Origin: Coleofasciculus sp. B1-GNL1-01
Lineage (GTDB): Bacteria; Cyanobacteriota; Cyanobacteriia; Cyanobacteriales; Coleofasciculaceae
Length of the DNA: 64,000 nucleotides
Assembly: GCA_040220235.1 (NCBI GenBank)
Contig: JAVJTO010000006.1
Strand: one strand, 5' to 3'
The notes under the pieces were generated by a model. It saw nothing but the letters and a program-made list of their open reading frames with translations, was not told the DNA's origin and searched no databases. Position 1 is the first letter of the stretch; each line of letters begins with the position of its first letter. A program made the position numbers and the translations under genes. Positions 1 to 64,000 of this stretch are shown here, piece by piece.

Positions 1-402
1 GGCTGCGGGTACGGGAAAAATCTGCATGCATAGACCAAAATTATAGCCAGTTGTCACAAGTCCCAGGACTATGGGGAAGATTTTACTCAGCCAAATTAGA
101 TCAATGTTGACTAGGGCAAATAGTCGATAGAATAGGGTGTAGCCCAAGGGAGCATTAGATTGATAATAATCAGCAATTAAATCATTAGGAAACAACTCAG
201 GGTCTAAAAATCGCTGCATCCAAAATAGATGTTGCCGCGCATCATCTTGAATCACATATTCACTACTGAATGCCTCCTGTAATCCCTGAATTCCATAGAT
301 TCCCGCCAATGTTAGACTTAAAAAAAACCAGAATTTGAGCTGGGGACTGTAAGCTCTATCAATCGGAGTGGTTAACCATTGACGTAAATACTTGATTAGC
401 AT
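1..402 (-). CDS. Membrane protein, 5' part only (runs off the window start)
   Basis: Open frame read by eye from ATG at 402: MLIKYLRQWLTTP...FWFFLSLTLAGIYG...VIQDDARQHLFWMQRFLDPELFPNDLIADYYQS...; hydrophobic; same strand as the upstream GT2. Confidence 0.75.
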   Translation of the reverse strand, partial: MLIKYLRQWLTTPIDRAYSPQLKFWFFLSLTLAGIYGIQGLQEAFSSEYVIQDDARQHLFWMQRFLDPELFPNDLIADYYQSNAPLGYTLFYRLFALVNIDLIWLSKIFPIVLGLVTTGYNFGLCMQIFPVPAA

Positions 403-504
403 AGAAATCTCAAATTAATTAATCTTTGATTTTTGTTTGTAAATAAAAAAGGTTTGACAAAAACAGATAATTCAGTATTTTTTCAGGGAATTGAACACCA
501 TCAA

Positions 505-1428
505 CTAGGTTCGTTTGTCAAGCATATCCGCTAAAAGTGCAAACATACCAATTTGGGTAGCAGCAATCAAAAGAATGAGTGTCCTTTCCGTAAGATTTTC
601 GCGAACAATAATATCTTGGATAAATGTAAACAAGAACCCCAGCCAAAATAATCCTGATATAGGGATAAACACTCTTAAAGGCGCAAAGTAAACTCCCGTT
701 CGTAAAATCAATTGAATGAAACGCAACGTATCGCGAATTGGCTTGATCTTGCTTTTACCCTGACGATGATGAAAGTTAATGGCTTCGTAATGTACGATAT
801 AATTATTGGTTAGCATGGCTACTGTAATGGTAGTCGTGAAGCTAAATGTGTCTGGCAGGATCTTCAGAAATCGTTTAACCACACTCTTGTGAAAAACTCG
901 CAGTCCACTGTTGAGATCGGGAATTCGACTATTTGTGATCCATTCAGCAAAGCGAATCAAAAACCATTTCGGTATTTTCCGCAGATTTGAATAGTGAACC
1001 TGAGTACCAATCCTCGCCCCCACAACCATATCGGCATTTTGGGTCAAAGCAACCAGATGGGGAATCATTTCGTTGGGATAGGTGCCGTCAGCATCGGTAA
1101 TCACAATTAAAGGATACTTAGCTTGTCGAATTCCTGTCTTCAGTGCAGCACCATATCCCCGATTCCGGCGATGTTCAATGACTCTAACATTCAAGCAGGA
1201 GCGCAACAGTTCACCTGTTTTGTCCGTCGAACCGTCATTAACAGCGATAATCTCATACTCACAGTTAGCCGATTTGAGAGTGTTCTGGAGATGATCGATA
1301 GTTAGGGTAATGCCTTTTTCTTCGTTGTAAACGGGAAGGATGATGGAAAATGGCGGACAGTTTGCCTCTAAACCATTATGGCTAGAGGATAATTCTTGGT
1401 TGACTTGGCTACTTTCCTGCATGCTCAA
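505..1428 (-). CDS. Glycosyltransferase family 2 (DPM1/GtrB-like) with two C-terminal TM helices
   Basis: SIILPVYNEE, VNDGSTD, NRGYGAALKTG, DADG motifs; hydrophobic C-terminus; likely start ATG 1422. Confidence 0.92.
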   Translation of the reverse strand: MSMQESSQVNQELSSSHNGLEANCPPFSIILPVYNEEKGITLTIDHLQNTLKSANCEYEIIAVNDGSTDKTGELLRSCLNVRVIEHRRNRGYGAALKTGIRQAKYPLIVITDADGTYPNEMIPHLVALTQNADMVVGARIGTQVHYSNLRKIPKWFLIRFAEWITNSRIPDLNSGLRVFHKSVVKRFLKILPDTFSFTTTITVAMLTNNYIVHYEAINFHHRQGKSKIKPIRDTLRFIQLILRTGVYFAPLRVFIPISGLFWLGFLFTFIQDIIVRENLTERTLILLIAATQIGMFALLADMLDKRT

Positions 1429-1893
1429 TAAGCCTTTGAGTAAAAGCCCCGTTTAATGTTTCCCAAATTTATCATGACTTACTGTATTTCAGAAGACAGT
1501 TTAACTATTTTTTATCTATTGATGTATAAGGTATCACCAAATCCGTACAGCACACCGGTGATCCATCTAAAGCGGGACATTTAGGTTAGGGAACAGATCT
1601 TTCTTAGGCGCTGTCCCGGCTTAGGTTGGTAGCCGCACACCTAATCGGGTCTTCATCCGTTGATAAGAGCAGCCTATCACTCTTGTGAAGATTCGAGTTG
1701 ATAATCCAGGATGACGATGAAATGGCTAAGGGCATCAATTACACAAAAAACCCTCTTCTTTGTTCAGATGGCGTCCAGTTTAGGGTTCGGCTACCTCTTT
1801 TAGACTTGATAATCTGGAAATCGACTTCATTTATTCTCATGAATATGAGTTAAGCTGAAGAGTGAAGTCTGGTATAAGTGTGAGCATCGGACG

Positions 1894-3213
1894 GTGATTT
1901 CTCAGGATTTTCTCAAAACCATTGCTACTGAACGCAATCTGTCCAAATCGGAATTAGAGGTGTTGTCCCTGGCGATGGAGGGTCATGGAACGGCTGCGAT
2001 CGCGTCTCACCTTCAGATTAGTGGGGATGCTGTGCGTAAGCGACTTAGCGAAGTCTACCAAAAGTTTAAGATTCCGGGTAGAGGTCCGGTTAAGCTGACC
2101 AAATTGCAACAAATCTTGGTTAACCGCTATCAAGAGTATCTCCAGCAGCAAAAGGATACGCCAAACCGTTCCCCTGTTTCCCAGAGTCCCCCCCCTACCT
2201 CACCCCAGCCGCCAAATCGCCGGGATTGGGGTGAAGCACCCGATGTTTCCGTATTCTACGGGCGTGGTGATGAACTGAAAACCCTGGAACGGTGGATTAT
2301 TCAGGAACACTGTCGCTTAGTGGCGCTGTTGGGGATGAGTGGTATTGGTAAAACGGCGTTATCGGTGAAGGTGGCGAAACAGTTACAGGATGAGTTTGAG
2401 GTTGTCCTGTGGCGATCGCTACGTCAAGCCCCTTCTGTGTCTGATCTTCTCGCCGCTTTAATTCCAGACTTATCCCAGCAACCGGAAACGGTAATACCCC
2501 AAACCCCTGATCAGCGCATTTCCTGGTTGATTGACTATTTTCGACAGCATCGTTGTTTGGTCATTTTGGATGGTGTGGAGTCGATTTTGCAGAGTGGGAA
2601 GCTAGCTGGGATTTACAGAGAAGGCTATGAAGGGTATGGTGATTTTTTCCGACGTTTAGGAGAAGAACCGCACCAAAGCTGTGTATTAATTACGTCTCAG
2701 GAAAAACTGAATGAAGTTTCCTTATTAGAAGGTGAGACATCACCCGTTCGTTCCTTTAAGTTAGAGGGGTTAGGAGACGCGGCTCAATTAATCTTAAAGG
2801 AAAAAGGATTATCGGGCGAGAAAAAATGGCAACCGTTAATTCAAGGGTATCGCGGTAATCCGTTTATGCTCAAGCTGGTGGCGACGACGATTAAGGAAGT
2901 TTTTGATGGTGACGTGACGGATTTTTTATCGACGACGTTGTTTACTCATGATATTAGTGATTTTATTGAGGAAGTTTTAGACCGCTTATCAGAATTAGAA
3001 GAAAGACTATTGGTTTATCTGGCTCACCAAAAAGAGGCGATTTCGTTTAAAGCATTGCAACAGCATTTTAGTGATACATCACCCCAGGAAGTGATTCGGG
3101 CGCTGGGTTCTCTGAGTCAGCGATCGCTGGTGGAGAAGTCGGAGGGTCGATTTATTTTACCACCAGCTGTTCGGGAAGTGACGCTGCAATTAATGACTCC
3201 GTTAGAAGATTGA
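1894..3213 (+). CDS. LuxR-like HTH plus NB-ARC (STAND) NTPase
   Basis: N-terminal LSKSELEVL...IASHLQIS...VRKRLSEVYQK HTH; DWGEAPDVSVFYGR; Walker A GMSGIGKT; Walker B LVILDGVE; GNP motif. Confidence 0.88.
   Translation: MISQDFLKTIATERNLSKSELEVLSLAMEGHGTAAIASHLQISGDAVRKRLSEVYQKFKIPGRGPVKLTKLQQILVNRYQEYLQQQKDTPNRSPVSQSPPPTSPQPPNRRDWGEAPDVSVFYGRGDELKTLERWIIQEHCRLVALLGMSGIGKTALSVKVAKQLQDEFEVVLWRSLRQAPSVSDLLAALIPDLSQQPETVIPQTPDQRISWLIDYFRQHRCLVILDGVESILQSGKLAGIYREGYEGYGDFFRRLGEEPHQSCVLITSQEKLNEVSLLEGETSPVRSFKLEGLGDAAQLILKEKGLSGEKKWQPLIQGYRGNPFMLKLVATTIKEVFDGDVTDFLSTTLFTHDISDFIEEVLDRLSELEERLLVYLAHQKEAISFKALQQHFSDTSPQEVIRALGSLSQRSLVEKSEGRFILPPAVREVTLQLMTPLED
1996..2003. repeat. HIP1 octamer GCGATCGC (example; many copies across the window)
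   Basis: Seen repeatedly, e.g. 1996, 2412, 58163; none seen in about 58200-61900. Confidence 0.9.
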
Positions 3214-3442
3214 AGCCACGGCGATTGAAATAACTGCTACACAAACAAAGTCCGCCTACGCGGACTGACTTATAGCTAGGGTGGGAAACCTGGATTTAGT
3301 ATAATTGGCTTGAGGGAATAACATCTAAACCGATTCTTTAATCATGCGACTCCGAGTTTCTTTCCTGTCAAGATATACTCAATAAATTTGGTTATTCTGG
3401 ATTCTAGATGAATAAATCCAGCTTATGTATACTTTTAGTGCA

Positions 3443-3709
3443 TTAATACACTTCATCAGGGCTGCCAATATCTACAAAAACAGCCTTTCTATCTTCCGTA
3501 AAGTAGAACAATACCCTCTCATCGTAATCTACACTGAAACTCCATAAATCTTTAAGCTTGCCTGATAATTTGTGTGTTTTCAAACTTGGCTCGAATGGAT
3601 CTACCGTAAACTGTTCTAATTTTTGCCAAAACCTTGTTTCTAAATCTGGATTACCCTTAATGCGTTTTTTGAATGCACGTTTAAACGAAGAGCTGAAACT
3701 GACTTCCAC
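3443..3709 (-). CDS. Type II TA toxin, RelE/YafQ family mRNA interferase
   Basis: 88 aa; SSSFKRAFKK, LKTHKLSGKLKDLWSFSV, C-terminal DIGSPDEVY; 2 bp downstream of a small acidic partner. Confidence 0.85.
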   Translation of the reverse strand: MEVSFSSSFKRAFKKRIKGNPDLETRFWQKLEQFTVDPFEPSLKTHKLSGKLKDLWSFSVDYDERVLFYFTEDRKAVFVDIGSPDEVY

Positions 3710-3711
3710 AA

Positions 3712-3918
3712 TTATTCCTCTATCAGTTGTCTTAGTTCGTTAATATTGGCAGAAGACTTTAGTTCCCCTTTTTGCTGTTCAACCTGCGCTGACTTGAAGT
3801 TCCTATATATCTCGCCACGGCGTTCTTCACGGATGTATTGCTTCAACAACAGTTGAATTTCCAGCTTTTCATCTGTGGAAAGATTCTGGATCGCCTCAAC
3901 GACATCATTAAAAGTCAT
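3712..3918 (-). CDS. Probable antitoxin of the adjacent RelE/YafQ toxin
   Basis: 68-aa helical protein directly upstream of the toxin in the same orientation. Confidence 0.7.
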   Translation of the reverse strand: MTFNDVVEAIQNLSTDEKLEIQLLLKQYIREERRGEIYRNFKSAQVEQQKGELKSSANINELRQLIEE

Positions 3919-4131
3919 AATTTATCATAGCCTCATCATACTGACCTATTCTTTACATTAACTATGGCATAGTCAAACTTCAATCCTCAACCTCACCCAA
4001 CTCCTGCTTTCCTTAACTCAGCGAAACAAACCTTTCTCGATGCCATTACTTGCTTCGATCGTACAATCTACCTGATCACCGATGCATCTCTCGTCACCCT
4101 TCCTACCTTCTCCCCCTATGAACCCTCCCTT

Positions 4132-4149
4132 GTCAACAATAACGCTCAT
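4132..4149 (-). pseudogene. Six-codon stub of a vapC PIN toxin
   Basis: ATG overlaps the vapB stop (ATGA) and reads MSVIVD, a PIN-type start, then unrelated sequence. Confidence 0.5.
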
Positions 4150-4346
4150 CTTGTTTGTCTTTGTTGCTTGTAATCATAATCTTCTTCATAGTCTATCGTT
4201 CCAAATAACTCCAAAACTTTCAGTTGTTTGCGACGTTGAATGTATTCTCGCAAAGCTGCTTCAATCAACCGATCTGCTGTTGAATGTTCGCACAATGAAA
4301 GTGCTTCTTCAAGAAGCTTTTCGTCAATTTCAATATTGGTTGCCAT
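4146..4346 (-). CDS. vapB: VapB-family antitoxin (RHH)
   Basis: MATNIEIDEKLLEEAL...IEAALREYIQRRKQLKVLELFGTIDY...YDYK pattern. Confidence 0.8.
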   Translation of the reverse strand: MATNIEIDEKLLEEALSLCEHSTADRLIEAALREYIQRRKQLKVLELFGTIDYEEDYDYKQQRQTR

Positions 4347-4462
4347 GGATTTATCTAGTACAATTAAGGTATGACAATATATTCAATTTTAAGGCAGAGA
4401 ACAGCTTGAGAAAGTTTTCAACTCTGATCACCGATGTGCGGCTATTCATTGACAAACGCTTA

Positions 4463-5203
4463 CTACTCTGGCAAATCGGGTTCAACGCCTAACGCTTTAA
4501 GTCTAGCTCGCAATTCTGTTACCTGCTGTTGTGCAAGTTCCCGCTGCTGTCGTTCTATCTCCGCTTGTTTCTGGGCAATTTCTGCCCTCTCTTCTGGTGT
4601 GGCGACAAGTTGACCCTCTGGGCTGAAAAAACGCAGCTTTGACTCATAAATTCCTAAAAATAGTTCCAACTGACGACTCCATAACCACCCTTGAGGAGTG
4701 AGTTCTATCGGTTGGTACTCACCCGCCATAAGTATAAACCCTTGGAACTCTAATGTATCTGGATGAAACCAAAAATATTCGGGGGTGCGGAAGGTGTCCT
4801 GGTAAAGTTTTTTCTTAAAGTCTTTATCAACTGTAGCGGTGCTGTCAGAAAGCAGTTCCACAATTACATTCGGGTATTTTCCCTGTTCTGCCCATAATAT
4901 CCAGCTTTTGCGGGGTCGATTTTCTGTTCCTAACACGACAAAAAAATCGGGTCCTCTAAAGTCTCGTGTGGTGATGTGTTCTGGGCTAAAGTAGATGGTA
5001 AGATTACCAGTGGCATAGAAGTCAGTGCGTTCTCGCCACCACCACTTGAGGCAAGCCAGCAGGAGTTCTATTTGATCTCGATGTAGGTCACTTTCCAAGG
5101 GCGGTTCATCACTCAACAAATCAGATGGAGGAATAATAATATCCTCTGTGTCGTTAAGGGAAGTAATTTGATCTGTTGGTTGTGAATCCTTGGCAAGGGT
5201 CAT
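4463..5203 (-). CDS. Uma2 (DUF820) family putative endonuclease
   Basis: SDEPPLESDLH, FRGPDFFVV, PNVIVELLSDST, EYFWFHP; coiled-coil tail. Confidence 0.92.
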   Translation of the reverse strand: MTLAKDSQPTDQITSLNDTEDIIIPPSDLLSDEPPLESDLHRDQIELLLACLKWWWRERTDFYATGNLTIYFSPEHITTRDFRGPDFFVVLGTENRPRKSWILWAEQGKYPNVIVELLSDSTATVDKDFKKKLYQDTFRTPEYFWFHPDTLEFQGFILMAGEYQPIELTPQGWLWSRQLELFLGIYESKLRFFSPEGQLVATPEERAEIAQKQAEIERQQRELAQQQVTELRARLKALGVEPDLPE

Positions 5204-5451
5204 CGGGAAGGATGGTATACTTCTATCTTTAGTTTAATGGTCAGATTCGCTGATTAGCGATCGCGCGTTGCTGCCAAATCCCTTTTTGTAACTTTATAAC
5301 CTTTCTCTTTCCCTTCTGCCTTCTGCCCTAGAGGATGGTATTCCACTGGACATGATATCAGCGATTGGCTAGGGGAGGTCTCCCTCATCCCTTAAGATCA
5401 ATTTTAGGATTAAAATAAACAGATTATGGCAAGTCTGAGGAAAGTTTCTCT

Positions 5452-6469
5452 ATGCGTTTTGCCCCAAACTCTACGCCCTTGACTCGCCAGCGCTGGTGGC
5501 TTGTCATTATCTTATCTGGATTAGCCCTAATTTTAGCTCATGGGTTGGCACTTCTCTATCAGGTGCAATCGGGACTATCGCTGGGGTTTTTCCCTTCCGG
5601 AGTCGCGATCGCACTGACGCTCTGGTTTGAATGGGTAGGAATTATTCTAACCGGAATCACTTCACTCGTCATCGCCCCGTTGTGGGGACATGGTGATTGG
5701 ACGGGTTGGCTCAGATGCACTGATATAATAGTTCCCCTGATAACTTGGCTTCTCTACCGCAAACTCTGGCACGGTTCGCTGTCACTTAAACGCCGATCTG
5801 ATGCGGTTGTCTTTATTGCCAGTGCTATCATCGCCGCCTCTTGCACTTGCGCCACGGTTCACAGTCTCGGTTTGCTGGCTTGGGGTAAAATAACGCCATC
5901 TACTCTACTCCAACACTTATCATATAACTGGTTAGGACAAGCAATTGGTATCCTCGCCGTAGCGCCAACGGCTCTTTTATTTCTCACCCGATTCTGGCAA
6001 AATCAAGGTTGGCTTGCCATTTCAGACCAAGAAAATTCCTCGGTTTGGAATCTCTCGCTACATCAATGGCTGGAACTCCTAGCATTGGCGTTCTTGAGTA
6101 TCTGTATCGCTACCCTCACTGTTTGGGCAACTCTTGATTTAGGCTTGACGTTTGAGCGATTATTGTTTATTGGTTTTCTGCCGATTCTCTGGGCAGCTAT
6201 CCGTTTTGGTGCGATGGGTGGGATGCTTTTAGTCAGCTTTTCTATCGGGGTGACGCTGTTAGATTACCTCATCTTTTATCCGAACGCCTTCTCCCTATCC
6301 CCATTGCCCATTTCCGCCGATATTTTATCGCTGCACCAACTCAGCCTGCTGATGCGAGGTATTGTCAGTTTACTCCTGGGAGCGGCGATCGCACAACCGG
6401 AAACCGTTACCACCAAACCTGCGGCAGATAGTGACTATCCCACTCGCGCTCAACTCAATAACGTACTCG
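5452..6469 (+). pseudogene. N-terminal MASE1 membrane-sensor part of a hybrid histidine kinase interrupted by an IS200/IS605 element
   Basis: Multi-TM MASE1-like sequence (FFPSGVAIAL, WLGQAIGILAVAP, PILWAAIRFG); the ORF runs into the IS left end; its frame continues after the IS at 7829. Confidence 0.8.
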
Positions 6470-7828
6470 CGGAAGTCCTCACCCTCAACTCTCGTAGGGT
6501 GAGGATGGACAGCGGAAAATTGAGGAACGAAATTTTCAAACTATCCTGACCTAATTACTGGAAATAGCATATAATAGTAAGAAAAGGTAAAAACAATGCG
6601 ACATCAAGCCGTCAAGGTAAGGCTGTATCCCACAACTGAACAACAGGAAATATTAGCTCAACACTTTGGCTGTAGTCGTTGGTGGTGGAATCATGCACTC
6701 AATCTGTGTATTGAAACCTACCAGTTAACAGGTAAGGGCTTGAGTCAATCAGCATTGAATGCATTTTTACCTAAGCTCAAGAAACAGGAAGAGACTGAAT
6801 GGTTGTCTGAATGCTATTCTCAGGTCTTACAAGCTACTACGCTTAACCTGGTAACTGCATATCGAAACTTTTTTGAGGGTAGAGCCAGATACCCCAGGTT
6901 CAAGGCTAAAAGGAATAGGCAATCTATTCAGTATCCCCAATCGGTTAAGGTCGTTGATGATTGCCTCAAGTTTCCCGGTCGCGTTGGTACACTCAAAGCT
7001 AAAATACACCGACCAATTGAAGGAACTATCAAAACAGTAACTGTCAGTATGACCCCATCGGGTAAGTATTTTGCTTCTGTATTAATGGAGTTAGAAGGGA
7101 ATAACCCACCGACTAACACCGATGGTAAAGTCGCTGGAATTGATTTAGGGTTAAAGGATTTTGCCATTGTCAATGATGGGTGCAAAACCTCTAAATACGC
7201 TAATCCCAAACATTTAGCCAAACATGAGCGTAACCTCAAGCGGAAGCAACGGAAATTAGACAGAAAGGAGAAAGGAAGCAAGTCACGAGATAAAGCCAGG
7301 AAACTGGTGGCTAGGGTTCACGAGAGAGTATCAAATGTCCGCCAAGACTACTTACATAAGCTATCCAGAAAGCTTGTTGACGAAAACCAAGTCATCGTAG
7401 TCGAAAGCTTGAATACTAAGGGCATGGTTCGGAACCACAAACTAGCTAAAGCAATTTCTGATGTGGGTTGGGGAATGTTTGTCAATTTTTTATCGTACAA
7501 GCTTGAATTTGAGGGCAAGGTATTGGTAGAAATTGACCGATGGTTCCCTAGCTCAAAACTCTGCTCAAGCTGCCATTATCAGGTAAACGAGATGCCCTTA
7601 GAGGTCAGGACTTGGACTTGTCCTAACTGCGGCACTCATCATGATAGAGACGGTAATGCTTCAGCAAATATCAGAGCGGAAGGCATCAGAATCTTATCGG
7701 TCTTAGGGACTAGGACTGCTGCTGATGGAGGGGATGTGAGACCGAAACTTGGACGTAAGTCTAAGTTGACGCAATCCCCTATGAAATCAGAAGCTCAGGC
7801 TTCTACGAAGTAAGCCTGAGTAGTTCAC
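6455..7828 (+). mobile_element. IS200/IS605-family element carrying tnpB only (IS1341-like)
   Basis: Left hairpin TCCTCACCCT..AGGGTGAGGA; right hairpin CTCAGGCTT..AAGCCTGAG preceded by GAAG and followed by TAGTTCAC; no TSD; left junction uncertain within 6455-6470. Confidence 0.85.
6596..7813 (+). CDS. tnpB: RNA-guided endonuclease TnpB
   Basis: N-terminal HTH (RLYPTTEQ...FGCSRWWWN), RuvC-I GIDLG, RuvC-II VVESL, CSSC/CPNC zinc finger, RuvC-III HDRDGNA; catalytic D-E-D intact. Confidence 0.95.
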   Translation: MRHQAVKVRLYPTTEQQEILAQHFGCSRWWWNHALNLCIETYQLTGKGLSQSALNAFLPKLKKQEETEWLSECYSQVLQATTLNLVTAYRNFFEGRARYPRFKAKRNRQSIQYPQSVKVVDDCLKFPGRVGTLKAKIHRPIEGTIKTVTVSMTPSGKYFASVLMELEGNNPPTNTDGKVAGIDLGLKDFAIVNDGCKTSKYANPKHLAKHERNLKRKQRKLDRKEKGSKSRDKARKLVARVHERVSNVRQDYLHKLSRKLVDENQVIVVESLNTKGMVRNHKLAKAISDVGWGMFVNFLSYKLEFEGKVLVEIDRWFPSSKLCSSCHYQVNEMPLEVRTWTCPNCGTHHDRDGNASANIRAEGIRILSVLGTRTAADGGDVRPKLGRKSKLTQSPMKSEAQASTK

Positions 7829-10800
7829 CCAAAGCTTATACTCGCTTACAAGAATTTAACCAAAAATTGCGCCAGAGTGAAGAACGATTTCGCACCTCTG
7901 TGGAAAATATGCTGGATTGTTTTGGTATTTATACCGCAATCCGCGATGAATCGGGTGAGATTGTTGATTTTCGCATCGATTATGTTAATGCCGCCGCTTG
8001 CCGTGATAACTTTTTCAGTAAACAAGAGCAAATTGGTCAGTCGTTATGCCAACTCTTCCCGGCTCATCGGGAAACTGGGTTATTTGCCGACTACTGTAAA
8101 GTGGTGGAAACGGGTGAACCCTTAGTTAAAGAATCCCTGATTTACGAGGATAATTTTGGTCAGCAACGCCTGCGTCGCGCCTATGATATCCGGGCGAGTA
8201 AGTTAGGAGATGGCTTTATCGCCACTTGGCGGGATATTACCGCAGATAAGCAGATTGAAGCCGAACGTCAACACTTGGCACATCAGGTACAGCAGCAGGT
8301 GGGACTGTTACAGGGTATTTTGAGCGCTTCTGTAGATCACATTTACCTGTATGACCGTCACGGGAAATATCTCTACGTTAGTGTATCAGCAGCCGAGGCG
8401 TTAGGACGACAGCCGAGTGATATGGTGGGGAAAACCTGGCAAGCGTTGGGTTTACCTGCACCCCTGATGGCATCCTTTGATGCTCAACGCCAACTGGTAT
8501 TTGCAACCGGACAAAGCTTGACGGATGAAATCAGCTTCCCGACAGTGCAGGGAATTCGGCAGTATGAATATATTCTCTCACCCGTTGCCAATGCTGAGGG
8601 TAGGATTGAGACAGTGGTGGCTACGGTTAGAGATATTACAGAGCGTAAGCAGGTTCAGGCAGAACTCTATCGCCGTCAACAGCAGTATCAAACTCTGATT
8701 GAGAATTTACCGGATATTATCGCTCGATTTGACCGTCAATTGCGCCATCTTTACGTTAGCCCAGCCGTAGAATCGGTTACGGGGCGGGCGGCGGCGGAGT
8801 TTATTGGCAAAACGAACCGGGAGTTAGGGATGCCTCACCAGCAGTGTGACATCTGGGATAGCGCCCTGAAAACGGTTTTCGCTACGGGAGAATCAACAAC
8901 AATTAAATTTGATTTTCTCGACCAAACTAATGTCACTCGTTACTATGAGGCGCGTTTAGTTCCGGAGTTGGCGTCAGATGGCTCAATTCCATCGGTATTA
9001 TGGATAGCGCGGGATATCACGGACTTGACTCAAGCTGAATTGGCGCTGCGGGAGAGTGAAGAACGACTCCGGTTAGCTTTGGATGCGGCAAAGTTAGGGA
9101 TATGGGATTACGATGTGCCAGCCGGAAAACTTACCTGGTCAAAATCCTGTAAGCTGATGTTTGGCTTGCCACCAGACGAGGCGGATTATGATTATCAGGT
9201 GTTTACCAATTGCCTACATCCAGACGATCGCGATCGCGTCAATCATACAGTAGCCGATGCCCTCCAAACTAAACAAGACTATACCTGTGACTATCGGATT
9301 ATCCATGGCGATGGCACACAACGCTGGATTGCGGCAAAGGGTCGTGCTTTTTATGATGAGAATGACGCACCCACACGTATGATTGGTGTGGTTCTGGATA
9401 TTACTGACCGCAAACAAGCCGAAGTCCAACTGCAAGAACGGGAGGAATTATTCCGCACCTCGGTGGAGACAATGTTGGACTGTTTTGGTATTTACTCCGC
9501 CATACGCGATGAATCGGGTGAGATTATTGATTTTCGCATCGACTATGTTAATACGGCGGTTTGTGAAAGTAACTGTTTAAGCCAAGACAAGCAAATCGGT
9601 AAGGGATTGTGCCAAATCCTCCCCGCCCATCGAGACAGGGGACTATTTGCCGACTACTGTCAGGTTGTGGAAACTCAACAACCGTTAGTGAAAGAATCGG
9701 TTGTGTATGCAGATAATTATGGTCAGCAAGATCAGCAACGCTTGAGTCGAGTCTTTGATATTTGCATTGCCCCCTTTCGCGATGGGTTTATTGCCACTTG
9801 GAGAGATGTGACGGAACGCCAGCAAAGCCAAGCTGAACTGTATCGTCGCCAACAGGAATTCCAAGCTTTGGTGGAAAATTCGCCAGATATTATTTCCCGC
9901 ATTGATCAACAGTTACGTCACGTTTATGTCAACCCAGCCATAGAAGCGGTAACGGGATTGTCACCTCAAGCTTTTTTGGGCAAAACTCATCGGGAGTTAG
10001 GCATCCCTGAACCCATAAGTACCCACTGGCAAACAACTTTGCGAGAAATATTTGCGACTGGGCAAGAGCGAATTACGGAGTTCGATTTCCGCACCCCAAA
10101 TAATACCATTCGATACTATCAAGCCCGGATTGTGCCGGAATTTGCTGAAGATGGTACGGTGGAATTTGTCTTAGGTATCGCCCGGGATATCACTGATATT
10201 AAATTTGCAGAAGCTGAACGCAATCAGCTACTGGTGCAGGCACAGGAAGCCCGTGCGGAAGCGGAAGCGGCGAGTCGTACCAAGGATGAGTTTTTAGCCA
10301 TCGTCTCCCACGAATTGCGATCGCCCCTCAATGCGATTTTGGGGTGGGCAAAGTTACTCCGCATCCGCCAGTTGGATGAACAAAAGACGAATCGCGCCCT
10401 AGAGACAATTGAACGCAACGCCAAAGCCCAAGCCCAACTAATTGACGATTTACTGGATATTTCCCGGATTATTCGCGGTAACATTCGTCTGAATATCTGT
10501 CCCACGAATCTAGTTTCTGTGATTGAAGCGGCGCTGGATACGGTGCGCCCCACGGCGACGGATAAACAGATTCAAATGGACTCCCAGTTCGATACGTCTG
10601 TGGCTTGGGTTTCGGGTGACGCCAACCGCTTACAGCAAGTGATTTGGAATCTCCTCTCCAATGCGGTTAAATTTACCCCAGCCGGGGGACGAGTGGAGAT
10701 TTATTTAGAAGCCGTGGATCACTTTGCCCAAATCCGGGTTAAGGATACAGGGAAAGGAATTAGTCCAGAGTTTCTACCTCATATTTTTGAAAGCTTCCGC

Positions 10801-11403
10801 CAAGCCGACAGCACCACCGCCAGACAACAAATCGGTTTAGGATTAGGATTAGCGATCGCCCAAAATTTGGTGCAACTGCAAGGTGGTACAATTCACGCCG
10901 AAAGCCCCGGAGAAGGACAAGGGGCGACGTTTATTGTTAAGCTACCCCTTTGGGAAGATGACGACAAAAAAATAACTGCCGACGATGGAATTAACTCATC
11001 CTTGACCTTTGAGGCATCACTTCTAAGTCAGATAAGAGTTTTAGTGGTCGATGATGATGCCGATGCCCGTGAATTCTTAATCGCCATCCTGGAACAGTAC
11101 GGGGCGATGGCAACTGCCACAGCATCCGCAACTGAAGCGCTAGAATGCCTGCAACAAATGAACTATGATTTGCTACTCAGTGATATTGGTATGCCCGGTG
11201 AAAATGGCTACAGTCTGATGCGCCGAATCAGGGCATTACCGTCAGCCCAAGGGGGACAAATCCCGGCGGTGGCTGTAACCGCTTCTGCTAGAGAAGAAGA
11301 CCGCATTGAAGCCCTATCAGCAGGCTTCCAAATGCACATCTCTAAGCCGATTGAACCCAGGCAACTACTGAAGGTCATTGTTCGTCTACTGGAGATTTCC
11401 TAA
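7829..11403 (+). CDS. C-terminal part of the interrupted hybrid kinase: multiple PAS/PAC, HisKA, HATPase, receiver
   Basis: Repeated PAS modules; SHELRSPL H-box; NLLSNAVKFT; DTGKG; receiver VLVVDDD...SDIGMP...KP; nearest possible starts TTG 7867 or ATG 7909. Confidence 0.9.
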
Positions 11404-11412
11404 ACGGTTTCG

Positions 11413-14400
11413 ATGAATAGGACGATCAGAATTAAACCCCTTTGTCACCTTGGGTGGCGTTACAGTGTTTCCCTATTCGCCATCGCCATCGCCCTGTCCC
11501 TTCAGCTATTCCTAGCATCCTTATGGGAACTAGAAAGCCCGTTTTTGCTATTTTTAGCCGCCGTGATGGTGAGTGCCTGGTATGGTGGCAGGGGGGCGGG
11601 AATCTTAGCAACGGTGTTGGCGGCGTTAAGCGGCAGTTATCTGTTTTTATCGCCAACCTATTCGACTGGAGTGGATAGTTTAGGACAAACCCTGCGCTTA
11701 GTTTTGTTTGTCCTAGAGGGGTTATTTCTTAGTAGCACAATTTCCGGTTTAACCGTTGCCAGAGAGCAAGTGACATGCGGACAAGAGGCGTTAAGAGAAA
11801 GCGAAGAGAAATTCCAATTGGTAGCGGAAAGCCTACCTCAAATTGTCTGGACGGCTCAATCCGATGGTTCAGTGGATTATTACAATCAACGCTGGGCGGA
11901 ATATAGTGGAATTTCTAAACAGCAGGGTCAAGGCTGGGGCTGGAAACCTGTCCTCCATCCCGACGATGAACAAAAGACAATCGACACCTGGAATCAGGCT
12001 GTAGCCAGGGGTGAATTATACGAATGTGAGCATCAAATTAGACGCGCCGATGGGGAATTTCGTTGGCATTTGAGTCGCGCTTTTCCCCTCCGAGATAGCC
12101 ACGGTAAAATTATTAAATGGTTTGGCACAGCGACGGAGATTCACCAGCAAAAGCAAACAGAAGCAAAACTGCGGGAAAGCCAGGAACTGTTCCAAAATTT
12201 TATGGACTATAGTCCAGTCGCCGCCTATATTAAAGAGGAATCAGGACACTATATTTTTGTAAACCGGATAGTGGAAAAAACCTGGCATCGCCCTTTCATG
12301 GATTGGCTGGGGAAAACCGATTTTGACTTCTTTTCCGATGCGATCGCGCAACAAATCCGCGATAATGATCTCAAGGCGTTAGCGGGTGATCACGCGATTG
12401 AACAGCTAGAAACCACAGAAAATGATGATGGCACTCACTACTGGCTTTCCTATAAGTTTCCTCTAAAAACCGCCTCTGGACAACGCTGGTTAGCCGGGAT
12501 GTCGATGGATATCACCGAACGCCAGCAGATGCAGGAAGCGCTGCGACAAAGTGAACAACGATTCCGACAAGCAGTAATTAATGCCCCTTATCCGCTGATT
12601 ATTCACGCCGAAGATGGGGAAGTGCTGCAAGTTAACCAAATGTGGACGGAATTGACCGGATATACTCATGATGACATTCCCACCATGGCAGATTGGACGG
12701 AAAAAGCCTATGGTGAACGTCGAGAGATTGTGCGAGAGAGGATTGATCAGTTATATGCGTTGAATGATAAATTCTATGAGGGAGAATTCGTGATCGCGAC
12801 GAAACAGGGTAGCCAGAGAATTTGGGATTTTAGTTCCGCCCCTCTAGGAAAATTACCCGATGGCAGGCGTACTGTCATCTCCATCGCCACCGATATTAGC
12901 GATCGCATATTGGCAGAAGAATTACTCCGGGGACAAAAGCAGATTCTGGAAGCGATTGCCACAAATGTTCCCCTGTCTGATATCCTCGATACTATTACGC
13001 AATTGATTGAGTCTCACGCGGATGAGTCAATTTGTTCGGTGTTGCTGTTAGATCAGCAAACGAAGAGGTTACACTATGGTTCTGCAGGTCGTTTACCCGA
13101 ACGGATTCAGCAGTTCACTGCTGACGGTTTGGCGATCGGTCCTGGTGCGGGAAGTTGTGGCACAGCCGCTTATCGCGACGAACCGGTAATTGTCTGTGAC
13201 ATTGCCAGCAGCCCGCTTTGGGCAGACTACAAAAACATTGCCCTATCCGAAAATATAGCAGCCTGTTGGTCGATTCCCCTGCACTCCAGCAATGGTGACG
13301 TTTTGGGAACCTTCGCCATGTATTATCCCACACCTCGTCATCCCAGCAGCGAGGATTGGAATTTAATCGACCAATTCACGCATTTAGCCGAGATTGCCAT
13401 CGAATCGTCTCAAGCCAAACAAGCGCTGAAAGCCAGCCAAGAACGGTTGCGGCGATTTGCTGAATCGGATTTGATTGGGATTCTCTTTTGCGACATCTAT
13501 GGGGGAATCCAAGACGCCAATGATACCTTCTTGGATATTGTCGGCTACAGTCGGGAGGATTTGCAAGCAGGGCGATTGGGCTGGCGTGACATCACGCCAC
13601 CGGAGTATCTGCCTTTAGATGAGGTGAACATTGTCCAGGCAAAGGAAAAAGGACGGTGTATCCCTTATGAAAAAGAGTATATTCGCCAAGACGGGACTCG
13701 CGTTTGGGTATTGGTGGGTTATGTGTTGCTGGGTGAGGCGCGAGACGAAGCGGTAGCGTTTATTCTCGATATTAGCGATCGCAAACAATCTGAAGCCATT
13801 TTACAGCGACAATCCCAGGAATTAGCCCAAACCAACCGCCTCAAAGATGAGTTTCTCGCCACCCTTTCCCACGAACTCCGCACCCCCCTCAACTCAATCC
13901 TGGGTTTAGCCAAGCTTCTACCCATGCGCCGCTTGAATGAAGAGAGGATGGCGCGGGCGTTGGAGACGATTTCTCGCAATACTCAATCTCTGGCGCAACT
14001 GATTGAAGATGTCCTGGATATGTCGGATATTATCAGCGGAGAATTGACGCTGCATGTTGCACCTGTGGAACTACTGCCGATTATGGAACGGGCGATGGCT
14101 TCTATGCGGGCGGCGGCTGAGGCAAAGGCACTGCAAATCGAGACTCAGTTAGATACTGAAGTTGCTCCCATATTAGGGGATGCCAGCCGCTTACAGCAAA
14201 TTGTCTGGAATTTACTCTCCAATGCGGTCAAATTCACACCCAAGGGAGGACAGATTCAGGTTCGCTTAGAACAGATTGAGGATCAGGCGCAAATCCAGGT
14301 GAGTGATACCGGGATTGGGATTCATGGTGAGTTTCTCCCCTTTGTCTTTGATCGCTTCCGTCAAGAAGACGGTTCACTGACGCGATCGCACGGCGGTATA

Positions 14401-14583
14401 GGGATGGGATTAGCGATCGTGCGTTACCTAGTGGAACTCCAAGGCGGTACCGTGTGGGCAGAAAGTCCCGGATCAGGTCAGGGTTCCACATTCACCGTGC
14501 GTTTTCCCATTTTTCCTCAAGGCAGAAGGCAGAAGGCAGAAGGCAGGGAACAGGAGGAAAGAGGCAAAAGAGAATCGCCGTAG
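11413..14583 (+). CDS. Sensor histidine kinase: DUF4118 TM domain, PAS x4, GAF, HisKA, HATPase
   Basis: AVMVSAWYGG TM module; PAS motifs; GAF (GSCGTAAY, CWSIPL, LGTFAMYY); SHELRTPL; NAVKFT; no receiver. Confidence 0.92.
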   Translation: MNRTIRIKPLCHLGWRYSVSLFAIAIALSLQLFLASLWELESPFLLFLAAVMVSAWYGGRGAGILATVLAALSGSYLFLSPTYSTGVDSLGQTLRLVLFVLEGLFLSSTISGLTVAREQVTCGQEALRESEEKFQLVAESLPQIVWTAQSDGSVDYYNQRWAEYSGISKQQGQGWGWKPVLHPDDEQKTIDTWNQAVARGELYECEHQIRRADGEFRWHLSRAFPLRDSHGKIIKWFGTATEIHQQKQTEAKLRESQELFQNFMDYSPVAAYIKEESGHYIFVNRIVEKTWHRPFMDWLGKTDFDFFSDAIAQQIRDNDLKALAGDHAIEQLETTENDDGTHYWLSYKFPLKTASGQRWLAGMSMDITERQQMQEALRQSEQRFRQAVINAPYPLIIHAEDGEVLQVNQMWTELTGYTHDDIPTMADWTEKAYGERREIVRERIDQLYALNDKFYEGEFVIATKQGSQRIWDFSSAPLGKLPDGRRTVISIATDISDRILAEELLRGQKQILEAIATNVPLSDILDTITQLIESHADESICSVLLLDQQTKRLHYGSAGRLPERIQQFTADGLAIGPGAGSCGTAAYRDEPVIVCDIASSPLWADYKNIALSENIAACWSIPLHSSNGDVLGTFAMYYPTPRHPSSEDWNLIDQFTHLAEIAIESSQAKQALKASQERLRRFAESDLIGILFCDIYGGIQDANDTFLDIVGYSREDLQAGRLGWRDITPPEYLPLDEVNIVQAKEKGRCIPYEKEYIRQDGTRVWVLVGYVLLGEARDEAVAFILDISDRKQSEAILQRQSQELAQTNRLKDEFLATLSHELRTPLNSILGLAKLLPMRRLNEERMARALETISRNTQSLAQLIEDVLDMSDIISGELTLHVAPVELLPIMERAMASMRAAAEAKALQIETQLDTEVAPILGDASRLQQIVWNLLSNAVKFTPKGGQIQVRLEQIEDQAQIQVSDTGIGIHGEFLPFVFDRFRQEDGSLTRSHGGIGMGLAIVRYLVELQGGTVWAESPGSGQGSTFTVRFPIFPQGRRQKAEGREQEERGKRESP

Positions 14584-14851
14584 TGCGTTAAGCGAAGCCA
14601 TGCCGCAGGCTTTGCGTCTCGCTCGCTATTTGGTCAAGTTTTCGGGAGCATGTCAAGGAAAGCATACAATGTCCAAGTTAGCCTGCTCTCGTTAGGTTTC
14701 GTTCCAAAAGTCCAACCTACAAAGGTGATATGCTCCCAAGTTTTCACCGTTAAAATCTAAGTAACCTGTCTAATTCCGCGAATTCCCAACGCTAGGACAA
14801 AACGACGATAAAATCTAAGCAACGAGAATCGAACGCCGAGGGAGGATTTTT

Positions 14852-15637
14852 ATGCCAAACCCTTTTCCTGGGATGAACCCCTACCTAGAACACCCAGAAA
14901 TCTGGCCCGGAATACATTTATTACTAATTAGTGAACTGACTAAGTTTCTGTCTCCTCAACTGCGTCCCAAATACAGAGTTGCGGTTGAAGTGCGTCTGTA
15001 TGAAACCATGGGTGAAAAATCACTCCTGGTTGGTATTCCCGATTTAACAGTTAAAGGTTCACAGGCAACAACTGAACAGCCAATGACCAATGTTGCTGTC
15101 GCCCCATCCCCACCTCAACCCCAGACCGTACAAGTTCCCGTACCTGAAACCATTAAACAAGGTTATTTAGAAGTACGAGAAGTCGCCACAGGTGAAGTCG
15201 TAACCGTCATTGAAATCCTCTCTCCAATTAATAAACGTTCGGGAGAAGGTCGCCAAGACTATGAAACTAAACGCAATAAAATCTTTGGCAGTTCAACTCA
15301 TTTAGTGGAAATTGATTTACTGCGTCAGGGAAAACCTTTGCCAATTTATCATAGCAATAGTCAAACTCATTATCGAATTTTAGTCAGTCGAGGAGACCGT
15401 CGTCCTCAAGCTGATTTGTATGCTTTTAATCTACGAGATACGATTCCCTCATTTCCCTTACCCTTGAAATCGGGCGATCGCGAACCCTTCGTAGACTTAC
15501 AGGTATTGTTGAATAATGTGTACGATCAAGCCAGTTATGATTTAGCCATCGATTATACTCAAGAACCCATACCGCCATTGTTAGCAGATGATCACGTTTG
15601 GGTAAATACATTATTAACCGAGCAACAACTGCGATAA
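14852..15637 (+). CDS. DUF4058 family protein (PD-(D/E)XK-like)
   Basis: MPNPFPGMNPYLE, IEILSPINK, HLVEIDLLR motifs. Confidence 0.88.
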   Translation: MPNPFPGMNPYLEHPEIWPGIHLLLISELTKFLSPQLRPKYRVAVEVRLYETMGEKSLLVGIPDLTVKGSQATTEQPMTNVAVAPSPPQPQTVQVPVPETIKQGYLEVREVATGEVVTVIEILSPINKRSGEGRQDYETKRNKIFGSSTHLVEIDLLRQGKPLPIYHSNSQTHYRILVSRGDRRPQADLYAFNLRDTIPSFPLPLKSGDREPFVDLQVLLNNVYDQASYDLAIDYTQEPIPPLLADDHVWVNTLLTEQQLR

Positions 15638-15689
15638 TGCTAGCAGGGGAAGCTGCCGCGATCGCAACATCCGGGAAAATTAGCTGGTA

Positions 15690-15791
15690 AGCTGTTCGGC
15701 ATTTAAACCTTAATGTCAATAATGCCGAAATCCTTGCCGTAGTGCGAGCATCTTGCTCGCTACCCATTCCCAATTTAAATGCATGACAGCT
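15690..15791. mobile_element. MITE of about 100 bp with AGCTGT..GCATTT terminal inverted repeats, flanked by TA
   Basis: TIRs visible; an inverted second copy lies at 43981-44104. Confidence 0.65.
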
Positions 15792-15900
15792 TACTAAGAA
15801 ATGTTAACAAGCATAAAACCCTTACTGTTCCCTGTTCCCTGTTCCCTGTTCCCTCATCTCAACCGTTAACTTTTATTTTCCCTACCTACTTACTTATGAT

Positions 15901-16311
15901 TTATTGTTCGAGAGGAAAATAGCGATCAAATTCAGCTTCATATTCCCACGCGATTCCCTGTGGATCACGAGTTTTGGTGTAGTCGGATAAAACCACCGGG
16001 TAACCTCGGATATCGGTTAACTTCCTCGGATCGCACTTCAGTCGTTCAGCTAATTGGTTCTGAGTCAGGCTTGTGTCTTTAGGAATCGCTGATGGGGACG
16101 CAGGTGGGGATGATTCGGCTGTTGAGTCGCCACCTTCGCTTGTATCCAAGTTATTCGGGGGTTTAGGTAGGGGAGTTGTCCCCAAATAGGTTGATAAAAT
16201 CTTATCGATCGCTTCGGCTTCAGTTAACGCCTGAGCCTCCATAAACTCTTTGAGTTTGCTATATGTGACTGGACTGATGTAGCCGACTACACGGAAATTC
16301 TGATTTGCCAT
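15901..16311 (-). CDS. Hypothetical protein, possibly DNA-binding (RHH-like N-terminus, HTH-like C-terminus)
   Basis: RVVGYISP..YSKLKEFM..LTEAEAIDKIL; LTQNQLAERLK..RDPQGIAWEY. Confidence 0.6.
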   Translation of the reverse strand: MANQNFRVVGYISPVTYSKLKEFMEAQALTEAEAIDKILSTYLGTTPLPKPPNNLDTSEGGDSTAESSPPASPSAIPKDTSLTQNQLAERLKCDPRKLTDIRGYPVVLSDYTKTRDPQGIAWEYEAEFDRYFPLEQ

Positions 16312-16345
16312 AGTTTACCCTCTTCTAAAACTCCCCAATAGCTAT

Positions 16346-16555
16346 CTAGTCCGAAATTGTGCCATCAGGCAGAGTAGCACTACGTAAATTAGCACCGTCC
16401 AACTCTGCATTGGTTAAGTTGGCAGATTTGAGATTAGCTCCACTGAGATTAATCTGATTCAGGATTGCCTCACTCAAATTCGCTTGACTCAGATCAACTT
16501 GAGCAAAATCCCGTTCTCCATCTACGTATCGCTGCATGAATTCACTCGCATCCAT
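16346..16555 (-). CDS. Small pentapeptide-repeat protein
   Basis: MDASEFMQRYVDGERDF followed by A(N/D)LS repeats, ending LPDG. Confidence 0.8.
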   Translation of the reverse strand: MDASEFMQRYVDGERDFAQVDLSQANLSEAILNQINLSGANLKSANLTNAELDGANLRSATLPDGTISD

Positions 16556-16624
16556 TACGTTGACCTCTCAATGACTGCAATTCCGATAGCATGACCTATC
16601 TCAGCTTAGACATATCCCTAGTCA

Positions 16625-16972
<348 letters not shown>

Positions 16973-16998
16973 TCACACGGACTGTTTTAATTTCCCTT

Positions 16999-18063
16999 AT
17001 GTCAATTCTGCTAGTCATTTCCGGACTGCTCATTCTCATCCTTGTCTCCATAGATGTCCTGATCACCACACTGACAGTAGGGGGAGGAGGACCTCTAACC
17101 AGCAGAATCTCAGCTTGGCTGTGGAAAATCGCGCTTCAGATTCATCGTTGGCGTTCCCATCACCGCTTATTGCTAGTTACAGGGTGGATAGTTCTTGTTA
17201 GTATAGCTGTACTTTGGTTTGTCTTAACGTGGGCGGGATGGACATTATTTTTTAGCGCTTATGAGACGGCTGTGGTGACACCGAAAAAACTGCCCGCCAC
17301 TACGTTAGAAAGAATTTATTTTGTCGGTTATACTATCTCAACCCTAGGCATGGGGAGTTATAGTCCTCAAGGTGCAGTTTGGCAAATTGCCACAGCAATT
17401 GCTTCGGTGAATGGGTTCTTTTTAGTTACCTTGGCAATCGCCTATCTCTTACCCGTGGTTTCAGCCGCGACTGAGCAACGCCAACTGGCGGTTTATATTT
17501 CCTCTCTCGGTGGTACGGCTGATGAAATTCTGGTCAGAGCCTGGAATGGCAAAGATTTTGGGCAGTTTGACCAGCATTTAATTGCTTTGACATCAATGCT
17601 TGCCCAACAGGGAGAACGCCATCTAACTTACCCGATTCTGCATTATTTCCACAGCATCGAACGTTCTCGCTCGATCAAGCTGAGTTTAGTGGCTCTTGAT
17701 GAAGCGCTAACTATATTGGACTATGGCATTAAACCATCACATCAACCTGATCCGGCGGCGCTCGGTGCAGCACGCCGAGCAAGTGCAGCATATTTGAAAA
17801 CCCTCAAATCCGCTTACTTAGAACCCGCCTCGAAAAACCCACCGCTTCCATCTCTGGAACGACTCAGGAAACACGGTATTCCCACGGTGAGCGATCGCCA
17901 ATTTTGGGACGCCACCAAACACGTCACCAAACGCCGACGGCTGCTATTGGCACTGCTTCACAATGACGGCTGGGTTTGGGATGCGATCGCCTCCAGCCAA
18001 ACCACCAATCGGGCTACTCCCTTAGATGACCAGACAACGATTGACCAAGCAATATTGCATTAA
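16999..18063 (+). CDS. Ion channel protein (2-TM pore, Ion_trans_2-like)
   Basis: Pore-helix and filter-like YFVGYTISTLGMGSYSP flanked by TM helices. Confidence 0.8.
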   Translation: MSILLVISGLLILILVSIDVLITTLTVGGGGPLTSRISAWLWKIALQIHRWRSHHRLLLVTGWIVLVSIAVLWFVLTWAGWTLFFSAYETAVVTPKKLPATTLERIYFVGYTISTLGMGSYSPQGAVWQIATAIASVNGFFLVTLAIAYLLPVVSAATEQRQLAVYISSLGGTADEILVRAWNGKDFGQFDQHLIALTSMLAQQGERHLTYPILHYFHSIERSRSIKLSLVALDEALTILDYGIKPSHQPDPAALGAARRASAAYLKTLKSAYLEPASKNPPLPSLERLRKHGIPTVSDRQFWDATKHVTKRRRLLLALLHNDGWVWDAIASSQTTNRATPLDDQTTIDQAILH

Positions 18064-18086
18064 TTAGGGAACAGGAAGGGGAACTT

Positions 18087-18110
18087 GTAGAGACGCGCCA
18101 TGGCGCGTCT
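18087..18110. repeat. GTAG-family REP-like palindrome (also 21953-21977, 22514-22540, 29130-29158, 31369-31394, 32655-32682, 43375-43402, 52299-52322)
   Basis: GTAGAGACG..CATG..CGTCTCTAC and GTAGGGG..CCCCTAC palindromes recur, mostly at gene 3' ends. Confidence 0.8.
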
Positions 18111-18155
18111 GGGAGCTGGGGGAGAGAATTACCAATCAACAATGAACCATGAACC

Positions 18156-19067
18156 ATGAAAAAAATCAAGTATATTCTCTTAGGTTTAGTCGGACTATTC
18201 TGTATCCTTATAATTTGGGGCTTGATTGAGCCTTATATCCTCGACACAGAAGACGAAGTTGCCGTCATTCCCAATCTTCCTCCAGCTTGGCAAGACCAAC
18301 GAATTGGATTAATTTCCGATTTTCAATACGGAATGTGGCTAGATAATACCGCCACTGTCCGTCGTAGTATCGCCAAACTGGTTGAAGAACGCCCCAGTGT
18401 AGTCCTGATCAGCGGTGACTTTATTTACCATGCCTTTAAAGGCACAGACCCAGAAATTGCTAGCATCGTTGATTTAGTCCGTCCCTTACCAGAAGCCAAT
18501 ATTCCCACCTATGCCGTATTGGGTAATCACGACTACGGTATGATTAGCCTGGATACTCCACCCAAAGAGAACTTAGCAGCGCGGTTGGAGAAGGCGTTGG
18601 AGGACGTTGGTATAGAGGTTTTGGAAAATCAAGCCGTCAAATTATCTCCACCGGGACAATCTGGAGAAAATCTCAGTGATGGAAATACCGACTCCTTTTA
18701 TTTAGTGGGTATTGGTTCCCATCTGGCAAACAACGATCGACCCAAAGAGGCGATCGCGCAAGTACCATCCACAAATCCCAGGATTGTAATGATGCACAAT
18801 CCCAAATCCTTTCCGGCTTTACCTGCCAATACCGCACCCGTAGCCGTTGCTGGACATACTCATGGTGGACAAATTCGCCTACCCTTCACACCCCAATGGT
18901 CTTGGTTGGCATTAGCTAAAGGCTGGGAACATGTCGATGGTTGGAGTGACGGCTATGGTGCCTCAGGGAATAAACTCTATGTTAATCGTGGGATTGGTTT
19001 TAGTGATCTGCCCATACGACTCAACTGTCCTCCAGAGGTCACTTTATTTACTCTCCAGGCTCAATAA
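18156..19067 (+). CDS. Metallophosphoesterase (YkuE-like)
   Basis: SDFQ, GDF, GNHD, HNP, GHTHGGQ, VNRGIG motifs; N-terminal TM anchor. Confidence 0.92.
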   Translation: MKKIKYILLGLVGLFCILIIWGLIEPYILDTEDEVAVIPNLPPAWQDQRIGLISDFQYGMWLDNTATVRRSIAKLVEERPSVVLISGDFIYHAFKGTDPEIASIVDLVRPLPEANIPTYAVLGNHDYGMISLDTPPKENLAARLEKALEDVGIEVLENQAVKLSPPGQSGENLSDGNTDSFYLVGIGSHLANNDRPKEAIAQVPSTNPRIVMMHNPKSFPALPANTAPVAVAGHTHGGQIRLPFTPQWSWLALAKGWEHVDGWSDGYGASGNKLYVNRGIGFSDLPIRLNCPPEVTLFTLQAQ

Positions 19068-19255
19068 GTAGGTGGGTTAACGTTAACGGTGGAGAACTCG
19101 CTACCCGAAAAGAAGCAAGCTACCTCCTTTGTCATTTGTCATTTGTCATTCGTCATTTGTAAGAGATTGGGTCTGGGCGTAAGTCCTAAGATTAATTTAT
19201 TCCGGGAGGTAGATGTTAATTTTAAGAAGTCATCTCAACCCACCCTGGAAATCCG

Positions 19256-20350
19256 ATGAGCTACTGTATCAACCCCAAGTGCGACCAACGGGAAAATCCT
19301 GAGTATCTGGAATACTGCCAAGGCTGTGACACCCCATTAACCATCAACAGTCGATATCGGCTGCTGAAACCCCTTCGACCCCTAGACGCACCCAATCCCA
19401 CCAAAATCTTTGAAGTCCAGGATTTGGCAGCAGAGGCGGCAATCAAAGGAGCAAAACATAAAGTACTAAAAGTTTTAACCCGGAACAATTCCACCTTAGT
19501 TCGCCTGTTCAGACAAGAATCCGAAATTTTAAAGAAACTTAACCATCCGGGTATTCCTAAAGTTCAACCTGAAGACAATTATTTTACCGTTTCTGTCTCC
19601 CGCCGTGCCAGACCATTACATTGCTTGGTGATGGAACAAGTGGAGGGGATAAATTTACGAGAATGGCTCAAACATAATCAACCCATTTCCGAAGCCAAAG
19701 CCATTGAATGGCTAAAACAGTTACTGGATATATTAGATACACTGCACCAACAACAATATTTCCATCGGGATATTAAACCCTCGAATATTATGCTGCGACC
19801 CAATGGTCAACTGGTACTAATTGATTTTGGGACAGTTTGCCAAATGACGGGTACAGTTGTGCAACGACTGATGGGAAAAGATGTAACTGGAGAAGGAGTT
19901 TTTTCACCCGGTTATACCCCTCCTGAACAAATCAACGGTAATGCGGTTCCTCAATCGGATCTTTATGCCTTAGGACGTACCTTTGTCCATTTGCTGACGG
20001 GTAAACATCCTTTAGAACTAGAAACCAATCATCAAACAGGTGAATTAATGTGGCGCAAACATACGCACAAAATCTCTGAACCCTTAGTCGAGTGGCTTGA
20101 CTATTTTATGGCTCCATTTGTCCATCGTAGACCGCCAAATGCAGCGTTTATTTTGCAGCATTTTCAGAAACAACCCCTCCCTCATCCAGACATACCCAAA
20201 ACGTCTCCACTTCCCCTAGGATTAATGATTCTCAATCTTGTTATTTTCTCAATTTTATTAGTCTCCGGAGTCCTCTGGTTACAAGCCTACCAACAGCACC
20301 AGCAGCAGTTGTCTCCTCAAGGGAATGTTCTGTTCATGCAGAGAAGTTAA
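19256..20350 (+). CDS. Ser/Thr protein kinase with N-terminal 4-Cys finger and C-terminal TM
   Basis: YCINPKC..CQGC; HPGIPK; HRDIKPSN; DFG; GYTPPEQ; SDLYALG. Confidence 0.92.
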   Translation: MSYCINPKCDQRENPEYLEYCQGCDTPLTINSRYRLLKPLRPLDAPNPTKIFEVQDLAAEAAIKGAKHKVLKVLTRNNSTLVRLFRQESEILKKLNHPGIPKVQPEDNYFTVSVSRRARPLHCLVMEQVEGINLREWLKHNQPISEAKAIEWLKQLLDILDTLHQQQYFHRDIKPSNIMLRPNGQLVLIDFGTVCQMTGTVVQRLMGKDVTGEGVFSPGYTPPEQINGNAVPQSDLYALGRTFVHLLTGKHPLELETNHQTGELMWRKHTHKISEPLVEWLDYFMAPFVHRRPPNAAFILQHFQKQPLPHPDIPKTSPLPLGLMILNLVIFSILLVSGVLWLQAYQQHQQQLSPQGNVLFMQRS

Positions 20351-20557
20351 AGACATTCATCTGATGTCCTAATCACCCTGGCGACTGTTATAGCAGTACG
20401 CTCTCGCGTAGTTACAGTACAAATGTTCTAAGACACTCCTGATAAAGCCTCCATTTCTAATGTGTAAATACACCAGCGCGTAGGGCTATATAATACAGAG
20501 CCGTTTTCTTTTGCCTATTGCCTATTCCCTATTGCCTTTCCCCACCACAACACTTAT

Positions 20558-20803
20558 TCAGCAGACCCTAATTAACCGGACTTGATATGAAAGCGCAACT
20601 ACGAACCTAAAAAAAGAGGGAAGAGTGTCTTTTTCTCTTCCCCCTTGCTGATTCTGTTGTTCAGTTTTTCCACTTTCTTTCAACTTCTTCCGCAACATTT
20701 GCCGTTGCTTCTTCAGTTGTCTGGCTCTGGCGGAACCGCCTTTGCCTTTGTCATTTCGCCCTTGACGGCGAGGAGACTCCCAACGCTTGAGTCGTTGTGT
20801 CAT
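20558..20803 (-). CDS. Small basic hypothetical protein
   Basis: ATG 20803 preceded by an AGGTGG SD-like motif; Lys/Arg-rich; directly downstream of tRNA-Leu. Confidence 0.55.
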   Translation of the reverse strand: MTQRLKRWESPRRQGRNDKGKGGSARARQLKKQRQMLRKKLKESGKTEQQNQQGGREKDTLPSFFRFVVALSYQVRLIRVC

Positions 20804-20825
20804 GATCACCACCTCTGAATCTGAA

Positions 20826-20908
20826 TGGGCGGAGAGAGACTCGAACTCTCATGACCAGAGGTCGCCACATTTTGAGTGTGGTGCGTCTACCAATTTCGCC
20901 ATCCGCCC
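20826..20908 (-). tRNA. trnL: tRNA-Leu(CAA)
   Basis: GGGCGGA/TCCGCCC acceptor stem, D-loop TGGTAGAC, anticodon arm CCACA-CTCAAAA-TGTGG, long variable arm, GTTCGAGT T-loop. Confidence 0.96.
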
Positions 20909-21756
20909 TTGGATGCAACCTTTGTATTATAGCCAATAGATGTCGGTTGTAGCAAGGACTGATAGGCTTGAGAACTTGCCCATTTATCAATTTCCCGCGC
21001 CCTTAACACAGGGACGGGGTGGCTCAACTGGGCAGTTTGAGCGGATTTGAGCAGTTCTCCCAATTCCGAGTTACTGATATCATCATAGGCTCTAGCTTGG
21101 GCGATAAAGGCGTCGAGGTTGAGTTGGGGAGCTAGGGTTGGTGAACCGCCAGCGAGTTTCATCAGCACCGACATCACCACTCTGGGATTTTGAGTTGCCA
21201 GCAGCGCCGCGCGATCGCAGGAAAATTCCGCACACCTTAACCATTCCAGCATCTGTTCCTGAAGGCTTTGGGCAATTACAGCGCCCCAAGTTGGCAGTAA
21301 AGACGCCGCTAAAATCATAATGTTAAGCGGTGTCAGATAAACCCCATGCTCGCACTTGAGATGTCCCAATTCGTGAGCAATCACCGCCTGAATTTCTTCG
21401 GGGGTCAGCATATCGATTAAAGCGGTGTGCAGGACGATAAATGGCTGCTTACCCCGCATGGCAAAGGTATAAGCATTTGGCACAGGATGCTGCTGCACGT
21501 ATAGTTGAGGGGGTTCTAAGTCCAGGGTTTTGCAGGCGTCTAGCAGCAAATCATGCAGGTGAGGTAGCTGATTTTCTCCCACCAAAACACTGGCAGCAAT
21601 ATTATTCAGGTAAAAGAATTGTTCCGCCAAGGGTCCGAGGAGATTTCGCACCATCAAGTCCAGTCCAGGGAACTGCTTCAAGGCTTGGGTGGCTTGGAAA
21701 TCAAGAGGATGACGGAACTGGTCTGCCTTTAGACCAACTAACGGTGTTTGGGTCAT
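20887..21756 (-). CDS. M48 family zinc metallopeptidase
   Basis: PNAYT, AHELGH (HExxH), AEFSCDR, SHP motifs; the 3' end overlaps tRNA-Leu. Confidence 0.93.
   Translation of the reverse strand: MTQTPLVGLKADQFRHPLDFQATQALKQFPGLDLMVRNLLGPLAEQFFYLNNIAASVLVGENQLPHLHDLLLDACKTLDLEPPQLYVQQHPVPNAYTFAMRGKQPFIVLHTALIDMLTPEEIQAVIAHELGHLKCEHGVYLTPLNIMILAASLLPTWGAVIAQSLQEQMLEWLRCAEFSCDRAALLATQNPRVVMSVLMKLAGGSPTLAPQLNLDAFIAQARAYDDISNSELGELLKSAQTAQLSHPVPVLRAREIDKWASSQAYQSLLQPTSIGYNTKVASKGGWRNW
20926..20955 (-). promoter_or_regulatory. Sigma70-like promoter for tRNA-Leu, inside the peptidase CDS
   Basis: Minus strand TTGCTA-18 bp-TATAAT ending 18 nt upstream of the tRNA. Confidence 0.55.
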
Positions 21757-22012
21757 GGGTTATTGGTCATTAGTCATTGGTCTTATGTCATTGGTCATTG
21801 GTTGATCCTAATGACTTCCTCTAGTTTATCGAGAACTGAGCCTAGAGCATCGGTTCAATTCTCGAATCATCTTCGGAAATTACGACAAAACCGTCATATC
21901 AGATACAAAATTTCCTCTGATTTGATCGATAAGCGATCGCTCCCCCAACTCCCAGACGTAGCATGCTACGTCTCTACATGCTTCCCCAGCTCCTCTGATC
22001 AGGTATCACCTA

Positions 22013-22435
22013 TCACCCTTCAGATAGCCATTGCTTAACCCGCTTTAAACTGTCCCAGTCAGGCTTCCTATTCAGTCCATCCTCAATACTCTCAAAGACA
22101 TCCTGACGAACTTGAGAATCCGTCGCCATCATCTGCTTAACGGTATCGATGTGTTTACGCACCCCAGTTTGCCCGGTTTCCAACATCGCTACCGCTAGGT
22201 TTACTCGCGCTTGGGGCGCATTAGCATCAATTTTCGTCCCCTTAAGCGCTACTTTATATGCCCGTTCCGCTTGGTCATCCAGCAAATACAACCAAGCCAG
22301 ACAACTCCAAGCAGCGGCGTTTTTCGGGAAGCGATCGCACAGTTGTTTAAATACAGGAATCAGGGAATCAGGTCCCTCACCCGCGTTGTAGCGTTCTAAG
22401 CCACTCTCGAACAGAGAATTAACAGTTTCGGTCAT
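22013..22435 (-). CDS. Conserved TPR-like protein
   Basis: AAWSCLAWLYLL..QARVNLAVAML helical repeats; downstream of sufA. Confidence 0.75.
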   Translation of the reverse strand: MTETVNSLFESGLERYNAGEGPDSLIPVFKQLCDRFPKNAAAWSCLAWLYLLDDQAERAYKVALKGTKIDANAPQARVNLAVAMLETGQTGVRKHIDTVKQMMATDSQVRQDVFESIEDGLNRKPDWDSLKRVKQWLSEG

Positions 22436-22566
22436 CGATTCAATTTTAGGTTTACCGCGATCTGATGTGAGTCCTCACACCAAGTTACGTTCTAACATGT
22501 CATTTTAAATGCAGTAGGGGTTTGGTTACCAAACCCCTACTCCCGTCCCTATTCCCCCGTTTTTAA

Positions 22567-22920
22567 TTAAACGCCAAAGGATTTACCACAGCCACAGGTT
22601 TGATTGGCGTTGGGGTTGGTGAATTGGAAGCCTCCCCCAATCATGGCATTGCTGTAATCTAAGACTAAACCGTACAAGTACAGGATGCTTTTGGGATCAC
22701 ATATTATTTTGAAGCCCTCGTAGTCAAATACTTCATCGTTATCCCGTACCTTACTCGGATCTTCAAAATCCATCATGTAAGACATCCCGGAACAGCCCCC
22801 CTGACGGACACCAACCCGCAAGTATAGGTCTTGTCCTTGTTGGTCTCGCAGCGCCACAATATGCTTGAGGGCTTGTTCAGTCAGTTGGATACCTCGTTGC
22901 GGTGTTGTTGCTTGTGTCAT
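22567..22920 (-). CDS. sufA: A-type Fe-S carrier (HesB/IscA/SufA)
   Basis: GGCSGMSY and CGCGKSF motifs; cyanobacterial SufA/Ycf57-like N-terminus. Confidence 0.92.
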
Positions 22921-23148
22921 AAGTATGTTGTAACTCCTGGTGAGAATAAACTACTGATGTGCCATGCTTATGGATCAAGTTTATCGAGACTGACCCCAAG
23001 CGCGTGTAATTACCCGATAAAAATTTTTAAGGATCATCCTTTCTGCAAACAATGAAGCGCAGCTCGGAAGGTATTGCGGTTTAATAGGAATATCGATTAT
23101 TGATCATGGCTAACTTGCCATGGTTTTTGCACTTATTGCCAAATACCC

Positions 23149-24811
23149 TATGTCTGCTCTCAATCGCAATACTCGTCGTCGGCTCAAACGGTTACCCCAA
23201 ATTCCCAGCGTCTGGGAAGGCGATCGCCGTTCTTTAGTGACTGTATCCGATCAGGGTGATTTTGATGCTGAGGGTAATAATGAGTGCATTCTTTGGGTGG
23301 ACGGTTCAGAAGGAATTGTCCGGGCGATGGATATCGTTTCCCCAGAAATGGGACCCGAAGCCATTGTTCGCACCCTATTGCGAGCCATGGAACATCCCCA
23401 AAGTCCGGCTCGACCCGCCCGTCCCTCTAAAATTGTGGTACGCGATCGCGAAGTTCAGTTTTTATTGCGTGGGGTGCTGCAAGAGTTGGAGATTGCGATC
23501 GATTATGTTCCCGATTTACCCCTGATTGATGAGTTATTTCGCGGGTTTGAGGAAATTGCCCTCCAGCGCCAGCCAACCTTACCCCCGAAGTATGCCGATC
23601 TATTGATCGGTAAGGCGTATGAGATTTGGCTGGATGCGCCTTGGGATATCCTAGCTGACCATCAGATCCTGAGTGTGGAATTAAATCGCTGGGATGTGGG
23701 TGAGTTCTACGTCTCGGTCATGGGGATGCTGGGTGTAGAGTATGGAATTCTGCTCTATCGCTCCCTGGATTCACTGCAACGGTTTCGGGAGTCGGTCGTC
23801 AATCAGGAATCGGTCGAGGCGATGGAACAGGCATTTTTGGGACAAGATTGCTTGTTTATTACATATCAAGCGGCGGATGAGGACTTTGAAGAGGATGAGG
23901 ATGTAGATTTAGCCGATTTATCTGTTGAAGAGATTTTGCCGAGTTTTGGTGCGGTGCATCCATTAGAGGGAATGCGCCCCTTCCTGGATGAGGAAGAAGC
24001 CCTACTTGTCTATATGGCGCTGGAAGCCCTACATCGATTTTTCCAAGGATCATCCCGAAAATTAGCGGCGGATGATTTTCCGGCGATGAACAAGCGCTTC
24101 CGCATCCCTATCCCTGTAAATACGGAAGAGGAAGATACGGAGTCAAAATCCATCGCGTCTATTAAAGTGTCTACACGACCAGAGGTAGCCTCTGAGTTAT
24201 GGGAGATGGCGATTGATGATGATATGGATGACGAGGACTGGGATGAGGATGAGGATGAGGAGGAACTGGAACTTCCCCTACGGGATGACTTAATCCCGAA
24301 AGATTCTTATCTGAGTTTGGGGATGATGCCCTGGGAGAGTATAGCACTGCTACAGGAGGATATTGATTTTTATCAGTCTCAAGACGCCCCGCCTCTAGGA
24401 GAAGGGTTACCTGTGGTGTTAATTCAAACCACTCGCCCGAAAGCTAAAGTGTTAATCGAGCAAATTCAAACAGCCGGGGGACTCAAGGGGATTGGCTTTA
24501 ACCCCGGAGAAGATCCTCTAGCTGGCGATCGCTACGATTTGGGTATTCTACAAACAGGAGATAGTCATCTGTACCTCTTTGGTGAGTTTCCCGAAGCTGA
24601 TCCAGCTCATACGGCGAGTCGTGAGCATTGGGAACAACGGTGTCTCAAAACAAAGGGCTACTGCGGGTTAATTATCGCCAGAGGACTCAAAGGTGCTTCT
24701 CGCGGTAATCCTCAACCCAAGGACATGATGGCATTCTTTGAAGCGCGATCGCTCTCAGTTAAGGAGTTAGGATTAGGCTTGTTACAACTTATGCCTGTGT
24801 TTGAATTCTAG
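23149..24811 (+). CDS. Conserved cyanobacterial hypothetical protein with acidic tracts
   Basis: Long ORF (553 aa from ATG 23149) with RRRLKRLPQIPSVWEGDRR start; function unknown. Confidence 0.8.
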
Positions 24812-24899
24812 ATTCGAGGGAACAGAAAATAGAAACAGTACTGCGGCTCCCCCTGCTCCCAGAGGTGCCGTGGCACGTCTCTACATTGCGCTTTTGAAC

Positions 24900-26444
24900 T
24901 TATTCTAAATCATTGGTAGAAGCATCTGGCGGACCACCTTGGGGTTCATTCGCTGTATTCTCAGTTGAAGTAATCTCTGAGGTCACATCTGTTTCCGACA
25001 CATCTTCAACCGGAACCGTTGTCGGTTCATAGCGATGAATGCGAATTCGGTTCAGGCGGGGACCTTCGGCGGAGATAACTTTTAACTCTAGATTCTCATA
25101 ATTCAAGATTTCCCCTTGCAGCGGAATTTTTTGGAACTGATATAATAAAAAACCCGCCAAGGTTTGATATTCATCGGTTATCGGTAAATTTAAATCCAAA
25201 AGTTCATTAACTTCTTCTAAATCCATTTGGGCTTGAACTAAAAAAGTCTGTTCATCCACAAGTTGAATCGGTACTTCTTCCAGGCTTTCCGGTTCGGGGT
25301 TATCCCCAATAATTTCCGCTACCAAATCCTTCAGCGTCACCAAGCCCGCCGTACCACCAAACTCATCCACCACCATCACCATCGCCAAGTGAGATCGCTG
25401 CATCAGAGGTAGGAGTTCACTCAAGGGGGTTAACTCCGGGACAAAACGAGCCGGACGAATCCAGGGTTCAATCGGTGTATCTAAGGTTAATTTTCGCTCC
25501 GATAGGGGTTTAGCTAACTCTTTAAAATGGATAATCCCGCGAATATCATCCAGCGATTCCCCCGTTACCGGATAGCGAGAATGGTTCGTATTGGCAATTT
25601 CTTCTAACACCATTTGCACCGTTGCTGTACTGGGAATGGCGTCAATGCTAGTACGGGGAACCATTACCTCGGTTGCCAAAACTTCGCCAAATTCAAAAAC
25701 ATTATTCAGTAGCTCTCGTTCTTCGGCTTCTAAACCTGTTGATTCTCGTTCGGTGGTAATAATTAACTGTAACTCTTCTGGAGTCACTTGGTTATTCCAC
25801 CATCCCCCCGTATATTGCACCCCAACCAGTCGCAATAACCAGCGCGTTGATTGATTCAAAATCCAAATAAACGGATTAAAAAATCGGGCAATCACTAGAC
25901 TTGGAGGACCCAAAAACCGAGCTAACTCTTCAGAATACATTAGCGCCACGGATTTCGGACAGAGTTCACCAAGAACAATTTGCAGATAAGCAATCAGGAA
26001 AAATCCCACCGGAATTGCCAGAGAATGAGCGATTCCTTGAATCATCTGCGGCGGTAGGGGTAATTGAGTCAGTATCGCGGCGACGAAAACGGCGACGGTA
26101 TTCTCGCCAATCCAACCCAAGGCTAAACTGGATAGAGTAATGCCTAACTGAGTCGTCGAGAGTAGCCGCTCAATGCTCTGTTGTAGCGATTGAACCGTTT
26201 TCGCTTGCACATCCCCCGCATCAACCAATTGGTTAATCCGCGATCGCCGCACCGACACCATGGAAAACTCAGCCGTGACAAAAAAAGCATTGATTGCAAT
26301 CAACAGCAGGACTAATAATAATCGCAATAGCATGTCCCGGCTGGTAAGGGGCGTAGAAGCACTCGCAGTTAGGAAAACTATTAAATTGGCAACCATAAGA
26401 TTGGTAGCAGGTGACCAGCAAAAGCAGTGAGTAGGTGGGGACAA
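24900..26444 (-). CDS. Hemolysin/CNNM family protein (DUF21, CBS pair, CorC/HlyC)
   Basis: FFVTAEFS, QLGIT, GELCPKS, HSRYPV, VDEFGGTAGLVT, TLAG motifs; true start probably downstream of 26444. Confidence 0.92.
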   Translation of the reverse strand: MSPPTHCFCWSPATNLMVANLIVFLTASASTPLTSRDMLLRLLLVLLLIAINAFFVTAEFSMVSVRRSRINQLVDAGDVQAKTVQSLQQSIERLLSTTQLGITLSSLALGWIGENTVAVFVAAILTQLPLPPQMIQGIAHSLAIPVGFFLIAYLQIVLGELCPKSVALMYSEELARFLGPPSLVIARFFNPFIWILNQSTRWLLRLVGVQYTGGWWNNQVTPEELQLIITTERESTGLEAEERELLNNVFEFGEVLATEVMVPRTSIDAIPSTATVQMVLEEIANTNHSRYPVTGESLDDIRGIIHFKELAKPLSERKLTLDTPIEPWIRPARFVPELTPLSELLPLMQRSHLAMVMVVDEFGGTAGLVTLKDLVAEIIGDNPEPESLEEVPIQLVDEQTFLVQAQMDLEEVNELLDLNLPITDEYQTLAGFLLYQFQKIPLQGEILNYENLELKVISAEGPRLNRIRIHRYEPTTVPVEDVSETDVTSEITSTENTANEPQGGPPDASTNDLE

Positions 26445-26662
26445 TTAAAGTTAACGGCGGTGATCGTCATTCGTCCTTCGTTTTATGTCTTATGTAAGGG
26501 TTTGAGGACTATTTACAGAACTTAATATAGTTGGGTGTACTGGCACCAACAGGACTTACCCAACGCCATGGTTAACCCGTTGGATTTCGCGATCGCGTGA
26601 GCCAACCTACTTGAACGGGATCTGCTTTCATGCTGCATGTTCCCAACCTACTCCGTTTCTGT

Positions 26663-27439
26663 TTACCTGGCGACAGGGATTTCCGACATTTTCAGCTTAA
26701 GTTTTTGATCGGGATAATCAGTCAAGGTTAACGAAAGCGCCTTGGCGTCATCCAGCAATGCTGTAGGAATACTCACCGTACCCGAAAATTCCTCACCATT
26801 TGACGGCAATTCTCCCGGTAATCCTTCGGTGATCGCACTCAACGCTCGACCTTGATCATCAGTAACATTTAAAAAACTATAAAGAAATCGAACCGGATTA
26901 TTGCCCTCATTCTTCAAGCTAACATCCAGCAACAATGAGCCTCCCTGAAGATTGGCGGAACGAACCTCCAACGTGACCCCCCGATCCTGACTTTTGAGCG
27001 GTAAATTTTGATTTGAGCCACTACTGGTAAACGATGCCTCTGTGTTGAATACATCCGATTCAGACGATTCGTCTTCCAGTTCAGATTGCTGATTTTCTGT
27101 AGTGGACTCCTCTGGCTTCTGTGTCTCACTCTGGCTCTTTGACTCAGAGTCGTTAGTATCGGTCTTGGAGTCTTTATCCTGGTCTTGGTCGTCTTGGTCA
27201 TGGATATAGGCATGAACGTTAACCAGGATATCCCGTTCATTCAACAGCGCAACCTCTTTATCACCCGGCTCAACCTCCTGGTTATTTGCCAGCTTCTTCG
27301 TCGGGCGAACATCGGGCTGAGTGACACCTTTAAGAGCTTCATGACCGAGGGAAAATCCCCACATCGCACTCACAAAGCCAGCACCTAACATCATTGCCAG
27401 CAGAATCAGAGTGAGTGCTACAGTCGAGTTGAATTTCAT
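26663..27439 (-). CDS. Conserved membrane-anchored hypothetical protein
   Basis: N-terminal TM, acidic linker, beta-rich C-terminal domain (VRFLYSFLNV). Confidence 0.75.
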   Translation of the reverse strand: MKFNSTVALTLILLAMMLGAGFVSAMWGFSLGHEALKGVTQPDVRPTKKLANNQEVEPGDKEVALLNERDILVNVHAYIHDQDDQDQDKDSKTDTNDSESKSQSETQKPEESTTENQQSELEDESSESDVFNTEASFTSSGSNQNLPLKSQDRGVTLEVRSANLQGGSLLLDVSLKNEGNNPVRFLYSFLNVTDDQGRALSAITEGLPGELPSNGEEFSGTVSIPTALLDDAKALSLTLTDYPDQKLKLKMSEIPVAR

Positions 27440-27779
27440 TAGTGATTCAAGTTATACAAGAAAAGTAACACGACTTATGGTTATAGCGCATCGAGACCAG
27501 TGACAGCTTACCCTAAAACTAATGGTCATATCCCCAAAGCGACCATCGGATGGGTAAGATTAGTCAAGAATAGCATAAGTTTATAACTCTCAGGACTAGA
27601 TTACTCCACGGTGTAGTCCTCTCCATTTTAGTTTTTGTCGTCATTAGAAGCATCCTTCTGCAATAGGCAGCGATTATCAGGAATTGCTCAACGTCTTCGC
27701 GGGAGTCCTCACCCTCAACTCTCGTAGGGTGAGGAGGGATAGCGGGATGCCGGAAGAATGGAGGTATCCAATTCTTTTC

Positions 27780-28964
27780 TCAGGCTACACATAAGCCGTT
27801 ATTTCTCCTGATTAAATTGACTTTACTAAGGGCAAATTGTCCAATTCGTTTCCAGGTGTAGTCGCAAACGGAAACCTTTTGAGTCTTTTTGGTATCGGTG
27901 AATCCGCTGACGTAGCCGATGTAGACAATCCCTGCTTTTTCTGCTCTGACCCGATCACCAATTCTCAATCCAAAAGGGGTAATCGTCCCACCTTTACGCT
28001 TCCTTACCCCTAACTTATCTGGTACTTCAAAGTGCAATTGACGACGGAAGAATCCATACTCTTTCCCCCGCTTCACCGCACCAGGGCGGGTGATGATTTT
28101 AAACGGGGAGGGAGTAATATTAACGCTACCCTTATGGGTGTAACCATGGGAGTTAGAACCAGTAAACGGAACATATTTGACAAAATACCCGCAAGCCAAT
28201 GCCACTCCATCAACTGCGTGGGTCTCCGGTTTGGCTATAGACTTGTTAGCCTTATCCTTCTCTAACCCTAGTTGGGTTCGGAGTTGAGATGTGCCGTTTC
28301 CATCCTTTTGCCAACCATGCCGGACATAGACAGGGGTGATACCCTGAGCTTGTCGAAGGGCAATTTTTTCCATTTGGGATATTGCCCAATTCTGACCCGT
28401 CATTACTGGGGAAAATCCCTTACCTGACTTGGCACGTTTGCGTTTGGTCTGATCTATGTCGGCTCTGACTCGCTCATACCCAATTGCCGTCACCGGAAAG
28501 ATAGCCGCCAATTCCGTAACTGTCCGTAACTCCAACTGCCGGGAGGCTTTAATGGATGGGGGTATTTTGTGACCTTTGCGATTATCAAACCTGCATTGCC
28601 GATGGTTGCGCTGCTTGAATGGAACATCTCGGTTAATCCGTCTAGAACGGCGAGACCGTCGCAACATGGCACGGGTTTCCATCCGTTTTTTGACCCGCCC
28701 AAACGGAAGGATAAGATGCAGTTGTAGCAGGGTACATTTAGCGGACTGGACACCGACACCGGAGTAGGACTTACCCGGATCGACTCCTACCGCGATTGGT
28801 TGCACTTCCTCAGCCGATGGTGGTGTTGTTAGTTGGACATAGTAAACTCCCAGATCTGACCACTTCCCCACGGCTTTACCTTCCTTGACCCACCGTGGGA
28901 CCCTGGATGGTTTGGTGGGCATTAAAGGTTTTCCTTCTTTACTAACTACTGGAACACGATTCAT
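27780..28964 (-). CDS. isrB: IsrB-like RNA-guided nickase (PLMP/RRXRR, split RuvC, no HNH)
   Basis: GKPLMPTKP; RuvC-I VGVDPG; Arg-rich bridge helix LRRSRRSRR; RuvC-II GYE; RuvC-III HAVD; no HNH or CxxC insertion. Confidence 0.82.
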   Translation of the reverse strand: MNRVPVVSKEGKPLMPTKPSRVPRWVKEGKAVGKWSDLGVYYVQLTTPPSAEEVQPIAVGVDPGKSYSGVGVQSAKCTLLQLHLILPFGRVKKRMETRAMLRRSRRSRRINRDVPFKQRNHRQCRFDNRKGHKIPPSIKASRQLELRTVTELAAIFPVTAIGYERVRADIDQTKRKRAKSGKGFSPVMTGQNWAISQMEKIALRQAQGITPVYVRHGWQKDGNGTSQLRTQLGLEKDKANKSIAKPETHAVDGVALACGYFVKYVPFTGSNSHGYTHKGSVNITPSPFKIITRPGAVKRGKEYGFFRRQLHFEVPDKLGVRKRKGGTITPFGLRIGDRVRAEKAGIVYIGYVSGFTDTKKTQKVSVCDYTWKRIGQFALSKVNLIRRNNGLCVA

Positions 28965-29214
28965 AGATATAATCCACTCGTGTAAATGTAAATGTTTACG
29001 TCTCTTAAGGCATTGGTAAGGGTGTGTCCTGGACTTACCCAGTCAAGAGAGATTCCTGAACCTACATTTAAGCCAAGCTAGAGAAGTGCTTGGAAGTGGT
29101 TATCCCTTACCAACTCATGCCCTATTCATGTACAGACGCGCTTTTGAAGCGTCTCTACTGGCAGGTTCCCTCTGCCAATCCCTAACCTCAACGAAGTAGG
29201 TTAGGGTTCATGAA
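28965..29214 (-). ncRNA. omegaRNA scaffold upstream of isrB
   Basis: About 250 nt non-coding between the IS end and the isrB ATG; several helices, e.g. GGTAAGGG/CCCTTACC long-range pair and CCAAGC..GCTTGG. Confidence 0.7.
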
Positions 29215-29263
29215 CGGTTGCTTCCAACTCCGATTACTATAATATAGTAAAGAGATCGATTAA

Positions 29264-29336
29264 CCAGGGTTGGCCGAGCGGTTGAGGCAGCGAACTCATA
29301 ATTCGCCCTAGGCAGGTTCAACTCCTGCACCCTGGA
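29264..29336 (+). tRNA. tRNA with CAT anticodon, probably tRNA-Ile2 (lysidine) rather than Met
   Basis: CCAGGGT/ACCCTGG acceptor; GCGAA-CTCATAA-TTCGC anticodon arm; lacks the initiator GGG/CCC stem; Ile2 identity inferred from resemblance to plastid trnI-CAU. Confidence 0.9.
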
Positions 29337-29382
29337 TTTTGTGATGACATCCTCCCCCGCTCAAGTGGCTGATATGAAGCCG

Positions 29383-29859
29383 CTACCGTGGCAATGGAGC
29401 TTCAAAGAAAAACTCAGTCCCTTCAATTCGGGGACTGCCTTGGGGTCTAAATCGCTCAGAAACAGGCAACAACCGCACTGAGGTGTCGAAGGGATTCGGT
29501 AAATCCGGCGTGCGAATCACTGGATCACTGGCAAACTGTCGGTTTAATGCATCCTCGTAGAGAATATTAATCAATTCGGCATCTCGCTCCAGTTCCAAAT
29601 CTGGAAACCCCGCACTCCCTATTCCACCCGGACCGATAATATATTCGAGCTGACGTCCGAGACTGCGGTTTTCGTAAAACGTTCCCGATTCATTGAAAAA
29701 CGCTCGCTCAAAGGTGTTCGGAATGGTGTCTAGGCGGACTGGCTCAAAGTCTGAGGGTTCTGTTTGTGCCAGTGCGGTGCTAGCCATGACTGTGGAAGCC
29801 GCAACGACCAAACCCCGGAGCCATATCCTCAACCCCTTATGCATAATTCTTCGCCTCAC
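29383..29859 (-). CDS. Secreted hypothetical protein
   Basis: Signal-peptide-like N-terminus ending ALA; RTPDLPNPFDTS motif. Confidence 0.7.
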   Translation of the reverse strand: MRRRIMHKGLRIWLRGLVVAASTVMASTALAQTEPSDFEPVRLDTIPNTFERAFFNESGTFYENRSLGRQLEYIIGPGGIGSAGFPDLELERDAELINILYEDALNRQFASDPVIRTPDLPNPFDTSVRLLPVSERFRPQGSPRIEGTEFFFEAPLPR

Positions 29860-29929
29860 TTTTCCTCAATAATATTCTTATATTTGAATTCAGTATAGTG
29901 GTGGTTGGATTTTCACCCTCTGAACTATC

Positions 29930-30556
29930 ATGGCTGACAACAGTAAACCATTGCTTTCTCTGGATACCTCAACTTCATTAACGCAAGAGCGTCAATTGCT
30001 GCTGGATTTATTTTGTCAACTGGCTTACCAAGAGGGAGACTTCGTTCTCTCCTCGGGACAGCGCAGTTCCTATTACATTAACGGCAAACAGGTGACGCTG
30101 CATCCTCACGGAGGATTAGCGATCGCACAATTGCTACTTTCTTACCTCCCCCAGGATACTCAAGCTGTTGCAGGTTTAACCTTGGGCGCTGATCCGATTG
30201 TCAGTGCGGTGAGTGTGGTGTCCGCGATCGCAAATCGACCTATTCCTGCTTTAATTATCCGTAAAGAAGCCAAAGGACATGGGACAAGGGCATATATTGA
30301 GGGTCCAAACTTGCCAGCCGGAGCCAAGGTTGTGGTGTTAGAAGATGTGGTAACCACCGGACAATCGGCAATGAAAGCCGTTGAGCGGCTGCGAGAGGCA
30401 GGGTATCAGGTGGATCAGGTGCTGGCGTTGGTTGACCGTCAGCAAGGCGGTGCTGAGTTTTACCAGTCGGTTGGGTTAGCGTTTCAGGCGGTGTTTACGA
30501 TTCAGGATATCCAACAACGCTATCAGCAGCGCCAACAGAACAGTAAAATCTTGTAA
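29930..30556 (+). CDS. pyrE: Orotate phosphoribosyltransferase
   Basis: GDFVLSSGQRSSYY, RKEAKGHG, VLEDVVTTGQS PRPP motif. Confidence 0.97.
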   Translation: MADNSKPLLSLDTSTSLTQERQLLLDLFCQLAYQEGDFVLSSGQRSSYYINGKQVTLHPHGGLAIAQLLLSYLPQDTQAVAGLTLGADPIVSAVSVVSAIANRPIPALIIRKEAKGHGTRAYIEGPNLPAGAKVVVLEDVVTTGQSAMKAVERLREAGYQVDQVLALVDRQQGGAEFYQSVGLAFQAVFTIQDIQQRYQQRQQNSKIL

Positions 30557-30659
30557 TCCCTTATCTACAGATCATTTTTATTAAAGCCGCCGAGAAAACC
30601 GCATCCCCTTGTGGGTGCGGATGAGAGGCGGGGCAATCGGAGGTACGGAGATTGCCAAA

Positions 30660-30809
30660 TCACTCTCGTTGCTTCTGGGTTTCAATATAGCGCTTGACCG
30701 CATCTTCTGAGATGTGACCAACACTGGTGTACCATCTTCCATCACTCCACATTCCAGACCCCCAAAACCTACGCTTTTTCAAATCCTTGAATGTACTAAA
30801 GATATGAAC
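30660..30809 (-). pseudogene. tnpA: C-terminal fragment of Y1 transposase TnpA
   Basis: Reads VHIFSTFKDLKKRRFWGSGMWSDGRWYTSVGHISEDAVKRYIETQKQRE*, including the catalytic YIxxQ; the HUH part is missing. Confidence 0.85.
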
Positions 30810-31327
30810 CAAGAAAATATTTGAAACCTGGGATTTTTGTGGAGCAACTTTAACCTATACCAAAAACACTAAGCAGTTTTGGGTAAGATTGGTATTTGAA
30901 GCAGCCGACGTTCCACAGGTGAAAGAAGTTAGCCAACCAGCCTGGTGTAGTGGTCTTTGTACTTGAAGACTTGTCCAGTATTCGCACTCTGGCGAGGGGC
31001 AAGAAGATGAATAAATGGCTGGGAAATTGGGCATTCTATCAGCAAGAACAGTTCTTGAGCTATAAGGCAGAAGCATTAGGGAAGCGAGTAGTACATCAAG
31101 ACCCTCGCTACACATCCCAGAAGTGCAATGTCTGCAAACACATCAAGCGGACGAATCGCAAAAAGTCTCGCTTCTGTTGTAAGAACTGCGGTCATCGAAC
31201 TCACGCTGACCTTAATGCAGCTAGAAATGTCCGTGATGACTATATTCTCTCTTCTACCCAGAACGGGACGGAAGAGCAGGCGTCAGTCAATGCGCCATAT
31301 GTTTCGGGCGAGATTACTCTCGCCTAG
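30810..31327 (+). pseudogene. tnpB: tnpB fragments (RuvC-II, zinc finger and RuvC-III retained; N-terminus and RuvC-I deleted)
   Basis: KKIFETWDF..WVRLVFE fragment joined out of frame to VLEDL..YTSQKCNVC..CKNCG..ADLNAARN. Confidence 0.85.
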
Positions 31328-31403
31328 TTACAAGCCCCATCCCCTTGTGGGTGGGGCTTTTGACGGATGTAGAGACGTTGCATGCAACGTCTCTAAGAGA
31401 ATA

Positions 31404-31511
31404 TCACGCCAATCCCTGAGAGACAAAACCAGCCCAATAATAGGGATGAGAAAAAGGCTGTTTCTCCTGCGCCAACGACTGCAAACGCTGCTGTTGTACC
31501 TGAATCTTATC
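31404..31511 (-). pseudogene. C-terminal remnant of a CHAT-domain protein
   Basis: Frame reads DKIQVQQQRLQSLAQEKQPFSHPYYWAGFVSQGLA*; HPYYWAGF is the typical CHAT C-terminal motif. Confidence 0.7.
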
Positions 31512-31564
31512 CCACCCCTAATAATCAAGGCAGCCATTTCACCCACAAGGACCGACCTGAATCC

Positions 31565-31798
31565 TTACGGCACAACTAAGGCAAAATCCTTAACATCGCC
31601 TTGATAGTCATTCGCCATCGTCAAAATTGTGCGATCGCCATCCCGTGCGATAATCACTTGAGAGGCTTGGTTGTAAAGCTTTGTATCTGCTTTTGCCACA
31701 TAAAATCCACAAAAGGCTAAGGCTTTTGGGGCAAATATCATGATAGCAAAAACTGCCAAAACTAACGCGATTAATACCTGTAATAGCTTTTTCATCAT
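31565..31798 (-). pseudogene. Truncated DUF2330 family protein
   Basis: Signal peptide plus AFCGFYVAKAD..LYNQASQV..TMANDYQG..FALVVP, stopping at 77 aa; family members are several hundred aa. Confidence 0.75.
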
Positions 31799-31969
31799 TA
31801 ACTCACATTTTCAGTTTGGTATTCTTAATTTGTCATTCGCCAGAAATTATATAGCATTTCCAAATGAAAGGTGAAAATGTTACCCTTTCCAAACCCTCCC
31901 CTTGCTAAGGGGAGGGCAGGGGTGGGGTTTACAATATTAAATGACTTGCTGAATGTTTACATTTACCAA

Positions 31970-32947
31970 TCAACCATCACCGGAAAACCTCCAAACAAAT
32001 CTTGGTGATGACCAAATCCAATCTAAAAGCAGTGTTAGGGGAGAAAGGGCAAATAACGCCCAGAAAACCGCTGTAGACATAAAGAAATGATTTCGCAGAA
32101 TAAAGGTTAAAATCGCAATACTGACAGCCCAAAGTAAACGACTCACCCTAGCATTGGGAATCGAGCGAGGATCAGTTAACATAAACAGGGCAAACAACAA
32201 AAACGAGCCACTCATCAATCGATGCGCCCAGACATCCCAAGTCCAGCCCAACCAAAGATTGCGAACAGCTTCGAGTAACGCATAAGCACCGAAAAAAGCC
32301 GCCGTTGTATCCCAACGCCCCACCCGTTTTAAAATCATGCCCCCAGTTCCGGCAAATAATAGAACATACCAACCCCCCTCTCCCCACTGTCCTGGAGAAA
32401 CCCAGGCATCCTTTGTCAGGATTAAAACTGAAATTATGCCAAAATTAGCCGGATTAAAAAAATGTTTACCTTGGAATCGAAACAGAAATTTACTTAAAAT
32501 CGCCAGTACCCCCGCCAAGATCATCGTGCTGTACTGATCGACTCGCAGCAGTAAACTTAACCCCAATGCCGTAATCATGGCACTTTTGAGGGATATTAGG
32601 GATTGAGGATTGGGGATTAGTAAACATTCCTGCTTGTCTCCCCAGACGCGCCATGTAGAGAGGTAGCATGCTACCTCTCTACTGATATACTGGGTCAGCA
32701 AACAAGTCGCGATCGCAACACCAATAAACTGAGGCTGTAATGTCCAATCTCTCGTGCCAATACCCAATACCAGAAAGAGTGAGAGAAACAGAATCTGATA
32801 GTCTCTGGGATCGTGTTGCTGCATTTGAGTAGAAAAATAGGGAAAGGGAAAGGAATTCAGATGCCAGCCCGGTTCTGAACCTCCAATCCCTAGGAAAGCG
32901 ATCGTGTACTGAGTTGTGCCTGTAATCCTTTTGCCAGTATGCCCCAC
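31970..32947 (-). CDS. RnfD/NqrB-family membrane protein
   Basis: HFFNPANFG, WVSPGQWG, LFMLTDP motifs; likely start near MQQHDPRDYQ (ATG 32824); upstream of the DUF2330 remnant. Confidence 0.8.
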   Translation of the reverse strand: MGHTGKRITGTTQYTIAFLGIGGSEPGWHLNSFPFPYFSTQMQQHDPRDYQILFLSLFLVLGIGTRDWTLQPQFIGVAIATCLLTQYISREVACYLSTWRVWGDKQECLLIPNPQSLISLKSAMITALGLSLLLRVDQYSTMILAGVLAILSKFLFRFQGKHFFNPANFGIISVLILTKDAWVSPGQWGEGGWYVLLFAGTGGMILKRVGRWDTTAAFFGAYALLEAVRNLWLGWTWDVWAHRLMSGSFLLFALFMLTDPRSIPNARVSRLLWAVSIAILTFILRNHFFMSTAVFWALFALSPLTLLLDWIWSSPRFVWRFSGDG

Positions 32948-32996
32948 CCCTATCTTTACCCCTGAGTTGTTACAGTTTTTGTAACTGTACTTAAAC

Positions 32997-33953
32997 TCAA
33001 CTCACAGACTCAGCCAAAATCCTGCGAATTTGAGTATCCACAATATCCGGTTGTTCCACCATTGCCAGATGACCACAATTAGGAATTTCAATCACATTAG
33101 CACCGCCATTTTGAAAAAGCTTATGGAAGCTAGCCAGATGGCGTACATATTTAGGAGCCATGACTCTATCATTCGCACCTGCCAAAAAATACACAGGCTG
33201 CTGAAGCTGTGAGACCATTTGAGGCAAACGGTGAACCTCAGCCTCAGTTGTCGAATCGAGGAGACTCCTCAGTGCTGCTTCTGGGTGAGCCACAACAAAA
33301 TCAATCACCCGTTGTCGTCCCCAACGCCGTGCCAGGGGACGCGCCACCTGCGCCCGTGTAAACAGTACATCAATCAAGGGCAGATAACATAACCACTGAG
33401 GGCGGCGTTTGACTAACTGTTTCCCTACATTCCGAAATCGTTCAAACTCTTCTTTTAAATAAATGCCACCCCCCGCATTCAGACAAATCACCCCCTTGAC
33501 TCGTTCTGAAGCCACTGATGCGCCCCACAAGGCAATACTGCCACCTAGAGAGTGACCAATCAGCCAAGCGTTATCGATATCCAGCTTTTCGAGTAGAATA
33601 CCCAAGTCCCTAGCATAAGCCGCAAGGCTGTAGTTACTGGTTGATAAACGAGTGGCATCAACGTCTGTCGATGTTAATGCCGCATTATCCTCCGCACCCG
33701 CCCCGCCTGAGGGGGTAGCCCGCGAAGCCGATTCGGTTGGTGGTGGTTTATCTGTTGGGGATTGAGAATCACCAAATCCCCGCAAATCATAAACTAAACA
33801 TTGATAATCATCATCTAATCGATCAATCAGTGGTTGCCAATAGTTACGACTTAAAAGCCAGCCATGGATAAAGACCAAAACTGGGGATGAGGATGCCTTG
33901 GGAGGCGTTAATTCGTAGGCGTGAGTAGCCCCTAGAATCTCAATCGTTGCCAT
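32997..33953 (-). CDS. Alpha/beta hydrolase
   Basis: FIHGW, DLRGFG, GHSLGG nucleophile elbow, GH near the C-terminus. Confidence 0.92.
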   Translation of the reverse strand: MATIEILGATHAYELTPPKASSSPVLVFIHGWLLSRNYWQPLIDRLDDDYQCLVYDLRGFGDSQSPTDKPPPTESASRATPSGGAGAEDNAALTSTDVDATRLSTSNYSLAAYARDLGILLEKLDIDNAWLIGHSLGGSIALWGASVASERVKGVICLNAGGGIYLKEEFERFRNVGKQLVKRRPQWLCYLPLIDVLFTRAQVARPLARRWGRQRVIDFVVAHPEAALRSLLDSTTEAEVHRLPQMVSQLQQPVYFLAGANDRVMAPKYVRHLASFHKLFQNGGANVIEIPNCGHLAMVEQPDIVDTQIRRILAESVS

Positions 33954-34183
33954 ATATCCATCCTATCCGAGAATTGGGGCAGGTGGTCAAGAGGGTGATG
34001 GGGTGATGGGGTGATGGGGTGATGAGGGAGGGTTTGAATGTCAATAGCGAAATGAAAGTTCCATTACCATTCGTGTAAACTTAAGCCAAAACCCTTGCCA
34101 ATTCTGGTTTACAGCTATTCAATGGAAGCATAGCCTCAACCGAGGCATTTCCTGATCGAACTTGGCATTTGAAAGTATCTTTA

Positions 34184-34237
34184 CTTCCCCTGCTTCCCCT
34201 GCTTCCCCTGCTTCCCCTGCTTCCCCTGCTTCCCCCG
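34184..34237. repeat. Six 9-bp units CTTCCCCTG (same family as 16653-16895)
   Basis: Direct reading. Confidence 0.9.
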
Positions 34238-34273
34238 CTCCTACAAACCAGGTTCCCTGAACGAAGTGAAGGG

Positions 34274-34999
34274 TCAAAACCGACGCCCTAATAATCTTTG
34301 TCGAACACTTTCGGCAATTTTCTGACCTAAATATTCGGGAATCAAGTTTTCATTGGGACCGAGCAAGTAGAGAATTAGGCGGGTACGCCCACGCCAGACG
34401 AGTAAGTTAGCGTTGACGACGAGTAAGTCTTCTTGCCAAACGGCGTACATTACCTTATAAAATAATCCCGGCTGGTTATCAGCTTCAATTAATAAGGCAG
34501 GTAGATGAAATACTGGATCGACATAGAACTCCGTTTCGACTTGTTCTAAGCCAGCATCCAGATTAAATTCCACCGCCAGCATTTCTTCAACTTCAAAACG
34601 TCCCGCCAACGCCTCCCGAATGGCACGGCAGACATTATCGGCTGTTTTGGGGGTCAGGGCTTTGCTACCACGGGATACCACGAGCTTGATGAACACCAAC
34701 ATGGGGGGACTGATTTGACCATGAAGACTCAGGCTGTGAATCGTCAGTCCATAAGCCGCTAAAACCCCAAAAATATCACTGAGGAGAAACGACTGGTTTC
34801 GGTAGGCAAAATGTAGGGCGCTTTTCGAGCCTTCGGGTTTGATCTCAATAACGACACGCCGAGTTTTGTAGAGTTTATAAGCCAGTCTCAGGTTTTGCAA
34901 TTGGATCTCACTACTGACAAACTGCTCATAAAATTCTGGAAACGCCCGGTTGAAGCGCTTCAGCAGTTCTAGTGTTGATGATTTCAGACCCGCAGCCAT
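34274..34999 (-). CDS. Conserved ACT-domain-like protein (tandem GlnD-type ACT)
   Basis: YRNQSFLLSDIFGVLAAYGLTI and ADNQPGLFYKV ACT-like motifs. Confidence 0.7.
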   Translation of the reverse strand: MAAGLKSSTLELLKRFNRAFPEFYEQFVSSEIQLQNLRLAYKLYKTRRVVIEIKPEGSKSALHFAYRNQSFLLSDIFGVLAAYGLTIHSLSLHGQISPPMLVFIKLVVSRGSKALTPKTADNVCRAIREALAGRFEVEEMLAVEFNLDAGLEQVETEFYVDPVFHLPALLIEADNQPGLFYKVMYAVWQEDLLVVNANLLVWRGRTRLILYLLGPNENLIPEYLGQKIAESVRQRLLGRRF

Positions 35000-35564
35000 A
35001 AGTAGGGGGAGAAGGCGTTCGCTTTGGTTAAAAGCTTTTAGGATAGACCAGCAAGCTCAGCCTCAAGGCAAAAACCTGCCGTATCTGGTTAATCTCTCAC
35101 AAATTCGGCACAATAGCCTCAGTCTAGCTAAAGAAGGTCTTGCCCTGAGTCATGATTTGCCACTGACCGCCAAACTTTAAGTGTAGGCGATTAGCGTAGG
35201 GATAGGGTCAAATTGGGTGTTTAAGAGGTTGTTGCTTGCTTGGCTGCAAGAACAAGCTTTGGTCTTAATGGTTATAGGAGCGTATTGCGCCAATTGTGAT
35301 ACGATAAGCATGTCAGGTGAAAGTTGTCCTACCGGGGGTCACTCCGAAAGTTATGCATGATAAGAGACGACTCCACACACTGACTTGATGGAGTGCAGTG
35401 TGGGGCTTCTGAAAGCCTTTGTCATTAGCCTGAGTGCTACTGTTCAAAACGTCAAAGTTTTGAATAATCGTCACGCTAACCCGTTAGATACGTCTAGCCG
35501 TAAGTAGCTTGGGCTAGGTCTTGTGTAACGGATAACCAGTATAAAATGCTATAGCCACATCGGC

Positions 35565-36101
35565 ATGGGTTTTTGGAAGAGCTTTTTTGGCAGTGCTGAC
35601 ACTGCTTCGACATCGACAAAATTTGAAGGGGATACCGTTTCAAATTTCAGCGAATCTCCGGCGTCTGGCGATCGCGCTGATAATGGGCGTATCCTGTTTA
35701 GTACGGATCGAGAATTCGATCTGTATGAATTAGAGGAGCTTTGCGACGCCGTGGGTTGGTCACGACGACCGATGCGGAAAGTTCGTAAAGCGATTCAATA
35801 TAGTTTCCTCGTCGTGTCCATGTGGCAACAGCGAGGGAACACGAGGCGTCTGATTGGTTTTGCCCGGGCTACGTCTGACCATGCTTTTAATGCCACAATT
35901 TGGGATGTGGTGGTTCACCCCCAATTCCAAGGCAAGGGGCTGGGTAAGGCGTTGATGAAGTACACTATTAAGAAACTTCGCAGTGAAGATATCAGCAATA
36001 TCACTCTCTTTGCCGATCCCCAAGTGGTCAATTTTTATCGGCAAATGGGATTTATGGCTGATCCCGAAGGGATTAAAGGCATGTTCTGGTATCCTGACTA
36101 A
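35565..36101 (+). CDS. ycf52: GNAT acetyltransferase, Ycf52 family
   Basis: [46 protein letters not shown]. Confidence 0.9.
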
Positions 36102-36160
36102 TTTTTGTGCGATTGAGACTGGGCAAATTGGACGCTAAGGTATATTATCAAGATATGCAT

Positions 36161-36234
36161 CGGGATGTAGCGCAGCTTGGTAGCGCGCCTGCTTTGGGAG
36201 CAGGATGTCGCAGGTTCAAATCCTGTCATCCCGA
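36161..36234 (+). tRNA. trnP: tRNA-Pro(TGG)
   Basis: CGGGATG/CATCCCG acceptor; CCTGC-TTTGGGA-GCAGG anticodon arm; GTTCAAAT T-loop. Confidence 0.97.
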
Positions 36235-36719
36235 TTTTTTAGTACAAATTCGATTAAAAATTAAAATAGTACAAATTAAAACACAGGGACTGGCGTGGAA
36301 GTCTATAGACTTGTGTTGTGTGAAGCAACGCCCCCTGTCCTCAGTTGATGCTTGTAATGGTATCTATATCCTTTGGGGAAGAGGATTTTAAATCCGCCAT
36401 TTTTAGTTGATCTAATACGATAACATTAACTCAAATATTCAACAAGTGGAACTCTAGGGAATTGAACCCAGTCAGTTTTCTTAACTCAGACACGACTAGG
36501 AACGTTCAGGTTTACCTGACTCAACTCTCGTCACTCGTGACAGCTAAACGTCAATCCTAACTATCGATAGTGCCAGGAAAACAGCCTAGCTCAAGATGGA
36601 TAGACTCTATCTGACGATTTCAAGCGATTTCTTCAATTCACGAGAGAGATGTCATCATCAAGTGAGAGCGGTATCCTAGTTTTAATGAGATAGTACGCGA
36701 GAATTCAAGAGGCAATTGT

Positions 36720-37454
36720 ATGAAATCATTAGTTCGCTGGAGTGCAACATTAGGTTTAGTGGGGACTACTCTCCTTGGCTCCTTTTTTGGTGGAAATCTG
36801 CGGGCGCTGGCTTTAACCGAACAGCAGGTGATGGAAAAGTTACAAACTGTACCTGTATTTACGGTTACTGATGGAGAAGGCTCACCCTTAGTCGCCTCTA
36901 TTCCTAATCAGAACAATCAGAATGAAGCAGTTGCAGGCGTCTTTATTAGCCAGAGGGATGCAGAAGCCTTTGTGGAACGATTGAAACGGGAAAAGCCTGA
37001 GTTGGGTAACCAAGTCCGGGTCGTGCCTGTATCGTTAGCAGAAGTCTACCAACTTGATCAACAGAGCCAAAACCAACCGAATGGTCTAGATTTTGCCTAT
37101 ATTCCAGTGCAGCAGCAAGTGCAGTCCGCTCAGCAACTTTTGCCTCAAGGACAAGAATTTCGGGGTGTCCCTCTGTTTGTGGCAAAAGGAGGTCAACAAG
37201 GAGGGTATTTAACGATTCAACAAGAGGGTCAGCAAGTCATTCCCTTTTTCTTTGACAAAGAGCAGTTACAGAATTTGGTCAACCGCTTTAAGGAACAACA
37301 GCCTAACCTGGCTTCGAGTGTTCAGATCCAGGTTGTGCCGCTAGAGGGTATTATTAATACATTGCAGACTCAGGATAACCCTCAACTTGAGCAAATTCTA
37401 CTCATTCCTTCGCAAGAATCTTTGCAATTTTTGCGTCAATCCTCTTCTCAATAG
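36720..37454 (+). CDS. tic22: Tic22 family periplasmic chaperone
   Basis: MKSLVRWSATLGL signal; KLQTVPVFTVTD; GVPLF; IPFFFDKEQL. Confidence 0.9.
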   Translation: MKSLVRWSATLGLVGTTLLGSFFGGNLRALALTEQQVMEKLQTVPVFTVTDGEGSPLVASIPNQNNQNEAVAGVFISQRDAEAFVERLKREKPELGNQVRVVPVSLAEVYQLDQQSQNQPNGLDFAYIPVQQQVQSAQQLLPQGQEFRGVPLFVAKGGQQGGYLTIQQEGQQVIPFFFDKEQLQNLVNRFKEQQPNLASSVQIQVVPLEGIINTLQTQDNPQLEQILLIPSQESLQFLRQSSSQ

Positions 37455-37491
37455 ATCTAAATTAGGCTAAAGGGAATCAGGTTAATTACTC

Positions 37492-38421
37492 ATGGCTACA
37501 ACGCCAGAGCCATCCTCTAAGACAGTGGCAGTATCGGGTCAAAACCTCTGGCTATGGCGAGAAGACGCCCGTCGGTCGGCTGTAGAGGCTGATATCCCTG
37601 TCGCTGAAGTCGATTGGTTGCTTCAAGAGGTCGCAGGACTTGACCCTCTATCGCTGCGCCTAGAGTCGTTTAAGGCGCGATCGCACATCGAATTACGTTA
37701 TCCGCTGCCAGTGCTGACTCAACTCTGGCAGCGGCGTCTTTGCGATCGCTTGCCTGTACAGTATTTAGTGGGGATCACTCCTTGGCGACGTTTTTCGCTG
37801 AAGGTGTCGCCTGTGGTTCTGATTCCTCGACCGGAAACGGAGTATTTAATCGATTTGGCAGTTAGGGCGGCGGGACAAAGTGCAACACCCCAACTTGATG
37901 CTGGACAGTGGGCAGATTTAGGGACAGGGAGTGGTGCGATCGCCTTAGGATTAGCGGAGGCGTTTCCTCATGCGGCAATTCACGCTGTTGATTACAGTCA
38001 TGATGCTCTCGCTATTGCCCAACTGAATGCTCAACAGCTAGGATTTGAGTCAAGAATTCAATTTTATCAAGGGTCGTGGTTGTCCCCCTTGGCATCACTC
38101 AAAGGGCAATTGAGTGGTCTAGTATCCAATCCTCCCTATATTCCCAGAGATGAGCTACAACAATTACAGCCAGAAGTCCGGGATCACGAACCGCTTATGG
38201 CACTGGACGGGGGAATTGATGGTCTAGACTGCATTCGCCACCTGATTAGGACGGCTCCCGATTACCTGCGTCCTGGGGGCGTTTGGATAATAGAAATGAT
38301 GGCAGGACAAGCTGATACAGTGGCTCAGTTGTTGCATCAACAGGGACGTTATTATCAGATTCAGATTATCCCCGATTTAGCCGGAATTGACCGTTTTGCT
38401 TTGGCTTATCGACAGAACTAA
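37492..38421 (+). CDS. prmC: Release factor glutamine methyltransferase
   Basis: PVQYL, VLIPRPETE, DLGTGSGAIA, SNPPY, ALDGG. Confidence 0.96.
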   Translation: MATTPEPSSKTVAVSGQNLWLWREDARRSAVEADIPVAEVDWLLQEVAGLDPLSLRLESFKARSHIELRYPLPVLTQLWQRRLCDRLPVQYLVGITPWRRFSLKVSPVVLIPRPETEYLIDLAVRAAGQSATPQLDAGQWADLGTGSGAIALGLAEAFPHAAIHAVDYSHDALAIAQLNAQQLGFESRIQFYQGSWLSPLASLKGQLSGLVSNPPYIPRDELQQLQPEVRDHEPLMALDGGIDGLDCIRHLIRTAPDYLRPGGVWIIEMMAGQADTVAQLLHQQGRYYQIQIIPDLAGIDRFALAYRQN

Positions 38422-38679
38422 TTAGGGGCTGCTGAATAAGTGTTGTGGTGAGGGGGAGCTAATTAATTAAGTTCAGACGAATGATATCAGATCCCGTAAA
38501 ATACCCAGACGAGAAAATGCCTAAAACGATGGATTTGAAAACATTGCAATTAAGAAAAATCGTCAGAACATGATATGACGAATGACGAATGACGAATGGC
38601 AAATTTTGACTTTTGCCTTAACTTCCAGCAAAATATTAAGTATTTCCCCGAAACTCTTGGAGTATTATATAACCTCAAT

Positions 38680-39297
38680 ATGACTCATGTCTTCATGTCT
38701 GCCCTAGTGGCTGGCGCTAATTCTGGTCAGGTCGTAAGCTTTCCCACCGACACGATACCCGCTCTCGCTGTACGACCGGATTATGCAGAATTGATATTTA
38801 CGCTGAAGCAGCGAAGCAATAACAAACCCTTAATTTTAATGGGTTCATTCCCATCATCACTTTGGTCTTATGTCAAGGGGACAGACGCCGAATTAGAGAT
38901 TTGGCAGCAAGTGGCAAAGCACTATTGGCCCGGAGCGTTAACCTTAGTGTTACCCGCTTCGGATAAAGTTCCGGCGGCGATGAACCCCACAGATCCGACC
39001 ACAATTGGCTTGCGGGTTCCCGACTCTAGAGTCGCGATCGCAATTTTGTCCCAGACGGGTCCTTTAGCTACGACGAGCGCCAACGTCTCTGGGAAACCTC
39101 CCTTACATACAATGCCAGAAATTGAGGCAGAGTTTCCAGAGGTGCTGACGCTTCATCCCACCGAATCCAAAGAATTAGAGGAGCGTCACCCCTATACCCA
39201 AGGCGCACCCTCTACGGTGGTGAAATGGACAGGAGACGGATGGCAAATTTTGCGCCAAGGCGCTGTCTCATTCGACTGTTCCCTGTCTAAGGGGTGA
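38680..39297 (+). CDS. tsaC: L-threonylcarbamoyladenylate synthase (Sua5/YrdC)
   Basis: FPTDT, KQR..KPL, WPGALT, GLRVP, TTSANVSG, STVV, LRQG; start taken at ATG 38680. Confidence 0.93.
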   Translation: MTHVFMSALVAGANSGQVVSFPTDTIPALAVRPDYAELIFTLKQRSNNKPLILMGSFPSSLWSYVKGTDAELEIWQQVAKHYWPGALTLVLPASDKVPAAMNPTDPTTIGLRVPDSRVAIAILSQTGPLATTSANVSGKPPLHTMPEIEAEFPEVLTLHPTESKELEERHPYTQGAPSTVVKWTGDGWQILRQGAVSFDCSLSKG

Positions 39298-39440
39298 TGA
39301 CTCTTGGGAAAAGGGGCTATGCTTGAGCTGAAAGCGGGTATGGCAAAACTAAAAATAGAATTCATTAGTCTACTACCCCAGCCAAATAAAAGATTGTGGA
39401 TGGGGAGTCCCGCGAATTACGTTGAAAAGTTTGAAAAAAT

Positions 39441-40433
39441 ATGGGCAACATGGAGCTGATCTATCTGGTAGTCGGTATTGTCATGGGACTTGTTGTCAGC
39501 CGCGCTACTCGTTCCAGCAAACAGCCAGAAGGTTCAACGATACCAGAACCGCAACTGTCAAAACCCGAGGAATCCCAGCCAGCTAAGGCGGAACCCGTGA
39601 AAGAGGATGAACTACAGCCTCTGAAGCAGGAACTCGAGCAAACCCGACTGGCTTACCAAATGGCGCATGAAATGAGCCAGTATAAAGCTGGCTTCTTGGC
39701 GCGGACATCCCACGAACTGCGATCGCCCCTGAGTAGTTTGATGGGGATGCATCAGCTCATTTTGTCCGATTTGTGTGACTCACCGGAAGAAGCTAAGGAA
39801 TTCGTGGCTCAAGCCCATACCTCGGCGCAGAAGATGGTAAAACTTTTAGATGAGGTGATTGCCGTCGCCAAAACGGAACACGGTACTAATCGTCTAGAGA
39901 CTCGCCCCCTGCAATTGAGCCAATGCTTTGAAGAACTCGAAGTCCTCACCCACATGCAAGCCGGGAATCGTAATCTGCGGCTGAAAGTGATTTCCCCTGA
40001 CCCAGAAATAGAAGTCTTAGCTGATCCCCGGCGTTTTCGTCAGGTATTAGTGGGAATGGTGGACAGCGCTATTGTACAAATGGAAGAAGGCACTATTCAG
40101 GTTTCTACAGCCAATTCTGACAACCCCCAGATGGTGAATATTTGGATTGATGTAGAATGTCCCAACTCGATTTGGAGTGAAGCCGTTGATTTACTCTCCG
40201 ACACTAATGACTCAGAGGAACAGGAAACAATCTCATCAACAACCTCACCCGGTATGAATTGGTTGATGGTGCAAACCTTGGTGGAGATGATGAAAGGACG
40301 CTTGGAACTATTACCTATTCCTGGGAAAGAACCAAGCGACGATTCAGTTACAGACACTTGTATCCGGTTACAATGTACTATGCCTCTAGCAACTCCGGAG
40401 ATGGTCGAACAGGTGTTGGCAGAGCAGTCATGA
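39441..40433 (+). CDS. Membrane-anchored histidine kinase-like protein (HisKA plus degenerate HATPase)
   Basis: N-terminal TM; FLARTSHELRSPL; ADPRRFRQVL. Confidence 0.8.
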   Translation: MGNMELIYLVVGIVMGLVVSRATRSSKQPEGSTIPEPQLSKPEESQPAKAEPVKEDELQPLKQELEQTRLAYQMAHEMSQYKAGFLARTSHELRSPLSSLMGMHQLILSDLCDSPEEAKEFVAQAHTSAQKMVKLLDEVIAVAKTEHGTNRLETRPLQLSQCFEELEVLTHMQAGNRNLRLKVISPDPEIEVLADPRRFRQVLVGMVDSAIVQMEEGTIQVSTANSDNPQMVNIWIDVECPNSIWSEAVDLLSDTNDSEEQETISSTTSPGMNWLMVQTLVEMMKGRLELLPIPGKEPSDDSVTDTCIRLQCTMPLATPEMVEQVLAEQS

Positions 40434-40848
40434 TCGGTTGATTGTATAGCACCATTGTGGTTGTGGTGTTACATTCAAACCCAATGCGTTCGTAGAAGCG
40501 TTGTTGATGAGTGGTCATTAAATAAACTCGCTCAACCCGACACAGTTTGGGGTGACTAAGGACGGTTTCGACGAGCTTGCGTCCCAAGCCAACGCCGCGA
40601 TAGTCAGGATGAATGACAACATCCCAAATCGTGGCGCGGTAAATCCCATCAGAGGTGGCGCGAGCAAATCCAATCAGGCGTTGGTCATCCCATACGGTAA
40701 TTACAGGTTCACTATTGGCGATCGCGATTTTCCAGTCTTCAATGCTGCGATCCTTTGCCCAGAAAGCACTGAGGCGAAACAGAGCCTGGAGTTGGACATA
40801 ATCGATTTGAGCGGCACGATCGCAAAATTGAATAGTACGGCAATCCAT
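40378..40848 (-). CDS. GNAT acetyltransferase
   Basis: [35 protein letters not shown]. Confidence 0.92.
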   Translation of the reverse strand: MDCRTIQFCDRAAQIDYVQLQALFRLSAFWAKDRSIEDWKIAIANSEPVITVWDDQRLIGFARATSDGIYRATIWDVVIHPDYRGVGLGRKLVETVLSHPKLCRVERVYLMTTHQQRFYERIGFECNTTTTMVLYNQPIMTALPTPVRPSPELLEA

Positions 40849-41838
40849 TTTTCCCTAAACTCCTTGGGTTTTGGTGATCAAAGGTTATTGCACTATGATG
40901 CAACTATCTCAATATTTTCCGTTGAAGATATACCCCAATCTAACGTTGGTTAACGTGGGGAAAAATCTTCCGAATTTCGTTAGTTTGAAGACGACTCACC
41001 TGAGCATTAATCGATTTCAGGACTAGGGTTAATTGTCTCTCAACTCAGGTGGGATGATCGATTCTCTGTCTTAGTGTGAGTTGACTATTTTCTTGCTGTC
41101 ACCAAAAATTGTAGCGCTTCTAACAATAAATGCAAGAGAGAGAAGCGTTTTTTTGTTAGGAAATTATAACATTTTACTAGCTCTATCATAATTGTCCTTG
41201 GGTGTCAAATTATCGACGAATTGTTGTCAACTTTTAGGGTAAGGAGAGCGTTCCCGAAGGTAGCGTAACGCCCAATCAATAAAGCCTGGATAGATAAAAA
41301 CCATACAAAGTAGCGAGCGAGACGCTAGCACTACTGTTTCCCGTTCCCTATTGCCTATTCCCTGGCGCGTAGCGCTATAACTTTAATGAAAGTCCGACTA
41401 CTTAGCTAAGGTGGTTTATTCGTTACACGCTAAAAAAAATGGCATGAATCGCTTCGACAGCCTAAAATTATTTTGTCATACAAGTATCAAGCTAAGTCCC
41501 GGATTTGCGTAATACACTTTGAGTTATTTTTCCCAGAAAACACCTCTATATCAACACTTAAACTAGCTTTGCTGTCAATCCGGATCTGTATTACGTTTAC
41601 CCGAAGAATGAAATGATGCGGTTAAGGAACTAGATAAGATTTGCTTCTGTTTAAGCAAGCGACCTGGTTCTTCGCAATTAGCAATCAGCAATGAACAGGC
41701 GGTATCCATTTTTCCTCTCAACTGGGGAAAAGAGGTTAGGAAATGCCGTCAAATTTGGTCAGCTTAATTGACCAACGGTTTGAGCTGAATGAATGGTTAT
41801 TGGGGTGCAAGGTAAACAGTTGAGGATCAGGTTTATCG

Positions 41839-43287
41839 ATGCAACATTCTCAAGGTATTGCAGCTTACGAAACAGTAAATAATGGTTATATCAGACGGCG
41901 ACAACTTCAAGGAAATGCTGGTAGTTTACTCTTATGGGGTTTAGGGGTTGGTGCTGTTATCTCAGGTGATTTCTATGGTTGGAACTATGGTTTAGCCGCC
42001 GGAGGATTCTGGGGGTTCAGTATTGCCGCTGTCTTGATGGCAATTATGTATCTCTGTTTGGTCTATAGCAGTGCTGAACTCTCAGCCGTCCTCCCCCATG
42101 CGGGCGGATTCTACTCGTTCACCCGTTATGCCCTTGGTCCGTTTTGGGGCTTTATTTGTGGGATTACCGTCACGATTGAATATGTCCTGGCTAATGCGGC
42201 GCTGGTGTTCAGTTTAAGCAATTACCTCAAGCCTTTATTTCCCAATCTGCCCAGTTTTTTTATCTGGGTATTTGCCTACGCTGTGTTTTTGGCAATTAAT
42301 ATCCGAGGTTTTGAACTGAGTGTGACAGTCTGTCTTTGGCTAACCATCATCGCGATGACAGTATTAGGCATCTTTTATGTGAGTATGCTGGTTTCAGGTG
42401 AATTCAATTTTGACCTGCTGTTTAATATTCCGGCTGAACCGGGACAATCAGAAACCTGGTTACCGAATGGCTGGTTTGGAGTGTTTGGCGCGATTCCTTT
42501 TGCAATTTGGTTGTATCTGGCGATTGAACAATTACCGATGACGGCGGAGGAAACCGATAATGTGCCTCGAAATATGCCAACGGGAATGATTTCTGGTATG
42601 TTTACCCTGATTATTCTGTCAATTTTCACCGTAGTGATTAACTCCGGTGTTGGCGGGGGCGCGGTGGCGATTGGGCAATCCGATGCTCCCCTGCAAGATG
42701 GGTTAGAGGCTTATTTTGGCGTCGGCGCAACCAGTACTATTGTCACAGCACTGGCGCTAATTTGTGGTTTAATTGCCAGTCTCCACGGTAATATGTTTGC
42801 CTACGGACGGATTATTTTCTCCCTATCCCGTGCTGGGTATTTACCCCGTTGGTTATCAGTCACGAGTAAAAGTCATACCCCCCATCGGGCATTAATTGCC
42901 GGGGCGACGATTGGATTTATCTGTGTGCTACTGGTGAGTACTGGTATTCAAGCTGTCGATGCTGTGATTTTGAATATGGCTGTGTTTGGGGCATTAATTT
43001 CCTATATTTTGGTCATGGTTAGCTACATGAAGCTAAAAGGGAATCCCTATTTACCGAAACCCTACGAAAGCCCATTGGGAACAGCGGGAGCATTTGTGGG
43101 TTTGGCTTTAGCCACATTTGCCCTAGTTGCTTGTATTTCTATACCCGATTACCGAGGCGGTGTTTGGGGGATTGGCGTAGCGCTGATTGTGGCAAGTGTC
43201 TATTTTTTAGTGTTCCGCAGCAATCGACTGGTGGCTCAAGCCCCGGAAGAAGCGACGGCGTTGGGATTAACGGGGTATCAGGAGTAG
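41839..43287 (+). CDS. APC-superfamily permease, ethanolamine permease (Eat)-like
   Basis: About 12 TM; GLGVGAVISGDFYGWNYGLAAGG, ELS..PHAGG, WLYLAIE..AEE, SRAGYLP, PY.SP motifs as recalled for Eat-type permeases. Confidence 0.85.
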   Translation: MQHSQGIAAYETVNNGYIRRRQLQGNAGSLLLWGLGVGAVISGDFYGWNYGLAAGGFWGFSIAAVLMAIMYLCLVYSSAELSAVLPHAGGFYSFTRYALGPFWGFICGITVTIEYVLANAALVFSLSNYLKPLFPNLPSFFIWVFAYAVFLAINIRGFELSVTVCLWLTIIAMTVLGIFYVSMLVSGEFNFDLLFNIPAEPGQSETWLPNGWFGVFGAIPFAIWLYLAIEQLPMTAEETDNVPRNMPTGMISGMFTLIILSIFTVVINSGVGGGAVAIGQSDAPLQDGLEAYFGVGATSTIVTALALICGLIASLHGNMFAYGRIIFSLSRAGYLPRWLSVTSKSHTPHRALIAGATIGFICVLLVSTGIQAVDAVILNMAVFGALISYILVMVSYMKLKGNPYLPKPYESPLGTAGAFVGLALATFALVACISIPDYRGGVWGIGVALIVASVYFLVFRSNRLVAQAPEEATALGLTGYQE

Positions 43288-43980
43288 GGATTTGGTTACC
43301 AAACCCCTAGTGGTTGGGTTTCGCCGAGTAATTTTTTGAAGTTTTACCCAGGCTTTACCGTTGAACAACCATCTGTAGGGGCAATTCATGAATTGCTCCT
43401 ACTTCTTAATGTTTGTGTAGTGATTTACATCTTTTTTGGTCTAAAGTCAAATGATTTTTTTTAAAGACTGCGTAAAGTTCCCATCATCTTGTTGATCTGA
43501 GCAGGAAATTGGAATATTATACGAACAGATGAAATACAAGTCATACGCTTGTCTTACGGGCGACAAAAGCCGACCAACTCAATCGTGACCGATACTCTAT
43601 CCCTCTGGTATCGCTATGGCAGAAAAACTTTACTGTATTAAGCTTTGTAAATCGCCCTCAACCCCTTACTGTTCCCTGTTCCCTGTTAAGAGTTCCCTAC
43701 TCTCAACCGTTAACTTGAATTGTGTCCACCGACTTATCATACCGAAAGCAATATTGATTGGGGTTCTGACTAGAGTTTTATCCCCCTTGAGCATCAAATA
43801 TTCTCTATCGGATTTAACGTATTTTTGAGGAATAACTATTAAATTTATTTCTCAACTAAATTGCTGAATCTAATTGGGTAAAAGGGAATAAGTAGGTGAC
43901 ACTAAAAAAATTGCCCCCGGTATCAAATAAAAAAATAGCGAACAGCTATATTTTTAGTGGCACATCACCGAACCGAACTA

Positions 43981-44104
43981 AGCTGTTATGCATTTAAATT
44001 GGGTATTAGTAGCGAGCAAGATGCAAAGCCTGCGGCATGGCTTCGCTAAACGCACTACAAGGCTTTCACCCTTATTGACATTAAGGTTGAAATGCCGGAC
44101 AGCT
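43981..44104. mobile_element. Second, inverted copy of the AGCTGT-TIR MITE with a nested insertion of about 25 bp
   Basis: Reverse complement of 15690-15791, flanked by TA; 43 bp upstream of the NRPS start. Confidence 0.65.
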
Positions 44105-44147
44105 TAAACCTAAAAAAGACCACTGTAAACCTGTTTCAAGGGAAACT

Positions 44148-47100
44148 ATGATGAATCGTTCCTTTCAATCATCATTAGAAATTGAGCAACTCTACGGTAT
44201 TCCTGAACCAAATAAAAAACGTGAATTACAGCAGCGACTTGAACAGTTAAACCAAACTCAAACTTACTATCCCGCCGATTACTGTATTCATCAATTAATT
44301 GAACAAGCAGAGCGTCGCACACCAGACAAAATCGCGATTCGGTTTGACGGGCAAACCCTAACCTATCGGGAGTTGAACCGCCGCGCCAACCAGGTTGCCC
44401 ACTACTTACAAACGCTACAGGTTAAACCCGATGTACTGGTGGGGATATGTCTAGAGCGATCGCTCGATATGATCGTGGGTTTATTGGGGATTCTCAAAGC
44501 TGGAGGTGCTTATGTTCCCCTTGATCCCGCCTATCCTCAAGAACGATTAGCCCTGATGATTGAGGATTCCCAAGTCCCTGTCATCGTCACCGAACAAGAC
44601 CAACTGATAAGATTACCCGACACCCAAGCCCAAGTGGTTTGCTTAGATAGCGATCGACAGACCATTACCCAACATAGTTCAGAGAATTTAGACAGTGGTG
44701 TCACGCCTGACAACTTAGCCTACACCATCTATACCTCCGGCTCAACCGGGAAACCCAAAGGCGTCCAAGTGCTGCATCGTGGGGTGGTCAATTTCCTCAC
44801 CTCAATGAGTATCGCCCCTGGACTTACTCCAAAAGACACCCTGCTGGCTGTCACCACCATCTGCTTCGACATTGCCGCATTGGAACTGTATTTACCCTTA
44901 ATCGTTGGTGCTGATATTGTCTTAGTCACGCGAGATGTCGCCGCTGATGCAACTCAGTTAATCCCGGTTTTGCAAGAATCCGGGGCTACCGTCATGCAAG
45001 CCACCCCCGCCACTTGGCGGATGTTATTAGCCGCAGGTTGGCAGGGAAATCCCCAGCTTAAAATTCTTTGTGGGGGGGAACCCATGTCCCGCGAATTGGC
45101 GCGTCAACTCTTAGAACGCAGTGCTTCCCTGTGGAATATGTACGGACCGACGGAAACCACGATCTGGTCAGCCGTGCATCAGGTAGAATCGGCGGACAAG
45201 ACTATTCCCATTGGTCGCCCCATTGCCAATACCCAAATATATCTGGCTCATTCTGAGCAAAATTCATCTGACCCGATTAAATTTGTCCCAGTAGAAGAAC
45301 CGGGAGAATTGCTGATTGGTGGGGTTGGTTTAGCACGAGGGTATCTTAACCGACCTGACTTAACTGATGAACGATTTATTCCCGATCCCTTTAGTTCAGA
45401 ACCGGGTGCCCGTCTCTATCGCACCGGAGACTTAGCCCGGTACTTACCCGATGGGACTCTGGAATGCTTAGGTCGCTTGGATCATCAGGTGAAAATTCGC
45501 GGCTTTCGGATTGAACTGGGTGAGATTGAATCCGCCCTCTATCAACATCCGGGTATCCGAGACGCGGTGGTTGTCGCCCGTGATGACAGTTCGGGCGAAA
45601 AGCGCTTAGTTGCCTATCTCGTCAGTGACTTAGACGTTGAAAATGTTCCCCTAGAAACAAAATGCTGGGTAGCGTGTGAGGGAAATCCAGAAATTGAATT
45701 AACCACCAGCAATTTCTCGGTCAATAGTATTCGGTTACTTCATGCTCCCGCCTCCTGGCGAAACGGTCAATCCTTGACGCTGCGTTGCCAGTTTCCTGGC
45801 GTTCCCGATGAACTTCAACTTACTGGAACCATCGCTACAAAAGCCCTGGAATGGGTAGATGTTTCCCTAGACACCACCTCCAGCCAACAGACATGTTTAC
45901 GTCAGAGTATCAAACACATTGCCCAAACCCAGGGATTAGCCGTTCATGACTTACGCCGCAAAGAACCCCGCACCCCGCTAACGATTAATTGTCTGGCGGA
46001 ATTAGAATCGGGTGAAAAAGTCCAGGTGATAACGCAAAATATTAGCCAAGAGGGAATTTGCTTAAAGGCAACAACGGCTAATCCCTGGCAAATCGATCAG
46101 CGCCTATTACTCCGATTACAATTACCCGGAGGTGAAACCCCGTTATGGTTGCAAGGTCATATTGTCTGGCAGTTTGAAGACTATGTTGGCGTCCAGTTTG
46201 ATACTACAACCAGCCAGAAGGCGAAACTCCATCGCAGCTTAGGCAATTTGCGGACAGAACCCCGTATTCCCCTCCAGATCAAGGGTCGGGCGGAATTTGA
46301 GTCGGGTCAACAAGTGGAAGTGATCACGCAAAACTTCAGCCGCAATGGGATTAGCTTAAAGGCGCTCACCCCGACATTTTGGCACAACAATCAACCTGTA
46401 CTTTTGCGGGTACAACTGCCAGGGGTGGACAATCCCTTGTGGCTGCAAGGCACTGTGGTTTGGCATGTTGAGGAAAACGCTGGGGTGATTTTTGAGACCA
46501 CACCCACCCAGCAGGAGCAAATCCATCAGAGTATTGAGCTGATCGTTAAAACTCAAGGATTATCGCTGGCGCAGTTGCGATCGTTCCTGAGTGATAAGCT
46601 ACCGACTTATATGGTGCCCTCAACCTTTGTGTTAGTAGATAGCCTGCCCCTAACACCCAACCGTAAAGTCGATCGCAAGGCGTTACCTGACCCCAACCAA
46701 GCGCAACAGGTGGCTCAGGATACCTTCGTCGCACCGCGCACACCTGTTGAACAGGAGTTAGCCCAAATCTGGGCAACTGTACTCGATGTTGAGCGTGTGG
46801 GTGTGTATGACAACTTCTTTGAACTAGGGGGACATTCGCTGCTGACAGCGCAACTGTTATCGCAGGTGCGAGAACAATTCCAGGTGGAGTTACCGTTGTT
46901 TGCTCTGTTTGAAGCGCCGACTGTAGCGGAACTGGCTCAAACGATTACCGCCAAGACTAACGCTGATCCGTCTCAACCGGAAGGGGATGGGACAACGGTG
47001 ACGGGTACAATCGCGGTCACGAATTTAGCCAACGATGCGGTTTTGGATGAGACGATTTATCCAGAAAAGCCCTATCGTCAGCCAGACACTGCACCGGAAA

Positions 47101-48200
47101 AGATTTTGATTACAGGCGCGTCAGGTTTTCTGGGAGCGTTTTTATTGCGGGAATTACTCCAGCATACGAATGCTACCGTCTATTGCTTAGTCCGTGCCAA
47201 AACGCTGGAGGCGGGTCAGCAAAAAATTGCCGCGAGTTTCAACCGCTATTTACTTTCATCAGATAAGTTGGAGTCGCGGGTTGTCCCGGTGTTGGGTGAT
47301 TTAGCTCAACCGAGGTTGGGACTATCAGAGTCGCAGTACGAAGCGTTAACTCGCGAGATTGACTGTATCTATCACAATGGGGCGTTTGTCAACTTAATTT
47401 ATCCCTACAGCGCCTTGCGATCGGCAAATGTCCTGGGAACTCAGGAAATTCTCAAATTAGCCAGTAAAACCAAGGTCAAACCCGTTCACTTTGTCTCAAC
47501 GCTGGATGTGTTTCAATCGCCGCGCTATGCTCAGATGTCGGTGATTTTAGAACAGGATAGCTTGGAATCAGGGGATGACCTGTCTGATGGTTATGCTCAA
47601 AGTAAATGGGTGGGTGAGAAGTTAGTTAAACAGGCACACGCACGGGGGATTCCGGCGTCGATTTACCGACCGGGTATGATTACCGGACATAGCCAAACCG
47701 GGGCGTCTCAACAGGGGGATCTAATTGACCGATTAATTAAAGGGTTGATTCAATTGGGAAGTGCGCCGGAGTTGGACTTAAATCTCAGTTTGACTCCTGT
47801 AGACTATGTGTCCCAAGCGATCGCCCATCTGTCCCAGCAACCGGATTTATTCGGTCAATCGTTTCACTTGGTTAGTCCGGAGATGGTATCCTTACAGCAA
47901 CTCGTGGACGAAATTCGGGCTATTGGTCATCCAATTGAATGGATGGATTATTCTACCTGGCAAGATAAGCTGGTTCAGGTTGCCAGTTCCCAGCCTGACA
48001 ATGCGTTGAGTCCATTGGTGTTCCTGTTTACTCAATGGGTTGGTGAAAGCCAACGCCCCTATCTGGAAACAGCGGCTTTAGTCTCTCAGGCGTTTGATTC
48101 CCAGAATACGTTAGCGGGTTTAGCCGGAACGAATATTGTCTGTCCGTCAGTTAATAGTCAGGTGATTCGGGCTTATCTGAACTATAACCAGTTGGTTTGA
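44148..48200 (+). CDS. Stand-alone NRPS-like reductase: A(Gly) interrupted by three PilZ domains, PCP, thioester reductase
   Basis: A3 YTSGSTGKPKG, A5 NMYGPTE, A7 YRTGDL, A8 GRLDHQVKIRGFRIELGEIE, insertion of about 310 aa, A9 LPTYMVP, A10 NRKVDR; PCP DNFFELGGHSL; R domain TGASGFLG, YAQSK. Confidence 0.93.
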   Translation: MMNRSFQSSLEIEQLYGIPEPNKKRELQQRLEQLNQTQTYYPADYCIHQLIEQAERRTPDKIAIRFDGQTLTYRELNRRANQVAHYLQTLQVKPDVLVGICLERSLDMIVGLLGILKAGGAYVPLDPAYPQERLALMIEDSQVPVIVTEQDQLIRLPDTQAQVVCLDSDRQTITQHSSENLDSGVTPDNLAYTIYTSGSTGKPKGVQVLHRGVVNFLTSMSIAPGLTPKDTLLAVTTICFDIAALELYLPLIVGADIVLVTRDVAADATQLIPVLQESGATVMQATPATWRMLLAAGWQGNPQLKILCGGEPMSRELARQLLERSASLWNMYGPTETTIWSAVHQVESADKTIPIGRPIANTQIYLAHSEQNSSDPIKFVPVEEPGELLIGGVGLARGYLNRPDLTDERFIPDPFSSEPGARLYRTGDLARYLPDGTLECLGRLDHQVKIRGFRIELGEIESALYQHPGIRDAVVVARDDSSGEKRLVAYLVSDLDVENVPLETKCWVACEGNPEIELTTSNFSVNSIRLLHAPASWRNGQSLTLRCQFPGVPDELQLTGTIATKALEWVDVSLDTTSSQQTCLRQSIKHIAQTQGLAVHDLRRKEPRTPLTINCLAELESGEKVQVITQNISQEGICLKATTANPWQIDQRLLLRLQLPGGETPLWLQGHIVWQFEDYVGVQFDTTTSQKAKLHRSLGNLRTEPRIPLQIKGRAEFESGQQVEVITQNFSRNGISLKALTPTFWHNNQPVLLRVQLPGVDNPLWLQGTVVWHVEENAGVIFETTPTQQEQIHQSIELIVKTQGLSLAQLRSFLSDKLPTYMVPSTFVLVDSLPLTPNRKVDRKALPDPNQAQQVAQDTFVAPRTPVEQELAQIWATVLDVERVGVYDNFFELGGHSLLTAQLLSQVREQFQVELPLFALFEAPTVAELAQTITAKTNADPSQPEGDGTTVTGTIAVTNLANDAVLDETIYPEKPYRQPDTAPEKILITGASGFLGAFLLRELLQHTNATVYCLVRAKTLEAGQQKIAASFNRYLLSSDKLESRVVPVLGDLAQPRLGLSESQYEALTREIDCIYHNGAFVNLIYPYSALRSANVLGTQEILKLASKTKVKPVHFVSTLDVFQSPRYAQMSVILEQDSLESGDDLSDGYAQSKWVGEKLVKQAHARGIPASIYRPGMITGHSQTGASQQGDLIDRLIKGLIQLGSAPELDLNLSLTPVDYVSQAIAHLSQQPDLFGQSFHLVSPEMVSLQQLVDEIRAIGHPIEWMDYSTWQDKLVQVASSQPDNALSPLVFLFTQWVGESQRPYLETAALVSQAFDSQNTLAGLAGTNIVCPSVNSQVIRAYLNYNQLV

Positions 48201-48221
48201 CATAATTGCTGGATAACGACC

Positions 48222-48254
48222 AGATCCCCGACTTCTTGAAGAAGTCGGGGATCT
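48222..48254. repeat. Palindrome AGATCCCCGACTTCT-TGA-AGAAGTCGGGGATCT after the NRPS gene (repeat, possible terminator)
   Basis: 15-bp perfect stem; a related hairpin lies near 61887-61915. Confidence 0.65.
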
Positions 48255-48516
48255 AATTATCGTATCTGCCAATTGAGTATAGGGCGACCCGATCTAATTG
48301 AGTGGATACAGGTGTTCATTGAGGCAAGCGGGTCGCCCCTACAGGGGGAATCTCAGATGTGTGTTTGATCTATACACACCATAAGCGCGATCGCGGAAAT
48401 CTTATCGTCTCGGAAAAACTTGACCTGCTTCAATTTGCAGACAACCAACGACCCTTATAATGGGTAAAAGAATGTAAAGAAGTAATAACGACAAGATTTA
48501 GGGACACTTACCTATT

Positions 48517-48879
48517 GTGTTTGTTCTTAGCGGCTACGAATATTTCCTAGGGTTCTTACTGGCAAGCAGTTTAGTCCCCGTCCTCGCACTAGCAGCCTCA
48601 AAGCTGCTGCGACCCAGCATCCGTGACCCCGAACGCCGGACGACCTACGAATCTGGCATGGAACCGATTGGGGGCGCTTGGATTCAGTTCAATATCCGGT
48701 ACTATATGTTTGCCCTGGTCTTTGTGATTTTCGATGTAGAGACCGTGTTTCTCTATCCCTGGGCAGTGGCATTCAATCAGCTAGGACTACTAGCGTTTAT
48801 CGAAGCACTCATCTTTATTGCAATTCTCGTCGTTGCCCTCGTTTACGCTTGGCGCAAAGGAGCTTTAGAATGGTCGTAA
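48517..48879 (+). CDS. ndhC: NDH-1 subunit 3
   Basis: [42 protein letters not shown]. Confidence 0.98.
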
Positions 48880-49324
48880 ACTACCCCGTCCATGGTTAGG
48901 CATGGAAGAGGCTTTCCAAAAGCCTATGTTTACCAGCCTAAGTTCTGCCTTGAACTACGTTATGTCTAAGTGTTAAAGTTCGTACCTACAGATGCGTAGC
49001 TAGTCTGTAGCTCTACAACTCCAGCATTAAACAGGTTATAGGGAAAAGCCAGTGTGTTGGAGAAAGTACCGAGACATAACTTTGGCGAAGCTAACGTTAC
49101 CCCGACAGGGAGGGGCGCAAGCCCAATCAAACAACCCATATCCGTACAGGTTAAAAGCACGAGGAAAGTAACTACCCAGGCGACAGGCAAGGGCAATATG
49201 CCGAACGTCGGCGAGTAAATCCAAGGCGGTAGGGGTTTAGAGATTTTTGTACTTTACCTAGGAGGCGCGGCTTTCTAACTGCCCATACTATCTATGGATG
49301 AGGTATCCAGTCGCGAATATTTGG
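48876..49324 (+). mobile_element. Non-autonomous IS200/IS605 element carrying an IscB-type (HEARO-like) omegaRNA and no nuclease ORF
   Basis: Starts GTAAACTACCCCG; omegaRNA-like motifs ACCAGCCTAAG, CTACGTT, GCTCT, CATTAAACAG, GGCGAAGCTAAC; hairpins at both ends; removing it restores the ndhC/ndhK overlap. Confidence 0.8.
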
Positions 49325-50068
49325 ATGAATACAGATACAGCAAACGCGGCACCCCAAAAGCCGCAACCCAAAGAAAAAATTCTCAATCCCATCAGTCGTC
49401 CTCAGGTCACGCAAGACCTCTCAGAAAACGTCATTTTGACGACAGTAGACGACCTCTATAACTGGGCTAGGCTGTCCAGCCTGTGGCCCATGATGTATGG
49501 CACCGCCTGCTGTTTCATTGAATTTGCGGCGATGATTGGGTCTCGGTTCGACTTTGACCGATTCGGATTAGTGCCGCGTTCGAGTCCCCGACAAGCGGAT
49601 TTGATTATTACTGCTGGTACAATCACGATGAAAATGGCACCGGCGTTGGTGCGTCTGTATGAGCAAATGCCGGAACCCAAATATGCGATGGCAATGGGGG
49701 CTTGTACAATTACCGGGGGGATGTTCAGCGTCGATTCGACAACCGCCGTGCGGGGTGTGGATAAGTTGATTCCTGTGGATGTTTATATTCCTGGCTGTCC
49801 ACCTCGTCCCGAAGCAATTATGGATGCGATCGTTAAACTTCGTAAGAAGGTGGCAAATGAGTCTATCCAGGAACGGGCAACTCTGAGTCCAACCCACCGC
49901 TATTACAGCACCACTCATAGCATGAAGGTTGTACCCGATATTCTCACAGGTCAATACTTGCGGTCTGAAAATCGCCACACTCCACCGAAGGAGTTAACCG
50001 AAGCGATGGGAATGCCTGTACCCCCCGCACTGAAGTCTTCTCAACAGCAGGAGGTCAATCGTGGCTGA
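49325..50068 (+). CDS. ndhK: NDH-1 subunit K
   Basis: [30 protein letters not shown]; start taken at ATG 49325. Confidence 0.97.
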
Positions 50069-50597
50069 AGAAGAGTCCAAAGAACAGACCCAAGAAAATA
50101 CGGAAGAATCCCCACTCGCTGAGACAGGAGAAGTCCACGGCTGGCTGAAGGAAAACGGCTTTGAAACCGAGTTAATGGAACCGGATCACCTGGGAATTGA
50201 GGTGATTAAGGTACAACCCGAGGTCTTGATTCCCGTTGCCACGGCTCTGTATGCTTATGGGTTTAACTACCTGCAATGTCAAGGGGGTTATGATGTCGGT
50301 CCTGGCGAAGAGTTGGTCAGCTTCTACCATTTAATTAAGATCAGCGATGATGCTGAGCAACCTGAAGAAGTCCGGGTGAAGGTATTTCTACCACGAGAGA
50401 ATCCCAGCGTGCCATCTGTCTATTGGATTTGGAAGAGTGCTGACTGGCAAGAACGGGAAACCTACGATATGTTCGGCATTGTCTATGAAGGACACCCCAA
50501 CTTGAAGCGGATTTTGATGCCGGAAGATTGGGTAGGCTGGCCCCTGCGGAAGGATTATATCTCGCCTGACTTCTATGAATTGCAGGATGCTTATTAA
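50061..50597 (+). CDS. ndhJ: NDH-1 subunit J
   Basis: [42 protein letters not shown]. Confidence 0.97.
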
Positions 50598-50718
50598 TTT
50601 GAGCAACTCCTTCCAATCTTAAAAAGTAGTGCGAGCATCTTGCTCGCCTACTTTTAAACAAGAGTAAGTAAAGTCAGACCATAATTGTTACAGGTAGCTT
50701 TGCGAGCCAAATAATTGG

Positions 50719-50904
50719 TTAAAGATTACCGCTTGATTCAGGAAATGTTCGCTTGAATTCCTCAATTAAATCGTCTAGTTCTTCGAGGGCTTGATTAACA
50801 TCGATTCTCAGAGTACCTAAATTTGGTTCCTCCAACAGTTTGACGAGAAACTCTCGCTTGCTCTCAATGACAGTTATGCGCTCTCGCATGGCTTGTGAGT
50901 CCAT
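50719..50904 (-). CDS. Small conserved hypothetical protein
   Basis: LLEEPNLGTLRIDVNQALEELDDLIEEF helical motif; AAAGGA SD-like sequence upstream. Confidence 0.7.
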   Translation of the reverse strand: MDSQAMRERITVIESKREFLVKLLEEPNLGTLRIDVNQALEELDDLIEEFKRTFPESSGNL

Positions 50905-51147
50905 AATTCCTATCCTTTAGTTTCGCTATTTCTCTAATTGGCAAACCAACAATGATATAAGTTGAGGCGTTCCCTCAACCCAGGCATATCAACGATCTGT
51001 GGAGAGGTACACCCAAACAATAGACCGATTTCCTGGGTCGTACATCTGCCATAACTAAATAGTAGCATGCTGTTGTTTTATCCTTCCCATAAGCAAGGAA
51101 TAAGTTTCCAGGATTTCAGTTGATGATTTAATTACTGAACTGGTATC

Positions 51148-51408
51148 CTAGCTGAGGAAAGGAGGACGTTTGGATTTAGTTGGTTTATTTTTAATCACTT
51201 CAGCAATAAATCGCTTTAATGCCTTTTCTCGATTTTTCATAAACGCTGACCAAAAGCCGGGATAAAATTCATCCATGGTTTTTGCCAACGCCCAAACATC
51301 AACAGCCAGAATATTATTTAGGGTTTCATCCTCACGCTTTAACGAATCAAGCTGATCGCGAAAACGGTGCTTGTTTGAGGATGCTTGTTGCTTTTTTTCT
51401 TGAATCAT
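51148..51408 (-). CDS. Small hypothetical protein
   Basis: 86-aa ORF with LAVDVWALAKTMD..PGFWSAFMKNR. Confidence 0.65.
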   Translation of the reverse strand: MIQEKKQQASSNKHRFRDQLDSLKREDETLNNILAVDVWALAKTMDEFYPGFWSAFMKNREKALKRFIAEVIKNKPTKSKRPPFLS

Positions 51409-51723
51409 TTTAAAAAATGCTGCAATAGAGACAACGGCAGACTAAACAAAACTGGGCTTATAAAAACTGTTTACATACCATGCTACAGAGAAGGCAGGGC
51501 TTCTGCCGACACAGCGATCGCGCTACGAGAGAGCGAATTTGCCTAGTATAACGAAGACAATACGACGTTGACGCTTTTGCCTTTGCTCCCCTAGAGCAAT
51601 TCAGGCAAGATCCACAAGATCCAAGAGCTAAAACATGGATGTTCTGCACCCGATCATTTCCCATGCCACCCCTTGACCCGATAATAAAGCTAAAGTGATT
51701 GTTGTGTAGATAGTTAAATTAAG

Positions 51724-52269
51724 ATGTTACGCAAAATTTCCTTGGGAACAGTAGGATTGTGGGTTGGGGGAGTACTGACCATCATCGGCTTTGTGGCTTA
51801 TGCCACCGAGAACGCGACCTTAAATTTAGTGGGATTTTTCTACGGCGTCCCCATCTTACTGGGCGGTTTTGCCCTGAAAGCCGCCGAACTCAAGCCTGTA
51901 CCTTTAAGTCAACCCACACCACCGGACGTGTTGCAACAGCGACAGCAGACAGCTACTCCCATTCAAAACCAAATTCGCCAAGATGTGATGCGTTATCGTT
52001 ACGGTCAAGACGCTCACCTCGATAGCTCCCTGGAAAGTTTGGGTCTATCACCTAGCGATGAGGAACGACCAGACCTCAATAGTTTACGAGAAACTGTAGT
52101 GGATGGTGCTTACACGTTAGTACTGGAATTTTACTCGCCGCTGATTCCCTTTGAAACATGGGAACAAAAGCGGGAAAAAATAGAAAAATTCTTTGGTCCG
52201 AATATCCGAGTTGAATTGAGCCAACCTGAAGAAGACCAGGTTGATGTGGCGTTGATTGCTGCACCTTAA
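51724..52269 (+). CDS. DUF2854 family protein
   Basis: Two TM, YGVPILLGG.ALKAAELKP, RYRYGQDAHL, FFGP. Confidence 0.85.
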   Translation: MLRKISLGTVGLWVGGVLTIIGFVAYATENATLNLVGFFYGVPILLGGFALKAAELKPVPLSQPTPPDVLQQRQQTATPIQNQIRQDVMRYRYGQDAHLDSSLESLGLSPSDEERPDLNSLRETVVDGAYTLVLEFYSPLIPFETWEQKREKIEKFFGPNIRVELSQPEEDQVDVALIAAP

Positions 52270-52381
52270 CTTTTGTATGTTCTTGTGGAACACCTTCCAG
52301 ACGTGCCATGGCACGTCTCTACATGGCTTCCCCATCTTCCCCATCTCCCCCTCACCTCACCACTTATTCAGCAGCCCCTAC

Positions 52382-53629
52382 TTAGTGAGCCTCAGAGGTT
52401 TGGCGATTCTGATGTTTAGAGCTGTAGAGTTGGCTCAAAGGCGTGGCACTAATACTATGGGCAAGGATAGAGGCAAAAATTAGCAAGCTGCTAACCACCC
52501 AAACCTGGTGATTACCCGTGAGGCGCAGCGCCAGATGAGAATAGTAAAGAGCCGCAACGCCAATGGGACCAAACCAACCCACGAACAGAGAATCTGAGAC
52601 ACCGTGCAGGCGCTTAATCAAAGGACTGAGCGCCAGGATTGCGGGGAGGCGGCGCAAGAACAAGACGGCTACCACTAGCAGTAAGCCTTTCCAGCTCAGT
52701 TGTAGCCAGTCTTGCCAGGGCATGACCAAACCCAATAACAGAAAAATAGGTAGAGTAAAGAAGCGATCCACAGCTTCTTGGATTCGCTCTTCCTGAGTTC
52801 TTTGCTGAGTATCCACGAGTCCATCAAAGACTAATCCGGTTATAAAAACAGCTAGAATACCATCGCTACCCAGTAACTTTGCTGCCCCCAATGCTAGAAG
52901 AGAAAGGGCAACTGTATAAGCGAGAATCGACTTTTTCTCAATTAAGTCCTTCTTTTCAGACCAGACTAATAATCGACCCGCAGTATAGCCCAACAATACA
53001 GCCACCACAATAGCGACACCGATTTCCCAAAGTAGGGTGTGCAGCACCCAATGGGAAAGAGCTTCTCCTGGCGATCGCGTCAGGAGTAGAATAGGCAGAT
53101 AAACTATCGGATACGCTAGCCCATCATTCAACCCCGATTCACTGGAGATGAGGTGACGTAGGCGTCCGGGAATATTTTCCTCAGCAATGATCCCCGTAAC
53201 AATATCCGTAGAGACAACCGGATCAGTCGGTGTTATCACTGCCCCAATTAACATCGCTACCCCAAAAGGCAGACCCAATAACCACCATACAAGTAAACCA
53301 CTACTCAACCACATCAAGGGCATGACTAGCCCCAGTACCACGGCTAAAGACTTCCAGTGTCGGGGAACATATCCTTTGGGTATGCGTAGGGCGACGCCCA
53401 TTAAACCAATAGCAAGGGTTAAACGGGCGGCTTCCTCAATCAAAAGTTCTTTATTGCCCCACCAGCCTGTTATATCAAGCCACCCCAGAATATGTGGACT
53501 CATCAGAATACCCAACAGCAGCGCAATAGTCGAGTCGGAAAAATACATCCGCCGCAGTGGTTTAGACAGTAGCCCCACAGCCACAACCAGTGCGGCGATG
53601 GCAGTTATAGCAATGTTTAGCTGATTCAT
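52382..53629 (-). CDS. CPA1 cation:proton antiporter
   Basis: TPTDPV, ESGLNDG, GWFGPIGV motifs; multi-TM. Confidence 0.92.
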   Translation of the reverse strand: MNQLNIAITAIAALVVAVGLLSKPLRRMYFSDSTIALLLGILMSPHILGWLDITGWWGNKELLIEEAARLTLAIGLMGVALRIPKGYVPRHWKSLAVVLGLVMPLMWLSSGLLVWWLLGLPFGVAMLIGAVITPTDPVVSTDIVTGIIAEENIPGRLRHLISSESGLNDGLAYPIVYLPILLLTRSPGEALSHWVLHTLLWEIGVAIVVAVLLGYTAGRLLVWSEKKDLIEKKSILAYTVALSLLALGAAKLLGSDGILAVFITGLVFDGLVDTQQRTQEERIQEAVDRFFTLPIFLLLGLVMPWQDWLQLSWKGLLLVVAVLFLRRLPAILALSPLIKRLHGVSDSLFVGWFGPIGVAALYYSHLALRLTGNHQVWVVSSLLIFASILAHSISATPLSQLYSSKHQNRQTSEAH

Positions 53630-53940
53630 GATCAGTAGGATAGGGCGGGTTTACAGGGATTTACCGATTTCTTAGTCAATAAATCCTTTGACTAAATTGC
53701 CATAAAAACTTGAACCATTTTCTCTAGGTTAAAACGAAATTGTTACTTTAATAATATACCTACAGATAGATTATAGGACTAGGAAAGGCATTTATTTGGG
53801 GAATTCTAAACCACATAAAGGCAAATAAATGACTATTTATGTCGTTTATATTCCAAAAAAAATGAGGGTTTTAGAGTTTAATTTAAAAAAGTAAATTTTA
53901 AAGCAACTCCAGACATTAAACGTCAGGAGTCCTTTTTTGA

Positions 53941-54201
53941 CTACGGCTTTTCTAGCCGCACGATATACCATTGCAAATATTCTCCAGGTTCCATATCCAA
54001 GTCACAGGAGGTTTCCATCAAATACTTGGCTTGCTCCTCCACAGAAGAAAATTGCTGTAAATCACGGGGTAGATTATCCTGCCGTGTTGCTAAAATAGCT
54101 TTGAGTTTTTCCAGTAACTCCTCAGGTGTGAGAAATTGCTCCGGTTGATTCGTTTCCAGAACAACATAAGCATCCTCTTGGTACATGATTGAATCAGGCA
54201 T
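53941..54201 (-). CDS. crr7: Chlororespiratory reduction 7 family (NDH assembly)
   Basis: YVVLE..PEQFLT.EEL..L..LP.DL..C.L..LQWYIVRLE. Confidence 0.85.
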   Translation of the reverse strand: MPDSIMYQEDAYVVLETNQPEQFLTPEELLEKLKAILATRQDNLPRDLQQFSSVEEQAKYLMETSCDLDMEPGEYLQWYIVRLEKP

Positions 54202-54344
54202 GGTTCATTCCGGGTGTAGTTCAACAGTAATTAGTCTTGGTTCCCCCTTCCTAGGCAGAACCTGGAAGGCTAAGAAGACAAGGCTGGAGTAACTCCTTAC
54301 ATTTAGTATAGAAAAATGACCAATGCTCCATAACCAATATCAAT

Positions 54345-55769
54345 ATGTTTCTCTCCCTGGAATACGAAAGAGCCTTAGAATCCCTCGGCTATGACTATTT
54401 TGATGAAGTCGCCGCCGCTGAATTCCCTTGTCATCACCTGCGGTTCCGTAATGACCAACTGCTGCCAATTTTAGGGTTAGACCCGCAAAGGGTGACAGAT
54501 GCGGATTTTATCCAGGCGTTTGGTCAGTTTGTCGGCATACGACCCTTTTTAGCACTACGCTATCACGGGTATCAGTTTGGCGAATATAATTCCAGATTAG
54601 GAGATGGTCGCGGGTTTCTCTTTGGTCAGGTGCGGGGAACTGATGGCGAACTGTATGATTTTGGCACGAAAGGTTCCGGGACAACTCCCTATTCTAGGGG
54701 TGCGGATGGTCGATTGACCCTCAAAGGTGGAGTACGGGAAGTCCTGGCGGCGGAAGCGTTGCATGGTTTGGGTGTGCGTACCTCTCGCTGTTTAAGTTTG
54801 ATTGAAACCGGGGAACATTTGTGGCGAGGGGATGAACCGTCGCCCACTCGTTCATCGGTGATGGTACGGATGAGTCGTTCTCATATCCGGTTTGGCACGT
54901 TTGAACGGTTGCGCTATTTTAAGCGTCGGGATTTAATTAAAATGCTGCTCGATCATGTCATTGATTATTATTACCCGCATCTGTTGCAACAGCAGGATAG
55001 AGTTGAGCAATATCGCCAATTTTACGCCGAGTTAGTCAAACGAGTGGCAGAGTTAGTGGCTCAATGGATGGCAGCAGGCTTTTGTCATGCTGTTTTAAAT
55101 ACCGATAATATGTCAATTACGGGGGAAAGTTTTGATTATGGTCCTTATGCGTTTATCCCCACCTATAATCCTGTGTTTACAGCAGCGTATTTCGACTATT
55201 ACGGACGCTATTGTTATGGCAATCAACCGAGCATTTGTCGGTTGAATTTGGAAATGTTACAGCAACCGTTAGGCATGGTGATTCCGGTTGCTGATATGGA
55301 AGCTGGGTTAGCGGCTTATGAGGAACACTATTATCAGGCTTATCGGCAGTTGATGCTAAATAAGCTGGGATTTGAGCAAGTGAATGAACCCCAAGGGAAT
55401 GAGTTATTGAGGAGGACGATTGAGTTGTTAAAGGAAACTCAGGTAGGATATCATGCTTTCTTCACCGAATTAACCCAGCAGTTTCACCCTAGTTGGCGCG
55501 ATGATGTCTCACAAATTTTTGATCAGGTCTCGTTTTGCCAGTCGGCTGAACAGCAAGTGTTGTTAGCCAATTGGCGCGAATTATATCATCATATTTTGCA
55601 GGATTTGTCAACGGATGAGTTGGCGAAAATGGCTGATCGGTTACAGGAGAAGAATCCGAAAACTGCATTGCTACGACCTGTTATTGAAGAGGTTTGGGCA
55701 GCTATTGATCGCGACGATAATTGGCAACCGTTTGATGAGTTGGTGAGACGCTTACAAGAAAAAAAATAA
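54345..55769 (+). CDS. selO: SelO/YdiU protein adenylyltransferase
   Basis: [47 protein letters not shown]. Confidence 0.93.
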
Positions 55770-55776
55770 TCTTATA

Positions 55777-55846
55777 TTTGTCATTCGTCATTTGTCATTC
55801 GTCATTCGTCATTCGTCATTTGTCATTTGTCATTTTTCATTCGTCA
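55777..55846. repeat. About 10 copies of the 7-bp STRR unit TT(T/C)GTCA; shorter 7-bp arrays near 15825, 19128, 21760 and 38575
   Basis: Direct reading; lies between convergent genes. Confidence 0.9.
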
Positions 55847-55901
55847 TACTCGATATCGCGAGAAGCAAGCTACGTTTATGTAAGGTCTGAAATCAGTGTT
55901 A

Positions 55902-57950
55902 TTATTTCAAATAAATCAGTAAATTCAGCCCAGGAATAGTCCGAGAAAGTGTCCATAATAACAGGGCAATATAAGCAAGACCTAAACCCCACTGATACCA
56001 CGCCAATGTACTAATAATACCGGGAACATGTTCCTCTCTCAGGCGAATATCATTAAATCCAAACTTAAGCAAATTATTAAAACTAAAGTCATAATAATTC
56101 AGCCAATTCCAGCGACGATCCCAAAGAATCGGCATATAGCGATCGCGGAAAAAGCCAAATCGAGGCATAACCGGGAGGCGTCCAATCAGGAGGCGTAATT
56201 GCCGCATCCCCCCATCTTCGACAAAATAGGTGACATTGAGCATATCATGATAACGCCCTTGCCGATACAGTTGCCACACCAGCAATAGGGGTATCGGAAA
56301 CAGAAGTCCCGCCAAACACAATAGCGTCAGCCAGGGTTGTTCACTGGTTTGAAAAATCGCGATCGCACCGCCCACAGTAGCCGCTGCCCCACTCCCCACC
56401 ATGTACACTGTTTCTAGAGAGGTGGGTAGAATCGGTTTAGGGTAACGTCGCCGCCAACGGTCAAGCAACCAAAACAGCAACCCAAAATAGGCGATCGCGA
56501 TCATTCCCACGCCGAAAACTAAGCCAAAACTGGTACCATCGGCACTTAATAGCAGCAGTAAACTCAATCCCGCCCAGTGTAACCCATCGATTAGCCAATG
56601 GCGCGATCGCAGATTGATATCCTCGCGACCCATTAATTGGAGAATGCTACCCAGTAAACGTCCCCACAGTTGTTCCCGTCGCAATCGTTCCCGAAGATAA
56701 TCTAAGGAATTCGCATCAGGAATTTGTTCTTGTTCGCGAAAGTTGCGGACTAAATTTCGCAGTACATCTTCATTTCCTTCGAGTTTGGGAACGGATAGGA
56801 TTTGTCCCACATGACCCGCATCACCAAAAATTTTAGCTTCGTCTGAGTCAAAGGTCATCCCAGCGACTTTAACATAAGCATTGGGAGAAAAGCGGGTATT
56901 ACTAAAATCCATTTGGTCAAGTAGACTCGCATCCCGCATTAAAATCGGTTGCTGGAACTGGCTTCCCCGGAAGCTAGTGGATTTTTCCCACGTCGCCTCG
57001 GTGAGTAACAACGACTGAGTAAACCGACTCTTACTCAACAACGTGCGATCGCGCCAAATCACTTGGGAAAAATCGGCATCTTCTAGCCATTGGCTTCCGG
57101 TAAAATTGGCAAGCTGGACAAATTCTGCCTGACTAAAATTCCCATTCCCATGAAACGTAGACCGACTAAAATTGGCTATACCTTTAAACTCCACCTGAGT
57201 AAACCCAGCCTTATCAAAGAAGGTATCACCGCTGAAGTTAATATCTCGACCAAACGTAGTGTTACTAAAATCAACAGATTGGCTAAAACTACTCCCTGAC
57301 CAATCGACTTCCTGGATAAACACAGCCTCAGAGACTTCTAAGCGTTGCAGAAAGAAGGTATTGGCGAAATTAATTGCACCGCTTAGACGAGTTTGATTCA
57401 GCTTGAGAGTCCCCCGAAAGACTGTAACCGAGGGAACTTGGTCACTGGATTCGGTGATGAAGCGAGAATCTTTTGCTAATTTTTCTTGTTCCTGGTCAGT
57501 TAACAGGGAAGGCAACGTGGCTTGGGAGAGGGCGGTTTGCAAGCCTAATTTGCTAGCCGTAAACTCTCCTTGAATCAAGGATTCACTCAAGTCTAAAGCG
57601 AGAGGAGTTTGAGAACGAGTCAGCTTGCTTTGCAGGTGTTGGTAAAAATGATCCCGAAAGTCTGTATTCTCGTTGGTTAAATCAATAACAAACTGGCGCA
57701 GATCAATCGTAGAAATGCCTTCGCTTTGAATCGGGGATTCTAGGCGTTCTTCTAGGAGTTCCAGGGTTAACGGTTGACGTTCTGGAGTGGCGGCGAAGGC
57801 GGGGAGGGGGATGAGGAGGAGAAAAAACGTAAGTAGGAATCCCAGGAGTCGCTTGGGGAAAGGGTGTAAGAATTTAATTGGCTTCAAGGCGATCGCATCG
57901 TTAGAGGTTCGTTCAATTATTTTACTGGGATAAGCCCCGACACCTGCCAA
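55902..57950 (-). CDS. Pentapeptide-repeat membrane protein
   Basis: Signal/TM, A(N/D)FS..F repeats, C-terminal TM bundle with KFGFNDIR pore-like loop. Confidence 0.82.
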   Translation of the reverse strand: MAGVGAYPSKIIERTSNDAIALKPIKFLHPFPKRLLGFLLTFFLLLIPLPAFAATPERQPLTLELLEERLESPIQSEGISTIDLRQFVIDLTNENTDFRDHFYQHLQSKLTRSQTPLALDLSESLIQGEFTASKLGLQTALSQATLPSLLTDQEQEKLAKDSRFITESSDQVPSVTVFRGTLKLNQTRLSGAINFANTFFLQRLEVSEAVFIQEVDWSGSSFSQSVDFSNTTFGRDINFSGDTFFDKAGFTQVEFKGIANFSRSTFHGNGNFSQAEFVQLANFTGSQWLEDADFSQVIWRDRTLLSKSRFTQSLLLTEATWEKSTSFRGSQFQQPILMRDASLLDQMDFSNTRFSPNAYVKVAGMTFDSDEAKIFGDAGHVGQILSVPKLEGNEDVLRNLVRNFREQEQIPDANSLDYLRERLRREQLWGRLLGSILQLMGREDINLRSRHWLIDGLHWAGLSLLLLLSADGTSFGLVFGVGMIAIAYFGLLFWLLDRWRRRYPKPILPTSLETVYMVGSGAAATVGGAIAIFQTSEQPWLTLLCLAGLLFPIPLLLVWQLYRQGRYHDMLNVTYFVEDGGMRQLRLLIGRLPVMPRFGFFRDRYMPILWDRRWNWLNYYDFSFNNLLKFGFNDIRLREEHVPGIISTLAWYQWGLGLAYIALLLWTLSRTIPGLNLLIYLK

Positions 57951-58265
57951 GCACTCGCGCTTTGGGTTTCAATCAAAGGCAGTTTAACGTGACAATGTTA
58001 AACTTGTACATTAGCCTCAAATCCTGACAAAGGACAAATGAGTTTTTACGGCTGAAGTTGCTGAAGTTTAGTTTGAGCGGATCGCAAAAGTTCGGGGCTT
58101 CCGTACAGAAGAACCGATTTGTCTGGCTTTGATGGGGCGATTGCTGTCCGGCTCAAACATCTGCGATCGCTAAGGGCATCAAGTCGCCTATAGTATTTTG
58201 CTTTCACTTTGATTCGCGAGGTAAACTTGACTATACTAATCAGGCTAGGCTATAATTTTTACCTT

Positions 58266-59111
58266 ATGCCTTGGTTAGATAAATGGAGTAATGTAACAAA
58301 AAATGGAATTTTATGGAGTGTTTTTCAAGGAGACGCTCACTCGGTTCTATTGGATTTGCCAAGTAATCATTTTAATTGTGTGATCACATCTCCTCCGTAC
58401 TACTGGTTACGTGATTATGGGGTTGAGGAACAAATTGGACAAGAGACAAGCGTTGAAGGCTATGTCAGTGCCATTGCCTCTGTCATGGATGAAGTAAAGC
58501 GGGTACTGAAGGATGATGGTGTCCTTTTCCTCAACTTAGGTGATACCTATTATTCAGGTAAAGGAAAATCTCAAGGAAGGGATCGCAAAAGCAGTAAACG
58601 TCGATTTGGTTTAAGAGCGGTTGATAAAAGCGGTGGTTTAGGAATTGGGCTGCAACCCAAAACAATTATTGGGATGCCTTGGCGGGTTGCTATTGAAATG
58701 ACAATGCGAGGTTGGGTTCTACGCAGTCCTATTATTTGGCATCGAAAACATTGTCTTCCTGAATCCGTTAAAGATAGACCTCGACGTAGCTATGAATATG
58801 TTTTTATGTTTGCTAAAAATAGACGTTATTATTTCAATCGTTCAATGCTTGAAAAAGAAGAAGAGGAAGATATGTGGACAATTGCTGCACGTCCTAAACC
58901 AACTAATGGCATCTACACGGCACCATTCCCTGATGAGTTAGTGCAAAGATGTCTTGATATTGGATGTCCAGCAGATGGGATTGTGCTAGATCCATTTGCT
59001 GGAGGTGGAACCACTCTGAGAGTAGCGCTACAATCAGGAATATCTGCTACTGGAATAGATTTAAACCCTGAGTTTTGTAGTTACATGGTTAGTATGTTAT
59101 GTGGTCTCTGA
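58266..59111 (+). CDS. Beta-class N4-cytosine/N6-adenine DNA methyltransferase
   Basis: Motif IV TSPPY precedes motif I LDPFAGGGTT; NLGD; IIWHRK..PESVKDRP..YEYVFMF. Confidence 0.93.
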   Translation: MPWLDKWSNVTKNGILWSVFQGDAHSVLLDLPSNHFNCVITSPPYYWLRDYGVEEQIGQETSVEGYVSAIASVMDEVKRVLKDDGVLFLNLGDTYYSGKGKSQGRDRKSSKRRFGLRAVDKSGGLGIGLQPKTIIGMPWRVAIEMTMRGWVLRSPIIWHRKHCLPESVKDRPRRSYEYVFMFAKNRRYYFNRSMLEKEEEEDMWTIAARPKPTNGIYTAPFPDELVQRCLDIGCPADGIVLDPFAGGGTTLRVALQSGISATGIDLNPEFCSYMVSMLCGL

Positions 59112-59118
59112 GGGCTAT

Positions 59119-61062
59119 ATGTTTCTCACAGTAAAACAAATCAAAAAATCTCTTGAGCCTCTCAAGTCTCTTCATCCCTTTTATGGGATCACATTTCTAG
59201 TGTGTAAAAAAGCTCATTTACCAGTTGGTGATACCATTCAATTTTCCATCAATGCAAGGGAGACGGAGTTCCTCAATGAATACTTCAAACCGGAACCAAC
59301 GTCTAAACACCCTTACCAAGTCTTCAAAACTTCTAATCCAAGCAATCGTTGGCTTTCACCAAATTATGCTAGCTCAGGCTCTCAGAGTACAAGGACAAGA
59401 GGGGATTTATCTAATGCATTTATTCATGATAAAAATACTAATATCTGGGGATGGCAATCGAATTATGTACAAGTGCTTCACGAACATTTAACTCGAACAA
59501 GAGAGGGTTTAATTCCAACTTTTCATTTAGCTGTATGGTTATATAGAGAAAAAAAATGGTCTTCAGATGCAACAGCTAAAGATATCGTTGATATTTTCTT
59601 TGCAGATTTTTTTATCACAGATAATGAGAAAGAGTTACTTTTTGATGCTTCTATCCCTGACGATACTGTACTAGATAAGCTGTTTCAAGATAAAAAAATA
59701 TCTTCAAGAGATTTACAGGTGATTATTGGTAAACCACCTGACTCTGATCCAGAAGAAGGTGGAACGCTACACCTTTTAGAAATCCAAGGAGTAGGACCAG
59801 CGAAACGATTAATCTTTCAACCCGGCAAAAGGCTTTCGTTGATCACTGGAGACAATGGTCTAGGAAAAACGTTTCTGCTTGATTGTGCGTGGTGGGCTTT
59901 AACGGGTAAATGGGCAGGATTGCAGGCATATCCTACGCCAACGCCAAATGCTAAAAAAAACAAACCCGTCATAGGATTTAAAATCTCTGGAGATTTTGAG
60001 TCCGAAACTATAAGAGTCTCTTACGATTGGCAAACTCAAAGCTGGAAACCGCCTAAGAAGCGACCTACTATTCCTGGTCTACTCGTGTATGCGAAAGTCG
60101 ATGGCTCTTTTGCAGTGTGGGACCCAGCTAAAGAATATCTAGCGATTCAAGAACTTGGAGATAGTGATACAACTCCACGTCCATTTGTTTTTACTAAAGA
60201 TGAAGTTTGGGGTGGGCGCGATATTGAAGTTGGAGGTCGAAAAACTACATTTATAAATGGTTTACTTCAAGATTGGATTCAATGGCAAAGTAGACCTCAA
60301 AATTCTCCATTCAATACGCTTGAAAAAGTGCTAAAACGATTATCTCCCCCCTTACAAAGTGATTTGGGAATTTTCAAACCAGGAGAACCTGTCAGAATTC
60401 CTTACGATGTTAGATCTATACCAACGATTGAGCATTCTTATGGCACGGTTCCTATCGTTTATACTTCAGCAGGTGTTCGTCGTGTCATCACACTTGCCTA
60501 CCTAATTATCTGGGCATGGGAAGAACATAAAATTCAATCCAAGCTGATTCGCAAAAAACCACAGAAAAAGATGGTGATTTTAATTGATGAGTTAGAAGCT
60601 CACCTCCATCCGCAATGGCAAAGGGTGATTTTATCAGCTTTATTGGATGTTAGGGAAGATTTAGCTACTGACTTACAAGTGCAACTGATGGTTGCTACCC
60701 ACTCTCCCATGATTATGGCATCTGTGGAATCGAGATTCGATGAAAAATTAGATAAGTTATTCCGTCTAGATCTTGCCAAGAGTGGCTTAAATACTAACGA
60801 AGTAGATTTGGTTCAATTACCTTTCATCCGTCAAGGGCGCATTGATGCTTGGCTTACATCAGATGTTTTTGGTCTTAGACAACCTCGTTCTATTGAAGGA
60901 GAGCAGGTTATACAAGCCGCAAAAGCACTACAAGAAGCTGAGAATCCGAGTTCACAGGATGTACAGAAGGTTTCAGATAAACTGAGAAAATACTTAGCCG
61001 AGGATGATGAATTCTGGTCTCGGTGGCTATTTTTTGCAAGACAACATGGAGCATCGTTGTGA
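59119..61062 (+). CDS. ABC-type (AAA_21, PtuA-like) ATPase with an N-terminal extension of about 210 aa
   Basis: Walker A GDNGLGKT, signature SAG, Walker B ILIDELEAHLHPQWQR, H-loop ATHSP, C-terminal LTSDVFGL. Confidence 0.88.
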   Translation: MFLTVKQIKKSLEPLKSLHPFYGITFLVCKKAHLPVGDTIQFSINARETEFLNEYFKPEPTSKHPYQVFKTSNPSNRWLSPNYASSGSQSTRTRGDLSNAFIHDKNTNIWGWQSNYVQVLHEHLTRTREGLIPTFHLAVWLYREKKWSSDATAKDIVDIFFADFFITDNEKELLFDASIPDDTVLDKLFQDKKISSRDLQVIIGKPPDSDPEEGGTLHLLEIQGVGPAKRLIFQPGKRLSLITGDNGLGKTFLLDCAWWALTGKWAGLQAYPTPTPNAKKNKPVIGFKISGDFESETIRVSYDWQTQSWKPPKKRPTIPGLLVYAKVDGSFAVWDPAKEYLAIQELGDSDTTPRPFVFTKDEVWGGRDIEVGGRKTTFINGLLQDWIQWQSRPQNSPFNTLEKVLKRLSPPLQSDLGIFKPGEPVRIPYDVRSIPTIEHSYGTVPIVYTSAGVRRVITLAYLIIWAWEEHKIQSKLIRKKPQKKMVILIDELEAHLHPQWQRVILSALLDVREDLATDLQVQLMVATHSPMIMASVESRFDEKLDKLFRLDLAKSGLNTNEVDLVQLPFIRQGRIDAWLTSDVFGLRQPRSIEGEQVIQAAKALQEAENPSSQDVQKVSDKLRKYLAEDDEFWSRWLFFARQHGASL

Positions 61063-61670
61063 TTCCTGTTCAAGAAAAACCTGAACCCATAGATTTTGAA
61101 CGCAAAGTTAGAGCAAAAGGGAGGAATTTCTTACAACAAGTCCCTTGCCCAAAAAATTGGGACAATCGGGAATATTGGAGAAATTCTCTGAAGGATCTCT
61201 ATAAAGCTTATAACGGCGTTTGTGCTTACTCTGCCCAATGGATTCCCGAAACTGAAGGAAGTCCCACCGTTGATCATTTTATTCCAAAAGCCTTTAAACC
61301 GGAGTTAGCCTACGAGTGGAGCAATTTCCGCCTTTCCTGTTTAAAGATGAATGCCAGAAAGAAAGACTTTCAAGATGTTTTAGACCCCTTCCAGATTCAG
61401 TATAGATGGTTTACCTTAAATTTTCCTTCTTTGATCATCAAACCGGGTTTAAATCTAGAACCATCGATTAGAAGTAAAGTTGAGAGTACTATTCAGCGTT
61501 TACAGTTAAATAAAGAGGAAACTATAAATTCTAGATTTTATTGGCTGATGAAATATTGTGAGAATAAATTTCCTTTTGAGTTTTTGCAAGAGGTTGCTCC
61601 ATTTATTGCTTCTGAGTTAGAACGTCAAAATCTTATTGGCTCAATCGCGTCTATCATGTCAGTCAGTTGA
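61059..61670 (+). CDS. HNH endonuclease, PtuB-like
   Basis: CAYS, TVDHFIPK, LAYEWSNFRLSC..MN..K, LDP; GTG start overlaps the ATPase stop, with a GGAG SD. Confidence 0.82.
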   Translation: MIPVQEKPEPIDFERKVRAKGRNFLQQVPCPKNWDNREYWRNSLKDLYKAYNGVCAYSAQWIPETEGSPTVDHFIPKAFKPELAYEWSNFRLSCLKMNARKKDFQDVLDPFQIQYRWFTLNFPSLIIKPGLNLEPSIRSKVESTIQRLQLNKEETINSRFYWLMKYCENKFPFEFLQEVAPFIASELERQNLIGSIASIMSVS

Positions 61671-61929
61671 GTGACTTTTGTTGGACAACTGACAGTTTCA
61701 TCTGTAGCCAAGATGAGCGGTGTGATCGCTTGACAAGGTTTCGGTTTTGGGGGATAATTTTTATAATGGAAAAATGTGCCAGCCTATAGACCCGTATTTC
61801 GCGTTTGAGAAAGGTCAACGCATCAATTGTTTCCTCAAGCAAAGTCACGTTCACTAATCGTAATACCCAACAGCATTGAAAAGGAAATCCCCGACGCATC
61901 TAAGACTTCGGGGATATGACTACACAAAA

Positions 61930-64000
61930 TTATTGCAACTGTTCAATTAATTGGCGTTTTGCCGTATCCAAGGCTTCCGGTAGCTTACTGGAATCTCGTC
62001 CCCCAGCTTGGGCTAAATTGGGGCGTCCCCCACCGCCACCGCCGCAAAGTTTGGCAATTCCACCAATAAATTTACCAGCTTGTAGTTGCTTGTCTTTGTG
62101 AACTTTGGCACTAAACGCCGCCACTAAACTAACTTTTCCTTCTGTGGGAACCGAACCTAAAACAACCGCACTGTCTCCCAGTTTCTGTTGGAGTCGTTCC
62201 GCTGCGGTTTTCAGGGCGTCGGGTTCAATGTCTCCCAGATTTGCCACTAAAACTTTGAACTCACCCACGGATTCAGCTTGACTCAATACCTGATCCGATT
62301 TGGCTAATGCCAATTCTTGTTTCACGGCGTCTAATTCTTTCTGAGAGGCTTTGAGTTCGTTCTGGAGATTGGTAATTCGATCAGGGATTTCTTCGGGTTT
62401 TGCCTTAAAGCGATCGCCTAATTCTTTGACCACTTTATCCCGCAGATTCAAATAATCCAATACCGCAGGACCTGCTACGGCTTCGATACGCCGAATCCCA
62501 GACGCGACGCCCGTTTCAGAGACAATTTTAAACACACCAATTTCAGCGGTATTATTCACATGAGTTCCGCCACAGAGTTCCATAGAAACACCGGGGAAAT
62601 CAATCACTCGTACCTCCGAAGCGTACTTTTCGCCAAACATCGCGATCGCACCTTTTGCCTTGGCGTCTGTCAGGGGCATTATTGCCACATCTGCGCCGTG
62701 TGCCTCAGCTATCCAGGTATTAATTTGCTCCTCAATTTGTACCAATTCCTCTGCTGTCAGGGAACGGGAACAATTGAAGTCAAACCGCAGCCGATCAAAG
62801 GCGACTAAAGAACCCGCTTGGGAAATAGACGGATCAACAATCTTTTTCAGCGCCGCTTGTAATAAATGGGTAGCCGTATGATTAGCTTGGGCGCGACGGC
62901 GACAAGCGCGGTCAATTTGGGCGGTAACGGTATCCCCTAGGTTTAGGGTTCCCCGTTCCACGCGACCAAAATGGACAAAGAAGTCGGATTCTTTTTTGAC
63001 ATCTTCAATCCGTACTACTAAATTATCGCCGGATAAATAGCCGCGATCGCCAATTTGTCCCCCCGATTCGGCATAGAATGGGGTTTGGTCGAGAACAACT
63101 TGCACCTCAGTCCCCGTCTGGGCTGATTCAACCGACTCGCCATTTGCAACTAGCGCCATCACTTGGGCGGTAGTGGCAGGTACGGTATATCCTAAAAATT
63201 CGGTCGCCGCCACTCCAGATGTCATTTCATCCAGATTTCCTTGTGCCAATAAATCAACAGTTTCGTGGGCGGCTTGAGAGTTTTCTTGCTGTTCTTTCAT
63301 CGCCGCTTCATAGCCAGCAATGTCCACCGTTAACCCATGTTCTTCGGCAATTTCTTGGGTTAATTCTAAGGGGAAACCATGGGTATCATAGAGGGTAAAC
63401 GCATCCCGTCCGGAAATAAGATCAGGCTTTTGCGCCAGAATATCTGCCAATAACTTCTCGCCGCGTGCGAGGGTTTTGCGGAATTGCGATTCTTCTCGTT
63501 GCAATTCGGCTTGAATCGCATCATTCCGTTCCCGCACATTCGGATAGGTGTCTTCAGCCAGTGCGATCGCGGTTTCAGCGACTTGGGTGGTAAACTCCCC
63601 TTGAATGCCAATTAATCGCCCATGGCGTACCACTCGCCGGATTAAACGGCGCAGGATATAGCCGCGTCCAATATTCGAGGCGGTAATTCCATCAGCAATC
63701 AGATGAACTACAGCGCGAATGTGATCCCCAATCACTTTTAGAGAGACTTTTGTCTTCTCGTCACTCTTGGCGTAATCAACGCCAGCAATCTCAGCCGCCG
63801 TCTTGATAATCGGGAAAATCAGATCCGTTTCGTAGTTATTGGGAACCTGCTGGAGGATTTGCGCCATCCGTTCTAATCCCAATCCGGTGTCAATATTTTT
63901 GTTCTGTAGGGGGGTAAGATTCCCGTCTGCATCCCGGTTGTATTGCATGAACACCAGGTTATAGTACTCAATAAACCGGGTGTCATCTTCTAAATCGATA
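61930..64000 (-). CDS. alaS: Alanine--tRNA ligase, 3' part (start lies beyond the window)
   Basis: [47 protein letters not shown]. Confidence 0.98.

Follow-up and report, generated by a model that had tools for sequence, protein, structure and literature searches.

A probable non-autonomous element of the IscB kind at the ndhC/ndhK junction of Coleofasciculus, with evidence of lateral spread and an uncatalogued RNA module

The question raised by this locus is how 449 bp without an open reading frame came to lie exactly between ndhC and ndhK with both genes unbroken, and what the RNA read from these bases may do. The DNA analyzed, here termed the window, is the whole stretch of 64,000 nt from contig JAVJTO010000006.1 of Coleofasciculus sp. 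B1-GNL1-01; the genome of the window is G000, the reference for comparisons of carriers. The overall reading, to which we assign a probability of roughly 0.6, is that the insert represents a non-autonomous, ATGA-targeting element of the IscB kind that has spread laterally and has an RNA domain in place of iscB.

The upstream gene, ndhC (48517–48879, plus strand), encodes 120 aa (PF00507) and takes its last codon and stop (TCG TAA) from the insert. The downstream gene, ndhK (49325–50068, plus strand), encodes 247 aa (PF01058) and is present in single copy. Positions 48876–49324 represent the 449-bp insertion, which has no target duplication. Excision of these bases in silico gives GAATGGTC joined directly to ATGAAT, in which ndhC ends in WS* and ndhK begins MVMNTD. 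With the insert ndhC terminates as TGG TCG TAA; NdhC still ends in WS, as stated in the preliminary description, the final bases and the TAA stop being provided by the element. A separate observation concerns the region upstream of ndhC, where positions 44148–48200 (plus) encode a 1350-aa NRPS-like protein (AMP-binding, carrier, reductase). PilZ domains (two stretches pass) are found inside its adenylation C-terminal subdomain, a domain content that suggests control by c-di-GMP.

The junction was compared in the 30 best ndhK loci from a 41-genome search, i.e., nine genomes of the same genus and 21 loci from other genera. The insert (449–452 bp) is found at the identical base in five of the nine (G000, G001, G002, G005 and G006), and the empty allele, GAATGGTC followed by ATGAAT, is present in three (G003, G007 and G008). 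These real empty alleles substantiate the original claim of an ORF-less element placed exactly at the ndhC/ndhK overlap with both genes unbroken. Genome G004 has a deleted copy, with element bases 1–51 and 363–449 kept, and a second, RRXRR-encoding element of 1154 bp between TTTGG and ATGAA. The position of this second element provides an independent fix of the 3' boundary of the insert. The genes overlap in 20 of the 21 loci from other genera. The exception (L044, in G034, which is of another family) has 127 bp between the two genes, and this spacer terminates with a left-end remnant of the insert's element family, again abutting the ndhK ATGA. The comparison of sister strains proposed earlier thus yields filled, empty and doubly filled alleles, and the only long spacer in a relative itself terminates in such a remnant and is not the ordinary spacer that had been named as an alternative to an insertion. 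The insert, the second element of G004 and the remnant in L044 indicate that the ndhC/ndhK junction has been struck at least three times. The same insertion is present in the Coleofasciculus records L117, L126 and L140.

Two further arrangements were observed in these alleles and at a sister site. The RRXRR (IsrB-like) ORF of the second element in G004 (L026:2241–3155, minus) is internally deleted and crosses the left end of the element; its stop falls in the ndhK ATGA, where stop and start overlap by 4 nt once more. A sister ORF-less omegaRNA element precedes a folD-like start in L062 (contig C126 of G008; compared with L063 and L069). In L062 a second, TTCA-type element lies between the left end and the ATGA of the sister element, similar to the arrangement in G004.

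The native start of ndhK is likely the first ATG, at 48870, as judged from the reading frames and the bases upstream. This ATG lies 7 nt behind AAGGAG (48857–48862) and is in frame in 22 of 24 matched junctions, the exceptions (G004 and L044) both having an insertion. The third ndhK codon is ATG in only 19 of the 24. In the window, the old ndhK start has been redirected by the insertion into a mini-ORF of 9 codons, MVVNYPVHG (48870–48899, plus), and from the frames available ndhK in a carrier must start at 49325 (or 49298). The bases ATGAA at 49325–49329 (plus) represent the TnpA target (TTCAT on the minus strand), the predicted TAM and the new ndhK start. The insertion is tolerated because the element completes the ndhC stop and ndhK retains an ATG. 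The ndhK gene is intact in all five carriers, with 18–38 synonymous versus 0–7 non-synonymous codon differences per pair.

The insert has the ends of an ORF-less element of the IS200/IS605 type (ISC/PATE-type; 48876–49324, plus). In IS608, guide tetranucleotides pair with cleavage motifs by a fixed rule. On the minus strand the element is preceded by TCAT and ends in TTAC, and GATA and AAAG are found at the feet of the subterminal hairpins. The right end (48876–48915, minus) consists of the TTAC cleavage motif, a subterminal hairpin (fold z of -2.4) and the AAAG guide at 48912–48915. The left end (49260–49324, minus) has the GATA guide at 49304–49307 and an imperfect hairpin whose fold alone is not significant (z of -0.5). 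The IS608-type code suggested earlier for both ends, TTAC with AAAG and TCAT with GATA, is therefore present in terms of this rule. Guide pairing of the IS608 kind is described in the accessible text of Meers et al. 2023 (bioRxiv 10.1101/2023.03.14.532601). A comparison of 62 distinct related 5' ends shows TGAC in 61, of which 40 have CAAG at the guide position (9 with no call). The combination of TTAC and AAAG is found in the window copy and in the iscB element on contig C126 of G000, and ends related to 49260–49324 are present at C58 and C91 of G000.

Insertion beside a fixed 4–5-nt target without duplication, and subterminal hairpins with guide tetranucleotides that match the cleavage motifs, are properties of ISC transposons and PATEs. 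The available portion of Kapitonov 2016 (PMC4810608) lists ISC families with N/ATGA targets (ISC1-1_MA, ISC2-1_HM and ISC2-1_MS) and describes PATEs as ORF-less derivatives of ISC transposons. The element is not a coding ISC, in that it does not encode IscB; no iscB ORF or remnant was found within it (tblastn best E of 0.11). ATGA abuts 71 of 86 distinct element ends among the collected loci, in a survey where the end rule favoured ATGA-type words and 8 further ends without the left-end motif were set aside. An open frame of at least 60 codons is present at 50 of these 71 ends versus 516 of 3130 random ATGA sites. Placement at a start codon is ordinary because ATGA is the element's target. The boundaries and the N/ATGA target given in the preliminary description are borne out, but the significance attached to the placement was overrated since it follows from ATGA targeting.

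Positions 48876–49100 (plus) fold as a HEARO/omegaRNA scaffold (Rfam RF02033, model positions 1–211). The match is full-length, with 141.8 bits against a cut-off of 83 bits, it is the sole non-tRNA Rfam match in the window, and it supports the omegaRNA identity that had been proposed. The predicted guide (spacer), according to the published IscB model, is the ndhC 3' end at 48856–48875 (plus), which holds AAGGAG and ATG 48870. In this model, as found in part of the text of Meers 2023 (bioRxiv 10.1101/2023.03.14.532601), the omegaRNA guide comes from host read-through. An operon mRNA that carries a predicted guide with the ndhC 3' end as spacer, as first suggested, is consistent with the model. 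The right-end scaffold, the guide in the host flank and transcription from outside correspond to HEARO, the last at the level of contigs from libraries that may contain DNA. The last 25 nt of this ndhC 3' end are identical in the empty alleles of G007 and G008, and there is a single mismatch, at -9, in G003 and G004. A search for self-targeting in G000 gave no perfect 10–20-nt spacer followed by ATGA; with up to 3 mismatches allowed, a 16-mer ahead of ATGA was likewise absent.

Candidate protein partners are encoded elsewhere in the genome. G000 has 19 HEARO matches, 13 of them above the cut-off, and the window scaffold is the third best of the 19. Full-length IscB frames of 434–447 codons follow four of these HEAROs (C47, C122, C126 and C165); RRXRR and HNH domains are present in both of the two frames scanned. 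The C126 element starts with GTAAAC and ends at ATGAA, as the window element does. A Y1 TnpA is available in trans, with 13 PF01797 matches in G000, five of which have E < 1e-23. The expectation of an iscB with a matching scaffold was only partly realized; full-length iscB genes are present, but the scaffolds linked to them are 51–68% identical to the window RNA over aligned columns. Altae-Tran and coworkers reportedly observed in 2021 that stand-alone omegaRNAs act in trans. PATE-encoded RNAs that are acted on in trans are described in the accessible part of Meers et al. 2023 (bioRxiv 10.1101/2023.03.14.532601).

Other genes and scaffolds of this type were also noted. The window has an HNH-less RRXRR (IsrB-like) gene at 27780–28964 (minus), with a tRNA gene (29264) ~300 bp away; a TnpB gene of IS605 is found at 6596–7813 (plus). 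A weak HEARO match in G000 (L014, C64:11846–12042, minus) is situated just upstream of an ORF in a ribosomal protein operon. We take this ORF to be rplR and the preceding gene end to be rplF. Further HEARO copies precede genes that are presumably psbO-like and rnr-like.

Transcription was assessed with contigs from 4 of 22 runs; contigs give no RNA ends or strand. A contig from an RNA library (X9) spans 48479–50146, through the insert, with the reservation that libraries may contain DNA. In runs X1 and X4, which are RNA libraries, two overlapping contigs cover the region, insert included. Run X16, the type of which is not recorded, is the only one with a skip of 449 bases, and one side of that skip has 23 letters. 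A skip of the insert was sought in the three RNA-library runs and none was found, nor was splicing or a cut seen at contig level. The presence of the insert within RNA-library contigs shows that it is retained in RNA, as far as contigs show. The earlier idea that processing cuts the polycistron is not favored, in that the RNA-library contig is continuous through the insert, within the limit that contigs cannot show ends. A consensus scan for internal promoters gave 3 sites versus 1.5 expected, none within the element.

The carriers differ from each other at 3–7 of 449 element bases, at 18–41 of 247 ndhK third positions and at 8.9–15.6% of rpoB third positions. In the rpoB tree G000 groups with G004 and the empty G007 (support 100/99), and carrier monophyly is rejected with a p-AU of 0.0027, a value from one gene in a recombining genus. 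Comparison of the first 50 nt of ndhK with G000 shows no differences in the four other carriers and 5–8 differences in four genomes without the full element. The sequences of G001 and G000 around the element are identical between -116 and +50, with 10 differences in the 100 bases that follow. The deleted copy in G004 has flanks of the non-carrier type. The near-identical elements, the carriers that do not form a clade and the identical immediate flanks together imply lateral spread between lineages. These alignments show that the element moved between lineages along with ~50–130 bp of flank.

The mechanism proposed has four steps. Y1 TnpA made elsewhere would place the ORF-less element immediately 5' of ATGA. 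Operon transcription through the insert would then produce, according to the published model, an omegaRNA with the ndhC 3' end as guide. IscB made in trans would cut empty alleles, and repair from a carrier would copy the element; we consider this the most likely driver of the spread and hold it with evenly divided confidence. A candidate for this protein is that of C126, an element that shares the TTAC end and the ATGAA flank of the window copy. Lastly, the ~105-nt domain described below would replace iscB and would protect the untranslated RNA or dock a protein, allowing loading by a trans-made protein, a step for which confidence falls a little short of even. Lateral spread with an identical short flank is what homing through IscB in trans predicts, and cut-and-copy homing leaves just such a short tract in common, with the insertion at its centre. 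Against homing, G007 and G008 are empty despite a perfect target, and the iscB-linked scaffolds of G000 have the limited identity to the window RNA given above.

The chief alternative is that the element is inert at this site, i.e., there was one insertion, spread was by homologous recombination and drift, and the omegaRNA was never loaded. Patchy identity is found at many places along the locus within the genus, so ordinary recombination could have moved the tract. The empty genomes with perfect targets, the deletion derivative in G004 and the decay of the RNA module in the window copy are also in keeping with inertness. However, the identical tract of G001 and G000 is short and centred on the insertion, and the scaffold still ranks third among the 19 HEARO matches of the genome. 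Inertness is a real contender, although on balance improbable, and homing of an element of the IscB kind is retained as the preferred account of the spread.

The RNA module at 49133–49237 (plus) is ~105 nt and scores 70.2 bits with its own model, R2, which was built including this copy. It consists of P1, a conserved internal loop, P2, P3 and a three-way junction with two hairpins, the loops of which pair. The preliminary description had overlooked this module. Covariation was analyzed in 63 sequences with < 86% identity (L094 omitted from 64), many of which were selected by the conserved pattern, and their conservation is therefore partly built in. In these sequences 94.6% of the cells of 25 pairs are paired, and 19 pairs are changed on both sides. 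None of 500 shuffles reached as high a value, and slid controls gave 33–42%. The top 15 mutual-information pairs, obtained blind to structure, are all in P1–P5 or in the loop-loop contact, where the contact pair is U-A in 36 sequences and C-G in 25. Single-sequence folding shows the long outer stem in five intact copies and both hairpins in four of them. RNAalifold applied to a first, narrow alignment gave almost no structure (-0.63 kcal/mol); the structure emerged from hand-drawn helices and wider sampling. A pairing of loop 4 with the 3' strand, considered with the narrow alignment, shows no change on both sides and was rejected.

Of 35 conserved columns, 3 are altered in the window copy, and its P4 is broken; the module is decayed in this copy. 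Rfam searches over the module gave no match in the window at E up to 10 and none in 29 other loci at E up to 1–2. An iscB coding remnant was rejected as the origin of the module (tblastn best E of 0.11). The SRP Alu domain, hammerhead, HDV-like and pistol ribozymes and several riboswitches were considered, with Rfam as the test, and were rejected because core residues are missing. No title or abstract among the papers listed by full-text searches of the open literature describes the module, although a prior description may exist elsewhere.

Within the order, 35 of 151 genomes have the module according to a covariance model. Model R2, applied to 151 genomes of the phylum, finds it in 16, which are all of the same order and have up to 26 copies each. 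A pattern scan of metagenomes gave at least 121 stretches, and a looser pattern used on viruses gave 11 stretches, of which 3 are true modules. Two queries of plasmids gave one match each, in Dolichospermum and Calothrix. Three non-cyanobacterial pattern matches (L119, L122 and L139) were rejected because the remainder of the module is missing. Within the genus, module bases 49133–49237 recur in other elements.

There are 203 distinct instances, of which 152 are directly 3' of HEARO, 12 have a pattern match to group II domain V nearby, 28 are elsewhere and 11 have a short context; these counts are not independent, since the loci are related to each other and represent the tools' best matches. 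None of the 203 has sequence coding for IscB or IsrB within 700 nt of the module, and there are two with TnpB matches and two with RT matches. Rfam puts ten instances in group II introns. Nine modules are 5' of domain V (L161, L162, L172, L176, L178, L185, L201, L225 and L240) and from this position probably lie in group II domain IV; in L164 the module is inside the match to domains V-VI. In L191, L193 and L220 the module is found in ORF-less elements (with a TnpB tail match for L193) whose ends, judged by eye, we take to be IS605-type. The module is always in the sense of the element RNA and, except in L164, at the ORF position. Near-identical copies at different loci of one genome (L332 and L347) indicate that the family is mobile. 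In G000, four of five ORF-less HEARO copies above the cut-off are without the module, which is thus dispensable for ORF-less elements.

Several individual instances have additional features. L191, L193 and L220 display a promoter-like site and the word CCTTGAAAAC upstream of the module; this word presumably resembles the cyanobacterial boxA. In G000, a module without adjacent HEARO (C53:86325–86424, minus) precedes a conserved gene starting MAKERPP, and another (C75:28903–29005, plus) is followed by a left end and ATGAA. In L180 (G127) an RT ORF follows immediately on the end of an ORF-less group II intron that bears a module, an arrangement that may represent nested introns.

The module is decayed in the window copy and deleted in G004, which implies that the host has no need of it. 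We suggest, tentatively and as the most likely function, that it serves RNAs reliant on a trans-made protein, either by protecting them or by docking a protein. A wider proposal, made with somewhat greater hesitation, is that the module represents an undescribed functional RNA class (protein- or ribosome-docking, stabilising, or a new self-cleaving ribozyme). Three unrelated kinds of selfish RNA that live on trans-made proteins (group II introns, IscB omegaRNAs and IS605/TnpB-type RNAs) would each have recruited it in place of an ORF, and guide elements of this ORF-less type would home into conserved start codons across cyanobacterial lineages. That the module is a selfish passenger is a further option.

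A self-cleaving ribozyme related to twister-sister, with the cut at the conserved C-A step (equivalent of 49147–49148), is an unlikely reading but one with specific points of resemblance. Such a cut would set the 3' end of the omegaRNA and free the mRNA downstream. Eight of twelve residues of the twister-sister L1 region are matched in register (C6, A7, A8, G9, C58, G59, C62 and A63; from the accessible part of PMC5660989). The internal loop, the multi-stem junction and the pseudoknot are ribozyme-candidate criteria in the text available of PMC10085705, and minimal twister-sister-like ribozymes without SL4 exist (PMC11620745, in part). However, all 63 sequences have a pyrimidine, C or U, where twister-sister has G5 (pair 17–95). 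As G5U or G5C abolishes twister-sister cleavage (PMC5660989, same part), the module is not a member of twister-sister. It also has A at U61 and U at C60; with respect to A8-U61/G59 and C62-A63, A8, G59, C62 and A63 are matched and U61 is A. At the G of the SL4-like loop word, 36 of the 63 sequences have A, and this position covaries with the other loop. The Rfam twister-sister model has no match in 29 loci, a cut inside a group II intron has no obvious use, and RNA contigs cross the C-A site, in a window copy that is decayed. The HRIMA motifs of PMC10085705 were, according to the part of that source available, not found in any genome of a known organism apart from one unrelated case.

It is distinctly improbable that the module is an aptamer which senses a ligand and so tunes the selfish RNA, by way of splicing or guide loading. 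Invariant bases in the internal loop and junction and a loop-loop pair are typical of aptamers, and there is precedent in a c-di-GMP riboswitch that controls a group I intron. The possible pairing of loop 4 with the 3' strand in the narrower alignment would also suit an aptamer, but it is without change on both sides; the module has no expression platform, the downstream genes share no function and no Rfam riboswitch matches. Least credible is that the insert is spliced from the mRNA as an IStron, restoring the coupled ndhC-ndhK junction; insertion at an operon junction and the module's presence in group II introns would suit this, but no intron family matches the element, neither a group I intron core nor splicing is found, and the contigs of three RNA-library runs contain the insert.

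The locus is of significance in that it provides evidence from a natural population for the spread of a guide RNA element without an ORF, across lineages, into chromosomal alleles that were empty. According to the parts of reviews that are available, homing of OMEGA elements has mostly been shown in laboratory assays. The strongly covarying fold was encountered solely among selfish RNAs without an ORF, and these belong to two or more unrelated kinds, probably three; this distribution points to some requirement that non-autonomous RNAs have in common. The module is small and has dozens of natural variants. Should it prove catalytic, it would form a new class or variant of ribozyme, and should it be a docking domain, guide RNAs supplied in trans could be improved with it.

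Comparison with known systems shows both likeness and difference. The element resembles HEARO/IscB omegaRNAs in its full model match, the right-end scaffold, the 5' host guide and the orientation of the upstream gene, but it has no iscB ORF and has the ~105-nt module in its place. With ISC N/ATGA transposons and PATEs (PMC4810608, in the portion available) it shares the location 5' of ATGA, the absence of duplication, the subterminal hairpins, TnpA in trans and the existence of ORF-less derivatives. It differs in that there is evidence of lateral spread at one chromosomal site across lineages, and the module is not mentioned in that portion of PMC4810608. The module is similar to twister-sister and TS-like ribozymes (accessible parts of PMC5660989 and PMC11620745) in the CAAG internal loop opposite C-A, the extruded-G pattern and the peripheral hairpins. 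In contrast to these it lacks G5, C60 and U61, its junction domain is on the other side of the loop, its loop G is within a covarying loop-loop pair and it has no Rfam match. IStrons (group I intron with IS605/IS607; PMC13565253, in part) are similar in being of the IS200/IS605 type with a structured RNA in host transcripts, whereas this element has no intron core, no splicing was seen in the contigs and it is IscB-type and not TnpB-type. The insertion itself is what an element that targets ATGA would ordinarily produce; the lateral spread and the uncatalogued module are the new parts.
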